Positions 1 through 31,168 of a stretch of DNA of 31,168 nucleotides are shown one piece after another. Source of the DNA: Solirubrobacteraceae bacterium (lineage in GTDB: Bacteria > Actinomycetota > Thermoleophilia > Solirubrobacterales > Solirubrobacteraceae). The notes beneath the pieces were generated by a model. That model had not been told where the DNA came from and ran no database searches. It saw only the letters and a list, made by a program, of their open reading frames with translations. The stretch covers positions 1-31,168 of the forward strand of contig JBBJOB010000001.1 of NCBI GenBank assembly GCA_037721455.1, given 5' to 3'. Position 1 is the first letter of the stretch, and the number at the start of each line of letters is the position of its first letter. The position numbers and the translations under genes were made by a program.

Positions 1-100
1 GCCGTCCTCCCGGAAGGTCCGAACTTGAGAGGACCGAAGGCGAAAGCCGTCCTCCCGGAAGGTCCGAACTTGAGAGGACCGAAGGCGAAAGCCGTCCTCC
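1..100. repeat. 45-bp tandem repeat (2 full copies + 10 bp), self-complementary unit
   Basis: gccgtcctcccggaaggtccgaacttgagaggaccgaaggcgaaa occurs at 1-45 and 46-90, then gccgtcctcc at 91-100. The period of 45 keeps the reading frame (AVLPEGPNLRGPKAK). It may extend left of the window. Confidence 0.95.
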
Positions 101-1560
101 TGGGGGTGCTGGGCGCCATCGCCATCGCCCCTCCGGCGGGCGCGGCCGAGCTGCTCGTCCTCGAGCGTGACGGGGCGGTCACCGTGCGCGAGGACCCGTT
201 CCTGCCCGCTGCGCAGCCCGAGCCCCAGGCGCGCGCGTCCCGCCCCGACCGTGGCGGTGCCAAGCCGCGCGCGCGAGCGGCGGAGACGAAGCGAACCGTG
301 CGCGGCGAGCTGCGCCGGCTGGAATCCGCGGGGAACCTGAGCAGCGCCGAGCACGACCGCTACCGCGGGCAGTACGATCGCGCCGAGGAGACCGTCCGGC
401 GCCTGGAGGGCGCGCGGCGGGCGAACCTCGGCGCGGTGATCGACACGCTCGAGGATCTCACCGCCCGCGGGCGGCTGGCCTCCTCGCGCGCGCCCGTGCT
501 CTTCGAGACGCTCGAGCGCAACCGCCAGTGGTGGACCGAGGGGACGCTCATCCCCTCCGGACGGCGCGTGAGCTTCGCGGGCAGCGAGCTGGTCTGGCAG
601 CACTACGGCGGCGAGGGCCTGCAGATCCAGTGGCTGGGCACCTTCGGGCGGGCCAACGCCCTGTTCTCGGGCCGCGAGTACGACGCTCGGCTGCGCTCGC
701 TGCTGGCGGAGGCGGCGCCGCTGGCAACGGTACGCGCGGGCGGGCTGGGCTGGGAGTCGCTCTTCGCGTTCGGCGACGGTAAGCCGCCGTGGGTTAGCGG
801 GCTGACCCAGGGCACCGCGGCGCAGGCCTACTCGCGTGGCGCGATCCGCCTCCAGGACGGCGCGTTCATGACCGTCGGGCGCGAGGCGCTGGGCGTTTTC
901 GGCCGCCGGGCGCCCGTCGGCGTGTGGGGCGGCACGAGCACCCACGCCCACTACCTCCAGTACTCCTACGATGGCGACCTGCGCATCTACAACGGCTTCG
1001 TCCAGGCGCTCAACGGCATCTACGACTTCGCCAAGTTCGCCAACGACGACCCCGCACGGGCGCTCTTCGCCCGCGGCGAGGCGCAACTGCGCCGGGCGCT
1101 GGAGCGCGGGGACCTCGACACCGGCGGCTGGTCGCGCTACTCCAACCGCCGCGACAGCTCGCTGCACTACCACGGCGTGCTGCGCGACTTCCTGCGCGGC
1201 CTGTGCCAGCGCCTGGGCGAGGGCCGCGTGGCCGCCGACCCCGCGCCCTACTGTGCGCTGGCCGAGCGCTTCACGGCCGACCTCACCCGTCCTCCCGTGA
1301 TCGACCTGCGCTCACGCGCCGCGACCGGCGGGCGGCCCAAGGCGATCACCTTCACCGCCGACAAGCCCGTCACGGTGACCATGACCGTCGCCCGCGGCAG
1401 CGATGTCGTCGAGCGCGTCACGCGCTCGGTGCGCGCCGGGCGCCCGCAGGTCACCTGGGACGAGCCCCGGCGCGAGGGCACCTACACCGTGACGCTGGCG
1501 ACCACCGACCCGGCGGGCAACCGCGCGACGGAGCGGGGCGAGCTCCGAGTCAGCAGGTAA
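25..1560 (+). CDS. Secreted protein with a D-glucuronyl C5-epimerase C-terminal-like domain and a C-terminal Ig-like domain
   Basis: Signal-peptide-like MRGPKAKAVLLGVLGAIAIAPPAGA (alternative TTG start at 70). Motifs SGLTQG, YLQYS, IYNGFVQALNGIYDF, DTGGWSRY and HYHGVL resemble the C5-epimerase C-terminal family. The beta-rich tail reads GTYTVTLATTDPAGN. Confidence 0.6.
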   Translation: MRGPKAKAVLPEGPNLRGPKAKAVLLGVLGAIAIAPPAGAAELLVLERDGAVTVREDPFLPAAQPEPQARASRPDRGGAKPRARAAETKRTVRGELRRLESAGNLSSAEHDRYRGQYDRAEETVRRLEGARRANLGAVIDTLEDLTARGRLASSRAPVLFETLERNRQWWTEGTLIPSGRRVSFAGSELVWQHYGGEGLQIQWLGTFGRANALFSGREYDARLRSLLAEAAPLATVRAGGLGWESLFAFGDGKPPWVSGLTQGTAAQAYSRGAIRLQDGAFMTVGREALGVFGRRAPVGVWGGTSTHAHYLQYSYDGDLRIYNGFVQALNGIYDFAKFANDDPARALFARGEAQLRRALERGDLDTGGWSRYSNRRDSSLHYHGVLRDFLRGLCQRLGEGRVAADPAPYCALAERFTADLTRPPVIDLRSRAATGGRPKAITFTADKPVTVTMTVARGSDVVERVTRSVRAGRPQVTWDEPRREGTYTVTLATTDPAGNRATERGELRVSR

Positions 1561-1605
1561 TCACGTTCGCCGAGCCCTCCCCCACGCCCGCAGGCAGCGC
1601 GGGCC

Positions 1606-2548
1606 TCAGCTCACCCCGTCCGGGCCCTGGGCCTCCGCCGGCAGCCGGCGCTCCGCGCGCAGCGTCCCCGCCTTGACCTCGCGCTCCAGCTCCTCCACGG
1701 CGCTGCGCAGGGCGGCGAGGCGGTCGATGACCGCCACCTCGATGTCATCGGCGGTCTCCGGCGATGCCGCAGCCGCGGCCCGCCGTTCGCTCATCTCGCG
1801 GGCGGCCTCGATGTCGCGGGCCTCCTCCATGGAGTTGATGACCACGCCGATGAGGATGTTGAGCAGCAGGAAGGCAGCGATCAGGACGAACGAGATGTAG
1901 TAGATGGTCGTCCAGGCCGAGAGGGCGAGGCCGTCGGCGACCATGTCGGGAAGCCCCTCGAGCGAGAGCAGCACGAAGAGGGTGAGCATCGCGGAGCCCA
2001 GCGTCCCGTAGGCCTCCGGGTTGTGATCGTCGAAGATGACCCAGCCGACCATGCCGTAGACGTAGAGCATGAGCACGGCCAGGACCCCGAGGCTGGCCAC
2101 GCCGGGCAGCGAGCGGCCCACCGCGACGGTGAGGACGCGCAGGTCGGGCAGCAGGCGCACGACGCGCACGATGCCGCGCCAGGCGCGCGAGACGCAGCAG
2201 CGTGGCGTTCTCGCGCAGCCCGGGCAGGAACGCGGCGGTGACCACCACGAAGTCGAACACGTTCCAGCCGCCGCGGAAGAAGTCCTGCGGCCGCCGTCCG
2301 TAGGCGGCGATGCGTATGGCCAGCTCGACCACGAAGATCGACAGGAAGACGGTGTCGACCGCGCCGAGCACCGCGCCGAGGTCGCGCTCCACGCCGTCGT
2401 AGGTCTCCAGGCCCAGCACGACGGCGTTGGCGAGGATCACCGCGAAGATCGCGATGTCGAAGCGCTTGGACTCCACCAGCCTCGCGCACGCCCGCACCAC
2501 CGCCGAGCGCTGGTCGCGGTGGACCGGGTCGTCGACGGCGACGGACAT
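1606..2548 (-). pseudogene. Bacterial voltage-gated Na+ channel-like ion transporter (BacNav/NaChBac family), split by a +1 frameshift at about 2173
   Basis: The 5' ORF encodes S1-S3 (FDIAIFAVILANAVVLGLET...FVVELAIRI...GWNVFDFVVV) and the start of S4. The 3' ORF encodes the rest of S4, S5, the pore (TLFVLLSLEGLPD), S6 (LLLNILIGVVINSM) and a coiled-coil tail. Removing one base in cgg-c-atc gives one 313-aa ORF. Confidence 0.85.
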
Positions 2549-2557
2549 CGCGACGGA

Positions 2558-2571
2558 AGGCTACGTAGGAT
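2558..2571. promoter_or_regulatory. Back-to-back -10-like hexamers for the divergent channel and ArsA genes
   Basis: TAGCCT on the - strand (2563-2558) is 9 nt before ATG 2548. TAGGAT on the + strand (2566-2571) is 9 nt before GTG 2581. They flank the TACGTA palindrome. Confidence 0.45.
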
Positions 2572-2580
2572 CGGTCGCCC

Positions 2581-3786
2581 GTGACCCCGAGAACCATCCT
2601 CTACACCGGCAAGGGCGGCGTGGGCAAGACGTCGGTCGCGGCCGCCACCGCGCGACGCTGCGCGGCGGCCGGCCTGCGCACGGTGGTCCTGTCCACCGAC
2701 CCGGCCCACTCCCTGGGCGACGTGCTCGAGGCTTCGCTGGGCGCCCGGCCGACCTTGGTGGGCGAGCACCTGTGGGCCCAGCAGGTCAGCGCCCAGGAGG
2801 AGATGGAGCGCAACTGGGCCGCGGTCCAGGAGTGGCTGGGCGAGATGCTGCTCGAGCGCGGGGTCAACCGCATCAGCGCCGAGGAGCTCGCGGTGCCGCC
2901 GGGCATGGACGAGCTGTTCAGCCTGCTGCAGCTCAAGGCCCACCACGAGGCCGGCGCGTGGGACGTCGTGGTGGTCGACTGCGCGCCCACCGGGGAGACG
3001 CTGCGCCTGCTTTCCTTCCCCGAGGTCGCGCGCTGGTGGCTGGAGAGGGTCTTCCCACAGCAGAACCGCCTCATGGACGCCGCCCGGCCGTTCGCCCGCG
3101 CGCTGCTGGACGTGCAGCTCCCCGGCGAGGCCGTGCTCGAAGAGGTCAACCGCCTGGTACGCAACCTGATCGCCATGCACGAGATCCTGCGCGACACCAG
3201 CCGGGTCTCCATCCGCCTGGTCATGAACCCCGACCGGGTCGTGATCGACGAGGCGCGGCGGACGTTCACCTACCTCAACCTCTACGGGTACCTGACCGAC
3301 GCGGTGGTGGTCAACCGGATCTTCCCCGCCGAGGTGGGCGCCTACTTCGGCGCCTGGCGCGAGCGCCAGCAGGCCCACCTGCGCGAGGTCGAGGAAGCCT
3401 TCGCGCCGGTGCCCGTGCTGCGTGCGCCCTACTTCGAGACCGAGGTGCGTGGTGCGGCCATGCTCGACCGCCTCGGCGACGCCGTGTTCGCGACCGGGCG
3501 CGCGGAGGCCGTGCTCCACGACCGGGTGTCGGAGCGCCTGGAGGTCGGCGAGCGCGAGGCCACGCTGCACCTCGAGCTGCCCTTCGTGCAGCGCGGGGAC
3601 GTCGCGCTCAAGAAGATCGGCCTCGAGCTCATCGTGCGCGTGGACGGCCAGAAGCGCACGATGCTCCTCCCGCCCGGGCTGGCCGACTTCAGCCCCGTCG
3701 GGGCATCCCTGTGCGACGGTGGGCTGACCGTGCGCTTCACGACGACGACGGCGGCACAGGCCCCGGAGGAGGCCGCGCGTGTCTGA
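2581..3786 (+). CDS. ArsA/Get3-family ATPase with a C-terminal HSP20-like domain
   Basis: GKGGVGKT Walker A, STDPAHSL, PPGMDEL, DCAPTGET and VVNR motifs. The C-terminal beta-rich LHLELPFV...LIVRVDGQKRTMLLP segment is typical of the ArsA_HSP20 extension. Confidence 0.9.
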   Translation: MTPRTILYTGKGGVGKTSVAAATARRCAAAGLRTVVLSTDPAHSLGDVLEASLGARPTLVGEHLWAQQVSAQEEMERNWAAVQEWLGEMLLERGVNRISAEELAVPPGMDELFSLLQLKAHHEAGAWDVVVVDCAPTGETLRLLSFPEVARWWLERVFPQQNRLMDAARPFARALLDVQLPGEAVLEEVNRLVRNLIAMHEILRDTSRVSIRLVMNPDRVVIDEARRTFTYLNLYGYLTDAVVVNRIFPAEVGAYFGAWRERQQAHLREVEEAFAPVPVLRAPYFETEVRGAAMLDRLGDAVFATGRAEAVLHDRVSERLEVGEREATLHLELPFVQRGDVALKKIGLELIVRVDGQKRTMLLPPGLADFSPVGASLCDGGLTVRFTTTTAAQAPEEAARV

Positions 3787-4129
3787 GGCCGCCGCCCAGG
3801 ACGGGCTCGCCGAGCTGCGCGAGCGTCTGCGCGCGACCGCGGCGGCGGCCGAGCGCCTGGTCGACGAGGCCGCGGCGCAGGGACCGGGGGGCGCCGACGT
3901 GCCCCGCGCGGCCGACGAGGCCAACCAGGAGCTGCGCGCGCTGGTCTCGCTGGTGGAGCTGCTGCGCGACCTTCTGCCCGCCGAGCTGCGCGACGAGCTG
4001 GCCAAGGTGGTGCGCCAGATCCTGCTGCTGCTGCGGGCGGTCATCGACTGGTGGGTCGCCCGGCTGGAGAGCGACGAGCACGTCGCCCCGCCGGAGCCGG
4101 TGCGCGTCGAGGACATCCCGCTGTCGTGA
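3779..4129 (+). CDS. Small helical hypothetical protein overlapping the ArsA-like gene
   Basis: The GTG start overlaps the end of the ArsA-like gene. Codon usage is GC-typical, with amphipathic helices (LVSLVELLRDLL...ILLLLRAVIDWW). Confidence 0.75.
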   Translation: MSEAAAQDGLAELRERLRATAAAAERLVDEAAAQGPGGADVPRAADEANQELRALVSLVELLRDLLPAELRDELAKVVRQILLLLRAVIDWWVARLESDEHVAPPEPVRVEDIPLS

Positions 4130-4148
4130 GAACGCGCGACGCCCGTCT

Positions 4149-4166
4149 GCGCCCCCCACGGGGCGC
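4149..4166 (+). terminator. GC-rich hairpin after the ArsA operon
   Basis: gcgcccc-ccac-ggggcgc forms a 7-bp stem 20 nt after the stop at 4129. There is no U-tract. Confidence 0.3.
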
Positions 4167-4195
4167 CCTCCGCCCGCCTACGTAGAATCCCGCCC

Positions 4196-4648
4196 ATGGT
4201 CACCTGGGTCCTGACGGGGTCGCCGGAGAACTTCGCCGCCACGCGCGAGCACGGCTTCGCGGTCATCGGGCTCAAGGAGGGCCGGCGCTCGTTCGCCGAG
4301 CAGATCGAGCCCGGCGACCGGATCGTCTTCTACCTGACCAAGGTCGGTGCCTTCGGGGCGGCCGTGCGGGTGACGGGCGCGCTGTTCGAGGACCGCTCCA
4401 AGGTGTGGCCCGGCAAGCCAGGCAAGGCCGATCCCTATCCGTGGCGCTTCCCCACCGAGCCCGAGGTGGTGCTCGAGGAGGACGACTGGGTGCCCGCGCA
4501 GCGGCTCAAGGACGACCTCGCCCACGTGGCCAAGTGGCCGCCGGAGCACTGGAAGCTGGCCTTCCAGGGCCAGATCCGCAAGGTCTCCGACAGCGACGCG
4601 GCGCTGCTCCTTGACCGCCTGCGCGCCGCCGGCGGCGTCGCCGCCTGA
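4196..4648 (+). CDS. EVE domain (PUA-like) protein
   Basis: TWVLTGSPENF...IEPGDRIVFY pattern with a C-terminal FQGQIRKVS. TAGAAT lies 7 nt upstream, consistent with a leaderless start. Confidence 0.8.
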   Translation: MVTWVLTGSPENFAATREHGFAVIGLKEGRRSFAEQIEPGDRIVFYLTKVGAFGAAVRVTGALFEDRSKVWPGKPGKADPYPWRFPTEPEVVLEEDDWVPAQRLKDDLAHVAKWPPEHWKLAFQGQIRKVSDSDAALLLDRLRAAGGVAA

Positions 4649-4659
4649 GCGGACCCGCT

Positions 4660-5436
4660 GTGGCCGGCGGCTCCGATCAGCGCTCGCTCCCCACGCGGGC
4701 GGCCCGGGCGGCGGGCAACGGCGCTCGGCGCACCGCGCGCGCCTGGCGCGGCCTGGACCGCGACCGGCGCGTCGCAACCGTCGCCGCGCTGGCCGTCCTG
4801 GCCACGATGTTCCTGCCCTGGTACCAGCGCGATACCACGGCGTTCGTCGACGGCCGGCCCGTGAGCGCGAGCCAGAACCTCAACGCCTTCCAGGTCTTCA
4901 CCTTCGTGGAGGCGGCGACCCTGCTGGTCATCGCGGCGCTGTTGGCACTGTTCTTCGCTCGCGCCGAGCAGCGCGACTTTCACCTGCCCGCACGCGACGG
5001 GACGCTGGTCTGCGCCGCCGGCGTGTGGATCTGCCTGCTCATCTTCTACCGCCAGCTCGACCAGCCCGAGCCGCTGGCCGGCGCGCAGGCCTCGGCCTCG
5101 GTCGGGGTCAACTGGGGGATCTTCCTGGCCTTCCTGGCCGCGATCGTGCTCGCCGCGGTGGGCTTTCGCATGCGCGTGGCCGAGCAGGGCGAGCACCAGC
5201 CGCCCGTGGTGCGCGACGCGCGCGGTGGTGCCACGCCGCCCGCCCGCGACGACGCCACGCCGCCCACCGGCGGCGGTGCGACGCCGCCCACCCGCACCGC
5301 GGCCACGCACACGGCGCCCGCGCGCGGCGATTCCGACCAGGACGCCACGCACCAGCTCTCCTTCGACGACCCCGAGGACCCGCCCGCCGCGCCTCCGCGC
5401 CCGGGCGAGGTGCCCTCCGCGCGCGACCGGCGCTGA
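4660..5436 (+). CDS. Multi-pass (about 4 TM) membrane protein with a Pro/Thr-rich disordered tail
   Basis: Hydrophobic segments, an FLPWY motif and three ATPP repeats in the tail. The start is uncertain. Confidence 0.7.
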   Translation: MAGGSDQRSLPTRAARAAGNGARRTARAWRGLDRDRRVATVAALAVLATMFLPWYQRDTTAFVDGRPVSASQNLNAFQVFTFVEAATLLVIAALLALFFARAEQRDFHLPARDGTLVCAAGVWICLLIFYRQLDQPEPLAGAQASASVGVNWGIFLAFLAAIVLAAVGFRMRVAEQGEHQPPVVRDARGGATPPARDDATPPTGGGATPPTRTAATHTAPARGDSDQDATHQLSFDDPEDPPAAPPRPGEVPSARDRR

Positions 5437-5466
5437 CGCGGCGCCGAGTTGCGTACCCTGCACGGC

Positions 5467-6882
5467 GTGAGGCGCCTCCTGGTCCCGTTCCTCGCGGCCC
5501 TCGCCGCTGCACTCGCGGTCCCGTCCGCGGCCTCGGCCGTCGTCGGCGGGCAGAACGCCGGCCCCTACCCGGCCATGGTCGCGCTCTACGCCGACGACAG
5601 CTTCCGCTGCGGCGCGACGCTGATCGCACCCGAGTTCGTCCTGACCGCCGCCCACTGCGTGGAGGGCGTCCCGCCCAGCGAGCTCGAGCTCGCCATCGGG
5701 CGCCAGAACCTGCGCGACGCCTCCTCGGGCGAGGTCATCCCAGCGGAGCAGATCACCGTCCACGAGAACTACGGCGAGCCGGCGCCCTCCAGCAACGACA
5801 TCGCGGTGGTGCGTCTGGCCCGTGCCTCGACGCGTCCGCCGATGGCGCTGCTGCCCCCCGGCCAGCAGACGCGCTGGTCCGCCGGCCGCCAGGCCACGGT
5901 CATCGGCTGGGGCGCCCAGCTACCGATCGTGGGCATGGGCACCGACCAGCTCCGGGAGACGCGGGTCCCGATGGTCTCGGATGGGAGTTGCGCGAACTCC
6001 TACGGCCGCTCGTTCGACGCGCAGACCATGGTGTGCGCGGGCCGGCTGTTGGGCGACTCCTGCCAGGGCGACTCGGGCGGGCCGCTTATGGTGCCCGACG
6101 CCACCGGCCGCCTGGCCCAGGTCGGCGTCGTCTCCTTCGGCTTCGCCTGCGGCCTGCCGGGCTCGCCGGGCGTGTACGCCCGCGTGGCCGACACCCCGCT
6201 GTACGGCTGGATCGCCGCGCGGGTGCCGCTGGTCACGCCGGCGGGCGCTCCCGGCGCGGGGGCCGCGGCTGAGCGCCACCCCTCCAAGCTGGGCATCAGC
6301 CGCGCCGACGTCGAGCGGTCCGACCGCGTGCTCGACGTGCTCGCGCCGATCACCGGGCGCGCCTCGGGGAGCGTGGCCGTGGAGCTCCATGCCGCCGGAC
6401 GGCGCGAGCGCTTCGACGCCCCCGTCGACGGCGCGGACCGGCGCATCCGCTTCCGCGAGGGCATCCCCGCCTCGCAGGCCCGCCAGGGCACGGGGATCAT
6501 CACGCTCACCTACCCCGGCGACGAGGACACCCGCCCGCAGGAACTACGGCTGCGCGCCGCCAACCGCCGCGCCCGACTCGACCTCGACCGGCCCACCCTG
6601 CAGGACGGCCGCCTGCGTGCGAACGGCACCGTCACCAGCCGCGCCTCGGGCGTCGTGCGCGTGTCGATCAGCTACGTCCACGCCGGCGAGGCCTTCACCG
6701 TCGAGCGCAAGGCGCGCATCGACGACGGTCGCTGGTCGCTCAACACACTCCTCCCCGAGGCCGACCGCGCCCGCATCGCCGCGCGCACGGGCTCCGTGCA
6801 CTCCACCACCGCCTTCACCGGCGACTTCGGGGAGCGCATCCGCGGCGAGGCGCAGTCCTTCCGGGTCCTCCCGAGGCCGTAG
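5467..6882 (+). CDS. Secreted trypsin-like (S1) serine protease with an uncharacterised C-terminal domain
   Basis: LTAAHC, DIAVVRL and GDSGGP catalytic triad motifs. Signal peptide MRRLLVPFLAALAAALAVPSAASA is followed by VVGG. TACCCT 7 nt upstream supports the GTG 5467 start. Confidence 0.92.
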   Translation: MRRLLVPFLAALAAALAVPSAASAVVGGQNAGPYPAMVALYADDSFRCGATLIAPEFVLTAAHCVEGVPPSELELAIGRQNLRDASSGEVIPAEQITVHENYGEPAPSSNDIAVVRLARASTRPPMALLPPGQQTRWSAGRQATVIGWGAQLPIVGMGTDQLRETRVPMVSDGSCANSYGRSFDAQTMVCAGRLLGDSCQGDSGGPLMVPDATGRLAQVGVVSFGFACGLPGSPGVYARVADTPLYGWIAARVPLVTPAGAPGAGAAAERHPSKLGISRADVERSDRVLDVLAPITGRASGSVAVELHAAGRRERFDAPVDGADRRIRFREGIPASQARQGTGIITLTYPGDEDTRPQELRLRAANRRARLDLDRPTLQDGRLRANGTVTSRASGVVRVSISYVHAGEAFTVERKARIDDGRWSLNTLLPEADRARIAARTGSVHSTTAFTGDFGERIRGEAQSFRVLPRP

Positions 6883-6889
6883 CGCCCGC

Positions 6890-7549
6890 TCAGCGGTCCG
6901 CGCCGCGCAGGCGGTCCCAGGCAGCGCCGAGCATGACGAAGAGGGGTGACGGGAGGTCGGTGGCCTCGACGGTGACCTGCGCGTCGTGGGGGCCCTCGTT
7001 ACGGATCTGGTCGGCGAGCGCGTTGGCGCGCTGCTCGTCAAGCGCGCCGACGAGGACCCAGTGACCGCGGCGACGCAGGTCCAGACCCTCGCCCTCGAGA
7101 CGGTGGGCCAGCTCGGCGGCCTCGTCGCGGCCGGGCGCCTCGACGCGCACCTCCCAGTCGTAGGCGCCGCGGCGGCGGGCGTCCTCGCGCTCGTGCTCGA
7201 GCAGGCGAGCGCGCTCCAGAGCCTCCTCCTCGGGCCCCTCGGGCAGCGGCTCGTCGGCCGGCCGCCACGCCTGCTCGACGGGGTGCCAGCGGGTCAGCGA
7301 CACGGTGGCCGGCAGGTGCTCGTCGACCACGACCTGGCGCACGACGCGCTCGGCCTCGCGGGCGCCCGCGGGTGTGTCGGCGTAAAGGGTGAGGAACTCC
7401 CCGGCGCGCGTGACCGCCACGTCGCGGCCCAGGCGACCGCGGCTGATGTCGCTGACGGCCAGATCGCGCAGCCGCTCGCCCACCGCGTAGCCGTGCTCGG
7501 GATCGTCGAGCTCGACCTCGACGCGCCACTCGTCGTGGTGGTCGGTCAC
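6890..7549 (-). CDS. Hypothetical protein, translationally coupled to Uma2
   Basis: GTG at 7549 overlaps the Uma2 TGA (GTGA overlap). The sequence shows an internal duplication (DEWRVEVEL / YDWEVRVEA) and a hydrophobic C-terminus. Confidence 0.7.
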   Translation of the reverse strand: MTDHHDEWRVEVELDDPEHGYAVGERLRDLAVSDISRGRLGRDVAVTRAGEFLTLYADTPAGAREAERVVRQVVVDEHLPATVSLTRWHPVEQAWRPADEPLPEGPEEEALERARLLEHEREDARRRGAYDWEVRVEAPGRDEAAELAHRLEGEGLDLRRRGHWVLVGALDEQRANALADQIRNEGPHDAQVTVEATDLPSPLFVMLGAAWDRLRGADR

Positions 7550-8109
7550 CGCGTGGGAAAGATGTCGGCGACGGGCAGGGCGAAGCCTGGCAGCAACGGC
7601 GAGGCCAGCGTGTCGCCGGCGGCGAGCTCCAGGCTCACGTCGTACACCGCCGCCTGCGGTGTCGAGCGCCGGAAGACCAGGATCTCGCTCGCCGCCGTGT
7701 CGACGAGCCACAGCTCCGGCAGGCCGTGGCGCTCGTAGGCGGTCTTCTTGGCGCCGACGTCGTAGCGCCAGGTCGAGGGAGATCGGATCTCCACGGCGAT
7801 GTCCGGGAGGGAATACGGCGGGTCATCGTCATGTCCGAGCGCGCGCTCGGAGCGGTACCAGAGGACATCGGGGGCATAGACGTTGACGTCATCGAGCGAG
7901 ACGTCGATGGGCAGGGTTACATGGCCACGGCCCTTGCCGGCGTCCCTCCAGAGGCGCAGCGCCATGTAGAGGTCGGCCAGCACGTTCTGGTGCAGTTGGC
8001 GCGGCTGGGGCATGACCACCTCACCCTCGACGAGGTTCGTCCCTCGCGGCCCGTCCCAGGCCAGGTACTCGTCCGCGGTCATGCGCTGCGCGACAGTCAT
8101 CGCGTTCAT
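7546..8109 (-). CDS. Uma2 (DUF820) PD-(D/E)XK family endonuclease
   Basis: MTADEYL, YAPDVL, PDIAVEIRSPST, KKTAYERHGLPELWLVD and SPLLPGF motifs. GGAGG lies about 10 nt upstream of ATG 8109. Confidence 0.9.
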   Translation of the reverse strand: MNAMTVAQRMTADEYLAWDGPRGTNLVEGEVVMPQPRQLHQNVLADLYMALRLWRDAGKGRGHVTLPIDVSLDDVNVYAPDVLWYRSERALGHDDDPPYSLPDIAVEIRSPSTWRYDVGAKKTAYERHGLPELWLVDTAASEILVFRRSTPQAAVYDVSLELAAGDTLASPLLPGFALPVADIFPTR

Positions 8110-8199
8110 CGTAGTGAAGCCTCCAGGTGGCATCCATTGCCCTCACTTAGGCGCGGGATGTGCCATGTTCGCCCCCTCAGTCCTCGAAGCGCGCTCGGG

Positions 8200-9771
8200 C
8201 TACCCAGCCTCCTTCTCCTGCTCACGCAGATCGATGCGCCGGATCTTGCCCGTGAGGGTCTTGGGGAGAGAGTCGACGAACTCGACCTTGCGCGGGTAGG
8301 CGTAGGCGGAGAGTCGGCCGCGGACGTGGTCCTTGATGGACTGGGCGCACTCCTCGGAGGGCTCGTGGCCCCCGGTCAGGATGATGAAGGCCTTGACCAC
8401 GTGGCCGCGGCGCTCGTCCGGCGAGGCCACGGCGGCGGCCTCGGCCACGGCGGGGTGCTCCAGGCAGGCGGACTCCACCTCGAACGGGCCGATGCGGTAG
8501 CCCGCGGCGATGATCACGTCGTCGGCGCGGCCCTCGTACCAGACGTAGCCGTCGGCGTCCATCGATGCGGCGTCCCTGGTGTGGAACCAGTCGCCGCCGA
8601 AGTCCTCGTGCGACGCCTTCTCGTTGCGCCAGTAGCCCAGGGGATAGTGCGGGTTGGAGCGTGCGCGCAGGCAGATCTCGCCGCGCTCGCCCTGGGCCAC
8701 GGGCCGCTCGTCCTCGTCGAGGATCTGCACGTCCCAGCCGGGCATCACACGGCCCATGGAGCCCTCGCGGACCTCCATGAACGGGAAGTTGGCCACCAGC
8801 GGATAGGACTCGCTCAGCCCGTAGTAGTCCAGCACGGTCACCCCGAACTGGTCGCGGAACCACTTGATCGCCTCTGGGTTGAGCGGCTCGCCGGCCGAGC
8901 AGACGACGCGGAAGTCCTGCGGGTACTGCGTCCCCGCGTCGGGGACGCCCATCATCGAACGGATGGCCGTGGGTGTGCCGAAGACGTTGGTGGGCCGGTG
9001 ACGGGAGAGGAACGCGAGCTGCTTGACCGGATCGAAGCCGCCCTCGCGCTGGATGACGACCTGCGTGGCGCCCAGGCGCCACGGGCCCAGCAACGGCGAG
9101 ATCCCCGCGGCCCAGGCCCACTCGCCCATGCCGTGGAACAGCTCGCCGTCGCGCACGTCGTGGCACAGCTCGAACTCGTTGTGGCCCAGGATGTAGCGGT
9201 GGGCGTGCAGGATGCCCTTGGCCAGCCCGGTGGTGCCCGAGGTGTAGTAGAGCTGGGCAGGGTCGTCGGCCGCGGTGTCGACGCGCTCGACGTCGGTGGA
9301 GCCCTCGTCCAGCGAGCCGGGCGCGAGCAGGATGACCTCCTCGACCATGTCCTCGGACACGCGGCCCCGGTTGGCCTCGTCGGTGACCAGCGCCTTGGCC
9401 TGGGAGTCGCCGATGCGGTGGCGGATCCCGTCGTCGCCATAGAGCACCGACATGGACAGCAGGATCCCGCCGACCTTCCACACGCCCAGGAAGGCCGCCG
9501 CCGTCTCGGGGATCGGCGGCAGGAGCATGGCCACGCGGTCGCCGGGCTCCACGCCCCGCTCGCGCAGCAGGAGCGCGAAGCGGTCGGACATGTCCTGCAG
9601 CTCGCCCCAGTCCAGGCGGCGCACGGTGCCCTGGGGGTCCTCGTGGATCATCGCCGGCTTGTCGCGCGCGTGCTTGTCGCAGACGTCGTGGGCGATGTTG
9701 TAGCGCTCGGGCACCTCCCAGCGGTGCTGCTCTACGGCCTGCTCGTAGGTCATCGCGGGACTGGTGGCCAT
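8200..9771 (-). CDS. Acyl-CoA synthetase (AMP-binding, short/medium-chain type)
   Basis: YYTSGTTGLAKG, YYGLSE, GRADDVI, IGPFEVES and LPKTLTGKIRR motifs. An AAGGAG Shine-Dalgarno sequence is present. Confidence 0.93.
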   Translation of the reverse strand: MATSPAMTYEQAVEQHRWEVPERYNIAHDVCDKHARDKPAMIHEDPQGTVRRLDWGELQDMSDRFALLLRERGVEPGDRVAMLLPPIPETAAAFLGVWKVGGILLSMSVLYGDDGIRHRIGDSQAKALVTDEANRGRVSEDMVEEVILLAPGSLDEGSTDVERVDTAADDPAQLYYTSGTTGLAKGILHAHRYILGHNEFELCHDVRDGELFHGMGEWAWAAGISPLLGPWRLGATQVVIQREGGFDPVKQLAFLSRHRPTNVFGTPTAIRSMMGVPDAGTQYPQDFRVVCSAGEPLNPEAIKWFRDQFGVTVLDYYGLSESYPLVANFPFMEVREGSMGRVMPGWDVQILDEDERPVAQGERGEICLRARSNPHYPLGYWRNEKASHEDFGGDWFHTRDAASMDADGYVWYEGRADDVIIAAGYRIGPFEVESACLEHPAVAEAAAVASPDERRGHVVKAFIILTGGHEPSEECAQSIKDHVRGRLSAYAYPRKVEFVDSLPKTLTGKIRRIDLREQEKEAG

Positions 9772-9869
9772 GGCGCTCGCTCCTTCGCTCTCTCCTGGGG
9801 TGCCCGGTGTCCTACCCGACAGCGCGCCCTGGCGCCACCCGGAACAGGGACGCGGCGCAGCCGAGCCGT

Positions 9870-10118
9870 TCAGAAGCCGCCCGGCGCATCGCGCGGACGC
9901 GGGTCGCTCCCGTCGCCCTGGTAGTCGAGGAAGGCGCCGACGAGCATCACCGCGGTGGCCAGGAAGATCAGGCCGACGCCGACAGCCACGACGAAGCGCG
10001 ACCGTCCGATGTGACCGGCGAGCGCGACGAGCACACCGAGGGCCATGATCGCCACCACCGAGGTCGGGCCGAGAACGGGACCGTCGGACTGGGCGAGGAT
10101 GGCGAGCACCGCGCGCAT
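9870..10118 (-). CDS. Small two-TM membrane protein
   Basis: 82 aa from ATG 10118 with two hydrophobic helices (VVAIMALGVLVALAG; FVVAVGVGLIFLATAVMLVGAF). Confidence 0.6.
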   Translation of the reverse strand: MRAVLAILAQSDGPVLGPTSVVAIMALGVLVALAGHIGRSRFVVAVGVGLIFLATAVMLVGAFLDYQGDGSDPRPRDAPGGF

Positions 10119-10169
10119 GCTGCCATGGGGGGGCGAACTCCGCCCCGGTAGAGCCTGGGCCAGGTGTGG

Positions 10170-10291
10170 ATGCGACAAGGAGGCGGGACTACGACGCTGA
10201 CCTCGCCGCTCCTGCCCGGCTTCGCCCTCCCGGTGGCGGACGTCTTCGAGCTGCTGACCAGCCCGCACACCGCGCGTGTCACGATGAAAGC

Positions 10292-10295
<4 letters not shown>
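10170..10295 (+). pseudogene. 3' remnant of a Uma2-family gene (41-aa ORF)
   Basis: TLTSPLLPGFALPVADVF matches TLASPLLPGFALPVADIF at the C-terminus of the Uma2 at 7546-8109. The TGA overlaps the GTG of the MoxR gene. Confidence 0.7.
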
Positions 10296-11162
<867 letters not shown>

Positions 11163-11179
<17 letters not shown>

Positions 11180-12596
11180 GGAAAGCGTGGGGGCCCCCGT
11201 CGCGCAGGAGGGCATGGCCCTACGGCTGGTGGACTTCGCGCGCGAGCTGCGCGAGGAGGGCGTGATGACCGGGACCAGCGAGCTGCTGGACGCCGTCGCC
11301 GTCCTGCGCGAGGTGGCGTGGACCGACCGCGACGCCTTCCGTGAGGCGCTGGCCGCCACGCTGGCCAAGTCCCAGGAGGACCGGCGCATCTTCGCGCTCG
11401 TCTTCGAGCGCTTCTTCTTCCGCGCGACGGAAGCGGCCGCGCTGCGCGAGGGGGTGCGTGAATCCCGCCCGCCCACCCACGAGGAGACCGGGGACGGTGA
11501 CGCCCCCGGCGAGCTCGACCTCGAGATGCTGCGCCAACAGATCGCCCGGGCCGTCCAGCAGGGCAGCGAGGGCGCGATGCGCGACCTGGCACGCCTGGCC
11601 ATAGCCGCTTTCGGGCGCCCGGGGGAGGGATCGGGCGTGATCGGCGTGGACGTCCAGCGCATCCGCCGCCAGCTCGGCCTGCGCGCCGAGCCCCAGCCCG
11701 AGCTGGATGCCGACGACCCCCGCGCCGCCGGCCTGCCCCGCGACGCGCTGCGGCGCTTCGAGGCCCTGCTGCGCCGCGAGCTGGAGCGTGGGCAGATCGA
11801 GCGCACCGAGACACTGCCGCCCTCCCGGCCCCTAAACGAGCTGGACCGCGCGCTGCCCTCCGGCCCGCTGGCGGACCTGGCCGCAGTGCACCGCGTGGTG
11901 GCCCAGCTCAAGCGCCGGCTGAAGACCCAGGGCCAGGAGCACCGCGGGGCGCGGCGGCGCACCCACGTCGACATCCGGCGCACCATGCGCGCGTCGCTGC
12001 AGACCGGCGGGGTCCCCGTTGTGCTCAAGGAGCGCCCCGTGCGGCCCCGGCGCCCGGAGATCTACGTCCTGTGCGACGTGTCGACCTCGGTGACCAGCGC
12101 CTCGGTGTTCTTCCTGTCCGTGCTCCACGCCCTGCACGACTCGTTTCGCAAGATGCGCTCCTTCGTTTTCATCGAGCGCATCAGCGAGGTGACCGACGTC
12201 TTCGAGCGCGAGCGCGACTTCAAGGCGGTCAGCGAGGCCATCGGGCGTAACGCCGGCGTCGCCGACATCTCCGGCTACACGGATTACGGCCGAGTGTGGA
12301 GCGAGTTCCGCGAGCAGGTGGGAGATGACCTCCACCGCCGCGCGACGATCATCGTGCTGGGCGACGCGCGCACCAACGGGCGCGACCCGCGCGCCGACAT
12401 CTTCGCCTCCATCGCCGCCGACGCGGGGCGGACCTTCTGGCTCAACCCCGAGCCGCGGCTGTACTGGAACTACGGCGACTCGGTGATCAGCGCCTACGAG
12501 CGTCACTGCCGCGCGTTCGAGTGCTGGACCACCCGTCACCTCGAGGACTTCGTCGAGGCGCTGGCGCGGCCGACCTCGATGAGCCCCGACCCGTAG
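11163..12596 (+). CDS. VWA domain protein (CoxE-like), partner of MoxR
   Basis: DIRRTMRASL, LCDVSTSV MIDAS, GYTDYG, LGDARTN and WLNPEP motifs. The start is uncertain (11163, 11187 or 11214). Confidence 0.9.
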
Positions 12597-12616
12597 GCGC
12601 GTCCTACCGTGGGGGC

Positions 12617-13402
12617 GTGCTGGCGCGCGGGCTGACAGCGACCGACGGGCGGACGCAATCTCCTGCGAGAGAGGGCGGCGTGGTGCTGCGCGACGTCGAG
12701 CGAGTGTTCACGACCGGCCGGGGGCGCCGCACGAAGCGGATCGAGGCGCTGGCCGGCCTGACGCTGCGCGTCCAGCCCGGCGAGGTGGTGGCCGTCGTCG
12801 GGCCCTCGGGCTGCGGCAAGACCACGCTGCTGGAGCTGGTGTGCGGTCTCCAGGCTCCCGACGCCGGTGCGGTCGAGGCCGCGCCCGCGGTGCTGATGCC
12901 CCAGCGCGACCTGCTGCTGCCCTGGATGGACGCCCTGGACAACGCGGGCCTGGCCCGGCGGGTGGCCGGGGCCTCCCGCGAGGAGGCCCGCGTCGCCGCC
13001 CGGCCGTTGTTTGCGGCCTTCGGCCTCGAGGGCTTCGAGGACCAGCGACCGGCCGCGCTGAGCGGTGGCATGCGCCAGCGCGTCGCGTTCCTGCGCACGC
13101 TGCTGGCCGGCAAGCCCGTCCTCTGCCTCGACGAGCCCTTCGGCGCCCTGGACGCGCTGACCCGCGCCGAGATGCAGGCCTGGCTGGCCGGCGCGCTGGC
13201 GACAGACCCCCGCACGACCCTCCTGGTCACCCACGACGTCGAGGAGGCGCTGCTGCTGGCCGACCGCGTGGCGGTGCTCTCCTCGCGCCCCGGACGTGTC
13301 GTCGCCGAGCTCGAGGTGCCCGCGCCGCGACCCCGCAGGGCGACCAATTCCGCGCTCGTCGCCCTGCGCGAGCAGGCCATGGAGGCACTTTGGGCCGGCT
13401 GA
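12617..13402 (+). CDS. ABC transporter ATP-binding protein (TauB/SsuB/ThiZ-like)
   Basis: GPSGCGKTT, LSGGMRQR, LDEPFGALD and VTHD motifs. The start is GTG 12617 (TACCGT 6 nt upstream) or GTG 12680. Confidence 0.92.
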   Translation: MLARGLTATDGRTQSPAREGGVVLRDVERVFTTGRGRRTKRIEALAGLTLRVQPGEVVAVVGPSGCGKTTLLELVCGLQAPDAGAVEAAPAVLMPQRDLLLPWMDALDNAGLARRVAGASREEARVAARPLFAAFGLEGFEDQRPAALSGGMRQRVAFLRTLLAGKPVLCLDEPFGALDALTRAEMQAWLAGALATDPRTTLLVTHDVEEALLLADRVAVLSSRPGRVVAELEVPAPRPRRATNSALVALREQAMEALWAG

Positions 13403-14136
13403 GCGCAGCCGCGGCGGTCGTCGTGCTCCTCGGCGCCTGGGAGCTCTACGCCCGCGCGGGCGGGATCGACGAGCTCGTGCTTCCGGCCCCCAGCGCGATC
13501 GGCGAGACCCTGTGGACCGACCGCGGCCTCCTTGCGGAGAACTTCGTCGTCACCGCCACGGAGATCGCCGGCGGGATCGCGCTGGCCCTCGTGCTCGGCT
13601 GCGCCCTGGCCGTGGCGCTGCACGTGTCGCGCCCGGTGCGCGGGGCGCTGTACCCGCTGCTGGTGGCCAGCCAGGCCATCCCCATCGTGATCCTCGCCCC
13701 CCTCCTGGTCATCTGGCTGGGCTTCGGGGTGCTGCCCAAGCTGGCCATCATCGCGCTGGTCTGCTTCTTTCCCGTGGTCGTGACCACCCTGGACGGCCTG
13801 CGCGCCGTCGACCCCGACCAGCGCAAGCTCCTGCGCAGCATGGACGCCTCCCGCACGGCGCTGTTGCGCTTCGTCGAGCTGCCCGCGGCCGCGCCCGCCG
13901 CGCTCAGCGGCGCGCGCATCGCGGTGGCCGTCGCGGTGGTGGGAGCGGTGTTCGCCGAGTACGCGGGGTCCAGCAAGGGCCTGGGCCACCTCATGCTGCA
14001 GGCCGTGCCCCAGCTCGAGACCCCGCGAGCCTGGGCCGCGGTCGTCGTGCTGGCCGCCTTCTCGGTCACCCTCTTCACCGCCCTGGGCGCGCTGGAACGC
14101 CGCCTGACCCACAACGCGGGAGGATCCCACTCGTGA
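13390..14136 (+). CDS. ABC transporter permease (TauC/SsuC/ThiX-like)
   Basis: LPAPSAI, SQAIP and VELPAAAP (EAA-loop region) motifs, plus AEYAGSSKGLG. TTG 13390 follows GGAGG. Confidence 0.9.
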   Translation: MGRLSAAAAVVVLLGAWELYARAGGIDELVLPAPSAIGETLWTDRGLLAENFVVTATEIAGGIALALVLGCALAVALHVSRPVRGALYPLLVASQAIPIVILAPLLVIWLGFGVLPKLAIIALVCFFPVVVTTLDGLRAVDPDQRKLLRSMDASRTALLRFVELPAAAPAALSGARIAVAVAVVGAVFAEYAGSSKGLGHLMLQAVPQLETPRAWAAVVVLAAFSVTLFTALGALERRLTHNAGGSHS

Positions 14137-15203
14137 CCCGACGCGTCCCGACCCTCGCCGCCCTCCTGGCCGGCGCCCTGACCCTGGCCGCCTGCGGCGA
14201 GCGCGAGGAGCCCACCGGCGCCGGCGCCGCCGCCCTGGCGCCGCTGCAGCCGCTGGAGGTCATGCTCGACTTCCCCCCCAGCCCCGAGCACGCCGGCCTG
14301 TTCGCTGCGCAGGAGGGCGGGGCGTTCGAGGACGCGCGGCTGGACGTCGAGCTGACCGAGCCGCCCGAGCCCTCGGCTCCGCTGGAGGCGCTGGAGGCCG
14401 GCGAGGTCGACATCGCGATCTCCTACGAGCCGGAGCTGCTGCTCGCGCGCGACCGAGGTGCGGACCTGGTCTCCATCGGCGCGCTCGTGCAGGTGCCGCT
14501 GACGTCCGTCGTCTCCAGCGGCGAGGACGCCGTGCGGCGCACCGGGCAGCTGCGCGGCCGGCGCGTGGCCACCGCCGGCCTGGCCTACCAGGAGGCGCTG
14601 CTGCGCGCGATCCTCCAGCAGAAGGGCGTGCGTCCCGCCGACGTGCGGCTCTCCGACGTCGGCTTCGACCTCCTCGACGCCACCGTGTCGGATCGCTTCG
14701 TCGCGGTCTTCGGCGCGACGTGGAACGACGAGGCCGTCGAGCTGGATCGGGCGAACCGCCGCCCCGCCGTCCTGCGGGTCGGCCGCCTGGGGGTGCCCAC
14801 CTACGCCGAGCTGGTCTTCGTGGTCCGCGCGCAGGACGCCCGCGAGCGCGGCCCCCTCCTGCGGCGGTTCATGCAGGCCGTGGCCAGCGGGCACCGCCTG
14901 CTGCGCGAGGACCCCGACGAGGGCACGGCCGTCCTGCTGCGCGAGAACCGCGACCTGAACGCAGCGGCCACCAGGGCCAGCGTGCGCGAGACCCTTCCGC
15001 TGTTCTTCCCCGACCAGGAGGACGCGCCGGAGGACCAGGACCGCGAGCGGCCGTTCGGCTTCCAGGACCTCGAGGAGCGGGACGCCTTCGGGCGCTGGAT
15101 GCTCGCCAACGGCCTCGTACGCTCGCCGCCGGACGCCCGCGTCGCGGCGACCAACGAGTTCCTGCCCGGCGAGGGCATCGTGGTCGACGAGGGCGCCCCC
15201 TAG
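14133..15203 (+). CDS. ABC substrate-binding lipoprotein, NMT1/THI5-like (ThiY-like)
   Basis: LAAC lipobox, LDFPPSPEHAGLF, ISYEPELL and GVPTYAELV motifs. The GTGA overlap couples it to the permease. Confidence 0.85.
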   Translation: MTRRVPTLAALLAGALTLAACGEREEPTGAGAAALAPLQPLEVMLDFPPSPEHAGLFAAQEGGAFEDARLDVELTEPPEPSAPLEALEAGEVDIAISYEPELLLARDRGADLVSIGALVQVPLTSVVSSGEDAVRRTGQLRGRRVATAGLAYQEALLRAILQQKGVRPADVRLSDVGFDLLDATVSDRFVAVFGATWNDEAVELDRANRRPAVLRVGRLGVPTYAELVFVVRAQDARERGPLLRRFMQAVASGHRLLREDPDEGTAVLLRENRDLNAAATRASVRETLPLFFPDQEDAPEDQDRERPFGFQDLEERDAFGRWMLANGLVRSPPDARVAATNEFLPGEGIVVDEGAP

Positions 15204-15316
15204 CAGCACCGCCAAGGGTGTGATGGATCGTGGCGCTCCAGGCATGGAGACGGGCTCGGGCGCGGCCTCGGTCTCTCTCCCTCGATGCTGCCGTTCGCCG
15301 AGACCGCCGCCCGGCC

Positions 15317-16183
15317 TCAGGCCGCGACCCGGGCCGTGGGCCTCACTTGGTGCTGGAGCGCCATGGCGTGCGCGCCTGCGAGCCCCGCCCACGCGCCGTA
15401 GACGGCGAAGCGCTCGCGCACGACGGCCTCGTCGACGCGGGCGGCCGGGTCCCCGCCGCTGTCCAGGCGGCCCAGCAGCTTGCGAAACCCCAGGTCGCCG
15501 GCGGGGAGGACGTCGTAGCGGCCCTGGCCGTGCAGGGCCAGGCACGCGACCGTCCAGCTCCCCACGCCGGGCAGCGCGCGCAGGCGCACCCAGCCGCGCT
15601 CGTGGTCGGGGTCCTCCAGGTCGACGCGGCCGCGTGCCACCTCGCGGGCCACGCGGGCCAGGCTCAGCGCCCGCCGGGGTGCGAGATCCCACCCCTCCAG
15701 GCGCGCGGGCGAGCAGGCCGCCAGCGCCGCCGCGTCGGGCGCCGCGCCCAGCCCCGTCGCCTCGCACCGCGGCCCCAGCGCGCGGGCGATGCGCCGCTGG
15801 ATCGCCGCCGCGCGCACCAGCTCGATGAGCTGCTCGCAGACCGCCCAGGCCAGCGCCTCGAAGGGCGGGCGGCGGGTCACCCGCAGCCACGGGCGCCGAC
15901 GCACCGAGGCGCCGATGAGGGGATCCAACCGGAAGGCCTCGTGGAAGGCGCGCAGGTCCTCGTCCACGCCCAGCGCCCAGCGCAGCCAGCGCAGCGCTGT
16001 CGCGGCCACCGCGGGCGTGTCGGCCCAGGCGCCGAGCACTACCCGGTCGAACGTGGGCTGCGCTGCCCGGACGACCGCGGATGCCCCGCCGACCACCACG
16101 AGACGCTCCAGCACGCCGCCACGCCTGCGCCACACGCCGTCCATCGACCCGCCCGGGAGCCGGAACGCCCACGCGGGGCGCAC
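15317..16183 (-). CDS. HhH-GPD DNA glycosylase (AlkA-like)
   Basis: PFEALAWAVCEQ, HhH LPGVGSWT and the GPD-like LPAGDLG motif. The start is uncertain. Confidence 0.8.
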   Translation of the reverse strand: MRPAWAFRLPGGSMDGVWRRRGGVLERLVVVGGASAVVRAAQPTFDRVVLGAWADTPAVAATALRWLRWALGVDEDLRAFHEAFRLDPLIGASVRRRPWLRVTRRPPFEALAWAVCEQLIELVRAAAIQRRIARALGPRCEATGLGAAPDAAALAACSPARLEGWDLAPRRALSLARVAREVARGRVDLEDPDHERGWVRLRALPGVGSWTVACLALHGQGRYDVLPAGDLGFRKLLGRLDSGGDPAARVDEAVVRERFAVYGAWAGLAGAHAMALQHQVRPTARVAA

Positions 16184-16203
16184 CTCGGTGCGAGCCTCGG
16201 CCC

Positions 16204-16482
16204 TCAGCGCCGCTGGCCCAGCACGTGCACGTCGACCAGGAAGGAGCGCGAGGAGACGATGGGCCCCACGCCTCTGGTACGCCGCCGTCGTCGCGCGCGC
16301 CGGGTGTGCCTCCCCTTCCAGGCCGCGATGGTGGCCAGACCGGCCACGAAGCTGGTGGCCGCCACCGCGGCGGCCTGGACGGTCGGCTGGGCCAGCGCGC
16401 CGCCCGCGGCCGGCCGGTCGGCCAGCTCGCCGTCGACCTCCTCGACGGGGGCGACGGGCAGGCGCTGGGGCTCCACGGTCAT
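16204..16482 (-). CDS. Small single-TM protein with an Arg-rich tail
   Basis: ATG 16482 has TATCGT 7 nt upstream. The TM segment AAAVAATSFVAGLATIAAW is followed by RRARRRRR. Confidence 0.7.
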   Translation of the reverse strand: MTVEPQRLPVAPVEEVDGELADRPAAGGALAQPTVQAAAVAATSFVAGLATIAAWKGRHTRRARRRRRTRGVGPIVSSRSFLVDVHVLGQRR

Positions 16483-16512
16483 GGCCGCCACGATACCGCG
16501 CAGGGCGGCTGC

Positions 16513-17634
16513 TCAGAGAACCTTCTCAAAGACCCGGTAGCGCTTGACGATCCGCCCGCCCATGGCCTCCATGGCCTTGTTCATGTTGTGGTTGGTCTCC
16601 AGGATCCACCCCATCTCCCCACCCTTGTACGGGGTCACCGCGGCCATGTCGAAGTGCTCGACGTACAGCTTGGCCGCCACCCCGGTGTGCTGGAACTCGG
16701 GCTTGACGCCCAGGAACCCCACCCGCACCCGGTCCACCGTCGAGCCCTTGCGCAGGAAGTGCCACCAGCCCAGCGGGAGCAGGCGCCCGTTCATGCGGCG
16801 CAGGACCTGGTTGACGTCTGGCACGGTGATGGCCACGCCGACCGTCTCGCCGTCCTTCTCGGCCACCATGAACCAGTGGGGGTCGAAGACGAGCTGCAGC
16901 TCCTGGGCGTAGGCGTCGAGGTCGGCCTTCGTGTAGGGGACGAAGCCCCAGTTGTCCTTCCATGCGGCGTTGTAGACCTCGGCGAAGGCGTCGAGGTCGC
17001 GGCGCAGCGAGCGGCGCGACATCTTGCGCACGACGATGCCGTGGCGGGACTCCACCTGCCCGGCCAGGTCGAAGATGATCGGCTTCATCGCGCCGCGATC
17101 GGCGATCTCGAGGTTCCACATGTAGAGGTCGATGACCTTCTCGAGCCCCACGCCCTCGCACAGCGGCGCGTAGTGGGGCGGGTGCCAGGGCTGCTTGATC
17201 ATCGGCGCCAGGTCGAAGCCCTCGATGAGCACGCCGGCCTCGTCGTTCAGCGTGAAGTCGAACGGGCCGACCATGCGGTCGCGGCCCCGGGCGCGCAGCC
17301 AGCCCGCCGCGGCCTCCACCAGGGCCGACGCCACCTCGGGGTCGTCCTCCAGTTCCAGGAACCCGAAGTTCCCCCATGCGTTGGCATGATGAGCGTTGAA
17401 GGCGTGGTCGATCTGCGCAGAGATGCGTCCGACCACCCTGCCGCCGCGACGGGCCAGGAAGAGCCGGGCATCGCCGTGGCCGAAGAACGCGTTGCAGCGC
17501 CGGCTGAGGTACACGTGGCGCTCCAGGCGCAGGGGCGGGACCCACTGGGCGGAGTTAGAGTGCAGCCGGAACGGGAGCTCGATGAACTCTCGCACGTCGC
17601 GCCTCGACGCCACCGGTCTGACCTCGACGGGCAC
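16513..17634 (-). CDS. Tandem-GNAT N-acyltransferase, candidate bacterial ceramide synthase (bCerS-like)
   Basis: FIELPFRL...WVPPL, LFLARRGGRVVGRISAQID, GNFGFLE and MVGPF motifs, an acyl-CoA-binding-like LGVKPEFQHTG, and EMGWILETN. 373 aa, divergent from the SPT-like gene. Confidence 0.75.
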   Translation of the reverse strand: MPVEVRPVASRRDVREFIELPFRLHSNSAQWVPPLRLERHVYLSRRCNAFFGHGDARLFLARRGGRVVGRISAQIDHAFNAHHANAWGNFGFLELEDDPEVASALVEAAAGWLRARGRDRMVGPFDFTLNDEAGVLIEGFDLAPMIKQPWHPPHYAPLCEGVGLEKVIDLYMWNLEIADRGAMKPIIFDLAGQVESRHGIVVRKMSRRSLRRDLDAFAEVYNAAWKDNWGFVPYTKADLDAYAQELQLVFDPHWFMVAEKDGETVGVAITVPDVNQVLRRMNGRLLPLGWWHFLRKGSTVDRVRVGFLGVKPEFQHTGVAAKLYVEHFDMAAVTPYKGGEMGWILETNHNMNKAMEAMGGRIVKRYRVFEKVL

Positions 17635-17649
17635 GGCGGGCCACCCTAC

Positions 17650-18897
17650 ATGGACCAGACCACCACCGACGTCTTCGCCAAGGCCCGCGGCCACGAGCGC
17701 GCCGAGCAGCTGCGCGCGGCCCGCGAAGCCGACGTGCTGCCCTACTTCCGTCTGCTCGAGGGTCCCGCCGGGCCCGAGGTGGAGATGGAGGGCGCGCGGC
17801 GCATCATGCTGGGCTCCAACAACTACCTCGGGCTCACCGGCGACCCACGCGTGATGGCCGGGGCGCGTGACGCGCTGGAGCGCTACGGCACCGGGTTGAC
17901 CGGTTCGCGCCTGCTCAACGGCACCACGCCGCTGCACCTGGAGCTCGAGCGCGAGCTTGCCGAGTGGATGGGCACCGAGGCGGCGCTGGTGTTCACCACC
18001 GGCCACCAGGCCAACCTGGGCGCGCTGGGCACGCTGCTGGCCCCCGGCGACACGGTTATCGCCGACTCGGGCGACCACGCCTCCATCCTGGACGGCTGCC
18101 TGCTCTCCCGGGCCAAGCTGCGCGCCTTCCGCCACAACCGCCTGGACAAGCTCGAGCGCGCGCTCCAGCGCGCCCGGGGCGACGGCGGCGGGGTGCTCGT
18201 GGTGGTCGACGGCGTCTTCTCCATGGAGGGCGACGTCGCTCCCCTGCCCGACATCGTCGCGCTGTGCGAACGCCACGGCGCGCGTCTCATGGTCGACGAG
18301 GCCCACGGCGCGGGCGTGCTGGGCGCCCGTGGGGCGGGCGCCTCCGAACTGCTGGGGGTCGAGGACCGTGTCGACCTGCGCATGGGCACCTTCTCCAAGT
18401 CGTTGGCCTCCTGCGGGGGCTTCGTCGCCGGCCCCGAGGAGGTCATCGACTTCCTGCGCGTCTCCAGCCGGGCGTTCTTGTTCACCGCGGCCTCGGTGCC
18501 CGCCGCCGTCGGCGCCGCGCTGGCCGCGCTGCGCGTCCTGCGCTCCGACGACGGCCCGCCGTTGCTGGCGCGTGTCGCGCAGGCGGCGCGCCACCTGCGC
18601 GGTGGCCTGCGCGACCTGGGATTCAAGGTGGTGGACGATGAGAGTGCCATCGACACCCCGATCATCCCGGTGCTGGTCGAGGACGACTGGAAGGCGGCGC
18701 TCCTGTGGCGCGCGCTCTTCGACGCCGGCGTTTACGTCAACGTGGCCCTGCACCCCGCGGTGCCGCCCGGCGGCGCGCTGCTGCGCACCAGCGTGATGGC
18801 CACGCACACGCCCGAGGTGCTCGACCGCGCGCTGGCCGTGTTCGCCGACGTCAGGACCCGCTTCGAGGCGCAGCACGGGCCGTTGCCCGCACTCTGA
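17650..18897 (+). CDS. PLP-dependent alpha-oxoamine synthase, serine palmitoyltransferase-like
   Basis: PYFR, LGSNNYLGL, GTGLTGSRLLNGT, DHASI, DGVFSMEGD, DEAHG and the PLP-lysine motif GTFSKSLAS. 415 aa. Confidence 0.8.
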   Translation: MDQTTTDVFAKARGHERAEQLRAAREADVLPYFRLLEGPAGPEVEMEGARRIMLGSNNYLGLTGDPRVMAGARDALERYGTGLTGSRLLNGTTPLHLELERELAEWMGTEAALVFTTGHQANLGALGTLLAPGDTVIADSGDHASILDGCLLSRAKLRAFRHNRLDKLERALQRARGDGGGVLVVVDGVFSMEGDVAPLPDIVALCERHGARLMVDEAHGAGVLGARGAGASELLGVEDRVDLRMGTFSKSLASCGGFVAGPEEVIDFLRVSSRAFLFTAASVPAAVGAALAALRVLRSDDGPPLLARVAQAARHLRGGLRDLGFKVVDDESAIDTPIIPVLVEDDWKAALLWRALFDAGVYVNVALHPAVPPGGALLRTSVMATHTPEVLDRALAVFADVRTRFEAQHGPLPAL

Positions 18898-18948
18898 CGT
18901 TCACGGAACGAAAACCCCGCTCCGTGCAAGAAGGTGGACGATTGTTCG

Positions 18949-18978
18949 TTGACCGCCGCGCCGCGCCTCGCATAGCTT
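18949..18978 (+). promoter_or_regulatory. Sigma70-type promoter for the mIHF-like gene
   Basis: TTGACC (18949-18954), an 18-nt spacer, then TAGCTT (18973-18978). Confidence 0.6.
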
Positions 18979-18984
18979 GGTGTG

Positions 18985-19119
18985 AGCGCGCAGCGAGGCG
19001 CCGTCCGAGGAGAGGACGATGACCGGCCCATCCGCGGGGGACGAGGCCGGCGTCGGACGCTGCGCGTGGACGCCCAAGCACGAACACCGTCCCAGGAGCC
19101 GGACGGCAGAAAGGACTGG
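18985..19119 (+). ncRNA. Candidate structured 5' leader
   Basis: Nested stems 18987-18993/19060-19066, 19002-19008/19053-19059 and 19023-19028/19045-19050, plus hairpin 19087-19092/19101-19106 next to the AAAGGA SD. No known family was recognised. Confidence 0.4.
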
Positions 19120-19443
19120 ATGAGCGCCACAGCGACGATCGCCCCAAAGGATCCGGAGGATCCCCAGTACATGTACGCCCTGCGACGGGCCAACGAGGTG
19201 CGCCTCGCGCGCGCCCACACACGCCGCGAGGTGGCTGACGGCAGGCTGGCGGTGGGCGAGGTGGTCCTCACCTGCCCGAGGGAGCTGCACACGATGACCG
19301 TCTTCGAGCTCCTGGCCGCCCAGCGCCGGTGGGGGCGCAAGCGTTCGCGTGACCTGCTCGCGGAGGTGGGGCTGCCCGAGACCAAGTCGCTGGGCACCAT
19401 GACCGAACGCCAGCGCCGGCTGGTGGCCGACCGGCTCGGGTAG
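19120..19443 (+). CDS. Actinobacterial mIHF-like (H2TH) nucleoid-associated protein
   Basis: ALRRANEVRLARA, TVFELL..QRRWG and GTMTERQR motifs. An AAAGGA SD precedes ATG 19120. Confidence 0.75.
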   Translation: MSATATIAPKDPEDPQYMYALRRANEVRLARAHTRREVADGRLAVGEVVLTCPRELHTMTVFELLAAQRRWGRKRSRDLLAEVGLPETKSLGTMTERQRRLVADRLG

Positions 19444-19508
19444 GCACCCAGACCGCGCGGGGTTCTCCGCTCTCGGGCGGCACAGGGCCTCGCGCGGGCG
19501 TCCCCGGG

Positions 19509-20003
19509 CTAGGCGCGGAAGGACATGCCGCCGGTGCGCCGGCGGAAGGCCTCGCGCAGCGCCCACCAGGCCAGGCCGGCGACGACGATCCCCACGGCCA
19601 GCGGGGCGATCGCCCCGATGACGTCGAGCAGGTAGGCCGCGCCCATGGCGGCCATGCCCAGCGTCGCGGCCAGCAGGGTGGTGTGTGAGCGGTAGCCGGC
19701 GAAGTGCTCGCGCACGGTGAACTCGACGGTGCCCAGGGCCACCAGCCCCAAGCCGGCACCGATCAGGACGGCCGTGTCGGGGCCGCGGCTGAAGAACCCG
19801 AAGACCAGGATCACCAAGCCGACGAGGATGCACAGCTCGGTAAGCGGTAGGGGCGCCCACGGCGCCTTCGGGGCCTCCTCCGGGCGTGCGCGGCGCCGGG
19901 GTGAGCCGGGACGCGGACGGACCGGCGCGGGTGACCGCGAAGGATCCTGGGCGGAAGCGCGCCCGGAGGACTCCGACGAGCGCTTGCGGCTACGACGGCC
20001 CAT
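19509..20003 (-). CDS. Hypothetical 4-TM membrane protein
   Basis: A basic, disordered N-terminus followed by four hydrophobic segments and EFTVREHFAGYRSH. ATG 20003. Confidence 0.7.
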   Translation of the reverse strand: MGRRSRKRSSESSGRASAQDPSRSPAPVRPRPGSPRRRARPEEAPKAPWAPLPLTELCILVGLVILVFGFFSRGPDTAVLIGAGLGLVALGTVEFTVREHFAGYRSHTTLLAATLGMAAMGAAYLLDVIGAIAPLAVGIVVAGLAWWALREAFRRRTGGMSFRA

Positions 20004-20016
20004 GACCAACCAGGTG

Positions 20017-20568
20017 TCAGGTGATGAGACGACCTGGGGGCCCGCCCCCGCGGCCACGGGGCCGCGGGGGCACCCCTAAGGGACAGCCCGAGGACAGCTT
20101 GACCTGCCACCAGCCCATGAACATGCCGACGATGCCCATCCGGGGGCGGACCTCGTAGGCGCCGCAGCCGGGGATGCCCAGGTCCTCACGTGGTATGCGC
20201 ACGAACTTGTGCCGCTTGGGATCGATGCGCATCTTCTCCAGCAGCACACGGTTGCGCTCCTGGATCTCGCCGCGGCGAGCCACCTGGTCGCGCGCGGCGC
20301 GCAGCCGGGCGGCGAGGTCGTCGCGGGTGGTCTCCAGATCGCCCAGCGACAGGATGCGGGGCCCCACGGTGGGCGGCGCCATACCGACGTCGACGCGCTC
20401 GTGGGCCGGGAAGGCGGTCACCAGGCACTCCCCCAGATCCCGCTCCATGCGGGCGATCTGGTCGCGCAACGACCGGCGCGCCGCGCGCTCGCCGGGAGGC
20501 GCGAAGGGAGCGTTGCGTACCGCCTCCCGCTGACCCGGCGTGAACTGGATCTCCTCGACAACCATCAT
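20017..20568 (-). CDS. Hypothetical protein with a Cys-containing C-terminal motif
   Basis: ATGA overlap with the upstream gene, a coiled-coil middle, and GIPGCGAYEVRPRMG...WWQVKLSSGCP. Confidence 0.75.
   Translation of the reverse strand: MMVVEEIQFTPGQREAVRNAPFAPPGERAARRSLRDQIARMERDLGECLVTAFPAHERVDVGMAPPTVGPRILSLGDLETTRDDLAARLRAARDQVARRGEIQERNRVLLEKMRIDPKRHKFVRIPREDLGIPGCGAYEVRPRMGIVGMFMGWWQVKLSSGCPLGVPPRPRGRGGGPPGRLIT
20044..20071. repeat. Perfect 12-bp GC hairpin inside the 3' end of the 20017-20568 gene
   Basis: gcccccgcggcc-acgg-ggccgcgggggc. Confidence 0.8.
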
Positions 20569-21239
20569 GCCTGCTGAGAATAGGGGCTTCGCCCGCCGTC
20601 ACCCAGCGCGTCGAGGCACAGGTCCAGCGCCTCCTCGACGTGGATGGCGGGAACCCCGGCCACCGCCACGGCGTACAGACGCACGCGGCGCGTCGAGCGC
20701 GACACCTCGCGCGCCGGGTCGGTTGCGCCGAACAGGACGGCGACCGGGGAGGCGGCGTCGCACACCACCATGCGCCCCTCGGGAAGGTGATCGGCCGGCT
20801 CGTGGGTCCCCAGCCGCTCCCGCCCAGCGGTCAGGCGCATCCCGAGCGGGCCCTGAAGCGCCGCGTCGTCCAGCGCCCACACCGCCACGCCCGTCTCGAC
20901 CACCGCTATTAGCAGCGCGTCACGAATCCGGTCGCGCGCGCGGAAGCCGCCCCGCAACAGCCGCTGCATCGCCGCCTCCTCGACCGGCGTGCGGTGCACG
21001 TCGGGGTCCAGGCCCACATGGCGGTGGAAGACCCGGTAGGCATGGGGGATCGGCTGCCGGCGCAGCGCGACGACCTGCGCGCCGGCGTAGCGGTCGGACA
21101 GGCCCCTGAGCCGGACGCGAGCCTCGCGGGTGCTGCGCCCCGGGGTGGCGTCGACCGCCACCTCGACCAGGCGCACGCGGGGGAACTCCTCGGCCAGCAC
21201 GGGATCGACCCACCCCTCGCGCGCGAGCCCGACGCTCAT
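20565..21239 (-). CDS. Stand-alone B3/B4 (PheT editing-domain)-like protein
   Basis: PIPHAYRVFHRHVGLDPDVHRTPVE...RDALLIAVVETGVAVWALD resembles B3/4 domains. ATGA overlaps occur on both sides. Confidence 0.55.
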   Translation of the reverse strand: MSVGLAREGWVDPVLAEEFPRVRLVEVAVDATPGRSTREARVRLRGLSDRYAGAQVVALRRQPIPHAYRVFHRHVGLDPDVHRTPVEEAAMQRLLRGGFRARDRIRDALLIAVVETGVAVWALDDAALQGPLGMRLTAGRERLGTHEPADHLPEGRMVVCDAASPVAVLFGATDPAREVSRSTRRVRLYAVAVAGVPAIHVEEALDLCLDALGDGGRSPYSQQA

Positions 21240-21916
21240 CCGCCCCGCGGGGCCTCCCACCCCAGGACGGTCGAGCGGCGTTCCAGGCCCTCCAGCCGGC
21301 GCTCGAAGTCTGCGGGTTCGAGCTGCCCGATCGCCGTGCCCTGCACCTCGCCGCCGAAGGTCGCGAAGGTCACCTGCGGGCAGACGGCGACCGCGTAGAG
21401 GTTGGCCAGCACGCCGTCCTGGTCCCACCCGACCGGGAAGGACCAGTCGTTGGCGCGCACGAGCTGCGCGGTGTCCTCGATGTCGCCCCCCAGGGAGACG
21501 GCCGCGAACTGCACGCCGGGGTGCCGGCGGCGCGCTGCCTCCATCACGTCCAGCGCGCCGGTGCAGTCGGCCGCGCGGGTGGCCAGGAAGGCCAGCACGA
21601 CCGGCCCGCGCTCGGCCAGCGCACACACGTTGAGCACCTGCGCGCCGCGCACCTCGCAGGCAGGCGTGTTCCCCGCCTGCCCCTGCCCGGGGGCCGTGGC
21701 CACGTTGGCGAAGGCGTCCTCCAGACCCGAGGTGGCCAGCGGCACGGCGAAGGGCGGCAGGTTCGCCCCCGGCGCCACGCCGCGCGAGCCGATCGAGTCG
21801 GTGGTGAACGTGTTGTAGGCGACGTAGGCCAGGAAGACCACGGTGACCAGACCGATGATCCAGCCGCCGCGGCGCGCGAGACCGGGGGGGTCATCGTCCT
21901 GCTGAGGCTGGTTCAC
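21236..21916 (-). CDS. Membrane-anchored TlpA/redoxin-like protein lacking a CXXC motif
   Basis: An N-terminal TM, LPPFAVP, GPVVLAF, FAAVS, FPVGWDQDG..ANLYAVAVCPQVTF. GTG 21916 overlaps the MMPL TGA. Confidence 0.65.
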   Translation of the reverse strand: MNQPQQDDDPPGLARRGGWIIGLVTVVFLAYVAYNTFTTDSIGSRGVAPGANLPPFAVPLATSGLEDAFANVATAPGQGQAGNTPACEVRGAQVLNVCALAERGPVVLAFLATRAADCTGALDVMEAARRRHPGVQFAAVSLGGDIEDTAQLVRANDWSFPVGWDQDGVLANLYAVAVCPQVTFATFGGEVQGTAIGQLEPADFERRLEGLERRSTVLGWEAPRGG

Positions 21917-24645
21917 GCCGGCTGGCGGCGGCGGGGACGCAGCCACGACCACCGCGGGCGCAGTTCCCGCAGGCCCTCGCGCAGGCGGTCGGGGTGCTCG
22001 CTGAGCACGAGCACCGCGGGCAGGACCACCAGGACGCCCAGCAGCGAGACCGACAGGTCGACGACGGTCACCGCCCCGAAGTCGCGCAGCATGCGGATGT
22101 CGGAGACCACGAGCACCGCGAAGCCGGCGATCGCGGTGATGCCCGACGCGCTCACGGCCTTCCCCGTCGACACGTAGGTGCGCCGCAGCGCGGCGGCGGT
22201 CTCCAGGCCGCGCGCCCGCTCGGCGCGGAAGCGCTCGGCCAGCAGCACGCTGAACTCGGTGGAGATGGCGATGACCAGCGCACCGAGCGTCACCGACATC
22301 GGGTTCAGCGGCACCTGGGAGACGAAGAGCACGAGCGCCGACCAGCCTGTGGCCAGCACGATGGGCGCCAGAGGCAGCAGCGCGCGGCGCGGCGTGCGCA
22401 GGGCCACCAGGAGGACCAGCGCCACGGCGAGCAGGCCGGCGATCAGCGTCAGCACGCGACGGGTGTGGGAGGAGACCTCGGCGTTGGCACTGGCCGCCAG
22501 CACGGGCAGGCCTACCAGCTCGACCTCCAGCCCCTCCGGCGGGTCGAGCAGCGTGCGCATCTCGTCGATGACCTCCTGCTGGCGGTCCAGGGGCATGAGC
22601 GAGATGCCGAAGCTCAGCGTCGCCTTGGTGCGCTCCTCGTTGAGCACCGACTGGGAGAAGTAGGGGGGCACCGCGGCCAGCAGCGCGTCGATGGCCTGGG
22701 CACTGGGTCGGGCGGCCGGCTGTCCGGGCTGCGTGGTGCCCGACAGCAGGTCGGGCAGCGAGAAGGCCGGGCAGACCGCGGCCTCGCCGCAGCCTCGCTC
22801 CTCAGTGAAGCCGGCGCGGTCCAGCACGCGCTGCTGGTAGTCGACCATCCACCCGATCGCCGCCGGGTTGCCGAGGGCCTCACCCTCGACGAGCACGTCG
22901 ATGGTGCCTCCGATGCCCGAGGCCTCCTGCAGTGTCTCGAGGTCCTCCAACGCGCGCAGGTCGGCGGGCACGAGCTGGGTGATGTCGGACTCGACCTCGA
23001 GCTGGGTATCCAGCGCCCAGCCGGCGAGGGCCAGCGCCACGCCGACGGCGAGGACCCGCACCGGGTGGCGCACCGCGAGCTCCAGCGATGCATGGCTCCC
23101 CGCGCGCAGGCGGGCGGCGCCGGCGCGGCCGCAGCGGCGCACAGCTGCGGGCGGGCGCACGCGCACCACCGGGCGGCCCAGCGCGAGGGCGCCACGACCG
23201 AGCGGACGCAGCATCTCGCCCGCCCCGCGCAGCGCCGGCATCAGGCGGCGCGGGAACCCGCCGTCGCCGTCGTCGCGCACCAGCACCAGCGCGGCGATGC
23301 CGGCGGTCAGCGTGAGGGCCAGGGCGACGACTATGCCCAGCACGAGCAGCGCGCCGAAACCCTGCACCATGGGCACGGGCGAGAGCAGGAGCACGAGGAA
23401 GCCGGCCGCGGTGGCCGCCGCGGCGGTGACCACGGTGGGCGCGCCCGCGCGGGCGACGACCCGCGAGGCCTCGGCCGCGGAGCGCACGCGCGCCTCCTCG
23501 ACCCGCGACTGGATCTGGATCGCGTAGTCCACGGCCAGGCCGATGAGCACCGGCAGCACGGCGATGGACGCCATGGTCAGCGAGGCGCCGGCCAGCGACA
23601 GCGCACCGAAGGTCAGCGCTGCGGCGCCCAGGGCGATGGCCAGCGGCGCCAGGCGCAGCCGGGTGCGGAAGACCAGCGCCAGCGTGGCGGCCATGACCAG
23701 CCCGGCGGCGATCAGCAGCACGATGATCGAGCCGGTGATCGAGTCGGTGAGGTCGGCCACCACCACCGGGGCGCCGGTCACCAGGTACTGCCCGCCGGCC
23801 CCCAGACGCCAGTCCTCCATCCCAACTGCGGCGCGGATGGTCTCGATGGTCCGGGCCTGCTGCTCGTCGCTGAGGCCGGGCTCCAGACGCACCTGGATGA
23901 TCGCCGTGTCCGCGCCGCCCTGGGCGTTGGGGAACAGGTAGGAGAAGCGTTCCTTGGGTGCGCACAGCGGCTGCGAGGTGTCGCAGATGAGCTGGGAGAC
24001 GAACTGCGGGTCGCTCGCGCTGGGGATGCCCCTGATCCCGTAGCGGGCCGCCAGCCCGAAGACCTGCTGCTGGAACTGCGCCTGCACCTGGCCCGCCGCC
24101 GCCTCGCCGGCGGCCTGGGCCCCGGCCTGCGACGCCCCGTCCTCGCGGGCCTGCTCGACAGCCTCCTGCGCCGCGGCGTCGGCCTGCTCCCGGCTTGCCT
24201 GCAACTGGGTCTGGAACTGGCTCTGGAGCTGGAACGCGGCCTCGTTGATGAAGGTGCCCGGCCCGTAGACCGCGCGCACCGGGCGGTCGGCGGCCATCGT
24301 CGCGCAGGGCCCGCCCGGGCCGCCGGGCGGCTGCACGCCGTCGGGCACGTTGCCCGAGATGCAGCCCTCCAGGCCGATGACGCGCCCCAGGTCCTCTCCC
24401 AGGAAGGTGTCGGCGATGTCGCCGCGCACCATCACGAACACCGCGTCGTCGCCGAAGGCCTCGCGCCAGCGCTCGGTCGCGGCGTAGACGTCGCTGCCGT
24501 CGCCCACCAGCGTGTCCGTGCCGGCCGAGACGTCCAGCCGAGTCGCCATCACCGCGCCGACGAGCGCCAGCACGACCGTGACGACGAGCACCGGCGCCGG
24601 GCGTCGCGCGGCAAGGCCCATCAGGGCGTCCAGCGGCCTCCTCAT
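21913..24645 (-). CDS. MMPL/RND-family transporter
   Basis: 910 aa with two repeats of TM plus extracytoplasmic domain, including TGAPVV, GLAVDYAIQ, VGLPVL, AISTEFSVL and AIAGFAVL. Confidence 0.88.
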   Translation of the reverse strand: MRRPLDALMGLAARRPAPVLVVTVVLALVGAVMATRLDVSAGTDTLVGDGSDVYAATERWREAFGDDAVFVMVRGDIADTFLGEDLGRVIGLEGCISGNVPDGVQPPGGPGGPCATMAADRPVRAVYGPGTFINEAAFQLQSQFQTQLQASREQADAAAQEAVEQAREDGASQAGAQAAGEAAAGQVQAQFQQQVFGLAARYGIRGIPSASDPQFVSQLICDTSQPLCAPKERFSYLFPNAQGGADTAIIQVRLEPGLSDEQQARTIETIRAAVGMEDWRLGAGGQYLVTGAPVVVADLTDSITGSIIVLLIAAGLVMAATLALVFRTRLRLAPLAIALGAAALTFGALSLAGASLTMASIAVLPVLIGLAVDYAIQIQSRVEEARVRSAAEASRVVARAGAPTVVTAAAATAAGFLVLLLSPVPMVQGFGALLVLGIVVALALTLTAGIAALVLVRDDGDGGFPRRLMPALRGAGEMLRPLGRGALALGRPVVRVRPPAAVRRCGRAGAARLRAGSHASLELAVRHPVRVLAVGVALALAGWALDTQLEVESDITQLVPADLRALEDLETLQEASGIGGTIDVLVEGEALGNPAAIGWMVDYQQRVLDRAGFTEERGCGEAAVCPAFSLPDLLSGTTQPGQPAARPSAQAIDALLAAVPPYFSQSVLNEERTKATLSFGISLMPLDRQQEVIDEMRTLLDPPEGLEVELVGLPVLAASANAEVSSHTRRVLTLIAGLLAVALVLLVALRTPRRALLPLAPIVLATGWSALVLFVSQVPLNPMSVTLGALVIAISTEFSVLLAERFRAERARGLETAAALRRTYVSTGKAVSASGITAIAGFAVLVVSDIRMLRDFGAVTVVDLSVSLLGVLVVLPAVLVLSEHPDRLREGLRELRPRWSWLRPRRRQPA

Positions 24646-24667
24646 GAGCTGCTTGGGAGGCTAGGGA

Positions 24668-25822
24668 CTACTCCATCCCCAGCGGGCCCTGCGACTCGCC
24701 CGACAGGAACTGGCGCACGAAGGCGTTCTCCGAGTCGAACAGCTCCTCCGCGGGACCCGACTCCACGATGCGCCCCTTCCACAGCACCGAGATGTGCTCA
24801 GCGACGCGGCGGGCCGTCATGATGTCGTGGGTGATCAGGGTGAAGGCCGGCGGGTGCTGGCCCTCCTTGAGGTCGCCCATCATGTCGGCGTGGATCTCCT
24901 GGATGAGCTCGCCCAGCAGGGCGGTGCGCACCGGGTCCAGGCCCGAGTCGGGCTCGTCGAAGAGGACGATGTCGGGGTCGAGCACCAGCGCGCGCGCGAA
25001 GCCGGCGCGCTTGCGCATCCCGCCCGACAGCTCGTTGGGCAAGCGCGTGTGCGCGTTGCCCAGGCCGACCTCCTCGAGGCGACGGTTGACGATCTCCCCG
25101 ATCTCCTCCTCGCCCTTGTCGGTGTGCTGGCGCAGTGGGAAGGCGGTGTTGTCGAAGACGTTCATCGAGCCGAACAGCGCGCCGTCCTGGAAGAGCACGC
25201 CGAACTTCTTGCGCATCTCGAACAGGTCGTCGTCGGGCATGTTGGGCACCGACTCGCCGTGGACCAGCACGTCGCCTTCGTCGGGGTACAGCAGGCCGAC
25301 CATGTGCTTGATGCACACCGACTTGCCCGTGCCCGAAGGGCCCAGGATCATCGAGATCTTTCCCTCGGGCAGGCCCATGTTGAGGCCGCGCAGGATGCGC
25401 GCGTGCGGGCCGAAGGCCTTGTGGACGTCGACGAACTCCACGGCGTCGGCCGCGCCGCTGGGACGCTGCTTGCCGGTGTGCCACTGGTACTCCCCGTCGC
25501 CCTCGCCGGCCGATGGCGACTCGGACACGACCGACACCCGGGTGCGCGCGTCCTCGCGGGTGCGCTGATCCTCGTCGCGCGGGTCGTCCGCGAACGGCCC
25601 CGGCTCGCCCCACAGGTCCTCCTCGGCGGTGCCCGGGCCCTCCAGCTCGTCCCGGGTCAGCGGCTCCTGCGCGGCGCGACGCTCGCCCTCCTGATCGGAA
25701 CCGACGGCGTGCGCCTGGGTCCGGGGGGCATCGTCAGCCTCCCACGGAGCGACCTCCTCGCGACCCTCGCCCTCGTCATCGCCCTGCCCCTTGCGGGATC
25801 CGAAGCGGGGAAGTCGAGCCAA
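24668..25822 (-). CDS. mlaF: MlaF/Mkl(MceG)-type ABC ATP-binding protein with a long acidic N-terminal extension
   Basis: GPSGTGKS, FQDGALFGSM, LSGGMRKR and FDEPDSGLDP motifs. TTG 25822 lies 2 nt after the permease stop, and a later start is possible. Confidence 0.88.
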   Translation of the reverse strand: MARLPRFGSRKGQGDDEGEGREEVAPWEADDAPRTQAHAVGSDQEGERRAAQEPLTRDELEGPGTAEEDLWGEPGPFADDPRDEDQRTREDARTRVSVVSESPSAGEGDGEYQWHTGKQRPSGAADAVEFVDVHKAFGPHARILRGLNMGLPEGKISMILGPSGTGKSVCIKHMVGLLYPDEGDVLVHGESVPNMPDDDLFEMRKKFGVLFQDGALFGSMNVFDNTAFPLRQHTDKGEEEIGEIVNRRLEEVGLGNAHTRLPNELSGGMRKRAGFARALVLDPDIVLFDEPDSGLDPVRTALLGELIQEIHADMMGDLKEGQHPPAFTLITHDIMTARRVAEHISVLWKGRIVESGPAEELFDSENAFVRQFLSGESQGPLGME

Positions 25823-25824
25823 TG

Positions 25825-26619
25825 TCAGCCTCCGATCGGGGCTCTGGGATTCGCGCCCCAGAAGATCGCCGTGCCGAGCATGCCGATGAGGTGCACGATC
25901 ACGAGGTTCAGCACCATCGACTTCGCGGTCGCGGTGCCCACGCCGACCGGTCCACCGCCGGCCGTGTAGCCGTAGTAGCAGCCCACCAGAACGATGCCGG
26001 TGGCCATGAACATGCCCTTGAGCACGCTGTAGAGCAGGTCCGGGGGGTTCTGGAACATCCAGAAGATGAGGAAGTAGCCGCCCGAGCTGACCTCGCCGAT
26101 CTGCTCGACCACCGCCAGGTAGGAGGCGAAGAAGCCGGCCCCGACCGCCGCGATGTACATGAACGGCAGCACGATCCACGCGGCCAGCAGGCGCGTGGCG
26201 CACAGGAAGAGCATCGAGTCGATGCCCATGACCTCCAGGGCGTCGACCTCGTCGGAGATCCGCATGGAGCCGATCTCGGCCACGAATCCGGTGCCCACCT
26301 TTGCGGCCATCATGTAGCCGAAGGCGTAGGGCACCAGCTCGCGCAGGTCACACCAGGCGCTGAACACGCCCGCGTAGGCCGGCGAGCCCACGGCGCGGTT
26401 GAAGTAGGCGCCCTCGATGCCGCACGTGAGGCCGATGATGAACACCAGGCCCCAGATGACCAGCGTCGAGCCGATGATGAGGATGCCGGCCTGGCGCAGC
26501 GCCTCGCCTGAGAACTTCAGCACGCGCAGGCTGTAGACCTGGCCCAGGACGCGCCCGCAGAACTGCGCGATGACGCCGAAGTTCGCCAGCCACTCGCGGG
26601 GGAGGGCGAACCAGCCCAT
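25825..26619 (-). CDS. mlaE: MlaE/YrbE-family permease (second copy)
   Basis: AAKVGTGFVAEIGSMRISDEVDALEVMGI and GGGPVGVGTAT motifs. Confidence 0.9.
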   Translation of the reverse strand: MGWFALPREWLANFGVIAQFCGRVLGQVYSLRVLKFSGEALRQAGILIIGSTLVIWGLVFIIGLTCGIEGAYFNRAVGSPAYAGVFSAWCDLRELVPYAFGYMMAAKVGTGFVAEIGSMRISDEVDALEVMGIDSMLFLCATRLLAAWIVLPFMYIAAVGAGFFASYLAVVEQIGEVSSGGYFLIFWMFQNPPDLLYSVLKGMFMATGIVLVGCYYGYTAGGGPVGVGTATAKSMVLNLVIVHLIGMLGTAIFWGANPRAPIGG

Positions 26620-26620
26620 C

Positions 26621-26659
26621 AGTGGCCCATCCTGTGAGTCCGCGCAGGACGGACCACTA
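26621..26659 (-). repeat. Short palindromic element, an internally deleted sibling of the 30417-30584 element
   Basis: The - strand reads TAGTGGTCCGTCCTG-cgcggactca-CAGGATGGGCCACT. The arms are identical to the outer ends of the 30417-30584 element, and the element fills the whole mlaE-mlaE gap. Confidence 0.85.
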
Positions 26660-27466
26660 TCGAATTACCGTCAGCTCGGGGTTGGTGGCCAGCAGGGTCT
26701 GGGTGAAGACGTAGTTGAAGGCGAACGCGCCCAGGAACGAGATAACCACCGCCTGGTTGACCGCCCGCCCGACGCCGGCGGCGCCGCCCGAGGCCGTCAT
26801 GCCCTTGTAGCAGCAGACGATCGCGATGATCCCGCCGAACAACGTCGTCTTGAGCACGGACGCCCAGAGGTCCGTGGTCGATGCGTTGGTGAAGAAGGTG
26901 GCCCAGAACGGCCCCAGCGGCGCGCCGTAGGTCAGCGTGGCCAGGACGCCGCCGAAGATGCCGAACAGCAGCGCGTAGATGTTGAACAGGCCCGTGACCA
27001 GCATGAGGGCCAGGAAGCGCGGGACGACGAGGTTCTTGACCGGGTCCACGCCCAGCACCTGCAGCGCGTCGAGCTCCTCGCGGATCTTGCGCGCGCCGAG
27101 ATCCGCAGTGACCGCGGTGCCGGCGACCCCGGCCAGCACGATGGCCGTCACGAAGGGGGCGAACTCGCGGATGGAAGCGAGGACGAAGAAGCCGCCCAGG
27201 CGGTCCAGCGCGCCGAAGAGCACGAGGAAGTTGGCGGCCTGCAGCCCCGGCGCGCCGTACCCGAAGGCGACCGTCGAGATCAGCAGCGGGAACCAGCACA
27301 GCTTGAGAGCGAAGAGGAACTGACCGATGAACTCGCCCCCGTAGGGATAGGGCGGGCGGATCGCGGAGGTGATCGTCTTGCCCGTGAGGATCATCATGTC
27401 CCCAACCTCCTCGAGCACGCTCTTGGTCGGGAGGAAAGCCCGATCGGCGATGCTGCGGACGGCCAC
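26657..27466 (-). CDS. mlaE: MlaE/YrbE-family permease (first copy)
   Basis: REFAP, AGVAGTAVTADLGARKIREELDALQVLGVDP and GVGRAVNQAVV motifs. GTG 27466 follows a GAGAGG SD. Confidence 0.9.
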   Translation of the reverse strand: MAVRSIADRAFLPTKSVLEEVGDMMILTGKTITSAIRPPYPYGGEFIGQFLFALKLCWFPLLISTVAFGYGAPGLQAANFLVLFGALDRLGGFFVLASIREFAPFVTAIVLAGVAGTAVTADLGARKIREELDALQVLGVDPVKNLVVPRFLALMLVTGLFNIYALLFGIFGGVLATLTYGAPLGPFWATFFTNASTTDLWASVLKTTLFGGIIAIVCCYKGMTASGGAAGVGRAVNQAVVISFLGAFAFNYVFTQTLLATNPELTVIR

Positions 27467-27617
27467 GGTCTTCCTCTCTCCCTTTAAGCGCCCGGGGCGG
27501 CGCGAGCCGGCACAGCGTATGTCACCGGTTCCCGGGCTGCCAACCGCTAACCGGGGCAGTCGACGCCCTGTCAACCGCGGCCCGGCGCAGGGGGCATCTG
27601 GTACGTTCGCCGCCGCC

Positions 27618-28277
27618 GTGGGAGGGCCTGGACGTTTCCGCATCGCAGCACGGCGCGCACTGACCGCGGCGCTGGCCTGCGCGCTCGCGCTGAGCGCCTG
27701 CGGCGGTGAGGAGCGCCAGGACGCCGGCGAGCCGCGGGGCAGCTTCCCCGTCGAGGTCACCGAGGTCGAGTTCCCCCTCGCGCAGAGCCTCGCCGACCGC
27801 ACGACCTTCGTCGTCGAGGTGCGCAACACGGGCACCGAGACCATCCCCAACATCGCGGTGACCCTCGACGGGCTGGACCGCTCTGCCAAGGGGGAGGACG
27901 TCGCCGCCGATCCCCAGCGGCCGATCTGGATCCTGGAGTCCGGGCCCCGTGGCGGCACCACGGCCTACGTGAACACGTGGGCCAAGGGCGAACTGCCCGC
28001 GGGCGAGACCGCGCGCTTCGAGTGGGACGTGACGGCGGTGGAGGCCGGCACCCACGAGCTCACCTACCGCGTCGCCGCCGGCCTGGACGGCAAGGCCCGT
28101 GCCCAGGGCGAGGGCGAGCGCGCGCCGGAGGGCGATGTGACCGTCACGATCACCGACCGGCCGACCGACGCGAGGGTGGACCCCGACACCGGCGAGGTCA
28201 TCCTCGAGGGCGGCGGGTCGCCCGACGACCGCAACGACCCGATCGACCCCTCCGAGGAGAGCCGGGGCGGCGAGTAG
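27618..28277 (+). CDS. Putative lipoprotein with a beta-sandwich domain
   Basis: An LSAC lipobox after a basic/hydrophobic leader and beta-rich VEVRNTG...FEWDVTAV...LTYRVAAG. The start is uncertain. Confidence 0.7.
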   Translation: MGGPGRFRIAARRALTAALACALALSACGGEERQDAGEPRGSFPVEVTEVEFPLAQSLADRTTFVVEVRNTGTETIPNIAVTLDGLDRSAKGEDVAADPQRPIWILESGPRGGTTAYVNTWAKGELPAGETARFEWDVTAVEAGTHELTYRVAAGLDGKARAQGEGERAPEGDVTVTITDRPTDARVDPDTGEVILEGGGSPDDRNDPIDPSEESRGGE

Positions 28278-28314
28278 CCTTCACTCCCCGTCCGAACACG
28301 TCCCCGGAGGCTCC

Positions 28315-29019
28315 GTGCGCCACAGAATCGACGCGGGCAGCGGCCTGGTCGCCGTCGGCGCCGCGGTACTGCTCGTCAGCCTGTTCCTCGACTGGTACGA
28401 GCCGGGGCTGAACGCCTGGTCGGCCTTCGAGATCGTCGACCTCGCGTTGGCAGGCCTCGCCGTGGCCGCAATCGTCGGCGCCGCAGGCCCTCCCGGGCCG
28501 GGCGCGGCAATGGTGCGCTGGGGGCCCCTGGTGTCGCTGGCGGCCTTCGTGCTCGTGGCGGCGCAGATCGTCGACCTGCCGCCCGACCTGGACGGCGGCC
28601 GCGAGGCGGGCGCCTGGCTGGCGCTGGCCGCGACGCTGGCCATGGGCGCGGGCAGCGCGCTGGCAGTGGCCAGCATCTCCGTGACCGTCGACGTCAAGGG
28701 CCGCGATCGCGGCCCGTGGGCCGCGGCCGGCGATCAGCGCGAGGACGAGGACGACGAGCCGATCGAGGAGGCGGGGCGCACCCCAAGCGCCGTGGCCGAC
28801 CGCCGGGAGGCCGCCGGCCACGAGGGCGCAGTGGCCGACCGCCGGGAGGGGCCCGGCGAGCAGCGCCGGCCCCAGCCCGGTGCCGACCTGGGTACCACCC
28901 AGGCCTTCGAGACGTTGCCGGCGTCGCGGGAGGAGGAGGACGGTGACTCGACCCAGAGGGCTGGGCGCCCGCCCGCACACGACCCCCCGCCGCCGCAACA
29001 TCCGCGGGAGACGGGGTAG
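28315..29019 (+). CDS. Multi-pass (about 4 TM) membrane protein with an acidic disordered tail
   Basis: An SLFLDWY motif and four hydrophobic segments. A 19-bp direct repeat at 28792-28810 and 28831-28849 encodes VADRRE twice. Confidence 0.7.
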   Translation: MRHRIDAGSGLVAVGAAVLLVSLFLDWYEPGLNAWSAFEIVDLALAGLAVAAIVGAAGPPGPGAAMVRWGPLVSLAAFVLVAAQIVDLPPDLDGGREAGAWLALAATLAMGAGSALAVASISVTVDVKGRDRGPWAAAGDQREDEDDEPIEEAGRTPSAVADRREAAGHEGAVADRREGPGEQRRPQPGADLGTTQAFETLPASREEEDGDSTQRAGRPPAHDPPPPQHPRETG

Positions 29020-29028
29020 GACGCCCAC

Positions 29029-30420
29029 ATGAGCGTCGCCACGGGTCCCAGGTCCACCGAGCCCGCGCTTGAGCTGCTGCGCTTTCGCGCGGTCCCCGCG
29101 GGCAGCGATGCCGCGGTGCTGGAGCTCGAGGGCCGCTTCGCCACGCCCGCTCCGCGGCGGCTGGGCCGCCCACGGCTGCTGGTGGAGAGTGAGGACGGGC
29201 AGGTCGAGGCCGTCGCCATCAGCGGCCAGGAGGCCTTCGCCGGCCCCGACGCCGCCGTGTGGCGCGCGACCTACGCGCTCCCGCTGGCCGCCGTTGACGG
29301 CACGTTCACGATCGCCGTGGGACGCCGGCTGACCCTGACCCTCCCCGCCCCCTACGTCGAGACGGCCGAGGGCGCCCCGGCCGCCCACCACGTGCGCCTG
29401 GCCCGGGAGGTCAACGGGCTGCGCCGCCGGGCCGACGAGGCCGAGGTGGCGGCCGACGCCGCCAGCACCCGCGGCGACGAGCTGGACGAGCAGCTGAAGA
29501 AGGCGCGCGAGCAGGCCGAGGCACTGCGTGGCGAGCTGAGCACCGCGCGGGAGGCCGCCCGTGCCGCCGACCAGAGCACGGAGGGTGCCGCCAGAGAGAT
29601 GGAGGCCGAGCGAGAGCGCGAGCGCGCGTCCGCGGCGAGTGCGGCGCAGGAGCTGGAGGCCGAGCGCCTGGTGGCCAACCGCACCATCGACCGGGTGCGC
29701 CGCGAGGCCGAGATGCGCGGTCAGCAAACCCAGCAGGAGCACACCCGCCGGCTGGAGGCCACACGGCGCGAGCACGAGGAGGCGATGGCTCGTGCCAGCG
29801 AGGAGTCGCTGCACCGCCTCGAGGAGGCCGTAGCCGCCCAGCGTGCTCAGACGCTCCGCGCCCGCCACGACCTGAAGGCCGCCCGCGCCGAGCTGGAGGC
29901 CATCTCCCAGGAGCAGCCCGCCGCGCGCGACGGCGAGCAGCCCGCCGCGCGCGACGCGACAACCACCACGGGCGAGCATGCCCTGGGGCTCGATTCCGAC
30001 GACCTGGAGCCGAGCACCGACGAGGTCGCCCAGGCCGCCATCGAGGAGGAGCGCCGCCGCGCGCGCACGACGGAGGTCTCCGACGACACGGGCGGGCAGC
30101 GACCCGACCTGGCGACGCGACCCATCACGCTCGAGCTGGCCGACGACGCCACGGCGGCCACGACCCAGACCGTCCGGGTCCTCAACCCGCGCGCCCGCCG
30201 CCCGCGGCGCGACCTGGCCGCCGAGGCCAAGGAGGCCAACGAGAGCCGCACACTGCCCGGTGCCGCGGAGATCGGCGCGCAGCACATCGCCCCCGCCACC
30301 GATCGCCGCGACCTCACGGCGCGCGCCGCCGGCGACCCCGCCCGGACCCTGGCCGTCGCGGCACTGGCCATCTTTGTTCTCGCCGTGTTCGTGATCGTGC
30401 TGGGGGTCGGCCCCTTCTAG
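29029..30420 (+). CDS. Coiled-coil protein with an N-terminal beta domain and a C-terminal TM anchor
   Basis: A long Glu/Arg/Ala heptad region, EQPAARD twice (29911-29956), and the last residues TLAVAALAIFVLAVFVIVLGVGPF. Confidence 0.75.
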   Translation: MSVATGPRSTEPALELLRFRAVPAGSDAAVLELEGRFATPAPRRLGRPRLLVESEDGQVEAVAISGQEAFAGPDAAVWRATYALPLAAVDGTFTIAVGRRLTLTLPAPYVETAEGAPAAHHVRLAREVNGLRRRADEAEVAADAASTRGDELDEQLKKAREQAEALRGELSTAREAARAADQSTEGAAREMEAERERERASAASAAQELEAERLVANRTIDRVRREAEMRGQQTQQEHTRRLEATRREHEEAMARASEESLHRLEEAVAAQRAQTLRARHDLKAARAELEAISQEQPAARDGEQPAARDATTTTGEHALGLDSDDLEPSTDEVAQAAIEEERRRARTTEVSDDTGGQRPDLATRPITLELADDATAATTQTVRVLNPRARRPRRDLAAEAKEANESRTLPGAAEIGAQHIAPATDRRDLTARAAGDPARTLAVAALAIFVLAVFVIVLGVGPF

Positions 30421-30584
30421 TGGTCCGTCCTGTGAGTCCGTGCGCGTTTGGGCGGTTGCCGGCGCCGGCTGGCAAGGACGCAGTGAGGGAGTGGGCCTCT
30501 AGGCCCATGACCGAGCGAGGACGCCGCCAGGCGGTGATCGGCGGCCGATCCAAACGGGTGCGGACTTGCAGGATGGGCCACTAG
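30417..30584 (+). mobile_element. MITE-like / structured repeat element, 168 bp, with CTAG at both ends and 35-bp imperfect terminal inverted repeats
   Basis: Arms 30417-30451 and 30550-30584 give 28/35 Watson-Crick pairs, 6 G-U wobbles and 1 mismatch on the + strand. It contains internal short hairpins and no transposase. Confidence 0.6.
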
Positions 30585-30597
30585 TGGTGGTCCACTA

Positions 30598-31020
30598 GTG
30601 GCGCCGCCACCTGACACCGTGACCGAACGGACTCTCTCCCTTCCGGCCACCGCTGCCGCCCCGCAGATGGCCCGCCGCCACGTGGCCGGTGTCCCCGGGC
30701 TGGGCGGGCGGCTGGGCTACGAGGTACTGCTGCTCACCTCAGAGGTCATCACCTTCTTCCTGGCCGAGCGCGAGCCCGACCCCTCCGACCGGCTGGACCT
30801 CACGGTGCGCGTGGCGCCCGACCACGTGCGCGTCGAGCTGTCGGGTTCCGTCCCCGCCGAGACGGTGGAGCGCGCCCTGCACTCCCGCGACTCCCCCTCG
30901 CTGGGCGGCTACGGCCTGCGGATCCTCGACCGCACCGCCCGACGCTGGGGAGCAGACCGCGCCGACGGGCTCACGCTCTGGTTCGAGTGTGAGGTCGCCG
31001 CCGGTCCCCGCTTGCGGTGA
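30598..31020 (+). CDS. HATPase_c / RsbW-like anti-sigma-type ATP-binding protein
   Basis: LPATAAAPQMARRHV, LLTSEVIT (N-box-like), VRVELS, GGYGLRILDR and WG...LWFE motifs. GTG 30619 is an alternative start. Confidence 0.75.
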   Translation: MAPPPDTVTERTLSLPATAAAPQMARRHVAGVPGLGGRLGYEVLLLTSEVITFFLAEREPDPSDRLDLTVRVAPDHVRVELSGSVPAETVERALHSRDSPSLGGYGLRILDRTARRWGADRADGLTLWFECEVAAGPRLR

Positions 31021-31106
31021 CCGGGTCTGACGTCGCCGACGGTCCCCGCTTGCGGTGACCGGGTCTGACGTCGCCGACGGTCCCCGCTTGCGGTGACCGT
31101 CGGCGA
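31002..31106. repeat. 38-bp tandem repeat (about 2.6 copies) ending in a 36-nt hairpin
   Basis: cggtccccgcttgcggtgaccgggtctgacgtcgccga starts at 31002, 31040 and 31078. The hairpin is tcgccgacggtc (31071-31082) / gaccgtcggcga (31095-31106). Confidence 0.95.
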
Positions 31107-31168
31107 AACCGCCTACACCGGCGCCGCGGCCCCCGGGTGGGCCTGCAGCACCTCCTCGCCCGACTCGC

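Follow-up and report, generated by a model that had tools for sequence, protein, structure and literature searches.

Bacterial sphingolipids are best known from Gram-negatives, namely Bacteroidota, Sphingomonadaceae, Caulobacter and Myxococcota. In Caulobacter crescentus, the ceramide genes encode Spt (CCNA_01220/CC_1162), bCerS (CCNA_01212/CC_1154) and CerR (CCNA_01222/CC_1164), and the model of this pathway places acylation before reduction (PMC11087976). In non-K-12 strains of Escherichia coli (BL21 ECD_02850-02854), yghO is followed divergently by aasR, epi, acpR, spt, lptG2 and lptF2. Besides Spt, the genes beside yghO there encode a fatty acyl-AMP ligase and an epimerase-family reductase, together with an ACP and paralogues of LptG/LptF; K-12 strains lack the spt operon. 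The Spt of E. coli was shown to form 3-oxo-sphinganine (PMC9386255), and the same article lists yghO/ECD_02850 as homologous to CC_1154, an acyltransferase without which dihydroceramide is not made. Members of the bCerS family with 38-39% identity to the protein described here also occur in Streptomyces tsukubensis (locus L088) and in a fusion locus (L087), where an Spt-like alpha-oxoamine synthase (AOS) is found in the same cluster or polypeptide, and where a CerR-like SDR and a PAP2_3 putative head-group transferase adjoin bCerS.

In this work, we analysed a window of 31,168 nucleotides from the MAG of an uncultured soil actinobacterium of the Solirubrobacteraceae. Both enzyme families, Spt and bCerS, are common to Caulobacter and Solirubrobacterales, and the two divergent genes of the window are most plausibly the Solirubrobacterales versions of these first two enzymes of the bacterial ceramide pathway.

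Organization of the locus

A preliminary description, made from the DNA alone, had proposed a Thermoleophilia-like host carrying a head-to-head gene pair with 15 bp between the start codons. The nearest named genome, Candidatus Siliceabacter maunaloa (Solirubrobacteraceae, 94%), agrees with this placement, and the translations bore out the coordinates of the pair (Table 1) together with all the motifs named for it: PYFR (residues 31-34), GSRLLNGT (85-92) and GTFSKSLAS (246-254) in the synthase P0001, and WVPPL (31-35), VVGRISAQID (67-76) and GWILE (342-346) in the GNAT protein P0002. Because the window has a GC content of 69-77%, spurious long ORFs overlap both genes; the third-position GC plot settles the reading frames, since GC3 of the minus frame stays at 0.86-0.99 across roughly 16480-17440 and that of the plus frame at 0.93-0.97 between about 17680 and 18640. 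The predicted N-termini are supported by the tblastn matches of relatives, which begin at residues 1-4 of P0001 and P0002, and by the inferred start-to-start gap, which measures 12-16 bp for 65 of 75 relatives with both start codons placeable.

Table 1. Positions of the divergent gene pair and of the elements between its start codons
Feature	Position in window	Strand	Remarks
bCerS/YghO-family tandem-GNAT N-acyltransferase gene (putative bacterial ceramide synthase), P0002	16513..17634	-	373 aa; GTG start at 17634, stop at 16513
Spt-like alpha-oxoamine synthase (AOS) gene, P0001	17650..18897	+	415 aa; ATG start at 17650, stop at 18897
Spacer between divergent start codons	17635..17649	.	15 bp, read from sequence
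-10-like hexamer TAGGGT (TANNNT)	17643..17648	-	conserved across relatives

This layout differs from that of Caulobacter, in which spt and bCerS lie about 8 genes apart. It resembles E. coli in that yghO is likewise divergent from the spt operon, but three genes (ligase, reductase and ACP) stand between yghO and spt in E. coli and none here.

Within the spacer, the hexamer spans -14 to -9 relative to the bCerS GTG, and a single base separates it from the synthase ATG. Of the 76 rows compared (the window and 75 loci), 61 have a TANNNT hexamer whose first base lies between -15 and -12 relative to the bCerS start, in the context CAT(G/A)TAG(G/C)GT, and such a box would imply a leaderless or near-leaderless bCerS mRNA. 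The earlier proposal that the promoters of both genes overlap each other's coding regions appears partly right: the putative -35 region of bCerS would lie inside the synthase coding sequence as proposed, but its -10-like hexamer lies inside the spacer. A scan of positions 17350-17950 for E. coli-type promoters and terminators gave no match, such a model being uninformative for a GC-rich actinobacterium. Among the listed sequencing runs that contain the stretch, none is recorded as RNA; one marginal run, with 0.07 of the words, is only guessed to be RNA. From the 15-bp divergent spacer we infer that both genes may be co-regulated.

The alpha-oxoamine synthase

P0001 matches Pfam Aminotran_1_2 (1.8e-55), and its closest solved relatives in the PDB are bacterial SPTs (E 2e-96), then Kbl (1e-74) and then BioF (1e-61); further relatives there include cysteate-C-fatty acyltransferase (E 1.9e-64) and CqsA (about E 4e-30). 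The protein shares 43% identity with E. coli Spt, and its blocks HASI, DEAHG, GTFSKSLAS, GSRLLNGT and ALLRTS line up with their counterparts in E. coli Spt and in all bCerS-adjacent synthases, the catalytic motifs HASI, DEAH, GTFSKS and LLR being conserved. The PLP-lysine motif had been regarded in the preliminary description as of the SPT type, and the alignment agrees: every bCerS-adjacent synthase reads T(F/Y)SK(S/A). BioF (8-amino-7-oxononanoate synthase) and Kbl (glycine C-acetyltransferase) have in common with P0001 the AOS fold, the PLP chemistry and the catalytic His/Asp/Lys, but they carry TLGKA or TFGKG instead of TFSKS, and SG or CG where the Spt-like enzymes have NG. In the AOS tree, whose references are Spt, BioF and Kbl, BioF and Kbl form a separate starred clade (96/99) that excludes all 29 bCerS-adjacent synthases, P0001 included. 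The synthases of Solirubrobacterales constitute a clade of their own (100/100) on a 0.66 branch, sister, with support of only 80/82, to the proteobacterial Spt clade in which E. coli Spt and the synthases of Caulobacteraceae and Maricaulaceae MAGs are found. The proposed SPT-like nature of the synthase is upheld by the PDB ranking, the identity to E. coli Spt and this starred branch.

A reading of the synthase as an ordinary BioF or Kbl, of the GNAT as an unrelated acetyltransferase and of their adjacency as meaningless could appeal to the NCBIfam models, since those of Kbl (356) and BioF (353) score only about 40 bits under the SPT models. P0001 fails, however, both BioF (TIGR00858, 353.2 vs 426.45) and Kbl (NF005394 and TIGR01822, 356 vs 460 and 299.6 vs 493), and the genome has a separate BioF, a second AOS on contig C233 that passes the cut-off (446.5 vs 426.45). 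Complete relatives carry exactly two AOS paralogues, one Spt-like and one BioF. Considering also the position of P0001 outside the starred clade, the lack of bio or tdh genes among the annotated neighbours of the pair, and the conserved pairing and natural fusion described below, this reading is scarcely credible.

The top NCBIfam models for P0001 are three SPT equivalogs (NF047599, NF047600 and NF047603), and its scores are all under the cut-offs (394.2 vs 500, 395.8 vs 640 and 330.2 vs 670) of these models, which are lineage-specific (Proteobacteria, CFB). E. coli Spt passes an SPT equivalog cut-off at 601 and Caulobacteraceae Spt at 631. The scores of P0001 are not diagnostic, since the synthase of locus L168, which is adjoined by bCerS and a CerR-like SDR, also fails (551.8 vs 640). 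The low scores of P0001 may also be taken, together with the 0.66 branch of its clade, the cysteate-C-fatty acyltransferase among its PDB relatives and the failure to find CerR, PAP2_3 and AcpR (see below), to mean that the product is a related N-acyl alpha-aminoketone or aminolipid outside the sphingolipids; the synthase would then use another amino acid (Gly, Ala or cysteate) or an unusual acyl chain, and its product would be N-acylated by the GNAT. We consider this unlikely, though it deserves some weight: the nearest characterised relatives of P0001 are SPTs and not the cysteate enzyme, the SPT-type GSRxxNG and TFSKS are kept, and the bCerS/CerR-linked synthase of L168 falls under its cut-off as well. 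Taken together, these comparisons support P0001 as an Spt-like enzyme, predicted to condense L-serine with a C14-C18 acyl thioester.

The tandem-GNAT protein

P0002 shows 34% identity to E. coli YghO over 375 residues, at full length (BLASTP, E 2e-77), and the profile of the P0002 family matches K-12 yghO (E 1.7e-125). The AlphaFold model of P0002 (mean pLDDT 95.9) was compared by Foldseek with that of A0A0H3C8X0 of Caulobacter NA1000, a reviewed UniProt entry named 'Bacterial ceramide synthase', resulting in 37% identity and a TM of 0.94 by query and 0.91 by hit (rmsd 2.1 A, 381 columns); against YghO the TM was also 0.94. Both comparisons bear out the bCerS-like assignment made previously, and the tandem GNAT seen in the letters is recovered in the model, whose top solved-structure matches are tandem-repeat GNATs. 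MshD, MAB_4324, the tandem GNAT of the clavulanic acid pathway and Eis have this fold in common with P0002 (Foldseek E about 1e-13), but MshD, the next-best family (TM only 0.65), and the other tandem-repeat GNATs differ from it, with 12-17% identity and TM values of 0.54-0.65 vs 0.94 for bCerS/YghO. The blocks WGFVP and WILE.N..MN are conserved in the alignment of the bCerS family (A1). A sequence search of the PDB with P0002 gave no match at E up to 1, and NCBIfam has no model for P0002 or YghO. The backbone of the GNAT family tree is unresolved, and therefore the closest bCerS lineage is not readable from it. Sequence and model comparisons thus support the membership of P0002 in the bCerS/YghO family, with a putative role in the N-acylation of 3-ketodihydrosphingosine or sphinganine.

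A complex prediction for Spt and bCerS (A3, A1) gave 0.00 vs a mark of 0.32, which is evidence neither way.

Conservation of the pair

In 76 of the 80 Solirubrobacterales loci, spt and bCerS stand next to each other in divergent orientation. Adjacency of both genes was also found in Caulobacteraceae, Maricaulaceae, a Deltaproteobacteria MAG, WOR-3 and three unclassified bacterial MAGs, and in other phyla the pair adjoins CerR-like reductases and PAP2_3 genes. A natural Spt-bCerS fusion of 780 aa (P0162) has a CerR-like SDR gene and a PAP2_3 gene as neighbours. The 12-16-bp head-to-head layout and this fusion suggest that both steps are tightly coupled. Both core genes, spt and bCerS, were present in all 15 sampled genomes of Solirubrobacterales, and the bCerS family was absent from 15 of 16 sampled in the rest of Thermoleophilia. 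Relatives occur in 230-335 species-level genomes, which are frequent in metagenomes from soil, sand, hypoliths and rock; among the best 80 matches listed in two genome scans all were MAGs, with no cultured carrier seen.

The MMPL and Mce/MlaE transporter genes at 21913-27964 were considered as linked lipid exporters and left out of the system, because only 14-18 of the 80 loci carry them nearby.

In S. tsukubensis, the bCerS and CerR homologues adjoin a 2,492-aa PKS, a ketosynthase and an AOS, and AOS enzymes such as CqsA, itself a PDB relative of P0001, make autoinducers. By analogy with this polyketide-linked cluster, the pair could make a low-abundance signalling or specialised metabolite and not a bulk membrane lipid. 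Yet within 10 kb of the pair the Solirubrobacterales loci have no PKS, NRPS or tailoring genes, the neighbours being of housekeeping or transport type, and occurrence in every sampled genome of the order fits a core envelope function better; we regard such a role as quite improbable.

The third enzyme and accessory genes

The preliminary description saw no CerR in the window and proposed a genome-wide search for CerR and an ACP. The absence extends further: searches of the MAG (only 82% complete) and of nine relatives recovered neither a CerR orthologue nor a PAP2_3 gene or dedicated ACP, and none of these was seen up to 10 kb from the pair in the 80 loci, which also lack any CerR-like SDR over that distance. 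This differs from S. tsukubensis and the fusion locus, and from Caulobacter. A dedicated acyl-ACP synthetase and LptF/G paralogues were not found either. Seven cluster-linked CerR-like SDRs match one another at full length with 70-182 bits; the best matches in the MAG reached 45-66 bits and were partial only. With the CerR profile, four near-complete relatives gave 124-151 bits, vs 380 for the true Streptomyces gene and 121 for generic SDRs there. The best match to this profile in the genome G281 was examined as an alternative reductase and rejected, because it is not conserved as an orthologue among the other bCerS-positive genomes and bCerS-negative genomes match it equally well.

No homologues of the E. 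coli ligase, reductase or ACP were detected in the MAG by tblastn at E 1e-3 or above generic background. The AMP-binding gene at 8200-10188 was rejected as an equivalent of AasR because of its 24% identity to the E. coli ligase and its co-location in only 3 of 80 loci. E. coli Spt prefers acyl-AcpR, and an AcpR-type ACP was not found in the MAG. Since CerR, PAP2_3 and this ACP were not found, a canonical dihydroceramide is not assured as the end product. It is possible that a reductase unrelated to CerR takes part.

Proposed pathway and its implications

Homology of both proteins to the first two ceramide enzymes, the place of the synthase outside BioF/Kbl, the conserved pairing and the natural fusion are direct observations. 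Because both genes are clear relatives of the first two ceramide enzymes, Solirubrobacterales probably make sphingolipid-type lipids, apparently without the usual third enzyme. In the proposed route, the PLP-dependent synthase would build a 3-keto long-chain base by condensing a long-chain acyl thioester with an amino acid, L-serine being the likeliest, and the tandem-GNAT enzyme would then N-acylate this base to an oxidised (3-keto) dihydroceramide. The order of these steps is carried over by analogy from the Caulobacter model, and the substrates and lipid product are those that we infer for the pair. Our results support a new lineage-level occurrence of a known pathway in a reductase-less minimal layout, with the lipid product presumed from homology. 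A bolder proposal, which we advance tentatively and at less than even chance, is that Solirubrobacterales possess a minimal two-gene module that ends at 3-keto ceramide or uses a CerR-unrelated reductase, constituting a third variant of ceramide biosynthesis.

Solirubrobacterales are among the most abundant Gram-positive lineages of soil. If the lipids are made, a Gram-positive envelope would be added to the contexts in which ceramides occur, and these bacteria would probably count among the soil sources of sphingoid lipid biomarkers. The Caulobacter CerR acts in the periplasm, whereas the host here is a Gram-positive actinobacterium without a periplasm; lacking the compartment of that enzyme, it would, if it makes these lipids, offer a natural test of the need for CerR. 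If the two-gene module proves true, ceramide-like lipids in dry soils would have a bacterial source that had so far gone unrecognised.

Identity of the two genes

The preliminary description had proposed that the window carries a ceramide-type SPT/bCerS gene pair, and this reading is supported by homology to YghO, a structural model matching at a TM-score of 0.94, the synthase tree and conserved pairing. The pair is best regarded as the Solirubrobacterales version of the known ceramide-synthesis system built on Spt and bCerS; its layout is minimal and head-to-head, and no CerR can be recognised. The window corresponds to contig C217 in a metagenome-assembled genome (MAG; 2.08 Mb, 292 contigs, 82% complete); among named genomes, the closest to this MAG is Candidatus Siliceabacter maunaloa (Solirubrobacteraceae). 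Its GC content is 69-77% and both strands are covered by long meaningless ORFs; third-position GC (GC3) singled out two frames over the pair (see table). In relatives, matches to each protein start at residues 1-4, indicating that both start codons are sound, and the 15 bp described between them, as well as every motif quoted for the two proteins, were recovered from the sequence and its translations.

Features of the window and of fusion locus L087
Feature	Position	Strand	Basis or remark
Uma2-family endonuclease gene, near MoxR/CoxE-type pair	7546-8133	-	
AAA (MoxR-like) ATPase gene and CoxE-type VWA gene, paired	10292-12596	+	
Minus-strand gene of the pair	ends 16513; GC3 0.86-0.99 over ~16480-17440	-	third-position GC plot
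P0002, tandem-GNAT protein	GTG start 17634; 373 aa	-	translation
CAT(G/A)TAG(G/C)GT motif	17635-17652; same position in relatives' loci L003-L082		alignment of upstream regions
P0001, alpha-oxoamine synthase	ATG start 17650; 415 aa	+	translation
Plus-strand gene of the pair	~17650 to 18897; GC3 0.93-0.97	+	third-position GC plot
Actinobacterial IHF-like gene, directly downstream of synthase	18982-19443; probable true start near 19120	+	NF041260
MMPL-family transporter gene, then ABC ATPase and two MlaE-type permease genes (Mce-like lipid transport)	21913-27964	-	
L087: P0162, fusion gene	10001-12343		
L087: neighbours of P0162	9003-10013 and 12356-13258		CerR-like SDR immediately upstream, PAP2_3 gene downstream

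In P0002, the sole Pfam match was a weak GNAT one confined to the C-terminal half, and neither NCBIfam models nor a PDB sequence search returned a match. An exhaustive search recovered 7,512 cluster representatives (E up to 1e-3), most of about 375 aa and 34-42% identical, and a profile of 72 members matched E. coli K-12 yghO with an E of 1.7e-125; compared directly, P0002 and E. coli YghO share 34% identity over 375 residues (E 2e-77). The AlphaFold model (pLDDT 95.9, pTM 0.93) is a tandem GNAT fold, whose best matches among Swiss-Prot AlphaFold models were the 'Bacterial ceramide synthase' of Caulobacter vibrioides NA1000 (TM 0.94, 37% identity) and E. coli YghO (TM 0.94, 34%), followed by the next family, MshD (TM 0.65, 17%). 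P0002 is therefore a bCerS/YghO-family enzyme. The exhaustive search also returned P0126, a 784-aa protein built from a tandem pair of complete bCerS-family units, with four GNAT lobes in total.

The best solved relatives of P0001 are bacterial SPTs (Sphingobacterium, 2e-96; Sphingomonas, ~1e-90), with Kbl (~1e-74) and then BioF (~1e-61) ranking behind them, and it shares 43% identity with E. coli Spt. Its top NCBIfam models were three SPT equivalogs, each scoring below its cut-off; these models are lineage-specific, NF047599 being passed by the Spt proteins of E. coli and of a Caulobacteraceae member, and a deltaproteobacterial synthase with bCerS and a CerR-like SDR as neighbours likewise fails the SPT equivalog cut-off. 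The alternative, a BioF or Kbl, was weighed in a maximum-likelihood tree of 48 sequences, where P0001 fell outside the well-supported clade (96/99) that unites BioF and Kbl from E. coli, BioF from two complete relatives and the second alpha-oxoamine synthase of the MAG (contig C233), which passes the BioF cut-off. All 29 synthases with a bCerS neighbour or fusion were placed opposite that clade, and the Solirubrobacterales synthases (100/100) were sister to proteobacterial Spt (80/82). Complete relatives encode exactly two such paralogues, BioF and the P0001 counterpart. The argument from an SPT-type PLP-lysine motif also stood in the alignment, in which Spt-like proteins show GSR..NG(T/S) and T(F/Y)SK(S/A), whereas BioF/Kbl show SR..SG or VRFICG, plus TLGKA or TFGKG. 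P0001 is Spt-like, neither BioF nor Kbl.

Gene pairing and genomic context

The synthase divergently adjoins the GNAT gene in 76 of 80 Solirubrobacterales loci; the other four comprise one without room at a contig end and three (L065, L071 and L075) where the bCerS gene is present and no Spt-like synthase lies within 10 kb. spt and bCerS also adjoin each other, or lie a few genes apart, in Enterobacterales, Pseudomonas, Caulobacteraceae, Maricaulaceae, a Deltaproteobacteria MAG, WOR-3 and three unclassified bacterial MAGs, and in P0162 the two occur naturally fused in one 780-aa polypeptide, the synthase at its N-terminal end and bCerS at its C-terminal end. The two genes are functionally linked. 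With its neighbours, the fusion gene forms a compact, predicted three-gene phosphosphingolipid module in an uncultured, probably Gram-negative host; its PAP2_3 gene is a putative ceramide head-group transferase. In Streptomyces tsukubensis (CP020700.1, 4383593-4404777), PAP2_3, a bCerS homologue, a CerR-like SDR, a 2,492-aa type I PKS, an alpha-oxoamine synthase and a ketosynthase follow one another in that order, which suggests a polyketide-primed sphingoid-like lipid.

In E. coli other than K-12, yghO is divergent from genes for a fatty acyl-AMP ligase, an NAD-dependent epimerase-family protein, an ACP, spt, lptG and lptF, in that order. yghO (ECD_02850) is a homologue of Caulobacter CC_1154, an acyl-CoA N-acyltransferase needed for dihydroceramide synthesis, and E. 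coli Spt forms 3-oxo-sphinganine (PMC9386255). According to a 2026 preprint, the Caulobacter locus runs from ccna_01212 to ccna_01226 and includes LptF/G paralogues; the E. coli UTI89 locus is drawn there as its homologue. In K-12 (NC_000913.3, 3129043-3131340), compared with locus L110, IS5 abuts yghO in place of the whole aasR-epi-acpR-spt-lptG-lptF block carried by other E. coli; the K-12 yghO annotation agrees with other strains over bases 1-1103 only, so its annotated 5' end derives from the IS5 junction.

The absence of a visible CerR-like reductase, pointed out previously for the window, extends to the MAG and the relatives examined, where searches recovered no CerR orthologue. Seven CerR-like SDRs from spt/bCerS clusters of different phyla match each other over their full length at 70-182 bits; in the MAG their best matches were partial (45-66 bits) and scattered over different contigs, and PAP2_3 and AcpR queries found nothing in this 82%-complete genome. 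The Streptomyces CerR-like protein scored 46-87 bits in five further relatives, and four near-complete relatives gave 124-151 bits with a CerR profile that scores 380 bits on the true Streptomyces CerR-like gene and 121 on unrelated SDRs of the same genome; the top candidate was rejected as not co-conserved with bCerS. Genes resembling CerR, PAP2_3 or AcpR are missing from the 10-kb surroundings of the pair in all 80 loci. A reductase unrelated to CerR is possible.

None of the neighbouring genes belongs to the module. The IHF-like gene (38.6 bits on NF041260, cut-off 60, whole domain covered) holds the same position in 68 of 80 relatives; upstream of the GNAT gene lie a small arginine-rich ORF and AlkA-like glycosylase and NMT1-type ABC transporter genes, and the MMPL and Mce/MlaE-type genes, 3-9 kb away, accompany the pair in only 14-18 of 80 relatives. 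The MoxR-like/CoxE-type pair and the Uma2-family gene are unrelated to it.

Intergenic region and distribution

Of 76 aligned upstream regions, from the window and 75 loci, 61 carry a TANNNT hexamer that begins 12-15 nt ahead of the bCerS start codon; it mostly reads TAGGGT or TAGCGT and abuts the complement of the synthase ATG, the two together reading CAT(G/A)TAG(G/C)GT. This motif suggests a -10-like box for bCerS within interdigitated divergent promoters and, judged from sequence, would fit a leaderless bCerS transcript with its -35 region inside the synthase gene. No comparable element or Shine-Dalgarno sequence was seen upstream of the synthase. About 16 studies of soil, sand, hypolith and sediment contain DNA of this strain or of one nearly identical to it; none of the listed sequencing runs that include the stretch is recorded as RNA.

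The bCerS family was present in 61 of 401 sampled Actinomycetota genomes (including G324, an unpublished genome on which no conclusion rests), and in 15/15 from the order itself, against 1/16 in the rest of the class. No paper linking Solirubrobacterales or Thermoleophilia to sphingolipid synthesis was found in the literature searched, and a ceramide pathway in some Gram-positive bacteria is already acknowledged.
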